Assembly: GCA_944392485.1 (NCBI GenBank)
Contig: CALXWO010000001.1
Location: forward strand, 114,725-178,724
Direction: 5' to 3'
From: an uncultured Clostridia bacterium
GTDB taxonomy: Bacteria; Bacillota; Clostridia; TANB77; CAG-508
DNA length: 64,000 nt
Under the pieces are notes generated by a model that was not told the DNA's origin, made no database searches, and was given only the letters and a program-made list of their open reading frames with translations. Positions within the stretch are counted from its first letter, which is position 1. Each line of letters opens with the position of its first letter. Positions 1-64,000 of this stretch are shown here, one piece after another. A program made the position numbers and the translations under genes.

Positions 1-23
1 AAAAACTTTTATAGATAATACTC

Positions 24-1487
24 CTATTTTATTAATTTTTTAATAATTTCTCTTTCATCAAAAGGATACTTTTTACCATTTATTTCTTGGTATGTTTCGT
101 GCCCCTTACCTGCTAATACAATAATGTCATTCTTATTTGCCATATTTATTGCATATTGCATTGCTTCTATTCTATCTACAATTGTTATATATTTACCCTT
201 TGTTTTTTTTGTTCCTTCTTCTATTTGTTTTACAATTTTTTCTGGATCCTCTGTTCTTGGGTTATCAGATGTTATAATTGTAAAATCTGCTATATTTCCA
301 GAGATTTCTCCCATTTGAGGCCTTTTACCTGGATCTCTATCTCCTCCACATCCAAATACTGAAATAACTCTTCCTCTTGTATAACTTTTTACAGCGGATA
401 ATATATTGTGTAAACTTTCTGGTGAATGTGCATAATCAATCATTATTGTAAGATCTTTTTTGTTTGGCACAAGTTCACTTCTTCCTGGTACTTTTACTTC
501 TAATAATGCCTCTTTTACTTCGTCTGCAGTCACTCCAAACCTAGATGCTATGCTTATTGCTACTAATGAATTATATACACTAAATCTTCCTGGTATTCCT
601 GTTTTTACTCTTTCGTTTCTATTACCAATCTTTACTTTAAAGTCTACACTAGAATTTGTAACTGTAATATCTTTTGCAAGTAAATCTGCACTATTATCTA
701 TTCCATATGTTTTTATATCACAATTTGGAACTGATTTTTTTACCTTTGCAACTCTAAAATCATCTGCATTTATATAACCTATTTTACACATGTTGAATAA
801 TTTTAATTTTGAATTAAAATAATCTTCCATATTAGGGTGTTCTTTTTCACTTATATGATCTTCTGAAAAATTAGTAAAAACACCAATATTAAAATCACAT
901 CCATCTACTCTATGTAATTTTAAGCTTTGTGAAGATACTTCCATTACAACTGTATCTACTTTTTCTTTTACCATTTCTGAAAATAATTCTTGTAATTCTA
1001 AGCTCTCTGGTGTTGTTCTTTGGCTTTCTCCTAAATTTTTATCTCCTATATAATTTGCAATTGTTCCTATTAACCCAACCTTTTGTCCATGTTTTTCAAG
1101 TATTGATTTTACCATAAAGCTTGTTGTTGTTTTACCTTTTGTTCCTGTAATTCCTATTAAATTAAATTTTGTAGATGGATTATTATAGAAATTGCATGCC
1201 ACCCTTGCAAGTGCAATTCTTGTGTTTGGAGAAAGTATAACTGTTGTATCTTCATTAATATCACTCTTTTTTATACTACTTCCTTCTTCTATAATAATTA
1301 CTTTTGCTCCATTATTAATTGCATCTCTTATGTATTTATGACCGTCTGTCTCATATCCTTTTATTGCAATAAACATTCCATCTTTTTTTACTTTTCTAGA
1401 ATCATGTGCAATATTTTTTATATCAATATCTATATTTCCTCTTGCTTTTAATCCTTCTAGTCCATTTAATAAAGATTTAAGCTTCAT
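24..1487 (-). CDS. murE: UDP-N-acetylmuramoyl-L-alanyl-D-glutamate--2,6-diaminopimelate ligase
   Basis: 487-aa ORF with Mur ligase motifs (GITGTKGKTT P-loop, C-terminal DRDPGKR region); sits at the distal end of the dcw cluster. Confidence 0.85.
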   Translation of the reverse strand: MKLKSLLNGLEGLKARGNIDIDIKNIAHDSRKVKKDGMFIAIKGYETDGHKYIRDAINNGAKVIIIEEGSSIKKSDINEDTTVILSPNTRIALARVACNFYNNPSTKFNLIGITGTKGKTTTSFMVKSILEKHGQKVGLIGTIANYIGDKNLGESQRTTPESLELQELFSEMVKEKVDTVVMEVSSQSLKLHRVDGCDFNIGVFTNFSEDHISEKEHPNMEDYFNSKLKLFNMCKIGYINADDFRVAKVKKSVPNCDIKTYGIDNSADLLAKDITVTNSSVDFKVKIGNRNERVKTGIPGRFSVYNSLVAISIASRFGVTADEVKEALLEVKVPGRSELVPNKKDLTIMIDYAHSPESLHNILSAVKSYTRGRVISVFGCGGDRDPGKRPQMGEISGNIADFTIITSDNPRTEDPEKIVKQIEEGTKKTKGKYITIVDRIEAMQYAINMANKNDIIVLAGKGHETYQEINGKKYPFDEREIIKKLIK

Positions 1488-1591
1488 TTTATTCGCTCCT
1501 TATTTTGTTTATACTTATTTATTATATAATTAATTTTAAATTTTGTATAGTAAATTTAATTATTTTTTGCATTATTAGGTAAATTGTAATT

Positions 1592-3584
1592 TTATTGTAC
1601 ATATACCGTAACCTTTGTACCTTGGTTTATTTGGATTCCTTTTTTAGGTAACTGATCTATTATTATTTGTTCGCTATTTACTTCTTGCTCTAAGCTATTT
1701 TCTATTTCAACTTCTAGTCCTAATTCATTTAATGCACTTTTTGCATCTTTTATACTCATTCCAATTACATTTGGCATTTCTACAGTTTGTGGAATTGTTT
1801 CTTCTGTTTGTTGTTTTTTTATCTCTAAGTATGGCAATACTTCTGATAAAACCTGGCCTGCTACTGGTGATGCTATTCCTCCTCCTTGGTGCCCTCCTTC
1901 TCCTGTTGGGTTATATAATATAACTATAATTGCAACTTCTGGATCTGAAATATCTGCCACCCCTACAAATGAAGCAACATATTTCCCTGTGTTTACACCA
2001 TCTTCAGACGTTCCTGTTTTTCCACCTATTGCATATCCTTTTACTTGTGCACCCTTTCCTGTTCCTTCACTTACTACTGATTCCATCATGCTAAGAACTT
2101 TTTTTGCGGTTTCTTCGGATATAATTTGTTCTCCTTCTGCTTGTTCTATTTCCTTTTTTTCTCCAGTTTTACTATCTATTGTTGCTTTTACAATTCTAGG
2201 AGTAAATTTTTTTCCATTATTAGCTATTGTAGAAACTACAGAAATCATTTGTATTGGTGTAATTTCAAACCTTTGCCCAAATGATATTGTTGCTAATTCA
2301 ACTGGCCCTACTTTATTTTCCTTTAAAAATATACTGCCCGCTTCTCCTGGTAAGTCTATACCTGTTTTTGATAATAATCCAAACTTTTCTAAATAATCAT
2401 AATATTTCTCTACTCCTATTTTTTGACCGTAATCCTATAAATACTGGATTGCAAGAATTCATAAGTGCTTGCCTTAAACTTTGCGAGCCATGCGGTCTAT
2501 AATATCTCCAACATTTAATTCTAGTTCCAGCTATATTAATTGAACCAGTACACGAAAATTCTCCTTGATTATCTGTATCTGTTAACCCCTCTTCTAAAGC
2601 AGTAGATGCAGTAACTAATTTAAAAACAGAACCAGGTTCATATGTATCTGATATTGCTTTGTTTCTCCACATTTGTTGCAATTCTGTTGATTTTTCACTA
2701 GAAGATAAGCTGTCCCATACATATGATAATTCATCTGTATTTATTTGATATGGATTATTTAAGTCATAATTTGGATATCCTGCCATAGCTAAAATATCTC
2801 CTGTCTTTGGATTTGTAATTATAATATTTCCTCCATCTGTACATTTGTTATCAATACAGGCTTCTTTTAAATATTTTTCTGCAATTGATTGAATAGTCAT
2901 ATCTATTGACAAAATTAAATCATTTCCATCAACCGCCGAAATATAATCTTCTCCTTCTTCTCCCAAATCTGTCCCTGTAGCATCTGTTAATTTTAATATT
3001 TTGCCAGTACTTCCTTTTAGTATATCATCATATCTACTTTCAATTCCCTCTAATCCTTGGTTATCACTACCAGTAAATCCAATTATATGTGATGCTAGAG
3101 TTGCATAAGGATAATACCTTTTAGTATCTTCATCAATATTTATTCCAGTAATTATATTATTTTCTTTCATCCATATTCTTAATTTATCAGCATCTTCCTT
3201 TTCTACTTTTTTTACTATCGTTTCTATAGAACTATTTTTATTTACTTTTTTTAATACTGTCTCGTAATCTAACTCAAATATATCTGACATTGCCCTTGCT
3301 ACTTTTTCTTTATCTTCTTCTTTTATATTGTTTGGTGTTACTGATATTGTTTCTACACTCGCACTTACTGCAAGAATATTTTTACCTGTACTATCATATA
3401 TTGTTCCTCTTTTAGGATTAATTTTTCTATTTAAAGTTTGCTGACTGTATGCCATAGCCTGCAATTCTGAACCCTGTATAAATTGAATAGTACCAACTCT
3501 AACAATTAACAAAAAACAAATCATAAAAGATATAAACAAAATGTTTCTTAATCTTTTCTTTCTTTTTATATTTGTCGATTGCAT
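1592..3584 (-). CDS. class B penicillin-binding protein (SpoVD/FtsI-like) with C-terminal PASTA domain; a single +1 (CGG) break at 2427-2429
   Basis: N-terminal TM plus dimerisation domain, transpeptidase motifs (SxxK, KTGT) and PASTA (MPNVIGMSIKDAKSALNELGLEVEIE). The ORF breaks at sense ...GGA TTA CGG TCA...; skipping the C gives the conserved ...IGLGQKIGVEKYYDYLEKFGLLSKTGIDLPGE... Confidence 0.8.
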
Positions 3585-3595
3585 AAAACACCTCT

Positions 3596-3776
3596 TTAAA
3601 TTGTAATTTGTGTGTGTCTCAAATGGGACGGTTCTTGATGGGTCGTTTCCTCAACGTTGTAGGGGTCGCACTCCTGGGCGACCCGAAAATCGGGTATACG
3701 GGGCGCCGAAGACAGCGCCCCCTACATCAAAAAACCAAATTTCAAAAACAAAATTTATTCATACAAATTACAATTT
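3596..3776. repeat. MITE-like element (same terminal inverted repeats) carrying a GC-rich TGTAGGG...CCCTACA three-hairpin cargo
   Basis: AAATTGTAATTTG...GTTGTAGGGGTCGCACTCCTGGGCGACCCGAAAATCGGGTATACGGGGCGCCGAAGACAGCGCCCCCTACATC...CATACAAATTACAATTTG. Confidence 0.75.
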
Positions 3777-3838
3777 GCCTCTCTCAATAAAATAAGATTA
3801 GTATATATGATTAATACTAATCTTATTTAAATATATTC

Positions 3839-4363
3839 TTAATTGTATTTATTATGCCTTGTATTCCGACTTTGCTCTTCTTCTATTACAACTTGTTCTG
3901 TAGCAGGTTCTATATAATCTGTTTTAGGTAGTGTAATATATGTTGTCTGTTTTGAATTTAGTTTTTGCATACCTAGTTTTTCTTTTGCTTCTTGTTCTAA
4001 ATTATTTAAATTTAATCCACTTTCTATAGAAATCTCAAGTTGCGTATTTTGTTTTTGCACTTCCGCCAGTTTTTCCTTAGTTTCTTGTACTTTAGCAAAA
4101 TTTTCGTCAATTTGTGAGTTCCTATAACATAGTCCAAATAATACTAAAAATCCTATTGCTAAATACTTAATGGCTCTATTTTGTTGCTTTTTTATTTCCT
4201 TTACATTGCTACTTCTTTTACTCGTTGGTTTTACTTTTCTGGCAGTACTTTTTTTTGTTTTATACGGATTTTTTATAGGTGTATACTCTGGCTCAAGTTT
4301 TCTTGGGCTTGTTTCATATTGATATTTATTAAAATTTCTTGGCAATTTATACACCTCCTTCAA
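3839..4363 (-). CDS. FtsL-like cell division protein (septum formation initiator family), lysine-rich N-terminus
   Basis: Position between rsmH and the PBP; single TM (AIKYLAIGFLVLFGLCY) followed by coiled coil. The start codon is ambiguous (TTG inside a GAAGGAGG motif). In-frame CGG three codons... near the C-terminus (3866-3868). Confidence 0.5.
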   Translation of the reverse strand: MKEVYKLPRNFNKYQYETSPRKLEPEYTPIKNPYKTKKSTARKVKPTSKRSSNVKEIKKQQNRAIKYLAIGFLVLFGLCYRNSQIDENFAKVQETKEKLAEVQKQNTQLEISIESGLNLNNLEQEAKEKLGMQKLNSKQTTYITLPKTDYIEPATEQVVIEEEQSRNTRHNKYN

Positions 4364-4484
4364 AATTCGTAGAGTAAATTTTGTTACTCTTTGCTCTTAA
4401 CTTTTAACTTTCATACGTCAGTTTTAATCGATCCTTAACTCTTTTTTAAGGTGAGTTGTAGTCTCACCTATAAAGTTTGCAATA

Positions 4485-5427
4485 TTAATTTCTTTCAAAT
4501 ACTCTTAATTTTGCACTTTTACTTCTTGAGTTGTTTTTTATTTCTTCATTACTAGGTAATATTGGCTTTTTAGTAATTACTTTTCCTAATTTCTTCTTTC
4601 CACATATGCAATATGGTAAATCTGGTGGGCATGTGCATCTACCTGTTGCATCTAAATATGCTTGTTTTACTGCTCTATCCTCTAATGAATGAAATGTTAT
4701 TACACACAATCTTCCACTTATATTTAATATTTCTATGCATTTTTTTATTGTATTATATAGTGGTTCAATTTCGTTATTTACTGCTATTCTTATAGCTTGA
4801 AAAGTTCTTTTAGCTGGATGCCCATGTTTATCCAAACCGTTTTTTGGTATGCTATTTTCTATTATTTTAACCAACTCTTCTGTTGTTGATATTTTTCCTT
4901 TTTTTCTATATTCGCAAATACTTTTAGCAATTCTTCTTGAAAATTTTTCTTCACCATATTCAAAAATAATATTTGCAAGTTCTTCTTCTTTATAATTATT
5001 TATAATATATTCTGCAGTTAAAGTTTGGGATTTATCCATTCTCATATCTAGTGGTCCATTTTGCATATAGGTAAATCCTCTAGATTTTTCGTCTATTTGG
5101 TATGAAGACACACCTAAATCTAGTAAAATTCCATCAACTTTTTCTATATTTAATCTTTCTATTATTTCTTTTATATTATCGTGATTATCATGAACATAGA
5201 TAATATTTTTATATTCTTTTAATCTTTCCTTTGCTGACTGCAATGCTTCTGTATCTCTATCTATTCCTATAAGTAGTCCTTTGTTTGATAGTCTTTTTGC
5301 TATCTCTATGCTATGTCCTGCACCTCCGCATTGTTCCATCTATGTATATTCCATCTGGTTTTATATTTAAATTTTCTATACATTCATTTAGCATTACTGG
5401 ATAATGGTTAAATTTTATATTTTCCAA
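4485..5427 (-). CDS. rsmH: 16S rRNA (cytosine1402-N4)-methyltransferase RsmH/MraW, interrupted by a +1 (CGG) site at 5326-5328
   Basis: Conserved RsmH core ([18 protein letters not shown]). The N-terminal 30 aa (TTG start, [24 protein letters not shown]) are in another frame. Sense ATG CGG AGG becomes ATG GGA GGT, giving the DGTMGGAGHS motif. Confidence 0.8.
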
Positions 5428-5796
5428 TTAATATTCAACCTCTAATCTCTAATACGTATAAACAGTTGGTATGTATATTTACCAACTGTCATTCCTTCTT
5501 TGTTTTATCTTTATCTTTTGTGTTTTATTAGGTAGCTTTTAGGCTACCTAATTTGTCTTTTGTACTTCTACAACCTTCTTAAAAAAGTTGCATTATTCTT
5601 TTGTATATATAATTTCACTTTCGTAAATTATATTTTTTTCATTTGTATTATTTAAACTTTTGTATTTTAATAATATTATTTCTTTTGTAATTATTTATCT
5701 TTTGTAATTATTTAATTTTTCTTTTGTAATTTGTAATTATTTTATCTTTTGTACATTAGTATTTTATCTTTAGTTTTTTATATAAACTTTTGCAAG

Positions 5797-6228
5797 TTAT
5801 ATACCTAGGTTTTCCATTCTTTCTGCAATTTCGTCAGCTTCCATGTTTTCTTGTTCGCTGTATTTAAGCCATTTTTCTTTGCTCCAAATTTCTATTTTGT
5901 CAAGCACTCCTATAATTACTACTTCTTTTTCCAACGAAGCAAACTCTCTTAAATTACTACTTATTAAAAATCTCCCTTGTTTATCTAATTCACATTCAGT
6001 TGCTTTTGCAAGGAAAAATCTTTTTAGAGCTCTTGCATCTTTGTTAGTAAGTGGAAATGTTCTTAATTTATCTTCGAAGTTTTTCCATTCGCTTTGTGAA
6101 TACACAAATAAGCATCCATCTAAACCCTGTGTTATAACAAACTTTTCGCCAATATCTTCTTTTAATTTAGCTGGCATTATAAGTCTTCCTTTTGCATCTA
6201 TATTGTGCTCGTATTCACCTATTAACAA
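5797..6228 (-). CDS. mraZ: transcriptional regulator MraZ
   Basis: Duplicated MraZ domains ([22 protein letters not shown]...; ...[13 protein letters not shown]); likely TTG start preceded by GGTGGA; first gene of the dcw cluster. Confidence 0.8.
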
Positions 6229-6459
6229 ATGGTTCCACCTCTTTTCTTGATAGAGGATTTTGTTCCACTTTCCTCCACTTTGTTCCACTTTGACCATATT
6301 TTATACGATAAATTAATAAAATGCAATAGTTTTTTTAAATTTTTGGTTATTTTTTTTAATATTATTAAATGCTTCTTTTAATTAAAATATAAAAAAAGCA
6401 TAGAATAAGTTTTATACCTTATTTTATGCTTTATAGAACACTACTAATCTAGTACTTTA

Positions 6460-7467
6460 TTATTTAACATTATCTTCTTCTTTTTGCTTGTCATTATTTG
6501 CTTCTCTCTCATTAAGTTGCTCCTGTATTTGTTGAGAATACTGTTTCTGATCCTCTAAAGAGATATTAGAGGCATTGCTTTTAAGAAACATTTCCCTAGC
6601 TGTAGATTCTTTTGTATTTTCTAAAGTATCAGAAAGTTTTTGACTTGCTTGGGTATTTTTATTTTCTCTCCATTCTTTAAACTGTTCTACTTTTTGTTTG
6701 AAGAAACTTTTTATTCTTGCAAAAATTCCAGTTTTTCTTACCATTGCCAAGTCTTGCTTTTTATCAGCTTTTAATTCCGCTTTATTGCTTTTCATAATCT
6801 CATCGTTTTCTTTAATAAGTTTGTTTCTTAATTCTAGTTCTTCTTCAATTTTATTCAACCTTTGCAATAATTCTCTTTTCTTATCTACAACTTTTGCATT
6901 GCTGTTTCCACTTCTTGTTGCTTTATATCCTTTAGGCATTTGTTTAGCAATTTTTTTCTGTTGTTTAGCAAATTCTGATTTTCTACTGTTTGGATCAAAT
7001 CTATCCAATCTGCCTAATTCTCTAAGAATATCTTCTTTTTCTAAACTTAAATCAGATATTCTATCCATATGACCTTGTTGTGCATTATAATATCTTTCTG
7101 CTTGATTATACTGTTTACTTTCATATATTGTTTTTATATTATTTTTTAAAATCCTCTTGTCAACAATACTTTGTAATCTTGTTAATTTAGCGTTTGCTAT
7201 TTTTTTACCTAATAAAGTTTTAGGTGGATTTTCAGAAATTTTTTCTCTTAATTCTTTTAATTTTTCTTGTATTGAAATTGTCCTTTTCTCTGAAAATGTC
7301 ATTTTTGGATTAGTTTTATCAGACTCTTTTTCTGGTTTTTCTTCCTCTTGTTGGTTTTCATTTTCACTTGAACTCCATACATCTGTTGGATTAATTCCTT
7401 GTTCTTCAGGCTCTATTTCTTTTCCATTAACTTCGATGTCTTTTTCTTCCACTTTTTCATTTGCCAT
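6460..7467 (-). CDS. hypothetical charged (K/E-rich) coiled-coil protein
   Basis: 335-aa ORF with RBS GAGGTG; no recognisable catalytic motif. Confidence 0.45.
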   Translation of the reverse strand: MANEKVEEKDIEVNGKEIEPEEQGINPTDVWSSSENENQQEEEKPEKESDKTNPKMTFSEKRTISIQEKLKELREKISENPPKTLLGKKIANAKLTRLQSIVDKRILKNNIKTIYESKQYNQAERYYNAQQGHMDRISDLSLEKEDILRELGRLDRFDPNSRKSEFAKQQKKIAKQMPKGYKATRSGNSNAKVVDKKRELLQRLNKIEEELELRNKLIKENDEIMKSNKAELKADKKQDLAMVRKTGIFARIKSFFKQKVEQFKEWRENKNTQASQKLSDTLENTKESTAREMFLKSNASNISLEDQKQYSQQIQEQLNEREANNDKQKEEDNVK

Positions 7468-7485
7468 TATAAATCACCTCTTATT

Positions 7486-7617
7486 ATAATTTACTTTTAA
7501 TATCCTCTATTATTTTTTTGCATTCTTCTAGTTCTTCATTTGATAAATTTTCAAAATCATTTTCATCAAATTCTAACTTATATTCTTCAAAACTTATTTT
7601 ATCACTATCTTTCATAA
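7486..7617 (-). CDS. small acidic hypothetical protein (43 aa)
   Basis: Short ORF MKDSDKISFEEYKLEFDENDFENLSNEELEECKKIIEDIKSKL with a strong AGGAGG RBS 7 nt upstream, immediately upstream of the coiled-coil gene. Confidence 0.3.
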
Positions 7618-7720
7618 AATCCTCCTCTTATGTATTTAATATACAATATATATTAATTTTAACATAATTTTACAGATTTTGCAATGAAATTATGTAAATT
7701 CATAATAACTTAACAATAAT

Positions 7721-9034
7721 TTAACCTTTTTGTAATATTTTGGTAATATTTATCAAACTTCTATCAGCCATTTTTTTATATCTTTCTTGTTTATCTTTTA
7801 TTTTTTCTTCTAACGGTGGTAATATTCCAAAATTAGCATTCATGGGCTGAAACCTATTATTTTGTGTAGATATATATTTTGAAAGAGCACCTATTACAGT
7901 TTCTTCTGGAAACTCTAACAGCTTAACATTGCTAAAAATTTTCGTTGCGTTTATTCCAGCAAATAGTCCTGAAGCAATAGATTCAACATATCCTTCCACA
8001 CCTGTAATTTGTCCTGCAAAAAATATATTAGGTTTATTCTTTAAATTAAATGTGCTATTAAGTAATACTGGTGAATTAATAAAAGTATTTCTATGCATAA
8101 CTCCATACTTAACAAATTCCGCATTTTCAAGACCCGGTATTAAAGAAAACACCCTCTTTTGTTCTCCAAATTTTAAGTTGGTTTGAAATCCTACTAAATT
8201 ATACAAAGTAGCCATTTCGTTATCTTGTCTTAATTGTACAAGTGCATATGGTTTTTTACCTGTTCTAGGGTCAATAAATCCTACTGGTTTTAATGGGCCA
8301 AACCTAATAGTATCTTCTCCTCTTTTTGCCATAATTTCAATTGGCATACACCCTTCAAAAATTTCTCTTTTTTCAAACTCATGAAGAGTTACAACTTCTG
8401 CATTAATTAATTCATTATAGAATTTCTTGTATTCCTCTTCATTAAATGGCAAATTAATATAGCTGTTATCTCCTTCTTTTCCATACCTATCTCCAAAAAA
8501 AGCAATATCCATATTAATGCTATCTTTTTCTACAATTGGTGCTGCTGCATCATAAAAATATAGCTTGTCCTCTCCAGTAAGATTAGATATTTGCCTTTCC
8601 ATTTTCTTCGAAGTCAACGGTCCTGTTGCAATAATTGTAATACACTTATCTTTCTCTAAAGAACTATTAAATTCTTCCCTTATTATCTCAACATTATCTA
8701 ATTTTTCTATTTCCTCTGTTACAAGCTCAGAAAATTTTTCTCTATCAACTGCTAAAGCTTGTCCAGCTGGGATAGCTGCTTTATCTGCGCATTTAATAAG
8801 CAAAGAATCTAGCATTCTTAACTCTTCTTTTAACAAGCCACAAGCATTAGTAATAGCATTAGACTTAAAAGAATTACTACAAACAATCTCTGCCAAATTA
8901 GAATTAGAATGAGCAGGAGAAAACAAACTTGGCTTCATCTCATACAATTTAACTTTAATACCCCTTTTAGCAATTTGATAAGTTGCCTCACAACCTGCAA
9001 GTCCTCCACCAATAACTCTAATATAATTTTCCAT
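7721..9034 (-). CDS. trmFO: methylenetetrahydrofolate--tRNA-(uracil54-C5)-methyltransferase TrmFO (Gid)
   Basis: MENYIRVIGGGLAGCEATYQIAKRG FAD-binding N-terminus and TrmFO body. The annotated ORF extends upstream only by reading through the REP array; AAGGAG RBS before the ATG at 9034. Confidence 0.85.
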   Translation of the reverse strand: MENYIRVIGGGLAGCEATYQIAKRGIKVKLYEMKPSLFSPAHSNSNLAEIVCSNSFKSNAITNACGLLKEELRMLDSLLIKCADKAAIPAGQALAVDREKFSELVTEEIEKLDNVEIIREEFNSSLEKDKCITIIATGPLTSKKMERQISNLTGEDKLYFYDAAAPIVEKDSINMDIAFFGDRYGKEGDNSYINLPFNEEEYKKFYNELINAEVVTLHEFEKREIFEGCMPIEIMAKRGEDTIRFGPLKPVGFIDPRTGKKPYALVQLRQDNEMATLYNLVGFQTNLKFGEQKRVFSLIPGLENAEFVKYGVMHRNTFINSPVLLNSTFNLKNKPNIFFAGQITGVEGYVESIASGLFAGINATKIFSNVKLLEFPEETVIGALSKYISTQNNRFQPMNANFGILPPLEEKIKDKQERYKKMADRSLINITKILQKG

Positions 9035-9052
9035 AACAAACTCCTTTGAAAC

Positions 9053-9300
9053 TTTTTTGCTCGGAGCAATTTTTCCGCAGGATGAGACCTTTTCGCTCGG
9101 AGCGATTTTTCCGCAGAGCAAGACCTTTTCGCTCGGAGCAATTTTTCCGCAGAAAATTTCCTTAATTTATTTTATCATTCAAAGTAAGATATTGCAACGA
9201 GACCTTTTTGCTCGGAGCGATTTTTCCGCGGGGAGACTTTTTCGCTCGGAGCGATTTTTCCGCGTCAAGATTCTTCCCTTAATCTCTTTCCTTATCAAAG
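9053..9300. repeat. REP-like tandem array A (3+2 units of a 33-34-bp hairpin repeat, orientation GCTCGGAGCAATTTTTCCGC)
   Basis: Directly abutting 33-34-bp units with no spacers. Each unit contains a TTGCTCCGAGCAA-type palindrome. Higher-order duplication of [REP units + ttccttaat...tcaaag tail]. Confidence 0.8.
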
Positions 9301-9336
9301 ATTTTAAAATAATCGTTCCTTTTATTAATTGTTTCT

Positions 9337-10104
9337 TTAATCTTCTTGGCATTCTTTTACAGCTTTTGACATTTTTGATTTGCCAATTTTCAAAAATTTT
9401 CTAACATTCGCTTGCTTATACCCTTTATTTAAAATTATTTCTCTACAAAATTCCTTTAACAACTTTTTATCTTCTTTTATTTCACTTATTTTTATATCAT
9501 GCTTTTCCTCAAAAAACTTAATTGCAATTTCCAAATTCTTATTTTCTCTGTCAACATCCATAATTTCAATTTCTACGTTTGATATGTTTAAAAATATATT
9601 TAAATAGTTGCTTTCTGTGCCGAAAATTTTATTTAAAACCACATCATCAACTATACCCTTTTTATTTAAATAATCGTTATAAGTTGAATACTTATAATCT
9701 TTTGGTGCTTTTACCATGTTTGCTTTTACTGGATTCATATGTATGTAGTTTAAGCATCTTAATAAATAGGTTACACTATCTATATACTCACTATTAAATC
9801 TTCCTCTAAAAACATATCCTACTCTTCCTTTTTCTTTATTATAAAACAATGCATATTTCGAATTTATATTTTGCATGAAAGTTGAAAGCTGGGCTACTTT
9901 TTCAGTATAAATTAAAAGATGTGCATGATTATCCATCATACAATATGCCAAGACTAAAATATTATATTTATTTTTGTATTTCTTAATTAAATTAATATAC
10001 TTAATTTTGTAATCATCTCGGTTAAAAATATACTCTTTATTTAAGCCCTGAACCATGACATGGAAAAAGCCTTTGTCATTTAAACCTCTAGGCAAACTAA
10101 TCAA
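9337..10104 (-). CDS. REP-associated tyrosine transposase (RAYT, IS200/IS605 HUH-Y1 superfamily) with a lysine-rich C-terminal extension
   Basis: N-terminal LPRGLNDKGFFHVMVQGLNKEYIF, HUH motif MMDNHAHLLI, Tyr motif YIHMNPVKANMV; flanked on both sides by inverted REP arrays. Confidence 0.7.
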   Translation of the reverse strand: MISLPRGLNDKGFFHVMVQGLNKEYIFNRDDYKIKYINLIKKYKNKYNILVLAYCMMDNHAHLLIYTEKVAQLSTFMQNINSKYALFYNKEKGRVGYVFRGRFNSEYIDSVTYLLRCLNYIHMNPVKANMVKAPKDYKYSTYNDYLNKKGIVDDVVLNKIFGTESNYLNIFLNISNVEIEIMDVDRENKNLEIAIKFFEEKHDIKISEIKEDKKLLKEFCREIILNKGYKQANVRKFLKIGKSKMSKAVKECQED

Positions 10105-10292
10105 TTATTATATCCTCCTTTTATATATTTTTATTTTGGTTTTTGGGAAATTTATTAAAGATATTTTAAGAATTAAATATTTATAATTTTATATTTAAAA
10201 TACTGTTTTTGCAAGATAAACTTTACCTTGTTTTTCAGCAAAATAAGACATTTATTTTAAAAATTTGACTAAAATTTAAATTAAATTTTTGC

Positions 10293-10458
10293 CGCGGAAA
10301 AATTGCTCCGAGCAAAAAAGTCTCCTGCGGAAAAATTGCTCCGAGCAAAAAAGTCTCCTGCGGAGAAATTGCTTCGAGCGAAATGGTCTCCTGCGGAAAA
10401 ATTGCTCCGAGCGAAAAAGTCTCCCCGCGGAAAAATTGCTCCGAGCGAAATGGTCTCA
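10293..10458. repeat. REP-like tandem array B (5 units, orientation GCGGAAAAATTGCTCCGAGC, inverted relative to array A)
   Basis: Same 33-34-bp unit (consensus roughly GCGGAAAAATTGCTCCGAGCRAAAWRGTCTCCT), head-to-tail, ending at the amidase stop. Confidence 0.8.
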
Positions 10459-11203
10459 TTGGTAAAAGTAGTCCATTATTCCTGTGTATATTCCCCATGC
10501 TAGTTTGTTTTGGTATTCGTCTGTTTGCAATAATTGCTCTTCTTCGGGATTTGATAAAAATCCACATTCTATTATTGTTGTTGGTATTTCTACATGGTCT
10601 ATTATATAAATGTTTTCTATGTTTTTTGGTTCTCTTTTGTTTTCTTTTTGCATAGTTTGATTTAAATTTGTTTGTATTACTGTTGCAAGTTTTTTCCCTT
10701 GCTCATTTCCTTTTTTATAAAATGTTTGCCAACCCCAATATTGTTCCTGTGAAATTTTGTTTAGGTGTATTGATACAAATATATCGGCACTAGATTCATT
10801 CCCTATTTTTACTCTGTTATGTATGTCTGATATTTTCTTTTGCTTAATTGTTGTACTGTTTATGTCATATATTGCATTTTCATCAGATCTTGTAAGTATA
10901 ACTGTTGCTCCTGTTTGTTCTAATAAATTTTGAATTTTTGTTGCTATTTTTAAGTTTATTTCTTCTTCTGTTGTTCCCTGCTTGCTTTGTGCTCCTTCAT
11001 CTGGTAAACCATGCCCGTGCATCTATTATTATTGTTTTATTATTTGTTGGTAAAGCTACTGTTTGCATTGAGTCAATTTCTTTTTTGTTTGTATTTTTTA
11101 CATTATAGTTTGTTATTACAAATGTTAATATTAATAACATAATTAACCCAAATACTTTTAATATGTTTTTTCCATTTATAACAACCATAATAAAACACCT
11201 CAT
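10456..11203 (-). CDS. N-acetylmuramoyl-L-alanine amidase (amidase_3, CwlD-like) with a +1 (CGG) site at 11015-11017
   Basis: Signal/TM N-terminus ...KTIIIDA then a frame break. Sense GAT GCA CGG GCA TGG becomes GAT GCA GGG CAT GGT, giving the IIIDAGHGLPDEGA motif; downstream ADIFVSIHLN motif. Confidence 0.75.
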
Positions 11204-11244
11204 ATTATTTATATGAAGTGTTTTGTTTTATATTCTTATATGTT

Positions 11245-12177
11245 TTAATATTCTTCTCTTCTATCTATTGCATAGGAACTACCCATTGTTGTTTTTGCCA
11301 AATGTTTTACTTGTGCTCCTACTTCTCCTATTTCTAGTATGTTTGAAAATCTTTTTTTGTCTGCAACAACAACTCCTATTGAAATAGATGTTAATGGAAA
11401 TTCTTCTATTTTACCCCTTCTGTTACATACTTCTATATAACCTCTTTCTATATCAATATCGTTATAATATTTTACTATTTCTGTATCAAATTCTGCTATT
11501 ATGTTTTGACAAATTTGATCGTGATTTACTTTTTCGTCTACTATTGCTACAAAATCATCTCCGCCTATGTGTCCAACAAATACTTCTGAGTCTTCTACTG
11601 CATGTACATTTTTTGTAATTATTCTTGCTGTTAGTTTAATTATTTCGTCTCCTTTTATAAATCCATATACATCATTATATGCTTTAAAATTGTCTAAGTC
11701 TAAATATAGTACTTGGAAAGGCTCTTTTTTTAGCAATCTCTTTTTTAATTCTGTTTGTATTTGAACATTCCCTGGAAGTCCTGTTAGTGGGCTTACTGTT
11801 CTGTTTACAGATAATAATCTAGTTATGTTTTTTACTGCATAATATATATATTCATTACTAGAATCAGAAGATATTACATATTCAATGTTGTTTTTCATTA
11901 TATCTAATTTGTGTTCTTGGCTATCATCTTGTAATAAAACTAAAACTGGTGTTATGCTATTGTCTTCATTTTCTCTTATTTTTTGGCATAACTCTAATAC
12001 GTTTGTATTAATAGATTTTTCATTAATTACCATCAAGTCTGGTATGTTTTTAAGAGCAATATCTATATTTTCTGGTTTTATGTTTTTAAATCTAAAAGTT
12101 TTATCTTTTTGAAATTTTTCTCTTAACATCATTACTAAATCGCTTTCGCAATCTATAATGTATATTTCTTCAAACAT
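11245..12177 (-). CDS. response-regulator-like/GGDEF domain protein (GGDDF variant of the GG[DE]EF motif)
   Basis: C-terminal GGDEF-fold region (RLLSVNRTVSPLTGLPGN..., HIGGDDFVAIV) preceded by a REC-like N-terminal domain. Confidence 0.55.
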   Translation of the reverse strand: MFEEIYIIDCESDLVMMLREKFQKDKTFRFKNIKPENIDIALKNIPDLMVINEKSINTNVLELCQKIRENEDNSITPVLVLLQDDSQEHKLDIMKNNIEYVISSDSSNEYIYYAVKNITRLLSVNRTVSPLTGLPGNVQIQTELKKRLLKKEPFQVLYLDLDNFKAYNDVYGFIKGDEIIKLTARIITKNVHAVEDSEVFVGHIGGDDFVAIVDEKVNHDQICQNIIAEFDTEIVKYYNDIDIERGYIEVCNRRGKIEEFPLTSISIGVVVADKKRFSNILEIGEVGAQVKHLAKTTMGSSYAIDRREEY

Positions 12178-12203
12178 TTTTATCTCCTATCCTTTGTATT
12201 TTG

Positions 12204-13157
12204 TTATGGATTATAAGTACATTTTCCTCTATATATTTCTTCTGTATTTTCCATACTTGTTGCAATAATAATTACTGTATTTTCTCCTTCTTTTAAGTTG
12301 AATTGATATTCTATTTCAGCTTTTGTTGAATCATACCCTGAAAAGTTTTCGTCGTATATATATGTTACATCATTTACTAAAAATTCTATCTTTTTAAAGC
12401 CCATATCATGTGTCATTTTCATTATTAGCTTATTACCATCTTTTACAACACTAATTATAGGTTTATTTACTCCTTCAAATATTTTTTCTGTTTTTTCTTC
12501 ATTATCCAATACATTTACTGCTGTTACCTTTAGTGTGTTTTTACCTCTTTTTATATCGATTTCTGTTTCTAGTAGAGTTTGTCCTTCTTCTGTTGCTTCT
12601 ATTGTTGTTGGCTCTTCGTCATTCCATGAGTATGATATGCTTTTTATTCCATTATTGTCTGATGCTGAAATTTTTAATTTTCCGTTTCCTATTGTTTCAT
12701 CTAATTCTATTGTTGGTTTTTCTGTATTTTCTTGTCTATAAAATGTTTTTGTTGTTTGTGTTTGCTCTCCATTTAAATCTGTTACCGTAATTGTTAAAGT
12801 GCTTTCTCCTTCCGGAATTTCTAAGCTTTCTTCATTGCTTGTTCTTCCATTCATTTGCATTTCTTGTGGTTCTTCTTCGTTCCATTTATATGTAATAGTG
12901 TTTATTCCCACGGTTGAATTTGCAATTATTTTAATATTGTTTTCTAGCTCTTCTATTTGTATTTCTGGCTTTGTTATTGGTATTTCTTCTTCTTTGTTGT
13001 TTTTATGTAATTTATATCCATATAATGCAATTATTATAATTGCAAATATTATAATTGCTAAGCCAAAAAACATAATAACTTTTTTTGTATCAGCACTATT
13101 AGATTTATTGTTCTTTTTTTTATTATATTGGTTGCTTGTTAACAATATTTGATTCAT
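12204..13157 (-). CDS. membrane-anchored protein with three Ig-like repeats (hypothetical)
   Basis: N-terminal TM (MFFGLAIIIFAIIIIALYGY) followed by repeated roughly 70-aa modules (TLTITVTDLNGE / TLKVTAVNVLDNEE / NTVIIIATSMEN). Confidence 0.4.
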   Translation of the reverse strand: MNQILLTSNQYNKKKNNKSNSADTKKVIMFFGLAIIIFAIIIIALYGYKLHKNNKEEEIPITKPEIQIEELENNIKIIANSTVGINTITYKWNEEEPQEMQMNGRTSNEESLEIPEGESTLTITVTDLNGEQTQTTKTFYRQENTEKPTIELDETIGNGKLKISASDNNGIKSISYSWNDEEPTTIEATEEGQTLLETEIDIKRGKNTLKVTAVNVLDNEEKTEKIFEGVNKPIISVVKDGNKLIMKMTHDMGFKKIEFLVNDVTYIYDENFSGYDSTKAEIEYQFNLKEGENTVIIIATSMENTEEIYRGKCTYNP

Positions 13158-13244
13158 ATAAATCTCCTTTTTTTCTAATTTGCATTATACCACAATAAAT
13201 TTATATTTGTAAATAAGTTTATTTAATTTCCTAATAATTGGTAG

Positions 13245-13290
13245 AATAGTTAAAAATTAGGAGGATTAATCCTCCTAATTTTTATTTGTT
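13245..13290. terminator. bidirectional rho-independent terminator downstream of the adhesin gene
   Basis: AATTAGGAGGA-ttaa-TCCTCCTAATT 11-bp stem followed by a T-run. Confidence 0.5.
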
Positions 13291-13304
13291 ATTTAATTTT
13301 ATTT

Positions 13305-16300
13305 TTATATGTCTAAAACATATTTTTTAATTAAATATATTCCTATTCCTAAGATTGCAACAACTATAGTTGTAAGTAGTGTATATGCTGTTCCCATGCC
13401 AATACCTGTTTTTAATGATAGAATTACTAGTGCAAAGTCATCATCATCCTCTTGCTCTTTTTCGTAAGGATCTTGTTTGTTATCTGGTGTTGAGTCAATA
13501 TCTTTAGAGTTATGGTCATTATAATCTTCACTTATTTCTGCTATATTTGTTTTTAATCCAAGGTTATCTGGATCATTCTTCCAAGTAAATACTATTTCTA
13601 ATTCTGCACTTTCTCCTGGTTTTAGCAATACTGTTTCTAGTGCCCTTGTTGTTACTTTATCTTCTCCTTCTTTTACCCAACCATATTCTTTATTGTCTTC
13701 TGCTAAAAATTCTAATCCTTCTGGAATATAATCTGTTATTTCTGTTGCATATCCTTCAATTTCGCCTTCGTTTGTTACTCTTATTTTATATACAAACTTA
13801 ACTGTTGTTTTATTTAATTTATTTTTGTCTAATTCTACCTTTGCAACAGGCTCATTTTCTTTGTTGTCTCTTATTCCTGTTGTTTCTGTTTTACCTGTGT
13901 TTGGTTCAAATCCAGTTTCTGTTGTTGTTGTTTTTCCATCTACAGTAACTACTGTTTGAGTTACCCATTTTAAAAGGCTTAAATCGAAATATTTAACATA
14001 TATATATTCTTTATCTTGGTCGTCTTCTCCATCATTCCATTCGTCTGGCACTGAGTCTTCATCGTCATCACTATCTTCTGATATTTGTGCACTATTTACT
14101 ATTATTCTGTCTGATGTATTTGGTTCTGTTACTTTAAATGCAACTTTTACATCTTTATAGTCTGGATTTAATGGGTTTTCTGTACTAATTGGTTTGCTTG
14201 GGTCAAATGGTTTTATTAAATTATCTCTTTCTACTGTTTCTGTTGTTTCACCTGTTTCTTCGTTTGTAATAACTTGTCTATTCTCTTTTGCTTCAGATAA
14301 ATAATCTGTTACAATATCTACTGCTTCTTCTACATTTTCTGTTATATTACCATTTTCATCTAACATTACCCATTCATATTCTTTGTTAATATTATGATTT
14401 GGTAAGAATTCTAATCCTTCTGGTATGTCATCTTTTATTTCTTCTGCATAGCCTTCAACTGTTCCTTCATTATATACTCTAATTGTATAAATTACTACAT
14501 CATTATTTGCAACATATACTGGATCTTTGCTGTGTTCATAAATTATATTGCCTTCTTCTCCCATTGTTGGAACTGGAATTCTTGATGTTACATCTTCTGT
14601 TGTTCCGTTTGTTTCAACACCTGTTATAAATTTACGAAGTGCCAAATCAAAATATTTTAGTATTACTGGTTCATAATCATCATCATCTTCTTGTTGTTTA
14701 TCATATGGATCTTGTTTATTATTTGGTGTAGAATCTCTATCAATTATATCATTTCCATTTTCATCTTTATCTTCAGAAATTTCTGCTATATTTGTTATTG
14801 TATCTTTATATGTATTTTCTGCAACTACTAAACATGATATTTGAACATCTTTATAATATAGTCCTCCATCACCTGTCTCAGCTTTTTGCCAACCTTCTTC
14901 TTCCTCTGTTTTGTTTTTATCAAATGCTTTTATAAGCTTATCATTTAGTTCATTTGTTGTTAATTTAATTTCTCCTGTTACTAACTGAACTTCCTCTAAA
15001 CTTGTTATTCCTGTAAAGTCATCTAGTTCAAAATTTTTTACATCTTCTTCTGTTTTATAGAATCCATTTTCTCCAACTAAATTCATTGTTTGGTCAGCAT
15101 CTAGTTCATTTGATAATTTCCATAGATTATCTACATTAGTATTATAATAATTTATGTAAGCTAAACCTTCTGGAATATAATCTGTTATTTCTGTTGCATA
15201 TCCATCTAAATCGCCTTCATTATATATTCTTAAAGTATATGTAATTATATCTCCTTTTTTAACAGTTAATGGTTCTTTAGAATGTTCATAAGTTGCTGTA
15301 TGTTCTAATTTGCCATCCCTATTAAATGTACCATTTATTAGAGTTTCTGTATTTATTTTTGGAGTTCTATCATCAAATTCTACTTCTTCTCCGTTACGTT
15401 TTATAGATGTAATAAATTTACGAAGTGCTAAATCAAATGTTTTACTTGTGTTAGTTATATCATATTTATCTATTTCTGTTGTATATCCTTCAACTGGATC
15501 TTCTGTTATTGTATAAACATATTCTCTTCCAGTTTCATCATATTTTTCTAAATTATCAAATGTATATTCCCAATTATCATTTGCACTAATTGTTTTACTA
15601 TCTATTTCTTCTCCATCTCTAAATAAATGTATTGTTATTGTTTCTGGTCTTGTTCCATAAATATTATCGTAATCCACCCATGTTTTTGTTCCACTAATAC
15701 TTGTTATTGTTTCGTACCTATTTATTATGTTATAACCATCAATTTCTGTTTCGTATCCTTCTACTGGTACTTCTTGTATTTCGTAGACATATTCTTTTCC
15801 ATTTTCATCATATTTTTCTAAGTTATCAAATGTATATTCCCAATTATCATCTGCTGTTATTGTTTTTCTTTCTATTTCATTTCTATTTCTTAATAATATT
15901 ATTGTAATACTTTCTGGTCTTGTATTATCTGCATTGTTGTAATCTACCCATGTTTTTGTTCCGCTAATACTTATTGGTGGTTCTTTTTCTACAGTAATTT
16001 CATCTTCTGAATAAATTTTTTCTTTTTCTATTTCAACTACAGGTTGAGTTATATTACCAGCAGTTAAAAATGTTGCTGTATTATTATAGTATTCTGAAGA
16101 CATTTTTAAAGTAACACTTGACATATCATATTGATTGTTTTCATCTATTTCTAATAAAGTTGAACCTTTTTCAAATGCTTTATAAAATCTAATATAATAA
16201 TTCATACCTTTAATTAGTTTATTGTCTTTTACTTCTGTTCCATCTTCTTTAACAAACTTATATACAGTATGCCTTTGATTTTCTGCTATTTCAAAAAAGG

Positions 16301-17354
16301 CTGTAATTTCTTTTCCAGTTGCATCATATAATTTTATATCAGATGCATCTATTGTTTTTCTTTCTGAAGCTATTCCTTCTATTTTTACAGGACCTATTTC
16401 ATAATAATTATATAATCCCATATTATCATTGCTTGTAATTTTTAAGCTATTTGTTTTATCAAATTTATTTGTTTCTATAATATTTAAACTTCCTGTTTCG
16501 CTATCTATTTTATATTTATTAGAATTTTCAATTGCACCTTTTATAAAATATTGATAAATTTTATTTAAATTTTCTTCTCTTTCACCTATATCGTTTGAAT
16601 CATTAATTTTTAAAAATTGTGTAGGATACATTGTTTCTTGTGATACAGTAGGAACTATTTTTGCTTTTTGCTCGTCATAGTTTGAAAAGTACCAAATTGC
16701 AAGTTGTTGTAGTACTTCTATATCATCATCTGTTATAGCATCTTGCTCTTCTTTTACAATTCCTACTTTGTCTAGCAACTCATTTTTATATTCGCTTGCA
16801 TCATATACAATTTGTCCTTCTAAATTTGTTATATCTTTAGGTAAATATGATTCATCTAAAACCCATAAAATGGCATTGTATATATTTACTGTTCCTTTAA
16901 CTGTTTCTCCATTAATTTCTACTTCAATATTTTCTTCTCTATCAAAATTAATGTTTGCACCATTTTCTCCAGTTTTATATTCGTTCATTGCATTTATTAT
17001 GTTTATTCTGTCTGTATTTGAATGCATTTCTCCAAGTTCTGTGTATTCTACAGGATCTATTGATATATCTTCTCCATGTGCTCCAAATCCTATTCCACCT
17101 CTTAGACAGTAGAGAGCTTTTGTATATGCTAATTCTTCTGAAATTTTATCATCATTATCAAATATTTTTACAACTGTATAATATAAGCTGTCGCCTCCAT
17201 TATACTTGTATGTACTTGATGTGAATGGTCTTTCTGTTTGAGCTCCTAAACTTCTTGTTATATCTGCTGCATATACATTTCCGAAAATTAATCCAGATAT
17301 AATTAAAATTAATAATGCAATTAGTAAAATTCTAATCTTTTTCATATTTACCAT
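13305..17354 (-). CDS. large cell-surface adhesin/pilin-like protein with tandem CnaB-type and DUF11-like (isopeptide-forming) domains and a C-terminal hydrophobic anchor
   Basis: Signal peptide; two near-identical CnaB repeats (SISGTKTWVDY..TRPE.I.I.L.R...I...TI.A.DNWEYTFDNLEKYDE.G.EYVY.I.E.PVEGY.TEID.Y). Repeated FDLALRKFIT / FDLSLLKWVT DUF11-like modules separated by D/E-rich linkers. C-terminal TM (no clear LPXTG). Confidence 0.7.
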   Translation of the reverse strand: MVNMKKIRILLIALLILIISGLIFGNVYAADITRSLGAQTERPFTSSTYKYNGGDSLYYTVVKIFDNDDKISEELAYTKALYCLRGGIGFGAHGEDISIDPVEYTELGEMHSNTDRINIINAMNEYKTGENGANINFDREENIEVEINGETVKGTVNIYNAILWVLDESYLPKDITNLEGQIVYDASEYKNELLDKVGIVKEEQDAITDDDIEVLQQLAIWYFSNYDEQKAKIVPTVSQETMYPTQFLKINDSNDIGEREENLNKIYQYFIKGAIENSNKYKIDSETGSLNIIETNKFDKTNSLKITSNDNMGLYNYYEIGPVKIEGIASERKTIDASDIKLYDATGKEITAFFEIAENQRHTVYKFVKEDGTEVKDNKLIKGMNYYIRFYKAFEKGSTLLEIDENNQYDMSSVTLKMSSEYYNNTATFLTAGNITQPVVEIEKEKIYSEDEITVEKEPPISISGTKTWVDYNNADNTRPESITIILLRNRNEIERKTITADDNWEYTFDNLEKYDENGKEYVYEIQEVPVEGYETEIDGYNIINRYETITSISGTKTWVDYDNIYGTRPETITIHLFRDGEEIDSKTISANDNWEYTFDNLEKYDETGREYVYTITEDPVEGYTTEIDKYDITNTSKTFDLALRKFITSIKRNGEEVEFDDRTPKINTETLINGTFNRDGKLEHTATYEHSKEPLTVKKGDIITYTLRIYNEGDLDGYATEITDYIPEGLAYINYYNTNVDNLWKLSNELDADQTMNLVGENGFYKTEEDVKNFELDDFTGITSLEEVQLVTGEIKLTTNELNDKLIKAFDKNKTEEEEGWQKAETGDGGLYYKDVQISCLVVAENTYKDTITNIAEISEDKDENGNDIIDRDSTPNNKQDPYDKQQEDDDDYEPVILKYFDLALRKFITGVETNGTTEDVTSRIPVPTMGEEGNIIYEHSKDPVYVANNDVVIYTIRVYNEGTVEGYAEEIKDDIPEGLEFLPNHNINKEYEWVMLDENGNITENVEEAVDIVTDYLSEAKENRQVITNEETGETTETVERDNLIKPFDPSKPISTENPLNPDYKDVKVAFKVTEPNTSDRIIVNSAQISEDSDDDEDSVPDEWNDGEDDQDKEYIYVKYFDLSLLKWVTQTVVTVDGKTTTTETGFEPNTGKTETTGIRDNKENEPVAKVELDKNKLNKTTVKFVYKIRVTNEGEIEGYATEITDYIPEGLEFLAEDNKEYGWVKEGEDKVTTRALETVLLKPGESAELEIVFTWKNDPDNLGLKTNIAEISEDYNDHNSKDIDSTPDNKQDPYEKEQEDDDDFALVILSLKTGIGMGTAYTLLTTIVVAILGIGIYLIKKYVLDI

Positions 17355-17730
17355 CCTTTATTTTTTATTTATAACTATTATATTTATTTTTTTAAATTAA
17401 ATCAATAGCCTTTTTTATCTTGTTTTTAATGTAATAAAAATCGTTTTCTAACACCTTACGGAAATAGTTTTTGCGTTTATCAATATTTTTATTTGGTTTA
17501 TATTACATTTTTATTACATTTTAAATATATATTTAACAAAAATTTATTGTTGTTTTAATCCCCTTATTTCCGTAGGTTTTATTTGTTTTTTTAATTTTTA
17601 TATTAATTATATTCGTACATATTAATTATAACTCAAACCGCTAATATTTTCAACTGATTATGTAAAATTTGCTTTGAAAATGGCTATTTTCTATGTTTTT
17701 TGTTTTAATTAATTTAAATACTTTTCTATT

Positions 17731-17766
17731 GACTTTTCTTACAAACTTTGTTATCATAGTAATGCT
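17731..17766 (+). promoter_or_regulatory. sigma-A-type promoter for the tRNA-Gly/tRNA-Cys unit
   Basis: TTGACT-17 nt-TATCAT about 10 nt upstream of the tRNA-Gly 5' end. Confidence 0.4.
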
Positions 17767-17775
17767 TTAATTTTC

Positions 17776-17851
17776 GCGGGAATAGCTCAGTTGATAGAGC
17801 GATGCCTTGCCAAGGCATAGGTCGCGGGTTTGAGCCCCGTTTCCCGCTCCA
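17776..17851 (+). tRNA. tRNA-Gly (anticodon GCC)
   Basis: Cloverleaf readable by eye: acceptor GCGGGAA/TTCCCGC, D-arm GCTCAGTTGATAGAGC, anticodon loop TTGCCAA, T-arm GGTTTGAGCCC, encoded CCA. Confidence 0.85.
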
Positions 17852-17982
17852 ATTTTTTAACAAAGTTAAAAATTTGTACTATTCACTTTTAAATTTTCAC
17901 TATTAATTAGTACTATTTTTATTTGACTTGAATAAATTATCTTTAAAGGCTAGCAAGTTTAAATATCAAAATTTTAATATAT

Positions 17983-18057
17983 GGCGTTGTAGCCAAGTGG
18001 TAAGGCACGAGTCTGCAAAACTCTGATTCGGCGGTTCGAATCCGCCCAACGCCTCCA
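17983..18057 (+). tRNA. tRNA-Cys (anticodon GCA)
   Basis: Acceptor GGCGTTG/CAACGCC, anticodon loop CTGCAAA, T-arm GGTTCGAATCC, encoded CCA. Confidence 0.85.
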
Positions 18058-18097
18058 AACTTGCCTTTGTCAAGAATTAAAAACTAAAAGTTAAAAA

Positions 18098-18160
18098 TAA
18101 GTACAAGCATGCCAATGAAAAAAATTCTAAAGGCATGTTTGTACTTTTTATTTTTCACTC
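18098..18160. terminator. bidirectional terminator between tRNA-Cys and the convergent dacB-like gene
   Basis: GTACAAGCATGCC...GGCATGTTTGTAC imperfect stem followed by TTTTTATTTTT. Confidence 0.5.
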
Positions 18161-18185
18161 TTCATTATTCATTATATTTTAAATT

Positions 18186-19463
18186 TTAAAAATTGTAGGA
18201 TCGCTGACATTTCAAGCATTCTAAAAAATAATCTTTTATATCTTTCCTTCCTACATCTTCATTTGTTACTATATTTAAGGTTAATATCTCTTTTTCTCTT
18301 ATTTTTACTGTAAGTTTTGCAACTAAAATATTTTTTGTTACCGGAGCTTCAAAAAAAGTATTAATATTATCTATTGATATGCTTATATCTTTTAAACTTT
18401 CTTTTTTTGTAGGATAATAATTATATTTAATATCTTCTAATTTAACATTTATATTATTTTTCTTGCCTTTATATACAAATATCCTATTTTCATTAATTTT
18501 ACACCATTCTTCATATTTTTCTTTTATTAAATCTGCAATATTCATTTGTTCAAAATTGTTATACGTGTATTCTATTAAACTTATAGAATCCTTAGTTCTA
18601 ATTTTTTTTGTGTCTGCACCTAAAACTACTGTTATTATATTAAACCCATCTCTATCTACAGATGTTACTAAACACCTTCCTGCCCCATTAGTAAATCCTG
18701 TTTTTACTCCGTTTACTCCTTTTAAATATCCCAAAAGTTCATTAGTATTTGTTATTGTTTTATAATTTCCATCTATACATACTGTATAATTCCTTGTTTT
18801 TACAACTTCTGCAAATTTCTCTATGTTTAGAGCATAATCTGTAATTATTGCTAGTTCATAAGCTGTTGTATAGTGTTCTTCCATATCTAAACCGTGAGGT
18901 GTTACAAAGTGTGAATTTTTAAGTCCCATTTCTTCTGCTTTTTTATTCATTAAATTCGCAAAGCCCTCTACACTACCTCCAACGCTTACGGCTATTTGGA
19001 TTGCAGCGTCATTTCCGGAACATAATAGCAAGCCATATAATAAATCATTAACACTAACTTTGTCACCTTTTTTTAATCCTAACCTTGAGCCTCCAATTGC
19101 TCCTGCCTCTTTACAAACTTCTACTTGTGTCTCTAATGTTAAGGAATTATTTTTCTCTATATTCTCTAATAAAACTATAGCTGTCATAATTTTTGTAGTA
19201 GAAGCCATTGGTACTTTTTTATTTGAATTTTTTTCATACAATATAGTTTTAGAGTCTCTATCTAATACTATTGCGTACTTTGAATTTATATTTGGTTCTT
19301 TGCTTGTACTGTTTGAAGCATTAGTAATTTCTTCTTGTAACCATATGTAATCTGTTGCTTCTTCTATTTCGAATGCAAAACTATTAAAATTTAAAATGAA
19401 TATTATTAATATAATATTTAATACAATTGTTAAAAGTTTCCTTTTATTTTTCATAAAAATCAC
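18186..19463 (-). CDS. serine-type D-alanyl-D-alanine carboxypeptidase (PBP5/DacB/DacF-like) with C-terminal PBP5_C domain
   Basis: Signal peptide, SxxK (ASTTKIMTA), SGN (LCSGND) and KTG (VKTGFT) motifs. Confidence 0.8.
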   Translation of the reverse strand: MIFMKNKRKLLTIVLNIILIIFILNFNSFAFEIEEATDYIWLQEEITNASNSTSKEPNINSKYAIVLDRDSKTILYEKNSNKKVPMASTTKIMTAIVLLENIEKNNSLTLETQVEVCKEAGAIGGSRLGLKKGDKVSVNDLLYGLLLCSGNDAAIQIAVSVGGSVEGFANLMNKKAEEMGLKNSHFVTPHGLDMEEHYTTAYELAIITDYALNIEKFAEVVKTRNYTVCIDGNYKTITNTNELLGYLKGVNGVKTGFTNGAGRCLVTSVDRDGFNIITVVLGADTKKIRTKDSISLIEYTYNNFEQMNIADLIKEKYEEWCKINENRIFVYKGKKNNINVKLEDIKYNYYPTKKESLKDISISIDNINTFFEAPVTKNILVAKLTVKIREKEILTLNIVTNEDVGRKDIKDYFLECLKCQRSYNF

Positions 19464-19659
19464 CTTGTTAAATTGTATTAAATATCTAAATTGTTATGAC
19501 ATAAAGATATATTAAATAGCATTAAAAATGCATAGCCATCAATTATATTTTAAAATCTACCACAACTCTTTAAATTACTTTTAGTAATTTTTGCAAAATT
19601 ATACAATATTTATTAATTATGTGGTATGATTATATAAAATATATGAAAGGAACATACTG

Positions 19660-20298
19660 ATGAAAGATTATTATAAAATTTTAGAAGTAAATAAAGATGC
19701 ATCACAAGAAATAATATCAAAAGTATACAAAGTATTAGCCAAAAAATATCATCCAGATTTACAAGATGAATCAAATAAATCTGTAGCTGAAGAAAAATTT
19801 AAAGAAATTTCAGAAGCCTATGAAATATTATCAGATGAAGAAAAGAGAAAACTTTATGATCAAAAATTAGAAGCTGAAAACCAGGAAAACTTTATAAATA
19901 GAAATGATTATGAAACTCTTAGAAATTATTGTATTCAATTAGAAAATGAATTAAATCAAATAAAAAATATATATTCAGGGCAAGATACTGGATATAATCA
20001 AGAATATTATTCTCCAAATGAGCCTTCTAATGGATCAAATCAACAGTTTCAACAAGAAAGTTATACTGAAGCATCTAATCAGGCATATCATGACGCTGTA
20101 AACAAGGCATATCATGATGCATATATAAATAATTTAAAAAATATGGGATATAAAATAAAATATAAAAAAACTTTTAAAGAAACCTGTAAAAACTTATTAT
20201 CATTAATTATTACAGCAGTAATTGTTTTTATTATTATAAAAATTTTATGGGCAATTCCTTCTGTAAAAGAATATATTATTTCTTTATTCACAATATAA
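19660..20298 (+). CDS. J-domain (DnaJ-like) protein with C-terminal transmembrane anchor
   Basis: KDYYKILEV...AKKYHPDL J domain with HPD, Q/N-rich linker, C-terminal TM ([21 protein letters not shown]). Confidence 0.65.
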
Positions 20299-20321
20299 TA
20301 TTTGTTTAATTTAACTATAAA

Positions 20322-20362
20322 AAAGATAGAAAAGAAAGCAAAAATACTTTCTTTTCTATCTT
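20322..20362. terminator. bidirectional terminator between convergent genes
   Basis: Perfect 15-bp stem AGATAGAAAAGAAAG/CTTTCTTTTCTATCT with 8-nt loop. Confidence 0.55.
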
Positions 20363-21637
20363 TTAATTATCCCATGGTCCTTCTGGAATTTCTCCCCTTA
20401 CCTTTTCTTTTTCTCCTTTTTCCTCTAATATATCTTCCTTTGCATCTTCAAATGTTGTCTTACCTTCATGAATTTCATGCATTACTTCTTTAATTTCAGC
20501 TACAGTAAATCCTTCTTTTTTCATTTCTTCTATTTGTTTTGCTATAGTATCTGTTTTATTTAGTATCGCTGTTATTGAAATATCATCTAAGTCGCTATCC
20601 TTTAGTTGTCCCACAATAAGAACCGCATTTACTATTCTCCTTACCCTCTCATCTGCTAATCCTTCTTTTTTCAATTTTTTTATAAACTCAACTTCTTCTA
20701 CACTAAGCTTTCCATCTAATTTAGTCCCTCTAATTGTATTACCAAGTTCAGCAGCTAATACAACATCTTCTATATCCCAAACAGACTCTCCTCTTGAAAG
20801 TCCTTCTTTAATTTTAGTATTACCTGAAGTATCAGCATTTATATAATCAAGTGCTGGTATTAATACATATTCTCCTCTTGGAGTTCTTTGACCAACTAGA
20901 GTTCTAGTATCATCTGTTGCTGGATTTTCGGCTATATCTGTTGCTAAAACATATTTTCCAAATACCTTCATATCATCTACTGGTTTTTTTTCAAGTGTTC
21001 CATCTTTATTTAGAATCCAACACGGCTGTGTAGAATTAGTACCCTCATTTCTTCTACTTCCTGCAGGTTCAAAATATTTTCCGCTAGTGTTTTTTGCAAT
21101 ATATTTAAACTGATGTGAATCTTTTTTATCCCTTACTCTAGTTACTTCATGAGCTCTTTCTCCAAACATTTTATGCATTAATAAACTTAAATCTTCACCT
21201 GCTGTAGTTACTTCTCTACCACTTCTCAAAGTCATATCTCGTCCTTCTTTTTTTGCCACATTTAATTCTTGCTCTAATTTTATACTTTTAGGATTAGATT
21301 TTTCTTGTTCTGTTGGAATTCTTCCTAATGTAGTATACTTATCAAATTCAAACCTATTTTGATATTGTTCAAGAGCTTTTCTTATAGCTTCGCTTGGAAT
21401 AGGTTTTCCATTTTTTACTGTTGCTATAGTTTTACCTCCAACTTGGATTTTATAATCGCCTTTTTGATTTTTTCCTTCATCATGCATAAGTCCAATCTTA
21501 ATAAATGATCTTCCATCAGATAATATAACTGAATTTTTGTCATTTAAAAGAGCAACATTTATTTCTTCTATTATTTCATTTGTAATTTTTTCATCTAATG
21601 CTAAATCTTTACCTGTTCTGCTTTCATTTTCTTCCAT
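20363..21637 (-). CDS. hypothetical soluble charged protein (424 aa), last gene of the T4SS-like cluster
   Basis: No TM and no recognisable catalytic motif; co-oriented and tightly spaced with the upstream cluster genes. Confidence 0.4.
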   Translation of the reverse strand: MEENESRTGKDLALDEKITNEIIEEINVALLNDKNSVILSDGRSFIKIGLMHDEGKNQKGDYKIQVGGKTIATVKNGKPIPSEAIRKALEQYQNRFEFDKYTTLGRIPTEQEKSNPKSIKLEQELNVAKKEGRDMTLRSGREVTTAGEDLSLLMHKMFGERAHEVTRVRDKKDSHQFKYIAKNTSGKYFEPAGSRRNEGTNSTQPCWILNKDGTLEKKPVDDMKVFGKYVLATDIAENPATDDTRTLVGQRTPRGEYVLIPALDYINADTSGNTKIKEGLSRGESVWDIEDVVLAAELGNTIRGTKLDGKLSVEEVEFIKKLKKEGLADERVRRIVNAVLIVGQLKDSDLDDISITAILNKTDTIAKQIEEMKKEGFTVAEIKEVMHEIHEGKTTFEDAKEDILEEKGEKEKVRGEIPEGPWDN

Positions 21638-21648
21638 TATATAATCAC

Positions 21649-22971
21649 CTACTCTTCTATGTTAAATGACATTACAAAATCTCTATTATCTTTTAATTGC
21701 ATAATTATTTGCATATTAATTGGATCTCCATCACTTGCTCTTTTTCCATTTAAAGTTATATTATATATATATGTTGAACCCTCGTTATAAAAGTTATTAA
21801 ATTCTATATCTCTGTTCCCTAAAAATTTTTCTGAAATATAACTTTCAAAATCCTCTATTGAAGGATAATTATTTTGTTTAAACTCCTCATCTAATTTGCT
21901 ATATACATAGTTATAATCTTTGTTGTTTAGTGCAGCAATAATTTTTTGAATATTAATTGCAACCCTTTCCTGAACATTACTATTGTCATAATTAGTTGTA
22001 ATCTCTTCTAGGTCTATTGTATAAAAATCTGTTAAAACTGAATATTCTATAATATTTGTTACTTTAAATATATAATAGTTTCCATTTGTATCCACTATTA
22101 TATACTGTGTATATCCATCTTTTTCAGAAATATTATATTCGGATACTGTACTATTTAATAATTGATTTTGATTTCTTGAAACATATTGTTTGTAATCTTC
22201 TATATCTACAAATTTCTCACTCCTATAATTTTTATCTAGAAGATTATATCCTAATTCTGGATAATATACTGCCATCGTATTATAATTATCTAAATACTTT
22301 TGTAAAGCATATGGATCATCACTTTCATACTCTTCAAAATTATTATAGTCATTTAGTTCTATATTCTTAGTTTCTTGACTATCTACACTTATAAATTCAG
22401 TTGTATTAGTACTTATTAAGTTTTCTACTATATTTAAATATCCTTGTTCGTCTGTTTCAATAGTTTCATCAAATGTTATATTAAAAGATTTGTTCTCATA
22501 ATCTAAATTAGCAATCATGTAAATTGTAGTAATTGTACTATAATTTTCTCCTAAAAGCTCTCCATAAATATAGTACTGGTACTCTACATCATAACTTATT
22601 TCTCTATAATAAATGTCTTTAATAAAAAATTTTTCAAATCCATTTTCTAACTGATAAACCTTTTGTAATACATTTGTATTAGTAATTCCATTTTTTTCAA
22701 TATAATTGTCATTTAATAAGCAATATACTCCATTATTATTGTTCTCAGCTAAAATTTCAAAATATTTATTAATACACTCTTCTACTGTAAAAAATTCATT
22801 TTCGTTTTCCAGTTCCATTATATCTAAAGTTGTGGTTAACTCAGGATTTTGATCTATTGAAATCTCTTCTTTTTCTTCGTCTCTTTTAAGTTTAATTAAA
22901 ATTACCGATACAACAACAATTATTATACATAATATAACAATTAATATTATTAGATTTTTTTTGTTTTTCAT
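21649..22971 (-). CDS. N-terminally membrane-anchored Tyr/Asn-rich protein (possible VirB8/TcpC-like T4SS component)
   Basis: Single N-terminal TM (LIILIVILCIIIVVVSVILI), 400-aa extracytoplasmic domain; its position after the hydrolase matches the Tn916 orf13 / pCW3 tcpC slot. Confidence 0.4.
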   Translation of the reverse strand: MKNKKNLIILIVILCIIIVVVSVILIKLKRDEEKEEISIDQNPELTTTLDIMELENENEFFTVEECINKYFEILAENNNNGVYCLLNDNYIEKNGITNTNVLQKVYQLENGFEKFFIKDIYYREISYDVEYQYYIYGELLGENYSTITTIYMIANLDYENKSFNITFDETIETDEQGYLNIVENLISTNTTEFISVDSQETKNIELNDYNNFEEYESDDPYALQKYLDNYNTMAVYYPELGYNLLDKNYRSEKFVDIEDYKQYVSRNQNQLLNSTVSEYNISEKDGYTQYIIVDTNGNYYIFKVTNIIEYSVLTDFYTIDLEEITTNYDNSNVQERVAINIQKIIAALNNKDYNYVYSKLDEEFKQNNYPSIEDFESYISEKFLGNRDIEFNNFYNEGSTYIYNITLNGKRASDGDPINMQIIMQLKDNRDFVMSFNIEE

Positions 22972-22980
22972 GTTTTCCCC

Positions 22981-25900
22981 CTATTTTAATTTTATATATT
23001 CACAATATCCTGAAGCATCTAAATATGAGGTTTTTAGCCATCCAGTTGAAATGCCGTCTTTTCTGCTAGCTGGGTTAGAAACATATATTTTGCTTCCATC
23101 TTCGCTAATAGAAAGTATTGCAACAAAATGCGAACTGCTCCTTGCAAATCCTCCATTTCCCTTATATCTTACTATAACTGGATTTCCCTTTTTTAATTCA
23201 TTTATAACATCCGTTTTATTAAAACTCCTATATTGTATCCATTCTTGTCCTGTTAATTTTTGTAGAATACTAGGGTGAACATCACTATTTAAATTATTAA
23301 CATCAATAGGTGTTGCACTGCTTCCAAATCCAGATGCAATAATTGCATCTGATGTGATTGCACATCCAACATCTTTAATACTTCTTCCACTGCTACTTGT
23401 TTTTAATACTACATTCGGGTAATCTAGTTGCTTATAATTAATATATGTTCTATTTCCTACTGTAAAAGTGGTATATGATCCGTTTGAACCTTCAGTTCCA
23501 CCTGTTGCTCCAGTAATACCTATACTGTTATATATTTTAGTCATTTCGGCTATAACGTTATTACCCCAAGTTTCATTACAATAGGTTGGTGCAATAGTCG
23601 ATACTGTAAACTTACCTGTTTTAAAGTAATAACTTCCGTTTGCAATTAAGTTACCAAAATCTCTTACAGATTCATTAAAGCTAGAATATACTCTCCACCC
23701 ATTATTTGAATTACCATTATAGCTTCCTTTTATACTATACCAATTATATGTACTTGGATCTATTGCAGCCCAATTTGTTCCTCCAGAAGACTCTATTATT
23801 GTAACTGCTACTGCAAAAACGGAATTTACTTTATTGTTTTCTTGTATGTATATAAAATCATCTACACAACTTAATAAATTGTCCTTTGTTTTGCCTGAAT
23901 ATGTTTTTTTAATTGCATCTGTTAACTCCTCTTTTGTTAATACTAATTCATCTGATGAAAGAGTAGTATTTACATTATAATCGCTTCCACCATATGGTAC
24001 AGTACTAAAAATAAACGCAATTTGTGAAGCATCAGTAATTCCATAATCTATTCCTGTATAAATATACATTATATATTTAAATATATCCACCAATGATTTT
24101 GTATTGTCTGATTTTTCTAAAAGTTCAAATGTCATCTCTGGTGCACTTTCAAATATATCTCCTACTTCAGTTGTTCCATTATATATATCGCTATATTTTA
24201 CTTTAATTCCATCTGATTTATAAACTGTATTTCCAATTGCTCCTGTTTCATTTTTCCATAAAGCTAAAAAATTGTATACTTTATTTGTATTTACTTTTGG
24301 AAGATTTGTGCTAACCTCAATAACATCTGTTGCATATTTTGTAGTATTATTATATCGTTTTGCATTGCTCATTTTATATTTAGTATATAAATAATCTGAA
24401 CCGCTACTAGCTCCTGTTTTACTATTATATTGTCCTTTATCATCTGCAGAAATTAATCCTAATCCTCTTAATCTCCAATATTCAAAATTTTCGTTTTTAT
24501 TATTGCCTAAATCTTTGTTTAATATAGAACTTAATATATCAGAGTTATTTAGTATACGAGTATTTTCATTTGCTGTTATTCCCACTTCATTTGCTCTCTT
24601 ATCATGTATAAATATTGATAAAACTTCTTTTTCTTCTATATCTTCATAATTAGTTAAAGAATTATAGTCAAAATTATTATACTCAGTTTCCTCACATTCT
24701 ACAGCATCTATTGAATATACCTTACTTTTTAGTGGAGGATCGTATGTAATATCTCCATACCATGTTGATATAGAATCAATATAAAATTCCCATGATGTTT
24801 CATATCTTTCGTTTATAGTTATTTCTTGTGCTTCTACTTTTCCAAGAGAGAATCCTGTTCCTGGATCATACGCACATTTTAAATAATCACTTATGTTACT
24901 TGCTTTTCTTATTGCATCTTTTCCTTGCATAACATATATAACAAGTTCATCTAACGTTTCCTCTAATTCTTCATCAGTCCAAAAATATATTGTTTTCCAA
25001 ATATATTGTTCTGCTTTATCTGCTAAATATGTCCTTACATTTTCTTGCGTATATCCACCTTTATCTTTATATTCTTCTGTTACATTATCTTGTACATATT
25101 CTGATAATGTCCTATCGTCACCTAAGAAACCATTTATAATAGTAACATACCAAGATTCAACTTCGTATACTCCATCTGGCACACCATAATCAATATTATC
25201 AAAATCAGGTAAATCTACAACACTATATTCAAATCTATTCCCTTCGTAGATTCTATCATATATTAGTTCTTTATATGTAAGCATATTATCATCATTGGTG
25301 TCTATAAGTCCCTCTACCATGTCATATGCTTCAAATATAAAGTTGTCTGGAATTTCATATGTATCTTTTCCATATGTTATGTTCTCTGTAGTAATTGAAT
25401 ATCCTTTTATTGTAACTTTTGTATTTTCTAATGCATAATCTATAAACTCATCTATATATTGTGGGCTTCCTGTCATAGTTAAGAAATTTATAAGAAGTTC
25501 CATAGATACCGTGTATTGTGAAGAATCTACAGAATTTTGCACGTTAATAGTAACCGGCAGAACTTCGTATGTAGAATTTGTTTCTGTTCCATCTTTATTT
25601 ACTAATTCATCATTATTTCTATTAAAAATGTATTTATATTTATTCTCATTTTTAATTATTTTGTATACTGTCATTTCTCCATTTTCATCATAAGTATAGT
25701 GATGCAATAAATCAAATTCTTCTTGGCTTCCTTCTTTATTACCCTTTTGCTCATATCTGTTTTTTATTTCTTCAAACTCTGTATTAGAAACATAGCCCAT
25801 TGAATCTCCTGTTTCTGTTGTTACTTCTGTTGTTCCTAATATTCCTAAATAATATAAATCTTCTCCTTTTCCTATCATATTGTCTTCATCCTGAAAATAA

Positions 25901-26433
25901 AAGAATCTATCTGTTATGTAATATAAATCATATTTAGGTTTGGAAATTGGAAATTGTCCTTTTTCATCACTACTAATTTTAGTACATGTATTAAAGAAAT
26001 CATTTAAGTTTGAATATCCCGTATCATTCAAAATATCTTCTTCACTTATTTCTGCAACACATAATGTGTCTTTAGTAGAAGATGTTACTGCATGTGCAAG
26101 CAAAATTTTTCTAAGCATAGTTTCTGTTAATCCTGCATTCTCTGTGTTTATTTGTTGGGCTTCTAATTGATCCTTCAGGGCGGAAACATTATCCTTGCCA
26201 ATAGCATAAATATACATACCATCTTTTACAACACTAAATCCAAAAAATTGTTTTAGATTTTCTATAAATGTCAGTGTACCATTTATAATATTTCCTGCTA
26301 AATTTTTAAAAAAATCAACTACTGTACTAACAATTCCATCTACAACTGCAACAAAACATATTGCAGGAACAAGTATGCACACTAGTATTATTGATAATAT
26401 TTTAGATGCACTAAATTTGCCAGTATCTCCCAT
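22981..26433 (-). CDS. giant (1150 aa) membrane-anchored cell-wall hydrolase of conjugation type (CwlT/TcpG-like; C-terminal glycoside-hydrolase-like plus Cys/His peptidase domains)
   Basis: N-terminal TM. C-terminal region with a ...NSVFAVAVTIIESSGGTNWA... lysozyme/glucosaminidase-like segment, followed by a VGCAITSD...HFVAIL...SNP Cys-His peptidase-like domain; its position after VirB6 resembles ICEBs1 conG-cwlT. Confidence 0.55.
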   Translation of the reverse strand: MGDTGKFSASKILSIILVCILVPAICFVAVVDGIVSTVVDFFKNLAGNIINGTLTFIENLKQFFGFSVVKDGMYIYAIGKDNVSALKDQLEAQQINTENAGLTETMLRKILLAHAVTSSTKDTLCVAEISEEDILNDTGYSNLNDFFNTCTKISSDEKGQFPISKPKYDLYYITDRFFYFQDEDNMIGKGEDLYYLGILGTTEVTTETGDSMGYVSNTEFEEIKNRYEQKGNKEGSQEEFDLLHHYTYDENGEMTVYKIIKNENKYKYIFNRNNDELVNKDGTETNSTYEVLPVTINVQNSVDSSQYTVSMELLINFLTMTGSPQYIDEFIDYALENTKVTIKGYSITTENITYGKDTYEIPDNFIFEAYDMVEGLIDTNDDNMLTYKELIYDRIYEGNRFEYSVVDLPDFDNIDYGVPDGVYEVESWYVTIINGFLGDDRTLSEYVQDNVTEEYKDKGGYTQENVRTYLADKAEQYIWKTIYFWTDEELEETLDELVIYVMQGKDAIRKASNISDYLKCAYDPGTGFSLGKVEAQEITINERYETSWEFYIDSISTWYGDITYDPPLKSKVYSIDAVECEETEYNNFDYNSLTNYEDIEEKEVLSIFIHDKRANEVGITANENTRILNNSDILSSILNKDLGNNKNENFEYWRLRGLGLISADDKGQYNSKTGASSGSDYLYTKYKMSNAKRYNNTTKYATDVIEVSTNLPKVNTNKVYNFLALWKNETGAIGNTVYKSDGIKVKYSDIYNGTTEVGDIFESAPEMTFELLEKSDNTKSLVDIFKYIMYIYTGIDYGITDASQIAFIFSTVPYGGSDYNVNTTLSSDELVLTKEELTDAIKKTYSGKTKDNLLSCVDDFIYIQENNKVNSVFAVAVTIIESSGGTNWAAIDPSTYNWYSIKGSYNGNSNNGWRVYSSFNESVRDFGNLIANGSYYFKTGKFTVSTIAPTYCNETWGNNVIAEMTKIYNSIGITGATGGTEGSNGSYTTFTVGNRTYINYKQLDYPNVVLKTSSSGRSIKDVGCAITSDAIIASGFGSSATPIDVNNLNSDVHPSILQKLTGQEWIQYRSFNKTDVINELKKGNPVIVRYKGNGGFARSSSHFVAILSISEDGSKIYVSNPASRKDGISTGWLKTSYLDASGYCEYIKLK

Positions 26434-26448
26434 AACTTGTTCCTCCTT

Positions 26449-27405
26449 TTATACTTCGACTTTTACTTCTATAAAATCATTATATGTTTCTCTATTTTTA
26501 GTAAATTCGTTATAATTTTTAACAACATTAGAAAAAACTATATCCATAGAATTTACACTTGTTGTATATTTTTTTACAAATTGTATAGTTATACTTCTTG
26601 TTTCTCCTGGGTTTAACATAAGTTCTATAAAACTTATTGAATTTGTATTTACTGAGCGAATATTTCCGTCCTCTAATTCTAAACCTAGTGTACTGGCTGG
26701 ACTTCTCATACTATCTAGCATTATTATATTTTCTGTATTGTTTGTTACTTCTAAAGTATATTCTTCATAATCCATATATACATCTACTTTTTTTACATCT
26801 ATTTTTAATTCATTTGTATTAGTGTTTTTATTAATTTCTTTTGTATATATAAATCCATTAATATTAATTTTTTTATTATCTCCATCACTAGCTATAGTAA
26901 TATAATCTTGATATGCACCTTCATCATCATATTTTCCTGTTGCCATCATATTATTTATAATTCTAATTTGATATACATCGTACTCTCCTTTTGTAGACCA
27001 TGATTGTAAAGAATATTCTTTTTTTTCTGCAAAATATCTGTCACAATATTTTAGCTTAAAATCTTCTACTGTAGGATATAAATTATTTTTACAATCTTCT
27101 GTTAATAGGTTATATGCGTCTTCTACTTTTTTTTCGTTGCAATATCCAATAAATATATCTACTAGATTAGAATCTTCTTGATATTTTTCTTCACTTATAG
27201 TTGAACCAGATGTAATTGTTTCTTGTGGCTTATAAATTTCTGTTTTGCTTTGAGTGCTAATATTAGTATTTCCATTTGAAAAATATATGTACATTACAAA
27301 AACTACTATAGCAACAATTATTAGTATTTTTACAATTATCTCTATTTTTTCTTTGTTTTTATTTAAAAAATTACTTAGCCACCTTCGAAACATATTTTCC
27401 TCCAC
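26449..27405 (-). CDS. membrane-anchored hypothetical protein (318 aa) of the T4SS-like cluster
   Basis: N-terminal TM (ILIIVAIVVFVMYIYF), extracytoplasmic domain. Confidence 0.4.
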   Translation of the reverse strand: MEENMFRRWLSNFLNKNKEKIEIIVKILIIVAIVVFVMYIYFSNGNTNISTQSKTEIYKPQETITSGSTISEEKYQEDSNLVDIFIGYCNEKKVEDAYNLLTEDCKNNLYPTVEDFKLKYCDRYFAEKKEYSLQSWSTKGEYDVYQIRIINNMMATGKYDDEGAYQDYITIASDGDNKKININGFIYTKEINKNTNTNELKIDVKKVDVYMDYEEYTLEVTNNTENIIMLDSMRSPASTLGLELEDGNIRSVNTNSISFIELMLNPGETRSITIQFVKKYTTSVNSMDIVFSNVVKNYNEFTKNRETYNDFIEVKVEV

Positions 27406-27487
27406 ATTTAAAAAATTTTCGTATTTTTATATAAAGGAACTTAATATATACTAATAAGTTCCTTTATTTTTTTATTTCTTTTTTCTA

Positions 27488-30028
27488 TTAATTAGATGTT
27501 CTATCTCTTAGCTCTTTATTCATAACGTTTTCTAATTGTTTAACACCTGCTGATACACTTTTTCCTGATGTTAAGTCTATTTGTTTAACTCCAGATTTAA
27601 TTGCTTTGTCTATATATTTATCCACTCTCATAACTTTATCTGGTGTTCTTAATCCTGGTGCCATCTTTCCGTTTTTTAAGCTTTGTTCAAGTTGAACTAA
27701 TCTATGTAAAACTTCTGGGTTTTTTTGACCTGCTTCTACATATGGTCTTGATTGTTGCATTACTTGTTTTGCCTTTTCTTGTATTTGTGGAGAAGATGCA
27801 TTTCCTCCTGAAGATTTAGCTATTAGTTGTGCAACAGCATTTACATTGCTTTGATTATTTATAACTTTTTCTGATTTTAAATTAGCCATAACAGCTTGTG
27901 CAGGTGTTTTTCCTGTTCTTTCTTGTGTACCAAGCATTTGGTCTATTTTCTGTACATTTGTCATTCCCATATTAATATATGGAGCTGCTTGTTGTAATCT
28001 TGCTTTTGCTTCCTCTTTATCTAAACCGTGTGCTTGTTTCATATAATTAATATTATTTTTATTATTAACAAATGCATCTAATTTTTCTTTCTTTGTACTA
28101 TCTATTTTTCCTTTTGCTGAATCATATCCAAGATATCCTTGTCGCCAATTTTCATCTTTACTATCCTCATCTAAAGCCATTGAGTTCCTTAATTCAAACA
28201 ATCCTGCTCTTGCTTCGTTAAATGCTTCTAGACTATTAGGATTTGTAAGTGCTTGTTTAGGTATTTCTGCTCCTTTTTTTAATCTATCTAATAATTTATT
28301 TCCAGGAGCATTAGGGTCTTTATCCCCTAATGCTTGATCAAATTCTTGATCAGACATATCTATTTGCTCAATTTTATTTATTGTTCCATCTAAGCTTTCT
28401 TTATTTCCTTTTCCTTCTTTTAGTTGATTTGCTGCTTCTTTTAATTGATTTGCTGCTTCTTTTAATGCTGTTGCATCACTTGCTTCTTTGTTTTTATCTG
28501 CAAATGCCTTTTCTTTTTCTTCTAATTCTTTACCCATTTCCATATGTGCTCTATAATCATCCGCAGTCCATCCAGATTCTGGATTTAGTCCCTCTTCTGT
28601 AAGGGCATCATATGCTTCTCTTTCTCCTTTTATATCTACTTCTGATAAATCATTATTAAGTTCTTCTCCTTCACCTAATTGATTTAATGCATTTTCTCCT
28701 TCTTTTAGTTCACTTAAAGCATTTTGTCCCATAGAAGATGCTCCTTTGCCAGCCACATTAGTCATAGCTCCTCCTGCCATTCCTGCAGCTGCGGCTCCAC
28801 CTGTTGCAACTGCTGCTGCGACTTGTGCAACTTGCATTACTACTTTTTCTACCGCTTTTATTGTTTTTACACCTGATTCAGAAGATCCTTGTTTTGCAAC
28901 TGATGATTGGTCAAATCCAAATAAACGCATAAAGAATTTTTCTGCAGGTCTAATTAAAGATATTGCAATTAAAACATAAACAGATACCATTATAGATTGT
29001 TGGTTTGTTGGATCCAAATTATTTATTAATGTTTTCCAAAAGCCCCCTACAGATGTGTTTGTTCCTAAAGCTCCCAATGGAAGGCCAACTAGAATATAAA
29101 AAATTAGCATATGAAAAGCTTGTAATAATACTGTTAATATGTATTCTTTAAACCATTTGTTAAATATTTGGGTTTGTGAATTTCCAAGTGCATATGATGT
29201 TGCAACAACTGGTGAAATTACTGTTAAAATTACTACCCATACAAATCTTTTAAAATAAGCTATAAAAAATACTATTGTTAAATAAGTTACATATGCATAC
29301 ATTATTGTTATTATAATTGTTGTTGTACCATCCCAGATTGATGTATTAGTAAATGCATCTCTTATCATTGCGACTAAACTATCTCCACCAAAACCCTTTG
29401 ACATAGCATCTACCAATAAATCTGATATATAAAATATGCCAATCATAATAAAATGCATAAACATTAAAAGGCATAGTGCTTTTATCCAATCTAAAAGAGC
29501 TTTTTTCCATTTTGCTTGTTCATATGGTGATGCAGCTGTAATTAATATTCTAATTCCAGTATAAATTAATAAACACAATAAAATTACTGCACATATATTT
29601 CTGAGCCAAACATATATGTTTGAAACAATTTTCTTTAATGCTGTTGCAAGAGATTGATTCCCACTCTCAAGAATCTCCTGAAGATTTTGATTACTTTCTG
29701 GAGCATCAAAAATATTCGCATCTAATAGTGGTACTTGGTTTGTAAATATTTTATCTGGGCTCATAAGAACATCATGAGCAGCACTTACTAAATTATTATT
29801 AAAAAGTCCATTTGCAACAGTATTCCAATTTGTACCAGCTGGAACACATATTGATGCCATAATAAGATTAAAAGCATCAATTATTCCAACAAAAAAGGAA
29901 CATACTGGTTTTGTAAGTATTCCTGTAAATGCACCATAACTTGTATTTAGTGGAAATGAAAAGCTTATTAATATTACTACTACCAATATAAGTGCTATTT
30001 TTTTAAAACTATTATTTTTTTTGCTCAT
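27488..30028 (-). CDS. VirB6-like polytopic membrane protein (ConG/TcpH/Tn916-Orf15 type) with an Ala/Lys/Glu-rich C-terminal tail
   Basis: 846 aa; signal/TM plus at least six further TM helices in the first 420 aa, then a long low-complexity coiled tail; its size and position next to VirB4 and the hydrolase resemble the MPF_FA class. Confidence 0.6.
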   Translation of the reverse strand: MSKKNNSFKKIALILVVVILISFSFPLNTSYGAFTGILTKPVCSFFVGIIDAFNLIMASICVPAGTNWNTVANGLFNNNLVSAAHDVLMSPDKIFTNQVPLLDANIFDAPESNQNLQEILESGNQSLATALKKIVSNIYVWLRNICAVILLCLLIYTGIRILITAASPYEQAKWKKALLDWIKALCLLMFMHFIMIGIFYISDLLVDAMSKGFGGDSLVAMIRDAFTNTSIWDGTTTIIITIMYAYVTYLTIVFFIAYFKRFVWVVILTVISPVVATSYALGNSQTQIFNKWFKEYILTVLLQAFHMLIFYILVGLPLGALGTNTSVGGFWKTLINNLDPTNQQSIMVSVYVLIAISLIRPAEKFFMRLFGFDQSSVAKQGSSESGVKTIKAVEKVVMQVAQVAAAVATGGAAAAGMAGGAMTNVAGKGASSMGQNALSELKEGENALNQLGEGEELNNDLSEVDIKGEREAYDALTEEGLNPESGWTADDYRAHMEMGKELEEKEKAFADKNKEASDATALKEAANQLKEAANQLKEGKGNKESLDGTINKIEQIDMSDQEFDQALGDKDPNAPGNKLLDRLKKGAEIPKQALTNPNSLEAFNEARAGLFELRNSMALDEDSKDENWRQGYLGYDSAKGKIDSTKKEKLDAFVNNKNNINYMKQAHGLDKEEAKARLQQAAPYINMGMTNVQKIDQMLGTQERTGKTPAQAVMANLKSEKVINNQSNVNAVAQLIAKSSGGNASSPQIQEKAKQVMQQSRPYVEAGQKNPEVLHRLVQLEQSLKNGKMAPGLRTPDKVMRVDKYIDKAIKSGVKQIDLTSGKSVSAGVKQLENVMNKELRDRTSN

Positions 30029-30049
30029 ATTACAAATTCCTTTCGCATT

Positions 30050-30424
30050 CTATAATTGAAATTGCATAATTTCTATAGCAATTTTCCATATTGCTAATGC
30101 TCCTACAATAATTCCTGTTCCAATTAAAAATGGAGCAATTAAATTTTTTATTTCTGCTTTTCCCTCTGCAGTTGAAAGCATAAATTTTATACCTAAAATT
30201 ATTCCTACTGCTACTGCAACAAAAATACCAATTCCCATTAATAGTCCTGCAATATCCATAAACCCTTGTGTTGGGACATCTGTATTAAATGTGCTTCCAC
30301 CTTCTCCTAAACTTATAAAATTTTTTGCAGTATCAGTAATACCTGCATTTACTTTACTTGTAAAAGATAGCAAAAGCGTTATTAATAAAATGCAATTTAA
30401 AATTTTTATTACTTGTTTTCTCAT
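30050..30424 (-). CDS. VirB2/TrbC-like small membrane protein, paralog 3 (signal peptide + two TM)
   Basis: Shares a core with the 30448 and 34906 paralogs: ...G.L.GIGIFVAVAVGIILGIKFMLSTAEGKAEIK..IAPFLIGTGII. Confidence 0.5.
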   Translation of the reverse strand: MRKQVIKILNCILLITLLLSFTSKVNAGITDTAKNFISLGEGGSTFNTDVPTQGFMDIAGLLMGIGIFVAVAVGIILGIKFMLSTAEGKAEIKNLIAPFLIGTGIIVGALAIWKIAIEIMQFQL

Positions 30425-30447
30425 AAAATCATCCCCACGCCATAATG

Positions 30448-30852
30448 TTAATTTATAACATCATTTATTAAGCTAATTATTTGTGGTGTTACAAAAATTA
30501 ATAATGCCCCCACAATATATAATAGTGCTGTTTTTTTGTATTCTGCTTTTTCTTCTACACTACATAACATATACTTTATTCCAACTGTCATTGTCATACC
30601 AACTGCTACAAATGTACCTATAACTTGTAAAACTCCTATAATTCTATTTCCTACTGGTTCTGCTTCACTTTTAAATTTGTTACTAATTTGTACATTTGTA
30701 TCTATTGTTCCTGTTGCAAAGCATATATTTGAATTTAACAATAAAAAAATAAATAAAATTGTTAAAACTATTGTTATTTTATAAAATAATTTTTTATCCA
30801 AAAAACCACCATTCCTTATTATTATTTTACAATAAAATCTATTGTTTTGCAA
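30448..30852 (-). CDS. VirB2/TrbC-like small membrane protein, paralog 2
   Basis: NRIIGVLQVIGTFVAVGMTMTVGIKYMLCSVEEKAEYKKTALLYIVGALLIF, closest to the 34906 paralog. Confidence 0.5.
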   Translation of the reverse strand: MQNNRFYCKIIIRNGGFLDKKLFYKITIVLTILFIFLLLNSNICFATGTIDTNVQISNKFKSEAEPVGNRIIGVLQVIGTFVAVGMTMTVGIKYMLCSVEEKAEYKKTALLYIVGALLIFVTPQIISLINDVIN

Positions 30853-30917
30853 CTATCTCCATTTTTTAAAATTTGACTTTTTTTTATTATGTAGTATAAT
30901 ATAATTAATAATATTTT

Positions 30918-31202
30918 TTGGAGGTATTTACAATGGATGATTTTAAAGTCATATTCACAGACAACGATGGGGACGGCATTTACGACGATCACCAACTTGT
31001 AACTGTCATGGAGGAGCCTTCTTCTCCTACCCAAAAAACTTATTACCATCATGAAGAGCCTACACGGACATCTTACACCCCTGATGTAAAGCTTGTCTCT
31101 ACAAAGACTAAGGTAAAAATTCTTATTGCTATTTGCTGTATAGCATTGGGTATAAGTGCACTTACCTATATCGGTCTTGGAATTATATCTCTCTTCATTT
31201 GA
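30918..31202 (+). CDS. small C-terminally anchored membrane protein (94 aa), antisense to the cluster, GC-richer than its surroundings
   Basis: Only plus-strand ORF in the cluster. Acidic N-terminus (DNDGDGIYDD), C-terminal TM, followed by a perfect bidirectional terminator; contains an in-frame CGG (EPTRTSY). Confidence 0.4.
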   Translation: MEVFTMDDFKVIFTDNDGDGIYDDHQLVTVMEEPSSPTQKTYYHHEEPTRTSYTPDVKLVSTKTKVKILIAICCIALGISALTYIGLGIISLFI

Positions 31203-31214
31203 GTAATGAGACTT

Positions 31215-31258
31215 AAGCTTTCTAGGATAGATAACTATCTATCCTAGAAAGCTTTTTT
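31215..31258. terminator. bidirectional rho-independent terminator
   Basis: AAGCTTTCTAGGATAG-ataact-ATCTATCCTAGAAAGCTT 16-bp perfect stem plus TTTTTT. Confidence 0.65.
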
Positions 31259-40749: not shown

Positions 40750-41697
40750 TTATTTATCGTATTCAAATAAATCTCCTAATGGTTTTGCTTCATTTAGCCT
40801 TTTTATTGCTTCTGCAAACAAAGGTGCAATTGATACTACTTTTATTTTATCAATTCTTTTTTCTGGTTCTAGCGGAATTGTATTTGTTACTACTAACTCT
40901 TTTATTGGTGATTTTTCTATTCTTTCTATTGCTGGTCCTACTAAAACACCATGTGTTGCTCCTGCATAAATTTCTTTTGCTCCATGTGCTTCCAAAATAT
41001 GTGCTGCTTCTACTAAAGTTCCTGCTGTACTTACTTCATCGTCAAATATTACTGCTGTTTTTCCTTCTATATCCCCTATAATATTTGTTGCTACTGCATT
41101 GTCATTATTTGATTCTCTTCTTTTATCTATTAATGCAAGTGGGCATTCAAAAAATTTAGAATATTTATATGCTTTTTTAGAGCTTCCTGCATCTGTTGCA
41201 ACTACTACCATGTTTTCTAATTGTTTGCTCTCAAAATACTTTTCTAGCAAATGTTTTGCTGTTACTCTATCACAAATTATATTAAAATATGCTTGAATTG
41301 CTGGATTGTGTAAATCGCATGTAAGCACATGGTTTACTCCTGCAGCTTCTAATAATGTTGCCATTAATTTTGCTGTTACAGGAACTCTTGATTGATCTTT
41401 TTTATCTGACCTTGAATACATAAAATATGGTAAAACTGCTGTTATCCTTCTTGCTCCTGCTCTTTTTACCGCTTCTATTGTTATTAATAATTCCATTATT
41501 CTTTCGTTTACAGGAGGCTCAGTTGTTTGTACTATGTATACATCTTGTTCTCTAACTGTTTCTTTTAATTGCACAAAATTATTATCATTTGCAAACTTAA
41601 AAGAATCTCTTTCTCCCATTTTTATTCCTAAATTATCGCATATTTCTTTTGTAAATTCTTCTGCGGAATTGCAGGCAAAAATTTTAATATTCTCCAT
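40750..41697 (-). CDS. prs: ribose-phosphate pyrophosphokinase
   Basis: Probable start MENIKIF with AGGGGG RBS; PRPP synthetase motifs (DLHNPAIQAYF, VATDAGSSKKA). Confidence 0.85.
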   Translation of the reverse strand: MENIKIFACNSAEEFTKEICDNLGIKMGERDSFKFANDNNFVQLKETVREQDVYIVQTTEPPVNERIMELLITIEAVKRAGARRITAVLPYFMYSRSDKKDQSRVPVTAKLMATLLEAAGVNHVLTCDLHNPAIQAYFNIICDRVTAKHLLEKYFESKQLENMVVVATDAGSSKKAYKYSKFFECPLALIDKRRESNNDNAVATNIIGDIEGKTAVIFDDEVSTAGTLVEAAHILEAHGAKEIYAGATHGVLVGPAIERIEKSPIKELVVTNTIPLEPEKRIDKIKVVSIAPLFAEAIKRLNEAKPLGDLFEYDK

Positions 41698-41842
41698 CTT
41701 TATCCCCCTATTCAAAATTCGAAGAATTTTTGCACTTTTCTTCCTTTGCTATTAATTCTTCACTTTTTTTGTCGGATTTTAACATATTTATTTTAGCATT
41801 AGCTTTATGGGATTTCAATATTAAAACAAAATAATTTTATAA

Positions 41843-41895
41843 ATTGAATTTTGTTTTGTGATGTGTGAGGTGCAAAGTGTGAGGTTTGCTTTTTA
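41843..41895. repeat. degenerate half-copy of the MITE-like GT-rich module abutting REP array C
   Basis: AAATTGAATTTTG TTTTGTGATGTGTGAGGTGCAAAGTGTGAGGTTTGCTTTTTA versus the 38001 copy. Confidence 0.6.
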
Positions 41896-41898
41896 AAT

Positions 41899-42066
41899 GG
41901 AAAATTTGCTCCGAGCAAAAAAGTCTCTTCGCGGAAAAATTGCTCCGAGCAAAAAAGTCTTCTTGCGGAAAATTTGCTCCGAGCAAAATGGTCTTCTCGC
42001 GGAAAATTTGCTCCGAGCGAAAAAGTCTCCTCGCGGAAAATTTGCTCCGAGCAAAATGGTCTCCGG
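41899..42066. repeat. REP-like tandem array C (5 units)
   Basis: Same 33-34-bp unit, direct orientation; downstream of the rpoC stop. Confidence 0.8.
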
Positions 42067-42072
42067 GCAAAA

Positions 42073-42104
42073 AAACAGAGGGATTTTGTTTCCCTCTGCT
42101 TTTT
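42073..42104. terminator. bidirectional terminator at the rpoC 3' end
   Basis: CAGAGGG-attttgttt-CCCTCTG flanked by A-run and T-run. Confidence 0.6.
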
Positions 42105-45100
42105 TTATTCTACTGATTCACCTGTTTGATTTTCTTGTTCTTCTGTGTTTATATGTATATTTCTATATGCTGGCATTCCTGTTCCTGCTGGGATTAATTT
42201 TCCTATAATTACGTTTTCTTTTAATCCTATTAATGAATCTATTTTTCCTTTTATTGCAGCTTCTGTTAATACTCTTGTTGTTTCTTGGAATGATGCTGCA
42301 GATAGGAAGCTTTCTGTTGCAAGTGATGCTTTTGTTATACCAAGTAATGCTCTTGTTCCTGTTGCAGGTCTTTTTCCTTCTTCTGTTGCTTTTTTGTTTT
42401 CTTCTTCAAATTCATGTATGTCTATTAATTCTCCTGTAAACATTGATGTGTCTCCATTGTCTATTACTTTAATCTTTTTAAGCATTTGTCTTCCTATAAC
42501 TTCTATGTGTTTGTCGTTTATATCAACACCTTGATTTCTATAAACTTTTTGAACTTCAGATGTTAGATAATTATATACACCTTCTGGTCCTTTTATTTCT
42601 AATATTTCGTTTGGATTTATAGATCCTTCTGTAATTGGATCTCCTGCTTTTATTTCATCTCCGTCTTTTACTTTAAGTTTTGATCCAAAGCTAATTGCAT
42701 ATGTTTTTGAGTTGTCTTTTCCTGTAACTGTAACTTCTTTTCTCTTTTTAACTTCTGCAATTTTTACAGTACCGTCTATTTCTGAAATAACTGCAAGTCC
42801 TTTTGGTTTTCTTGCCTCGAATAATTCTTCAACCCTAGGTAAACCTTGTGTAATGTCTCCTCCTGCTACACCACCTGTGTGGAAAGTTCTCATTGTAAGC
42901 TGTGTACCTGGCTCACCAATTGATTGTGCAGCTATTATTCCTACTGCTTCTCCTATACTTACTTCTTTTCTTGTTGCAAGTCCCATTCCATAGCATTTTG
43001 CACATACTCCATGTTTTGTTCTGCATCCTAAAACTGAACGTACTTCTACTTTTGTTATACCTGCTTTTACTATTTTTTCTGCTATGTCTGGTGTGATTAA
43101 TGTATCTGTATCTGCAAGTAGTTCTTTTGTTTTTGGATCTATTATATTATGTAGTGGATATCTACCAACTAATCTTTCTTCTAATTTCTCTATTATTTGG
43201 TTTCCATCTTTTATATCTTCTATTTCTATTCCTTCAATTGTTCCACAATCATGTTCTCTAACAATTATGTCTTGTGCAACATCAACTAATCTTCTTGTTA
43301 AGTATCCAGAGTCTGCTGTTCTTAAAGCAGTATCTGCTAAACCTTTTCTTGCACCGTGTGAAGAAATAAAGTATTCTAGAACATCTAGTCCTTCTCTGAA
43401 GCATGATTTAATTGGTATTTCTACAGTTTTTCCTGATGTGTTAGCCATAAGTCCACGCATACCTGCAATTTGACGTAATTGGTTCATGTTACCTCTTGCT
43501 CCAGATTGAGCCATCATGTATATTGGGTTTAAATCGTCAAAATTATCTTTCATAGCTTCTGTAACGTCGTTTGTTGCTTTTTCCCATACTTTAATTATTG
43601 AAGAATATCTTTCATCTTCTGTTATTAAACCACGTTTATATTGTTTTCCTATTTCTTCTACTTGTTTTTCACTGTCTGCAAGTATTTTTTTCTTTGCTGC
43701 TGGTACTGCAACATCATGTACAGAAACAGTAATTGCACCTTTTGTAGAATATTTAAATCCAAGTGCTTTAATGTAATCTAGTAATTCTGCAGATCTATTT
43801 AATCCGTGTTTATCTATACATTTTGCAATTATTGTTCCTAAATTCTTTTTCATAACAGGAAAATCTATTTCTAAATCAAATGCTTTATCTGGATCTGTTC
43901 TATCTACAAAACCTAAGTCTTGTGGAACTTGTTCGTTATATATTAATCTTCCTACTGTTGCAATTATTGTTTTTGTTTTCTTTTCTCCGTTTATTTCTTT
44001 AGTTATTCTTACTTTAACTTTAGCGTGTAAACCTACATCTCCATTTTGATAAGCAAGAAGTGCTTCGTCTACATCTTTAAAGTACATTCCTTCGCCTTTT
44101 TCTCCATCTATTTGCATTGTTAAATAATAGCTTCCTAGTATCATATCTTGTGTAGGAACTGTAACTGGTTTACCATCTTGTGGTTTTAAAAGGTTATTTA
44201 CAGAAAGCATTAAATATCTTGCTTCTGCTTGTGCTTCTGGAGATAATGGAACGTGTACTGCCATTTGGTCTCCGTCAAAGTCAGCATTGAAGGCTGTACA
44301 AACTAATGGATGTAATTTTATTGCTCTTCCTTCTACTAACACTGGCTCAAATGCTTGTATACCTAATCTATGTAAAGTTGGTGCACGGTTTAGCATAACT
44401 GGATGGTCAGAAATTACTTCTTCTAGTATATCCCATACTTCTGGTCTTAATCTTTCTACCATTCTTTTTGCATTTTTTATATTATGTGCTATTCCTCTTC
44501 CAACTAATTCATGCATAACAAATGGTTTAAATAGCTCTATTGCCATTTCTTTTGGAAGTCCGCATTGATATATTTTAAGTTCTGGCCCTACTACTATAAC
44601 TGAACGTCCTGAATAGTCAACACGTTTTCCAAGTAAGTTTTGACGGAAACGTCCTTGTTTTCCTTTAAGCATATCTGATAATGATTTTAAAGGTCTATTT
44701 CCAGCACCTGTAACTGGTCTTCCACGTCTTCCGTTATCTATTAAAGCATCTACAGATTCTTGAAGCATTCTCTTTTCGTTTCTTACAATTATTTCTGGTG
44801 CTCCTAATTCTAATAATCTTTTTAACCTATTATTTCTGTTTATAACTCTTCTGTATAAATCATTTAAGTCAGATGTTGCAAATCTTCCTCCATCTAGTTG
44901 AACCATTGGTCTTAGTTCTGGTGGTATTACTGGAATAACACTCATTACCATCCATTCTGGTTTGTTTCCAGATAGTCTAAAGCTTTCTACTGTATCTAGT
45001 CTTTTTACTAGCTTTGATTTTTTTTGTTCACTTGCTTTTTCTAGTTCTTTTTTTAGTTTTGCTGATAATTTTTCTAAGTCTACTTCTTGCAATAATGTTC

Positions 45101-45668
45101 TTATTGCTTCTGCTCCCATTTTTGCAACAAAAGAACCTTTTCCGTATTTTTCTTCTGCCTCTCTATATTCTTTTTCTGATAATACTTGGCATTTCATAAG
45201 GTCTGTTTTTCCTTTGTCAAGTACTATATATGAAGCAAAATATATAACTTTTTCTAGACTTCTTGGAGATATATCTAGAATTAAAGCTACTCTGCTAGGT
45301 ATTCCTTTAAAATACCAAATATGTGCAACAGGTGCTGCAAGTTCAATATGTCCCATTCTTTCACGTCTTACTTTTGATTTTGTAACTTCTACTCCACATC
45401 TATCGCATATAATTCCTTTATATCTTACTCTTTTATATTTACCACAATGACATTCCCAGTCTTTTGTTGGTCCGAATATTTTTTCACAAAATAGTCCATC
45501 TTTTTCTGGTTTTAAAGTTCTATAGTTTATTGTCTCTGGTTTTTTTACTTCACCTTTTGACCATTCTCTAATTTTTTCGTCAGATGCAAGTCCTACTTTT
45601 ATTTTATTAAATATGTTTAACTCATCTTTAACTTCTTTGTTTTCCATTAAGGCTCTTTCCTCCTTCAA
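42105..45668 (-). CDS. rpoC: DNA-directed RNA polymerase subunit beta'
   Basis: 1187-aa intact [12 protein letters not shown] catalytic motif, zinc-binding Cys clusters. Confidence 0.95.
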
Positions 45669-45689
45669 AATTCGTATGTATGTAGGGTC

Positions 45690-45895
45690 AGATTCTATAT
45701 CTGCTCAGGCGAAAATACATCCCGCCCCTACAATATTTGTAATGCGTTTTTACAATATCTCTAAAATTAAATATACACTGCTCGAACAATTCCTTCCTGT
45801 GATTTAATTTTATTATATTGTTTTATTCAATTAAATCCATATTTGTAGGGGCGATTTTTAATCGCCCGCGGACGAACACAGTTCGTCCCTACAAT
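45690..45895. repeat. two GC-rich multi-hairpin elements delimited by TGTAGGG...CCCTACA in the rpoB-rpoC spacer
   Basis: GTAGGGTCAGATTC...CATCCCGCCCCTACAA and TGTAGGGGCGATTTTTAATCGCCCGCGGACGAACACAGTTCGTCCCTACAATG; >55% GC in a <30% GC genome. Confidence 0.7.
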
Positions 45896-45949
45896 GTCTT
45901 TTATAAAACGAAGCAAAATTGGTATATTGTGCATTTTAGTTACTTTTGC

Positions 45950-48900
45950 TTATTCATCTAAAATATCCTTATCATTCATAAGATTATCTGTTGCAAGGTC
46001 ATTATCAAATATTTCAGAGTCTTCTTCTAAAGCTAATTCGTCTTCATTTAAATCTTCTTCAAAGTCTTCTTCTATAAAGTCTCCAGATATTTCTTCTTCA
46101 TCTATAACTGTATCTTCTTCTGGCATAACTTTATTTAGATCTTCTAGGTTTAAATCTATTCCTTCATCTATGTTTTCTTTTAGTTCTAATTCTTCATCAT
46201 CTTCTGAATACAAGCGTACATCTAAACCTAAACTTTGTAATTCTTTAACTAATACTTTAAAGCTTTCTGGAACTCCTGGTTCTGGAACATTTTCTCCTTT
46301 AACAATTGATTCGTATGTTTTTACTCTTCCTACTACGTCGTCAGATTTTATTGTTAAAATTTCTTGTAGTGTATATGCTGCTCCATATGCTTCTAATGCC
46401 CATACTTCCATTTCTCCAAATCTTTGTCCACCAAATTGTGCTTTACCTCCAAGAGGTTGTTGTGTAACAAGTGAATATGGTCCTGTAGAACGTGCATGTA
46501 TTTTATCGTCTACTAAGTGGTGAAGTTTAAGCATGTACATTACACCAACTGTTATTGGTTTGTCAAAAGGTTCTCCAGTTCTTCCATCATAAAGAATTGT
46601 TTTTCCATCTTCTGATAGACCAGATTCTTTTAACATCTCTACAATATCTTCTTCTGTTGCTCCATCAAATACTGGTGTTGCAACTTTCATTCCAAGTAAT
46701 CTTGCTGCTGCACCTAGGTGAACTTCTAAAACTTGCCCTAAGTTCATACGTGAAGGTACACCAAGTGGATTTAATACAACGTCAACTGGTGTTCCGTCTG
46801 GCATAAATGGCATATCTTCTACTGGTAATATTCTTGAAATAACACCTTTATTACCATGACGTCCAGACATTTTATCTCCAACTGATATTTTTCTTTTTTG
46901 AGCTATGTATACACGAATTACTTCGTTTACTCCTGGCCCTAGTTCATCTGAATTTTCTCTATTATATATTTTTACATCAACTACTGTTCCTGCTTCTCCA
47001 TGTGGTACTTTTAAAGATGTATCTCTTACTTCTCTTGCTTTTTCTCCAAATATTGCACGAAGTAATCTTTCTTCTGCAGATAGTTCTGTTTCTCCTTTTG
47101 GTGTAACTTTTCCAACCAATATATCTCCTGGTCTTACTTCTGCTCCAATTCTTATAATACCATTTTCATCTAAATCTTTTAAACTTTCTTCACCTGTATT
47201 AGGTATGTCTCTTGTTATTTCTTCTGCTCCAAGTTTTGTGTCTCTACATTCACAATCATATTCTTCTATATGAATTGATGTATAAACGTCTTCTTTAACT
47301 AATCTTTCACTTAATAAAATAGCATCCTCATAGTTATATCCTTCCCAAGTTGTAAATGCTATAAGAACATTTTTACCAAGTGCCATTTCTCCATTTTGTG
47401 TAGAAGGCCCGTCTGCAATTACATCATTTGCTTTTACTTTTTCTCCTTTTACTACTATTGGGTGTTGGTTAATACATGTTCCTCCATTTGTTCTTTTAAA
47501 TTTACGTAGTTTATATGTATCTTTTTCTCCGTTTTTAGTTTTTATAATAATTTCGTCACCTGTAACTCTTTCAACTACACCATCATTTTTTGCAAGAACC
47601 ATTATTCCTGAGTCTTTTGCTGCTTTATATTCTATACCTGTTCCAACTATTGGAGAATCTGTAATCATAAGAGGCACTGCTTGACGTTGCATGTTTGCAC
47701 CCATTAATGCACGGTTTGCGTCATCATGCTCTAAGAAAGGAATCATTGCTGCACCTACAGAAACTAATTGTTTTGGAGATACGTCTATGTAATCCACTTT
47801 GTCTGCTTCTACTTCTGTAACTTCATCTAAGTATCTTACTTTTATTTTTTTGTTTTTAAATTTACCGTCTTTTGTCATTGGCTCTGTTGCTTGTGCAATT
47901 ATATGTCCATCTTCTTCATCTGCTGTCATATATATAACTTCATCTGTTACTTTATGTGTTTTTGGATCAATTTTTCTATATGGTGTTTCTACAAATCCAT
48001 ATTCGTTTATTACTGCAAATGTTGAAAGTGCAGATATTAACCCAATGTTTGGTCCTTCTGGTGATTCTATTGGACAAAGTCTTCCATAGTGAGTATAGTG
48101 AACGTCACGAACTTCGAATCCTGCTCTTTCTCTTGAAAGTCCTCCAGGTCCTAATGCTGAAATTCTTCTTTTATGTGTTAATTCTGATAATGGGTTTGTT
48201 TGATCCATAAATTGTGACAATTGTGAACTACCAAAAAATTCTCTAATTGATGATGTTATTGGCTTTGTATTTATTAATGTTTGTGGTGTTATAACATCTA
48301 GGTCTTGTATTGTCATTCTTTCACGAACAACTCTTTCAAGTCTTGTAAGACCAATTCTAAATTGGTTTTGTAATAGCTCACCTACACATCTAATACGTCT
48401 ATTTCCTAAATGGTCAATGTCATCTACTTTTCCTAGCCCATATTGTAAATTTAATAAATAGTTTACTGATGAAATCATGTCTTCTGTTACAATATGTTTT
48501 GGAACTAATTCTTCTTCTCTTTCTTCTATTACTTTTTTTAGATCTTTTTTATCTGTATTGTCTAATATATTTTTTAACACTTCATAGTTTACTAATTCTT
48601 TAATTTTTATTCCTAACTTGTCTACATCTACATATGCTCTAATATCAACTGTTCCATTACCAATTACTCTAATTTTTTGGTCATCTACTTTTATATCTAC
48701 TATGTTTATTCCTAAATTTTGTATTTCTTTTGCTTTTTCTTCTGATATTATTGCATCTTTTTCTACTAAAATTTCTCCAGTTTCGCTGTTTAAAATGTCA
48801 TTAAATGCTACTTGTCCTGCTATTCTAGATGCTAAGTTAAGTTTTTTATTATATTTGTATCTTCCTACTTTTGCTAAATCATATCTTCTTTTATCGAAAA

Positions 48901-49672
48901 ATAAATTGTTAAATAAATTTCTAGCAGCATCAACTGTTGGAAGCTCTCCTGGTCTTAATTTTTTATAAATTTCTACTATTGCTTCTTCACTAGTTTTTAC
49001 AGTATCTTTTGCAATTGTTGCTAGTATTTTTTTATCTTCTCCAAACACATCTATTATTTGGTCATCAGAAACAAGCCCTATTGCTCTTAATAGAACTGTT
49101 ACAGGTAGCTTTCTTGTTCTGTCTATTCTTACATAGAATATATCGTTACTGTCTGTTTCATACTCAAGCCATGCTCCTCTAATTGGCATAACTGTAGCTT
49201 TATATAGTTTTTTGCCTGATTTGTCATAATCTGACTCATAATAACAGCCTGGTGAACGTACAAGTTGGCTTACTACAACTCTTTCAGCACCATTAATTAC
49301 AAAAGTACCACTATCTGTCATTAATGGAAAATCACCTAAATAAATTTCTTGTTCTTTAATTTCTCCAGTTTCACGGTTAATTAGTCTTACTTTTACATGT
49401 AATCTTGTAGAATAAGTTGCATCCCTTTCTTTTGCTTCTTCTACTGAATATTTAGTTTTTTCTTCCATATAATAATCAAAAAACTCTAAAACTAAATTAC
49501 CAGAATAATCTACAATTGGTGATATATCTTTTAAAACTTCTCCTAAACCTTCTTTAATAAACCAATTGTAAGAATCTTTTTGCACCTGAATAAGGTTTGG
49601 CATTCCTATAAAATCCCCTATTCTTGCAAATGTTTTTCTTGTTGCTTTTTCATACTTTAAGTCTTTTAACAA
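45950..49672 (-). CDS. rpoB: DNA-directed RNA polymerase subunit beta
   Basis: 1240-aa intact ORF with canonical RpoB blocks. Confidence 0.95.
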
Positions 49673-50350
49673 AATAAATCAACTCCCCCTAATTTTAATG
49701 AAAAGTTAAGAGTGAAGAGTTAAAAGTTTTGGAATTTTTCGACATTTAGCCGAAAAATAACATTTACTATTCATTCTTCCTTTCTAACTATTCATTTTCT
49801 TTTTTGTTTGAGCAGATATATTTATTTAGAAATTCTAAGTTATAAGTTTCTAACTCGTAATTCCTAACCAAATCAAACAAGGTCCCTCTTAAATATTAAT
49901 GTATTATAATCGCCAAAACCGTACTGCCCTAAATGAGTTTTGATTATTATAACCTAAATTAATATTTAATTCCTCCTTACTTGATTATTTTAAACAACAC
50001 AAAAAAGTGTAGGAGATTTGTTTTTTATTTTACTCAACGGACGTATGTAATGCTTACGTCCCTACACTTTTTTTAATTTTATCTATTTAATAACAATTAT
50101 ATTTTTTATCTTAACCACCCTTATTATATAAGAGCTACATATTCTATGACAAAATATGTGCTGTATAATAATATCATATAAAAATGTGGCTTGTCAACAT
50201 TTTGTAATATTTTTTTAACATTTGTGTTGTGAGAAGTGGGATGTGGGAAGTGTGAAATTAGAGTAAACCTAACAATACCTAGCCCTAAAAAGCATACCTC
50301 ACACCTCACACTTCGCATATCACATATCACAAAAACAAATTACAATTTGT

Positions 50351-50866
50351 TTAATTACTTTTTATAATATGATTTATCTTTCCTAAAAATTCACCTATAT
50401 GTGGACTGCTGGCTCGTCCATAATTAATAGAATTATAATTATTGTTTTTAAAATCTATTTGCCATTCTAAAATATTATACTCTTTTTTATTTTTAATTTC
50501 ATTATTTAAATCCAGCACAAAGAATCTAGGTATTTTTTTAGCCAGCACTAAGCTTGCGCAAACAGTTTGCAAGCATTTATTATTAGATGCTGGCATTATA
50601 AAATTTAAAACTTTGAGTTCATTGTCCAATATGGAATATGAAATTCCAAAATCTTTTGGGTTGACTTGTAAATCCAAATCTATAATATCAAAATCATCTA
50701 TCCACTCAGCTTCAATTTTTGTTTCATTCCATAATTTACAAAGGTATTGTTTTAATATGTCAGGCCCTTGTACTAGTAGGGTGTTAAACTTTTCCCACTC
50801 TTCAAATACAAAATCTCTTAATTTTTCGTTTGCCAATAAGTAACTTATACTTATTTTTTCTTCCAT
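50351..50866 (-). CDS. hypothetical protein (171 aa)
   Basis: ORF only; flanked by repeat elements. Confidence 0.35.
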   Translation of the reverse strand: MEEKISISYLLANEKLRDFVFEEWEKFNTLLVQGPDILKQYLCKLWNETKIEAEWIDDFDIIDLDLQVNPKDFGISYSILDNELKVLNFIMPASNNKCLQTVCASLVLAKKIPRFFVLDLNNEIKNKKEYNILEWQIDFKNNNYNSINYGRASSPHIGEFLGKINHIIKSN

Positions 50867-51113
50867 ATCTTCACCTATTTATATATACTTTATATTTATA
50901 CTTAAAATAATATCATAGTACAGCCATGTTGGAAATAATGTTATAGTTTTTATTAATCGTTAATTGACATAATTTTTATGTTTTTTGTTTTTCCCAATAT
51001 ATGCCATAATATAACAATCTTCCTTTGATTTTTAAATTATGTATTTTTATCATAATAAAATTATATTAAATTTGTATTAATAAATGCATAAATTAAATTG
51101 TTACTTTTTATTT

Positions 51114-51416
51114 TTAATCTGTGAAAATGTTTATCGAATTTAAAATATCTCTAGAATGGTGAATAATTTTTAAGATATAAATGTTAGAATTAACTTTATA
51201 AAAAATTCTATATGATTTGTATATTAATTCTCTAAAATTTTTATTATCGTATTCGGGTATCTTTCTTCCCATATATGGAAATGTTGATAAATATTTTATT
51301 TTTTCTATTATTCCTTCTATTGTTTTATTTGCATAATATATAGAATTTCTTGAAATATATTTTTGTATTTGTTTTAAATCATCTTTAGCATCTAATTCTA
51401 GTTTTATATTTACCAA
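51114..51416 (-). CDS. type II toxin RelE/ParE family
   Basis: About 100 aa, ...PYMGRKIPEYDNKNFRELIYKSYRIFYKVNSNIYILKIIHHSRD... RelE/ParE signature; TTG start. Confidence 0.55.
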   Translation of the reverse strand: MVNIKLELDAKDDLKQIQKYISRNSIYYANKTIEGIIEKIKYLSTFPYMGRKIPEYDNKNFRELIYKSYRIFYKVNSNIYILKIIHHSRDILNSINIFTD

Positions 51417-51621
51417 TATTAAGTTCTCTTTCTATTTCATCTATTGTATAAGTTAACCCTAACTCTATTCCTTTTTCTCCGCGTGCTACACATATATTTA
51501 CTATATCTGCTCTTGTTGAATTTGGGGCATTTATTATCTCTTTTTCCATTTTGCATAATTCCTCATAAGGTAATTTTTTTAATTCTTCAAGTTTTCTTCT
51601 GTTTTCCTCAACATATGTCAT
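51385..51621 (-). CDS. putative cognate antitoxin (78 aa), overlapping the toxin start by 32 nt
   Basis: Position and size only. Confidence 0.3.
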   Translation of the reverse strand: MTYVEENRRKLEELKKLPYEELCKMEKEIINAPNSTRADIVNICVARGEKGIELGLTYTIDEIERELNIGKYKTRIRC

Positions 51622-51775
51622 AATATCACAACCTTTCTTTGGTTTTTAATTTATGCATTTATTTGAAAATTATTATATATTAAAAGGAAAAAACTGTCAA
51701 TTGTTTTTTTGACAGTTTTTGTTGGTAATTGTTTGGAAATTGGAATTTAAATGAGAAAATTAATTGCAAACATTG

Positions 51776-51947
51776 TAGGGGCGAACTGTGTTCGCCCGCA
51801 AACAAATCATTTTTGGCAGATATGGAATCTGCCCCTACAACGTTTTCAATAAAATTTTTGTTTTTCAGACGGCTTTCTTGCCGTCCCTACATTTCTAACA
51901 TCTAATTTCTAACATCTAACCTCTAAATTACAATTTATACTTTTCTC
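51776..51947. repeat. GC-rich TGTAGGG...CCCTACA hairpin elements plus TCTAACATCTAA direct repeats and a solo MITE terminal inverted repeat (CTAAATTACAATTT) at the hydA 3' end
   Basis: TGTAGGGGCGAACTGTGTTCGCCCGC...GGCAGATATGGAATCTGCCCCTACAACG; GACGGCTTTCTTGCCGTCCCTACA. Confidence 0.7.
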
Positions 51948-53677
51948 TTTTATGGTATGTTGTATGTAATAATTCATGTGCTTTATGGCTTCCTGGTTTT
52001 TCTAAATATTCTTTATATAATTTTATCATTACTGGATTTTCGTGTGATTTTCTAACAACGCTTTTTTCATCAATGCTATATAAGCAGTCTGCTCTTAATT
52101 TTTTTACATCGTATTTACTTCTTTGTTTTGATGTTTTTATTGGCTGTCCTCCACCCATTATACATCCTCCTGGGCATGCCATTATTTCTACGAATTGATA
52201 ATCTGCCTTTCCTGATTTTATTTCTTCCATTATTTTTCTTGCGTTAGAAAGTCCACTTACTACTGCAACTTTAACAACTTTATCTCCAATTTTTATGCTG
52301 GCTCTTTTTATTCCCTTTTGTCCTCTTACGGCTTCGAAATTTAGTTTCTTTAGTTCTTCTCCTGTTATTGTTTCATATGCGGTACGAAGAGCCGCTTCCA
52401 TTACTCCTCCTGTTACTCCAAATATTGCTCCTGCTCCACTTGCTTCTCCCATTGGGCTATCAAACTTACTATCTTCTAATTCTACAAAATCAATATTTGC
52501 TTGTTTTATCATTCTAGCAAGTTCACGTGTTGTAATTACTGCATCTACATTATCTAATTTATCATTTTTTAATTCTTCTCTTTGTCTTTCAAATTTTTTT
52601 GCTATACATGGCATTACTGATACAACAAACATTTTCTTTGGGTCTATATTTTCTTTTTCTGCATAATACGTTTTCAAAATTGCTCCAAACATTTCATGTG
52701 GTGATTTACAACTTGATAAATGGTCTAATAATTCTGGATAATTCATTTCTATATATTTTACCCATCCAGGACTACAAGATGTTATCATTGGAAGTGTTCC
52801 ACCTTTTGTAAATCTTTCCACAAATTCGTTTGCTTCCTCCATAATTGTTAAATCTGCACCTGTATTTGTATCAAATACTCTATCAAATCCCAATATTTTA
52901 AGTGATGTTACCATTTTACCTGTTACATTTGTACCAATTTTCATTCCAAATTCTTCTCCTAATGCTGCTCTTACTGCTGGTGCTGTTTGTACAACTACAA
53001 ATGTATCTTCGTCTTTTAATTTTTCCCATACTACATCTGTACTATCTTTTTCGCGAAGAGCTCCCACCGGACATGCTGTAATACATTGCCCACAAAATGT
53101 GCAATTAACATCATTTAAACTATTATCTCCAACAGTTGAAACACATGAATTAAATCCTCTATTTACACAATCTATTGCACCTATTTTTTGTATGTTTTTA
53201 CATGTTGATATACATCTTCTGCAAAGAATACATTTATTAAAATCTCTAACTATTGAAGGTGATAAGTCATCAATTTTATGTTTTGTTCTTTCTCCTTCAT
53301 ATTCTACATCTGTTACATTAAATTGCATAGCAAGTGTTTGAAGTTCACAATTTCCGTTTCTAGTACATGTTAAGCAGTCTCTTTGATGATTTGACAAGAT
53401 TAAATCTAATATTACTTTTCTTGCCTCCATAATTTGCTTCGAATGAGTATGTACTCGCATTCCTTCTTCTACTTGTTGAATACAAGATGTAGCAAATCCT
53501 TTTTTTCCGCTCCACTTCTACTATACATATTCTACAGTCTCCTATAGCATTTACTTCTTTTAAAAAGCAAAGAGTTGGAATATCAATATTTGCTTGCTTT
53601 GCAGCTTGCAAAATTGTAGTACCCTTTGGAACTTCTACATCTATTCCATCAATATTTAATTTAACCATATCAGACAT
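51928..53677 (-). CDS. hydA: [FeFe]-hydrogenase catalytic subunit HydA (N-terminal 2Fe-2S ferredoxin domain + H-cluster domain) with a +1 (CGG) site at 53507-53509
   Basis: MSDMVKLNIDGIDVEVPKGTTILQAAKQANIDIPTLCF...CRICIVEVE then sense GAG CGG AAA. Skipping the C gives VEGKKGFATSCIQQVEEGMRVHTHSKQIMEARK...; H-cluster motifs TSCSPGW, MPCIAKK, EIMACPGGC. Confidence 0.8.
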
Positions 53678-53858
53678 ACTGCTTCTCCTTTCGTTTTTCG
53701 GGTCACCTAAAGGCATCTCCCCCTACAGGTCTATTTATTGAAACAAATCAAAAACGAGCAGTTCTAGGCAAACGAATAAAAATTTTTGAGATTATACGCT
53801 GTATATCGAAAAAATTTTTATGAAGTTTAACAACGAAATGCGACGTTTTTCATTTGTT

Positions 53859-64000: not shown

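Follow-up and report, generated by a model that had tools for sequence, protein, structure and literature searches.

The TIRYT/TIRtron class (Di Nocera et al. 2013, PMC3733652), also classified as TnpA_Y1 subclass 2.1 (Quentin et al. 2018, PMC6006769), comprises Y1 nucleases whose C-terminal extension has helix-turn-helix character (Bac_DnaA_C, HTH_23 or HTH_28 type) and whose TIRs carry the motif GGGGWSAS. In some genomes these TIRs form moderately abundant families that occur as dimers or clusters. Nucleases of this class are present in ~15% of the sequenced strains surveyed (PMC6006769). In the literature that we searched, TIRYTs are scarcely mentioned, and we found neither a biochemical study of any member nor evidence that one transposes; one survey found no associated repeats. 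A second related system is the REPtron of Escherichia coli with its nuclease TnpAREP (Ton-Hoang et al. 2012, PMC3333891; PDB 4er8). The REPs of E. coli are stable imperfect palindromes that are tagged with GTAG and arranged in inverted pairs (BIMEs). REPs in general measure 20-40 nt, have GTAG or CGTC at the palindrome foot and number tens to hundreds per genome outside genes. An Asn four residues after the catalytic Tyr is the criterion for RAYT/TnpAREP proteins, whereas IS200/IS605 transposases have a Gln (PMC3333891). RAYT relatives have already been noted in Clostridia, and Group 1 is the only RAYT group reported to reach them (Bertels, Gallie & Rainey 2017, PMC5581495).

We analysed a stretch of 64 kb from an uncultured Clostridia bacterium, which we call the window as a whole. 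It probably includes a TIRtron-type locus, that is, a chromosomally fixed single-copy Y1 HUH nuclease between inverted copies of a cognate ~30-nt element that has been amplified and dispersed. The locus is a new and clean example of a known, barely studied system. The gene order is GGDEF, amidase (Amidase_3), nuclease gene and trmFO (Table 1), and the ORF list shows no tnpB beside the nuclease gene, its neighbours being the amidase gene and trmFO. The nuclease ORF has a TTG start at 10104 with AGGAGG just ahead. There is one copy of the gene in the window, from which we extrapolate to a single copy in the genome. Its promoter-like site is conserved in an alignment across six lineages. The TTATTTTATCA motif of the promoter-like site for trmFO is kept at the matching place in three related lineages (L007, L015 and L016).

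Table 1. Features of the nuclease locus and of the repeat arrays in the window.
Feature	Position	Strand	Description
Array A, proximal part	9047..9154	-	3 units, period 36
Promoter-like site for trmFO	9169..9197	-	TTGCAA-17-TAAAAT, TG upstream; inside the 44-bp gap that splits array A
Array A, distal part	9199..9264	-	2 units, inverted relative to array B
Nuclease gene	9337..10104	-	255-aa Y1 HUH nuclease, RAYT/TIRYT-like; stop 9337-9339
C-terminal helical domain	9340..9552	-	approximately residues 185-255; ends in a helix-turn-helix-like motif (..KGYKQANVRKFLKIGKSKMSKAV..)
Y1 catalytic core	9667..10077	-	residues 10-146; NF047646 match at residues 10-140
Promoter-like site of the nuclease gene	10186..10214	-	TTGCAA-17-TAAAAT, followed by a conserved AATAAATATTTAATTCT stretch
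Array B	10294..10457	+	5 units, head to tail (GCGGAAAAATTGCTCCGAGCRAAAAGTCTCCT), with a period of 33-34; upstream of the nuclease gene
Array C	41899..42064	+	5 units, with the rpoC terminator hairpin on one side and the prs promoter region on the other
Array D	57752..57873	+	4 units, the two at the ends partial, between divergent purF and purN

An earlier note, made from the sequence alone, had described the ORF as carrying RAYT/IS200 motifs. These motifs are all present (PRG..FHVMVQGLNKEYIF, NHAHLL and YIHMNPVKANMV), and the protein matches Pfam Y1_Tnp with 42 bits. The active site consists of the HUH motif H60-A-H62, the catalytic Y120 and N124 (Y120-I-H-M-N124, thus Y-x3-N), together with a conserved S140. 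H60/H62, Y120, N124 and S140 are invariant among 62 aligned homologues, the most distant of which have 41% identity. This points to selection on catalysis. When the profile-HMM check that the note had proposed was carried out, the ORF fell on the RAYT side of the Y1 family: the NCBIfam model NF047646 (REP_Tyr_transpos) scores 72.3 bits, which is below its curated cut-off of 80 and still by far the best model, whereas the IS200 model, with a cut-off of 55, reaches only 15.7 bits. The AF2 model of the nuclease (pLDDT 91.5) has as its top Foldseek match in the PDB the E. coli protein TnpAREP (4er8_A, E = 1.6e-6, TM 0.72 normalised to the target, 155 aligned columns), and a profile of the homologues matches 4er8 at E = 2e-4. 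TnpAREP is thus the best match by both sequence profile and fold, and it has the same HUH and Y-x3-N active site. The two proteins differ in that TnpAREP has 165 aa and lacks the 100-aa C-terminal HTH-like domain, and their identity is only ~21%. These comparisons of sequence and predicted structure favour the RAYT side of the Y1 family over ordinary IS200/IS605.

The nuclease model is also structurally similar to the IS200/IS605 transposases of IS608 and ISDra2, with which it shares the Y1 HUH fold and, by analogy, likely also the single-strand 'peel and paste' chemistry. The ends of IS200/IS605 elements are direct, not inverted, sites on one strand, which fits an array of head-to-tail units. 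That the locus itself is an ordinary autonomous IS200/IS605 insertion sequence, to which the Y1_Tnp match and the structural likeness could point, is nevertheless very improbable. The IS200 score is far below the cut-off, the active site is Y-x3-N and not Y-x3-Q, no tnpB is present, the gene is single-copy in the window and occupies the same chromosomal position in six lineages, and the flanking repeats are inverted instead of forming asymmetric left and right IS ends.

The C-terminal extension of about 100 aa, which the earlier note had pointed out, is present, and the region of approximately residues 150-255 is conserved in 62/62 aligned homologues. It is helical, with an AF2 pLDDT of ~90. 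Pfam HTH_3 matches the C-termini of 18 of the 62 homologues and HTH_23 those of six, while others match HTH_7 or HTH_37; for the window protein itself, Pfam gives no HTH match of significance. Foldseek with the C-terminal domain gave weak matches to the DNA-binding domains of DeoR and LsrR (E > 3). Judging from the homologues and the model, the extension looks like a helix-turn-helix-like domain and not like a low-complexity tail.

Two mutually inverted arrays of one 33-34-bp unit flank the ORF, as had been noted before. The limits given earlier hold for array B; array A extends over 9047-9264, instead of 9053-9300, and is split into three and two units by a non-repeat stretch of 44 bp (9155-9198). 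The amidase stop codon (10456-10458) falls in the last unit of array B. The proximal units of array A lie between the promoter-like site and the trmFO RBS and are thus probably inside the trmFO 5' UTR. The repeat also occurs at unlinked intergenic sites, after rpoC (array C, five units) and between purF and purN (array D, four units), in agreement with the note; there are two such further arrays in the window, where three had been claimed. Arrays B, C and D have the same orientation and array A the opposite one. The core TYGCTC-C-GAGCRA with up to two mismatches has 37 strand-matches in the 64-kb window, which correspond to 19 sites, whereas dinucleotide shuffles give 0.55 on average and at most 3. 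An nhmmer profile of the unit likewise finds exactly 19 units in four intergenic arrays and no solo copies in the window.

The unit core in the window is GCTCGGAG. What had been read as a hairpin TTGCTC-CGA-GAGCAA is a 13-bp palindrome with a single central base (TTGCTC-C-GAGCAA). As single strands, the units form a stem of 5 bp with a 3-nt loop at -2.2 to -3.3 kcal/mol (z = 0 to -1.4 compared to shuffles), and neither single units nor a stretch of four units, folded as ssDNA, stood out from shuffles; the idea of a 'REP hairpin' was dropped for this reason. Furthermore, none of the 19 aligned units contains GTAG, CTAC or CGTC, and no array contains an inverted pair of units, every array being strictly head-to-tail. 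Mutual inversion is seen only between arrays A and B, which flank the nuclease gene and lie ~1 kb from each other. Thus, with no GTAG, a fold no better than shuffled sequence and no inverted pairs, the units are not REPINs, and the description of the locus as REPIN-like does not hold. The units differ in the same respects from the REPs of E. coli, being direct tandem repeats without GTAG and without a stable stem; the lack of a stable hairpin also distinguishes them from the substrates of TnpAREP and of the IS608 TnpA.

A canonical REP/RAYT system, in which a standard RAYT moves stable GTAG-tagged palindromes in the form of inverted doublets, would explain the RAYT-side signatures of the protein, the REPtron-like bracket and the dispersed copies. 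We regard it as unlikely, because the GTAG/CGTC tag is missing, the hairpin of -3 kcal/mol does not stand apart from shuffles, each array has one orientation and the protein falls under the NF047646 cut-off. In addition, a C-terminal HTH-type domain and homologues with GGGGACGG-type TIRs are typical of TIRYTs (PMC3733652, PMC6006769). The size of the repeat and its short palindrome also bear a superficial resemblance to CRISPR. The chance that the arrays are CRISPR-like, or encode another RNA unrelated to the ORF, is however negligible: the units abut directly without spacers, as the earlier note had recognised, an Rfam search of the arrays gave no match, the ORF list contains no cas-like ORFs near the arrays, and the repeat sequence co-varies with the adjacent nuclease. 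Annotators should thus be cautious with such arrays of 33-34 bp, which are neither CRISPR arrays nor REPINs.

The order GGDEF, Amidase_3, nuclease gene and trmFO is held in the window and in L007, L008-L010, L011-L014, L015, L016 and L017. The position is thus kept in six lineages, whose flanking genes are 72-92% identical. Inverted repeats flank the nuclease gene in each of the six, the window included, and a repeat abuts the trmFO RBS in 6/6. In distant homologues from other genomic contexts, inverted repeats with GGGGACGG, GGGGACAC or GGGGTCGGAGAC flank 25 of 34 loci; as a control, same-orientation matches were taken, which are mostly ≤11 nt. The repeat sequence changes together with the nuclease protein across lineages. 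Proteins with a GCTCGGAGC core (window, L007, L015) share 65-84% identity and those with a GGACGGAC core (L008, L017) 67%, compared to 52-58% between the two groups. The TrmFO proteins of the window and L017 are 92% identical despite the different repeat cores. Between the same two genomes, nucleotide identity is 80-93% in the flanks, 52-75% in the gene and lower still in the intergenic parts that carry repeats, and the drop is bounded exactly by the amidase stop and the trmFO start. The cassette is therefore a sharp divergence island. The nuclease gene tree is also incongruent with that of the neighbours.

Based on its architecture and the TIR motif, we place the locus in the TIRYT/TIRtron class (TnpA_Y1 subclass 2.1) and not with canonical REP/RAYT systems, so that of the REP/RAYT reading in the earlier note the RAYT-side protein stands and the canonical system does not. 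The placement follows from the probable C-terminal HTH-type domain and the GGGGACGG-type TIRs around distant homologues. As in TIRYTs, a RAYT-like Y1 core is joined to a C-terminal extension, here one that looks HTH-like, TIRs flank the gene at a distance of ~100-280 bp and the distant homologues have a motif similar to GGGGWSAS (GGGGACGG, GGGGACAC). The locus differs from the described members in its motif, which in the window has changed to the palindromic TYGCTCGGAGCRA, and in its TIRs, which have multiplied into regular arrays with 4-6 units head to tail that are not the same in all strains. Furthermore, the host belongs to a low-GC gut Clostridia clade, where the locus is syntenic and forms the divergence island. 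Across homologues, the repeat motif reads as a graded series, with GGGGWSAS fitting at the level of the family and being absent at the window locus. Group 1 RAYTs are similar in the modest abundance of their flanking 16-mers (~12 occurrences), as opposed to hundreds of REPINs (PMC5581495); they show some duplication and plasmid carriage, whereas the clade of the window is strictly syntenic in the sample seen.

Copy number differs among strains at 4/4 arrays. For instance, strains with an identical nuclease protein have three (L011) or six units (L012-L014) in array B, compared to five in the window, and strain L012 has one unit in distal array A, compared to two. Array C has four units in strain L024 and five in the window; array D has five in L110, four diverged units in L111-L113 and four in the window. 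The nuclease gene, of which the window has one copy and which keeps its neighbours in six lineages, resembles in this respect the gene of TnpAREP, which is single-copy, vertically kept and bordered by repeats whose number differs among strains. The end units of the arrays are fixed and internal units turn over; slippage alone would yield copy-number change with fixed end units. Unit identity within arrays (0.87) is barely above that between arrays (0.84), and the arrays may thus have grown locally or through exchange with one another.

Dispersal is seen within the window, where the distance from the nuclease locus is 32 kb for array C and 48 kb for array D, and beyond it, with related units in three other Clostridia MAGs that have no nuclease gene within 8 kb. 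From these arrays in 64 kb we extrapolate to a dispersed family in the genome. A contig scan with GGAAAANTYGCTCCGAGCRAAA returned six loci, four in related Clostridia MAGs and two that are probable chance matches (~1 expected), and no match in the source genome. Neither of the two findings that the earlier note had set against its reading, an ordinary IS200/IS605 with tnpB or a repeat absent elsewhere, was obtained. We found no presence/absence polymorphism of the arrays, as the relatives fetched were identical at the junctions or rearranged. At three prs-homologue loci, one of which keeps array C (L024) while two are rearranged (L025, L026), no clean empty site or target duplication could be defined for array C; for array D, no empty site exists among the strains fetched via the neighbouring 137-aa gene, all of which have the array with 4-5 units.

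The same data bear on a reading without present-day transposition, in which the nuclease has been domesticated, e.g. as a DNA-binding regulator or nucleoid protein that acts on the repeats through its HTH domain, and the arrays are clusters of binding sites whose size changes by replication slippage and unequal recombination only. The perfect 13-bp palindrome resembles an operator for a dimeric HTH protein, the hairpin is weak, units are located in promoter or 5' UTR regions (the trmFO leader and the divergent region of purF and purN), and the pattern of fixed end units and internal turnover also fits. We nevertheless consider domestication rather unlikely. The invariant HUH, Tyr and Asn in 62 homologues indicate selection for catalysis, and some mechanism of transfer is needed for a unit that is found at unlinked sites and, in several species, at a distance from the gene. 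Moreover, the core of sister lineages (GGACGGAC) is not palindromic, and an operator for an HTH dimer thus does not generalise as an explanation of the palindrome.

For the TIRtron-type locus that we favour, the following mechanism can be proposed. An ancestral GGGGACGGAG-type motif would have drifted to TYGCTCGGAGCRA in the lineage of the window, and the element would have multiplied into arrays with 4-6 units head to tail and spread to further intergenic sites. The nuclease most likely nicks single-stranded DNA at its cognate repeat and rejoins it: it may bind the conserved T-tract and CGGAG motif, most plausibly on the lagging-strand template, whereupon Y120 would nick next to the motif, with the metal held by H60/H62/N124, and the strands would be rejoined. 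The GC skew of the + strand is -0.2 throughout the window, which suggests, from two independent arrays, that in arrays B, C and D the strand with the CGGAG motif has lagging-strand template sequence. Since adjacent units repeat one site in direct orientation, cutting at two of them would delete the units in between as a single-stranded circle or insert such a circle. Loss or insertion of circles would alter copy number and occasionally seed a new locus. Ordinary slippage and unequal recombination may contribute to the copy-number changes, of which we infer the nuclease to be the driver. The nuclease gene itself would no longer be mobile.

The clade represents a natural experiment, with one fixed locus, at least three pairs of protein and repeat specificity (GCTCGGAGC, GGACGGAC and the more distant GGGGACGG) and arrays that differ among strains with an identical enzyme. 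It makes it testable what the enzymes recognise, whether the repeats are moved and which role the HTH domain has, and it extends REPtron-like biology into low-GC gut Clostridia.

Lastly, we considered a more speculative possibility that has a small chance of being right, in which the cassette would be a fast-evolving, locus-fixed 'specificity module' whose nuclease and element switch together, with the enzyme building and remodelling the arrays via multi-unit ssDNA circles and the arrays serving the host. If true, the arrays may, instead of being purely selfish, tune e.g. the expression of trmFO, purF/purN or prs, as they are located in the leaders and promoter regions of these genes. The nucleases of two species are only 53% identical, although their flanking genes share 86-92% identity. 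Furthermore, the order of unit variants AA, AA, TG, AA, TG is common to arrays B and C, which fits the movement of multi-unit single-stranded circles.

We detected four arrays of a directly repeated 33-34-bp unit in the window (G+C 28.8%). Arrays A and B flank the gene of a Y1 HUH nuclease, C lies between rpoC and prs, and D between purF and purN. The unit reads GCGGAAAAATTGCTCCGAGCRAAAAGTCTCC on the + strand in arrays B, C and D, and the same on the minus strand in array A. The nuclease gene is thus bracketed by mutually inverted arrays, as the earlier note had claimed. Other details of that description had to be revised: array A ends at 9264 instead of 9300 and is split into 3 + 2 units by a 44-bp non-repeat stretch, two rather than three further arrays are present, and the centre of the palindrome is one base instead of CGA. 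With the 13-bp core TYGCTC-C-GAGCRA (at most 2 mismatches), we found 37 strand-matches, that is 19 sites, in the window; dinucleotide shuffles averaged 0.55 and never exceeded 3. An nhmmer profile from the units recovered exactly the 19 known units in the window and no others.

Repeat arrays (Tandem Repeats Finder, period 33-36), with unit numbers in the window and in loci of related contigs (L numbers), and other features of the window
Feature	Position	Strand of units	Units, window	Units, relatives
Array A	9047-9154 + 9199-9264	minus	5	L012 4
Array B	10294-10457	+	5	L011 3; L012-L014 6 (nuclease 100% identical in all)
Array C	41899-42064	+	5	L024 4
Array D	57752-57871	+	4	L110 5; L111-L113 4 diverged units
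Innermost unit of array A and trmFO Shine-Dalgarno sequence, junction	9032-9050
trmFO promoter-like site	9197 to 9169
Nuclease ORF, 255 aa	9337-10104 (minus strand)
Nuclease upstream region	10105-10214
Amidase stop codon	10456-10458
Second repeat family	38005-38135; 50215-50350; 63640-63765
Second family, partial copies	41855-41897; 60781-60805
purN break	57934-57990
1349-aa ORF	13305-17354
270-bp tandem duplication	15468-15972

The unit had been regarded as a REPIN-like hairpin repeat. We found that the GTAG and CGTC tags are absent and that no array contains inverted pairs. The best fold of the unit, a 5-bp stem with a 3-nt loop (-2.2 to -3.3 kcal/mol), is no better than that of shuffles (z = 0 to -1.4), and a 4-unit stretch gave z = -1.4 to -1.8 versus shuffles. 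A canonical REPIN system is rejected on these features (tag, fold and orientation of units). An Rfam search with the repeat arrays gave no match. The units adjoin directly without spacers, which rules out a CRISPR array, in agreement with the earlier note. An ordinary insertion sequence was also rejected on the tested features.

The protein motifs quoted previously are present in the nuclease ORF, of which tblastn finds a single copy in the window. The protein matches Pfam Y1_Tnp (42 bits); it reaches 72.3 bits with the NCBIfam model for REP-associated tyrosine transposases, below the cut-off of 80, and 15.7 bits with the IS200 model (cut-off 55). A profile of 62 homologues matched TnpAREP in the PDB (4er8, E = 2e-4), and Foldseek with the AF2 model (pLDDT 91.5) ranked 4er8_A best (E = 1.6e-6, TM 0.72), followed by IS608 and ISDra2 TnpA. 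The database search yielded 410 homologues, nearly all of 240-270 aa; in the alignment of 62 of these, residues H60, H62, Y120, N124 and S140 do not vary. Catalysis is probably conserved, given this invariant active site. Y-x3-N is the TnpAREP-type signature, as opposed to Y-x3-Q in IS200/IS605 (PMC3333891). The C-terminal extension of 100 residues is helical and conserved. Pfam HTH_3 is matched by 18 of the 62 homologues and HTH_23, HTH_7 or HTH_37 by others; the window protein itself can be assigned an HTH only weakly. A purely regulatory role of the protein is conceivable but less likely.

In all contigs with homologues at 52-67% identity, the gene order is GGDEF - Amidase_3 - gene - TrmFO, and inverted repeats bracket the nuclease gene in each. 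The repeat sequence is lineage-specific (window, GAGACyTTTTCGCTCGGAGCAATTTTTCCGC; L007 and L015, TCAAyTTTTTGCTCGGAGCGATTTCTTGA; L008, CTTTTTAGGACGGACTTGATTTAGTCC; L016, GGAAATTTTTCGGACGGACTTTTTTCTTTCC; L017, TTTTTGGACGGACTAAATTTGGC). Protein identity between window and L017 is 92% for TrmFO, 86% for the amidase and 89% for GGDEF, but only 53% for the nuclease; the nucleases of L008 and L017, which have a common repeat core, are 67% identical. Nuclease identity tracks the repeat core rather than the host. In the nucleotide alignment of window and L017 (window 9040-10460 region), the flanking genes are 80-93% and the nuclease gene 52-75% identical, with lower values in the repeat-bearing intergenic parts, and the drop spans exactly the stretch from the end of the amidase gene to the start of trmFO. 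The cassette is thus a sharp island of divergence between conserved flanks, produced by either fast co-evolution or replacement. The tree of the nuclease disagrees with those of the genes around it.

In a metagenome scan, homologues at 35-54% identity turned up at 80 loci, in other genomic contexts. Inverted repeats of 10-43 nt bracket the gene at 25 of the 34 loci with usable flanks; same-orientation matches, used as control, were mostly ≤11 nt. The inverted repeats contain GGGGACGG, GGGACGTT, GGGGACAC or GGGGTCGGAGAC, often within the loop of an 8-9-bp stem. This motif is apparently the GGGGWSAS motif described for terminal inverted repeats (TIRs) around 'TIRYT' genes (Di Nocera et al., PMC3733652), and the series GGGGACGGAG, GGGGTCGGAGAC, GGACGGAC, GCTCGGAGC seems to link it to the window unit. 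TIRYTs have been equated with TnpA_Y1 subclass 2.1 (Quentin et al., PMC6006769), a subclass defined by its HTH-type extension at the C-terminus and near whose genes REP-like sequences were not found (PMC6006769). The best-supported reading is that the locus is a TIRtron, in which a TIRYT-type Y1 nuclease, fixed in the chromosome, is accompanied by its cognate repeat. As this kind of system is already known (PMC3733652, PMC6006769, PMC5581495), the locus is a further member, but one whose natural variation is unusually informative.

Copy number differs between strains at all four arrays; internal units turn over and end units are fixed. Arrays B and C have the order of unit variants in common (AA, AA, TG, AA, TG), and unit identity within arrays is barely above that between arrays. 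Three other Clostridia MAGs carry related intergenic units, either single, paired or in short arrays, and the 8 kb around them contain no nuclease gene. Among the loci of related strains compared, no empty site was found for the arrays, and we thus infer transposition of the repeat from its dispersal rather than from observation. Under the TIRtron reading, the cognate repeat would have been amplified in tandem in the window lineage and seeded elsewhere. The nuclease probably recognises the T-tract and CGGAG motif, since these do not change between lineages. If it cleaves and rejoins DNA between directly repeated sites, arrays would gain or lose units and the repeat would now and then reach new loci; slippage would suffice if only the copy-number changes had to be explained.

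A promoter-like site for trmFO (TTGCAA-17-TAAAAT after TG) lies inside the array A gap, which places three units in the likely trmFO 5' UTR, and the Shine-Dalgarno sequence adjoins the innermost unit, likewise in every lineage. The amidase stop codon lies within the last unit of array B, which takes the place of the terminator hairpin (AAAGGAGCAAATCCTTT) of L007, L008 and L016. The nuclease start codon is weak, with TTG in the window and an apparent ATT in L007 (~2950-2965) and L015 (~9950-9965), where gene callers chose an internal Met. Upstream, all six lineages have AATAAATATTTAATTCT, a possible operator or leader, after a conserved -35/-10 promoter. The nuclease frame enters the first downstream repeat in several homologues (P0013, P0041, P0045 and others), so that their proteins end in tails like ..GEIAPSEKF.. 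or ..SPSEKRK.., and in L008 the repeat contains the stop codon (AGTCCGTCCTAA; 3775-3790); the end of the nuclease gene thus overlaps the inner repeat. By GC skew the leading strand is the minus strand, so that in arrays B, C and D the strand with the motif would have the lagging-strand template sequence, which is suggestive only.

A second repeat family, unrelated to the 33-34-bp unit, consists of ~130-bp elements with terminal inverted repeats AAATTGTAATTTG...CAAATTACAATTT. Their arms, with GT-rich 7-mers (GTGTGAGG, GTGGGAA) opposite CA-rich ones (CCTCACAC, TTCCCAC), form a long imperfect, MITE-like hairpin. The first partial copy, a half-copy, directly adjoins array C. In L026, from a relative within the Clostridia whose prs is 89% identical, the rpoC-prs interval has no array of the 33-34-bp unit; instead, we found inverted pairs of GC-rich hairpins with a GTAG tag (GTAGGGGTCGCACTCCTGGGCGACCC ... 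GGGGCGCCGAAGGCGGCGCCCCCTAC) at 1019-1342 and 2210-2500, which are classical REPIN-like elements in an AT-rich Firmicute.

Beside array D, purN apparently needs a +1 frameshift: translation from an ATG behind a good RBS begins with MYNLVLFAS but stops at ..RKWNNFAGCNR*, and the remaining PurN (GNGTTLQAVIDS...) follows in the next frame. The same sequence occurs in five other assemblies (L109-L113), so that it is no one-off sequencing error; possible readings are a pseudogene, programmed frameshifting or a short protein that starts at TTG. Lastly, the 270-bp duplication (1.9 copies, 81% match) lies inside the 1349-aa ORF, whose homologues contain CLIPPER/Ig-like repeats, so that the ORF probably encodes a surface protein with a domain repeated there.

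Follow-up and report, generated by a model that had tools for sequence, protein, structure and literature searches.

Probable GTAG-tagged REP elements, mostly arranged head to head, in the spacers of a very A+T-rich uncultured Clostridia genome

The 64-kb stretch of DNA analysed here, referred to below as the window, has a G+C content of about 28% and carries nearly all of its genes on the minus strand, among them rpoB and rpoC, which are separated by a spacer of 302 nt (Table 1). In a scan of the species genome collection with RpoC, the nearest genomes were MAGs of uncultured Clostridia/Clostridiaceae, with 86-88% identity over RpoC residues 1-300 and no relative above 88%; several ENA gut-type metagenome assemblies hold contigs that are 99.6-100% identical to the window. 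Six intergenic sites (E1 to E6) contain 12 repeat units of one design. Two of these sites lie in the rpoB-rpoC spacer, E3 56 nt downstream of the rpoB stop and E2 18 nt upstream of the ribosome-binding site of rpoC, and E4 and E5 are assigned to the 3' untranslated region of hydA because a terminator-like hairpin lies downstream of both. All six sites, together with two further sites in contig L226, sit between co-directional genes; over the window and the 10 kb beyond it, the density in this genome is about 15 units at 8 sites in 74 kb, all of them intergenic.

Table 1. Repeat elements and neighbouring features, in window coordinates
Feature	Position	Strand	Description
Composite element around E1	3598-3776		179 nt, bounded by AAATTGTAATTTGT inverted repeats
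E1	3658-3726		head-to-head dimer of putative REP units, 69 nt
Y1 transposase gene	9337-10104	minus	Pfam Y1_Tnp match
rpoC	42105-45647	minus	ATG at 45647; GGAGG ribosome-binding site about 10 nt upstream of ATG
E2	45681-45732		decayed head-to-head dimer of putative REP units, 52 nt
E3	45844-45893		compact head-to-head dimer of putative REP units, 50 nt
rpoB	45950-49672	minus	
E6	50009-50066	minus	half-decayed dimer of putative REP units between a 171-aa gene and rpoB
Terminator-like hairpin	51689-51720	minus	downstream of E4 and E5
E4	51774-51839		head-to-head dimer of putative REP units, 66 nt, hydA 3' region
E5	51866-51891	minus	single putative REP unit, 35 nt downstream of the hydA stop

The repeated entity is a unit of about 24 nt and not the whole TGTAGGG...CCCTACA block. 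Each unit consists of (T)GTAG followed by a G+C-rich stem of 6-9 bp starting with GGG or GGA, a loop of 3-9 nt and the complementary arm, and many units have in common a 5' extension TTGCAAAC(R)T. At four sites (E1-E4), two units stand head to head with GTAG on the outside, which produces the TGTAGGG...CCCTACA block, and E5 and E6 hold one intact unit each; further head-to-head dimers are found in L205 and L226. The GTAG tag is located at the stem end in 12 of 12 units, a single foot (in E6) being degenerated. The bottom of the stem is GGG/CCC in 8 of the 12 units and GGA/TCC in the right unit of E3, in E5 and in E6, the left unit of E2 being too decayed to score.

More specifically, (i) the left unit of E1 is TGTAG + GGGTCGC..GCGACCC and the right one GGGGCGC..GCGCCCC + CTACA, with a small hairpin, ACCCGAAAATCGGGT, at the centre; (ii) E2 retains intact TGTAGGG and CCCTACA feet, its inner stems being eroded; (iii) E3 reads TGTAG-GGGCGAT-TTTTA-ATCGCCC-GC-GGACGAAC-ACA-GTTCGTCC-CTACA; (iv) E4 is composed of TGTAG-GGGCGAAC-TGT-GTTCGCCC and GGCAGAT-ATGGA-ATCTGCC-CCTACA, separated by an 18-nt A+T-rich spacer; (v) E5 reads TGTAG-GGACGGC-AAGAAA-GCCGTCT on the minus strand; (vi) the intact unit of E6 reads TGTAG-GGACGTA-AGCATTACA-TACGTCC on the minus strand, its other foot having degenerated (TGTAGGA on the left, TCCTACA) and the left hairpin having decayed and been lost. 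Folded as DNA, the elements give z-scores of -2.5 to -6.9 (E2, -2.5; E3, -6.9; E4, -4.7).

A preliminary description of this DNA, made from its letters, had placed copies at these six locations. All six exist, with coordinates that were up to about 40 nt off and most ends within 20 nt, and the larger MITE-like element in which one copy had been seen is the composite of which E1 forms the core. The proposed architecture, an outer stem enclosing GC-clamped hairpins, applies to E1-E4, in which the TGTAGGG/CCCTACA stem encloses the unit hairpins, those of E2 being weak only. A local G+C content above 55% holds for E1 (65%) and E5 (58%) and not for E3 (54%), E2 and E4 (48% each) or E6 (36%).

The units stand out from the rest of the window in several ways. 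TGTAGGG occurs 14 times on the two strands, against 2.5 +/- 1.7 in shuffled sequences, none of 100 shuffles reaching 14; four of these occurrences (1961, 29045, 53721 and 60842) are not elements. Among the 18 perfect G+C-rich hairpins of the window, eight have GTAG or CTAC within 0-1 nt of the foot. When a unit covariance model built from 30 units, three of them from the window, was run over the 64 kb with filters off, all 12 units, nine of which are not in the model, outranked every other site, with the exception of the decayed left arm of E2. Among the 16 model hits, this arm (7.6 bits, E 8.9) took the last place, behind three chance hits that had a best E of 1.6. Other scores were 16.3 bits for the right arm of E2, 38.9 and 38.7 for E3, 41.7 and 18.4 for E4, 16.1 for E5 and 17.1 for E6.

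The stems are under selection for pairing, as the preliminary description had proposed together with a search for compensatory changes by means of a covariance model. In an alignment of 30 distinct units, 99.2% of the cells are paired, against 86.6% in shuffles. The paired percentage is inflated, since in 17 rows the search pattern itself prescribed the outer six pairs and the Clostridial rows were picked by requiring a hairpin. In the same alignment, changes have taken place on both sides in five of the eight stem pairs, and the covariation score is 0.382 as compared to 0.117 in shuffles (0 of 500 as high) and 0.03-0.09 in slid controls. The pattern used on the viral collection fixed only TGTAGGGGCGA...TCGCCC and put no constraint on the inner stem. 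It matched more than 120 contigs of 32-73% G+C, and the first free pair was Watson-Crick in 59 of 66 distinct inner segments (shuffle mean 18.7, maximum 32), with all four pair types present. Individual compensations can also be read: one compensated pair separates GGGCGAAC/GTTCGCCC of E4 from GGACGAAC/GTTCGTCC of E3; the arms of the L205 dimer compensate each other (GGGCGGG/CCCGCCC versus GGGCAGG/CCTGCCC); and in strain L001 a C replaces the last T of E5, which restores the outermost pair. G-U pairs are rare, so that pairing is of the Watson-Crick type whichever strand is read, as it should be if the two DNA strands, or the DNA hairpin itself, are important.

The elements are gained and lost among strains and relatives. 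The four closest genomes contain no TGTAGGG/CCCTACA and no model hit over about 20 kb around rpoBC, and their rpoB-rpoC spacers measure 120-215 nt, against 302 nt here. Within the species, E2 and E6 are invariant in all six compared strains with identical RpoC, strains that differ by only 0.1-0.4% elsewhere. Two strains of the same species, L214 and L217 (RpoC identical, 99.6-99.9% DNA identity elsewhere), have the 119-nt block that contains E3 (45821-45939) replaced by an unrelated 132-nt palindromic repeat, which belongs to another family and is 85% identical to window positions 38019-38119; E3 is dispensable in nature, since these two strains live without it. L002 and L003, whose hydA is 99.4% identical, are devoid of both E4 and E5; the GTAG element that follows hydA in them is a different one. 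An inversion at E4, considered as the difference between L002 and the window, was withdrawn, the 25-nt match being explained by a shared 5' extension TTGCAAAC(R)TTGTAGGGG. As to E1, a second, roughly 90% identical copy of the composite is located 10 kb beyond the window, between ftsW and murG (L226, 13738-13904), and the composite is missing from the orthologous spacer of about 50 nt in the relatives L204 and L205, relative to which it is an insertion. Downstream of ftsW, L205 carries another REP dimer at the orthologous site.

Taken as a whole, the repeats are very probably GTAG-tagged REPs, mostly in the head-to-head arrangement known as REPIN, BIME or double-foot, and of the sort that RAYTs of the subclass-2.4 type serve. 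This reading builds on the anatomy, the covariation, the pattern of presence and absence, and the RAYT association that we observed in other low-GC Clostridia; by analogy, a RAYT would also mobilise the copies in this particular genome. By the same analogy, with E. coli and the model REP/RAYT pairs, the unit hairpin would fold when the DNA is single-stranded, for instance in the lagging-strand template, the RAYT (TnpA-REP), an HUH/Y1 tyrosine nuclease-transposase, would recognise the hairpin together with its 5' GTAG, and cutting and rejoining beside the hairpin would move or copy the element without target-site duplication. The likely partner is a RAYT of subclass 2.4 (Bertels Group 4). We propose that pairing in the stems is maintained by the requirement of the enzyme for a folded hairpin, and recognition by the enzyme would hold the G+C-rich foot against the 28% GC background. 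As a possible side effect, copies in transcribed spacers (rpoB-rpoC, hydA 3' end) would fold in the mRNA and may serve as passive 3'-end stabilisers or inter-cistronic insulators. Of the three candidates put forward in the preliminary description (an RNA-level element, protein-binding sites and a small mobile palindrome), among which it made no choice, the last is the best supported; by likening the repeats to REP stabilisers, that description had named the right family, the GTAG tag and the RAYT link having gone unrecognised.

A profile search of the window and the adjoining 10 kb found no subclass-2.4 RAYT, and the window copies could be orphans of a lost enzyme. In other organisms, a first search for RAYT genes near REP matches, using a motif regular expression and an HMM from the clade of the window's Y1 protein, gave no result in 120 loci of the viral collection. 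With a second HMM, which was derived from RAYT sequences in the literature, one was detected in L029, a locus that had been retrieved only for its REP match. The L029 RAYT displays the motifs HIHLLL, VWQKGFYDH and YIDGNP and contains two in-frame REPs, TGTAGGGGCGATCATTGATCGCCC. Its family comprises 20,147 cluster representatives at E <= 0.001, and the Clostridial clade about 1400 proteins at E <= 1e-10. The best 120 homologues all come from mid-GC Oscillospiraceae-like organisms, the low-GC members being reached only by an exhaustive search of the representatives. One A+T-rich member, P0276, contains the peptide GRTVFAPT, which is the translation of GGGCGAAC(A/T)GTGTTCGCCCCTAC, and the REP-encoded peptide GRxxxAPT is present in 100 of 118 homologues.

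The hairpin GTAGGGGCGAAC-NNN-GTTCGCCC occurs on the flanks of RAYT genes and, in frame, within them in Geosporobacter ferrireducens (source name of the homologue, "transposase [Geosporobacter ferrireducens]") and in several metagenomic contigs. In five independent low-GC loci (L219, 33% G+C; L220, 35%; L222, from G. ferrireducens, 39%; L223, 34%; L224/L225, 35%), GTAGGGGCGAAC-AGT-GTTCGCCC or a closely similar hairpin lies within the RAYT gene, and most of the five genes are also flanked by such units, L223 having three copies downstream; the in-gene copy of L224 reads GGACGGTC-ACA-GACCGTCC-CTAC. In-frame REPs are present in the RAYT genes of L029, L219, L220, L222, L223 and L224, which belong to related organisms and not to the window genome. 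A point against the link is the loop, which is AGT, ACT or AAT in the RAYT-linked copies versus TGT in the window. In the PDB, P0276 aligns only to E. coli TnpA-REP (4ER8), the alignment taking in the HUH and Y..NP motifs as well as the W-Q...D-H..R residues; the W-Q...D/E-H..R residues, which contact GTAG in the E. coli enzyme, are kept in the Clostridial RAYTs. These proteins score 57-70 bits on the NCBIfam model for REP-associated tyrosine transposases, below its 80-bit cut-off. REP copies in frame inside the RAYT gene are unique to subclass 2.4 (Quentin 2018, PMC6006769), and the combination of in-frame and flanking hairpins in the Clostridial RAYTs is this published hallmark.

We also considered whether the repeats could be dedicated RNA elements, selected in place for processing, stability or attenuation of the rpoB-rpoC and hydA transcripts and only resembling REPs. 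All copies lie in probably transcribed spacers, on the sense side of co-directional genes, and the invariance of E2, so close to the rpoC ribosome-binding site, and of E6 in six strains would fit a host function, although these strains are nearly identical elsewhere as well. The spacer RNA is predicted to fold much better than shuffled sequences (z -4.2 and -6.5), with a long-range pairing between E3 and E2. E. coli REPs stabilise the mRNA upstream of them, a property that we counted in favour of this reading. However, the same hairpin turns up in spacers that have no function in common, in organisms spanning 32-73% GC and on a phage contig, two conspecific strains carry an unrelated repeat in place of E3, and the closest relatives lack elements at the same sites; in addition, the elements are symmetric, with Watson-Crick pairs on both strands and few G-U pairs. 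The Rfam scan that had been suggested (release 15) gave no element match either at the gathering score, at which the whole window yielded two tRNAs only, or at E <= 1, at which the region 45600-52000 gave no hit. We therefore consider it distinctly improbable that an RNA-level element, the first candidate of the preliminary description, is the primary nature of the repeats. A passive effect of the predicted folds on mRNA stability or on rpoB-rpoC coupling is plausible.

A second alternative is that the elements are MITEs, deletion derivatives of a DDE-type insertion sequence that moved by means of terminal inverted repeats TGTAGGG/CCCTACA. Their inverted termini, small size and intergenic location would suit such an origin, as would the inclusion of E1 in a larger element with AAATTGTAATTTGT repeats that is present at least twice. 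Reading of the flanking sequences, however, revealed no target-site duplication beside the GTAG ends at any of the six sites. Single units exist (E5, L024, L223), and the conserved part is restricted to GTAG and the foot of the stem, the inner sequence varying with compensation. Moreover, the units flank and enter HUH/Y1 RAYT genes and show no association with a DDE transposase. An origin as MITEs is, on these grounds, very improbable.

A third alternative is that the repeats are served by the Y1 transposase gene of the window. This gene lies in the same genome, is vertically conserved (65% identity between orthologues, which share the Amidase_3-Y1-TrmFO-MraZ synteny) and, besides its Pfam match, reaches 72 bits with the NCBIfam model for REP-associated tyrosine transposases, whose cut-off is 80 bits. 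Both of its flanks, however, are inverted arrays of a different repeat of 33-34 nt around TTGCTCCGAGCAA, a core hairpin that also flanks the orthologues in L204 and L205. In place of the WQ..[FY].[DE]H..R of GTAG-reading RAYTs, the protein shows GYVFRGRF, and it ends in a long C-terminal extension, as in TIRYT / subclass 2.1, a type reported in the literature as not associated with GTAG REPs. Because of GYVFRGRF, the extension and its own flanking repeats, the gene fits the TIRYT / subclass 2.1 / Group 1 type. We consider a role in the mobility of E1-E6 most unlikely and rejected the gene as a partner on account of the different flanking repeats, the missing WQ motif and the C-terminal extension. 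A profile search for related loci, started from the alignment of this Y1 protein, returned one irrelevant viral locus.

Finally, that the elements are intrinsic terminators or binding sites for a host DNA-binding protein is hardly credible. In its favour, the hairpins are strong, rich in G+C and situated downstream of genes, runs of A and T border E6 taken as a whole, and E. coli REPs bind IHF, gyrase and Pol I (cited in PMC6006769). However, a terminator scan calls none of the elements, its only call on the minus (gene) strand being the separate hairpin downstream of E4 and E5 that is listed in Table 1, and termination would be harmful within the rpoB-rpoC operon, whose spacer holds two copies.

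The GTAG-tagged REPs described here are ordinary in kind, a canonical GTAG REP/REPIN population; their host, uncultured and very A+T-rich Clostridia, is mildly new. Work on REPs and on the RAYTs associated with them has dealt almost exclusively with Proteobacteria; the surveys consulted name no Firmicutes as hosts of GTAG REPs, and little has been published on clostridial RAYTs. Clostridia also have a large RAYT clade whose genes contain their own REP in frame. A G+C-rich foot that persists in a genome of 28% GC provides a natural read-out of the constraint that an enzyme exerts on its substrate. An identical 19-nt hairpin, GGGCGAACTGTGTTCGCCC, is found in this 28% GC genome and, as a dimer, on a contig of 54% GC (L088), and near-identical units lie between structural genes of a 32% GC phage contig (L024, which encodes a major head protein). 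It is rather unlikely, in our estimate, that this REP type moves between distant hosts, possibly on phages; if true, such movement would run against the view of strictly vertical REPIN-RAYT inheritance. A weaker proposal than this one is that copies inside essential operons (rpoB-rpoC, ftsW-murG) may have been recruited to tune how strongly the genes on either side are expressed relative to each other, with differences between strains. The current understanding of REPs is unchanged, and the value of these observations for annotation and for the host range of REP-RAYT systems is modest: G+C-rich islands of this type break assemblies, seed spurious ORFs and can pass for regulatory RNAs.

A literature search with the literal element sequence gave chance primer matches only. 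According to the accessible part of the survey by Di Nocera 2013 (PMC3733652), GTAG repeats are short stem-loops with an unpaired terminal GTAG at a stem of 6-13 bp and a short loop; they form 24 families, whose sub-families differ by complementary stem changes, and are extragenic, mostly downstream of co-directional or convergent genes, head-to-head dimers with GTAG outside being the commonest arrangement. Members of this superfamily are dispersed in tens to hundreds of copies per genome, as compared to about 15 units at 8 sites in the 74 kb covered here. The repeats of the window have the same terminal GTAG at the stem foot, short stem and loop, complementary changes, head-to-head dimers and extragenic location. 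They differ in their host, a 28% GC uncultured Clostridia genome that falls outside the groups named in that part of the survey (Proteobacteria, Cyanobacteria, Chloroflexi and the PVC group, with no mention of Firmicutes/Clostridia).

Like the REPINs of Pseudomonas and E. coli (Bertels & Rainey 2011, PMC3116915) and the E. coli BIMEs, the dimers consist of two inverted REPs with a short variable spacer that together form one long hairpin, and they are non-autonomous, are devoid of target duplications and form mosaics with other short repeats. Their stem sequences are unrelated to those of the Pseudomonas/E. coli REPINs, and they measure 50-69 nt, against about 100 nt. The Pseudomonas/E. coli systems have a RAYT in the same genome and copy numbers in the hundreds, whereas here there are about 15 units in 74 kb and the RAYTs come from other organisms. 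With respect to the enzyme, the Clostridial RAYTs align with E. coli TnpA-REP (PDB 4ER8; PMC3479197; PMC8266576) across the HUH, WQ...H..R and Y..NP motifs, and the REPs are of the perfect-palindrome class that is recognised via GTAG and the stem. The similarity between the proteins is low (E 1e-4), the Clostridial RAYTs are known from sequence alone, and the E. coli REP stems, unlike those described here, are bulged and imperfect. In design, the repeats also resemble the REPs of RAYT subclass 2.4 / Group 4 (PMC6006769; PMC5581495), to which the Clostridial clade is assigned by hallmarks and not by phylogeny, and for which the Haemophilus REP GTAGGGTGGGCTTCAGCCCACC (Nunvar 2010, PMC2817692) serves as comparison. 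RAYTs of this subclass are abundant in Cyanobacteria and Bacteroidetes and scattered elsewhere (PMC6006769). Their REPs have three G-C pairs at the bottom of the stem and occur as double-foot forms, GT[AG]G...C[TC]AC (Quentin 2018, PMC6006769), and the repeats of the window likewise combine GTAG followed by a three-G-C stem bottom with double-foot forms.

In the RAYT genes of the Clostridial clade, which we examined through loci L029, L219, L220 and L222–L225 and proteins P0121–P0507, an in-frame REP insertion occupies one fixed position after the HUH motif. The peptide GRxxxAPT is encoded by 100 of the 118 homologues, and many carry an additional VGAxxxRP or CRGExCSP peptide nearer the protein start. 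The middle residues of these peptides vary in step with the hairpin sequence.

GTAG REPs were also found on two IMG/VR contigs. L024 is a phage contig with a gene for a major head protein (PHROG 14242, E 6e-28), and at least five GTAG REP units of the form GGGCGAAC-ACT-GTTCGCCC-CTACA lie between its structural genes; therefore, phage genomes also host this REP type. In L088, whose base composition is far from that of the window, a head-to-head dimer contains an exact match to the 19-nt hairpin GGGCGAACTGTGTTCGCCC of E4, a REP site 3' of hydA. Finally, REP dimers occupy equivalent places downstream of ftsW in two related species (L205 and L226, the latter being the genome under study), with unrelated inner hairpins. 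Either the insertion is old and its copies have diverged by compensated changes, or the place is a hot spot that has been hit repeatedly.

A third repeat family consists of MITE-like elements of 130–180 nt, whose ends are AAATTGTAATTTGT and ACAAATTACAATTT; in several of them, GAAGTG-type purine-rich arms pair with CACTTC-type arms. An exact 12-mer of the family occurs 11 times. The elements take up the spacers between a stop codon and the ribosome-binding site that follows it, and in two strains one of them replaces E3, one of the two REP sites of the rpoB–rpoC spacer. This spacer shares a short motif, ATTGTTCG(A/T)GCA(G/A)TG, with the corresponding spacers of REP-free relatives (L124 and L125); the motif could be a signal native to the operon, for processing or regulation. 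The usual ribosomal-protein context is absent around rpoB–rpoC (window 36000–51000): upstream is the gene of a 171-aa protein that matches no Pfam family, and the downstream neighbours are prs (ribose-phosphate pyrophosphokinase), rpsU and a YqeY-like gene. Elsewhere in the window, a terminator-like sequence, made up of a 12-bp palindrome and the T run after it, overlaps with a perfect promoter-like site, TTGACA-17-TATAAT; directly downstream come a small ORF that is antitoxin-like and the gene of a ParE-family toxin.

Coordinates of the repeats, genes and sites described in the text
Feature	Sequence	Position	Strand
REP dimer downstream of ftsW	L205	20645-20714	
REP dimer downstream of ftsW	L226	13798-13865	
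MITE-like elements	window	38003-38136, ~50229-50349, 63618-63787, 3598-3776	
MITE-like element	L214 (same species)	5696-5827	
GTAG REP units	L024 (32% GC)	1413-1480, 1908-1935, 4684-4749	
Head-to-head REP dimer	L088 (54% GC)	near 4098	minus
Short motif, rpoB–rpoC spacer	window	~45772-45790	minus
Promoter-like and terminator-like site	window	51672-51720	minus
Antitoxin-like ORF and toxin gene	window	51114-51621	
Y1/HUH transposase gene	window	9337-10104	minus
Arrays of the 33–34-nt repeat	window	9048-9266, 10283-10460, 41871-42091, 57718-57904	

The window has a Y1/HUH transposase gene of its own, flanked on either side by inverted tandem arrays of a 33–34-nt repeat, GCGGAAAAATTGCTCCGAGCGAAAAGGTCTCCT, which forms two more arrays, one near 57.8 kb and one downstream of rpoC. 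Orthologues of this gene display 65% identity and a shared Amidase_3–Y1–TrmFO–MraZ synteny, and they are also bordered by the core hairpin of the window repeats; the system appears to be vertically inherited. The transposase is of the TIRYT (RAYT subclass 2.1-like) type and, together with its repeats, constitutes a second, non-GTAG, REPtron-like system.
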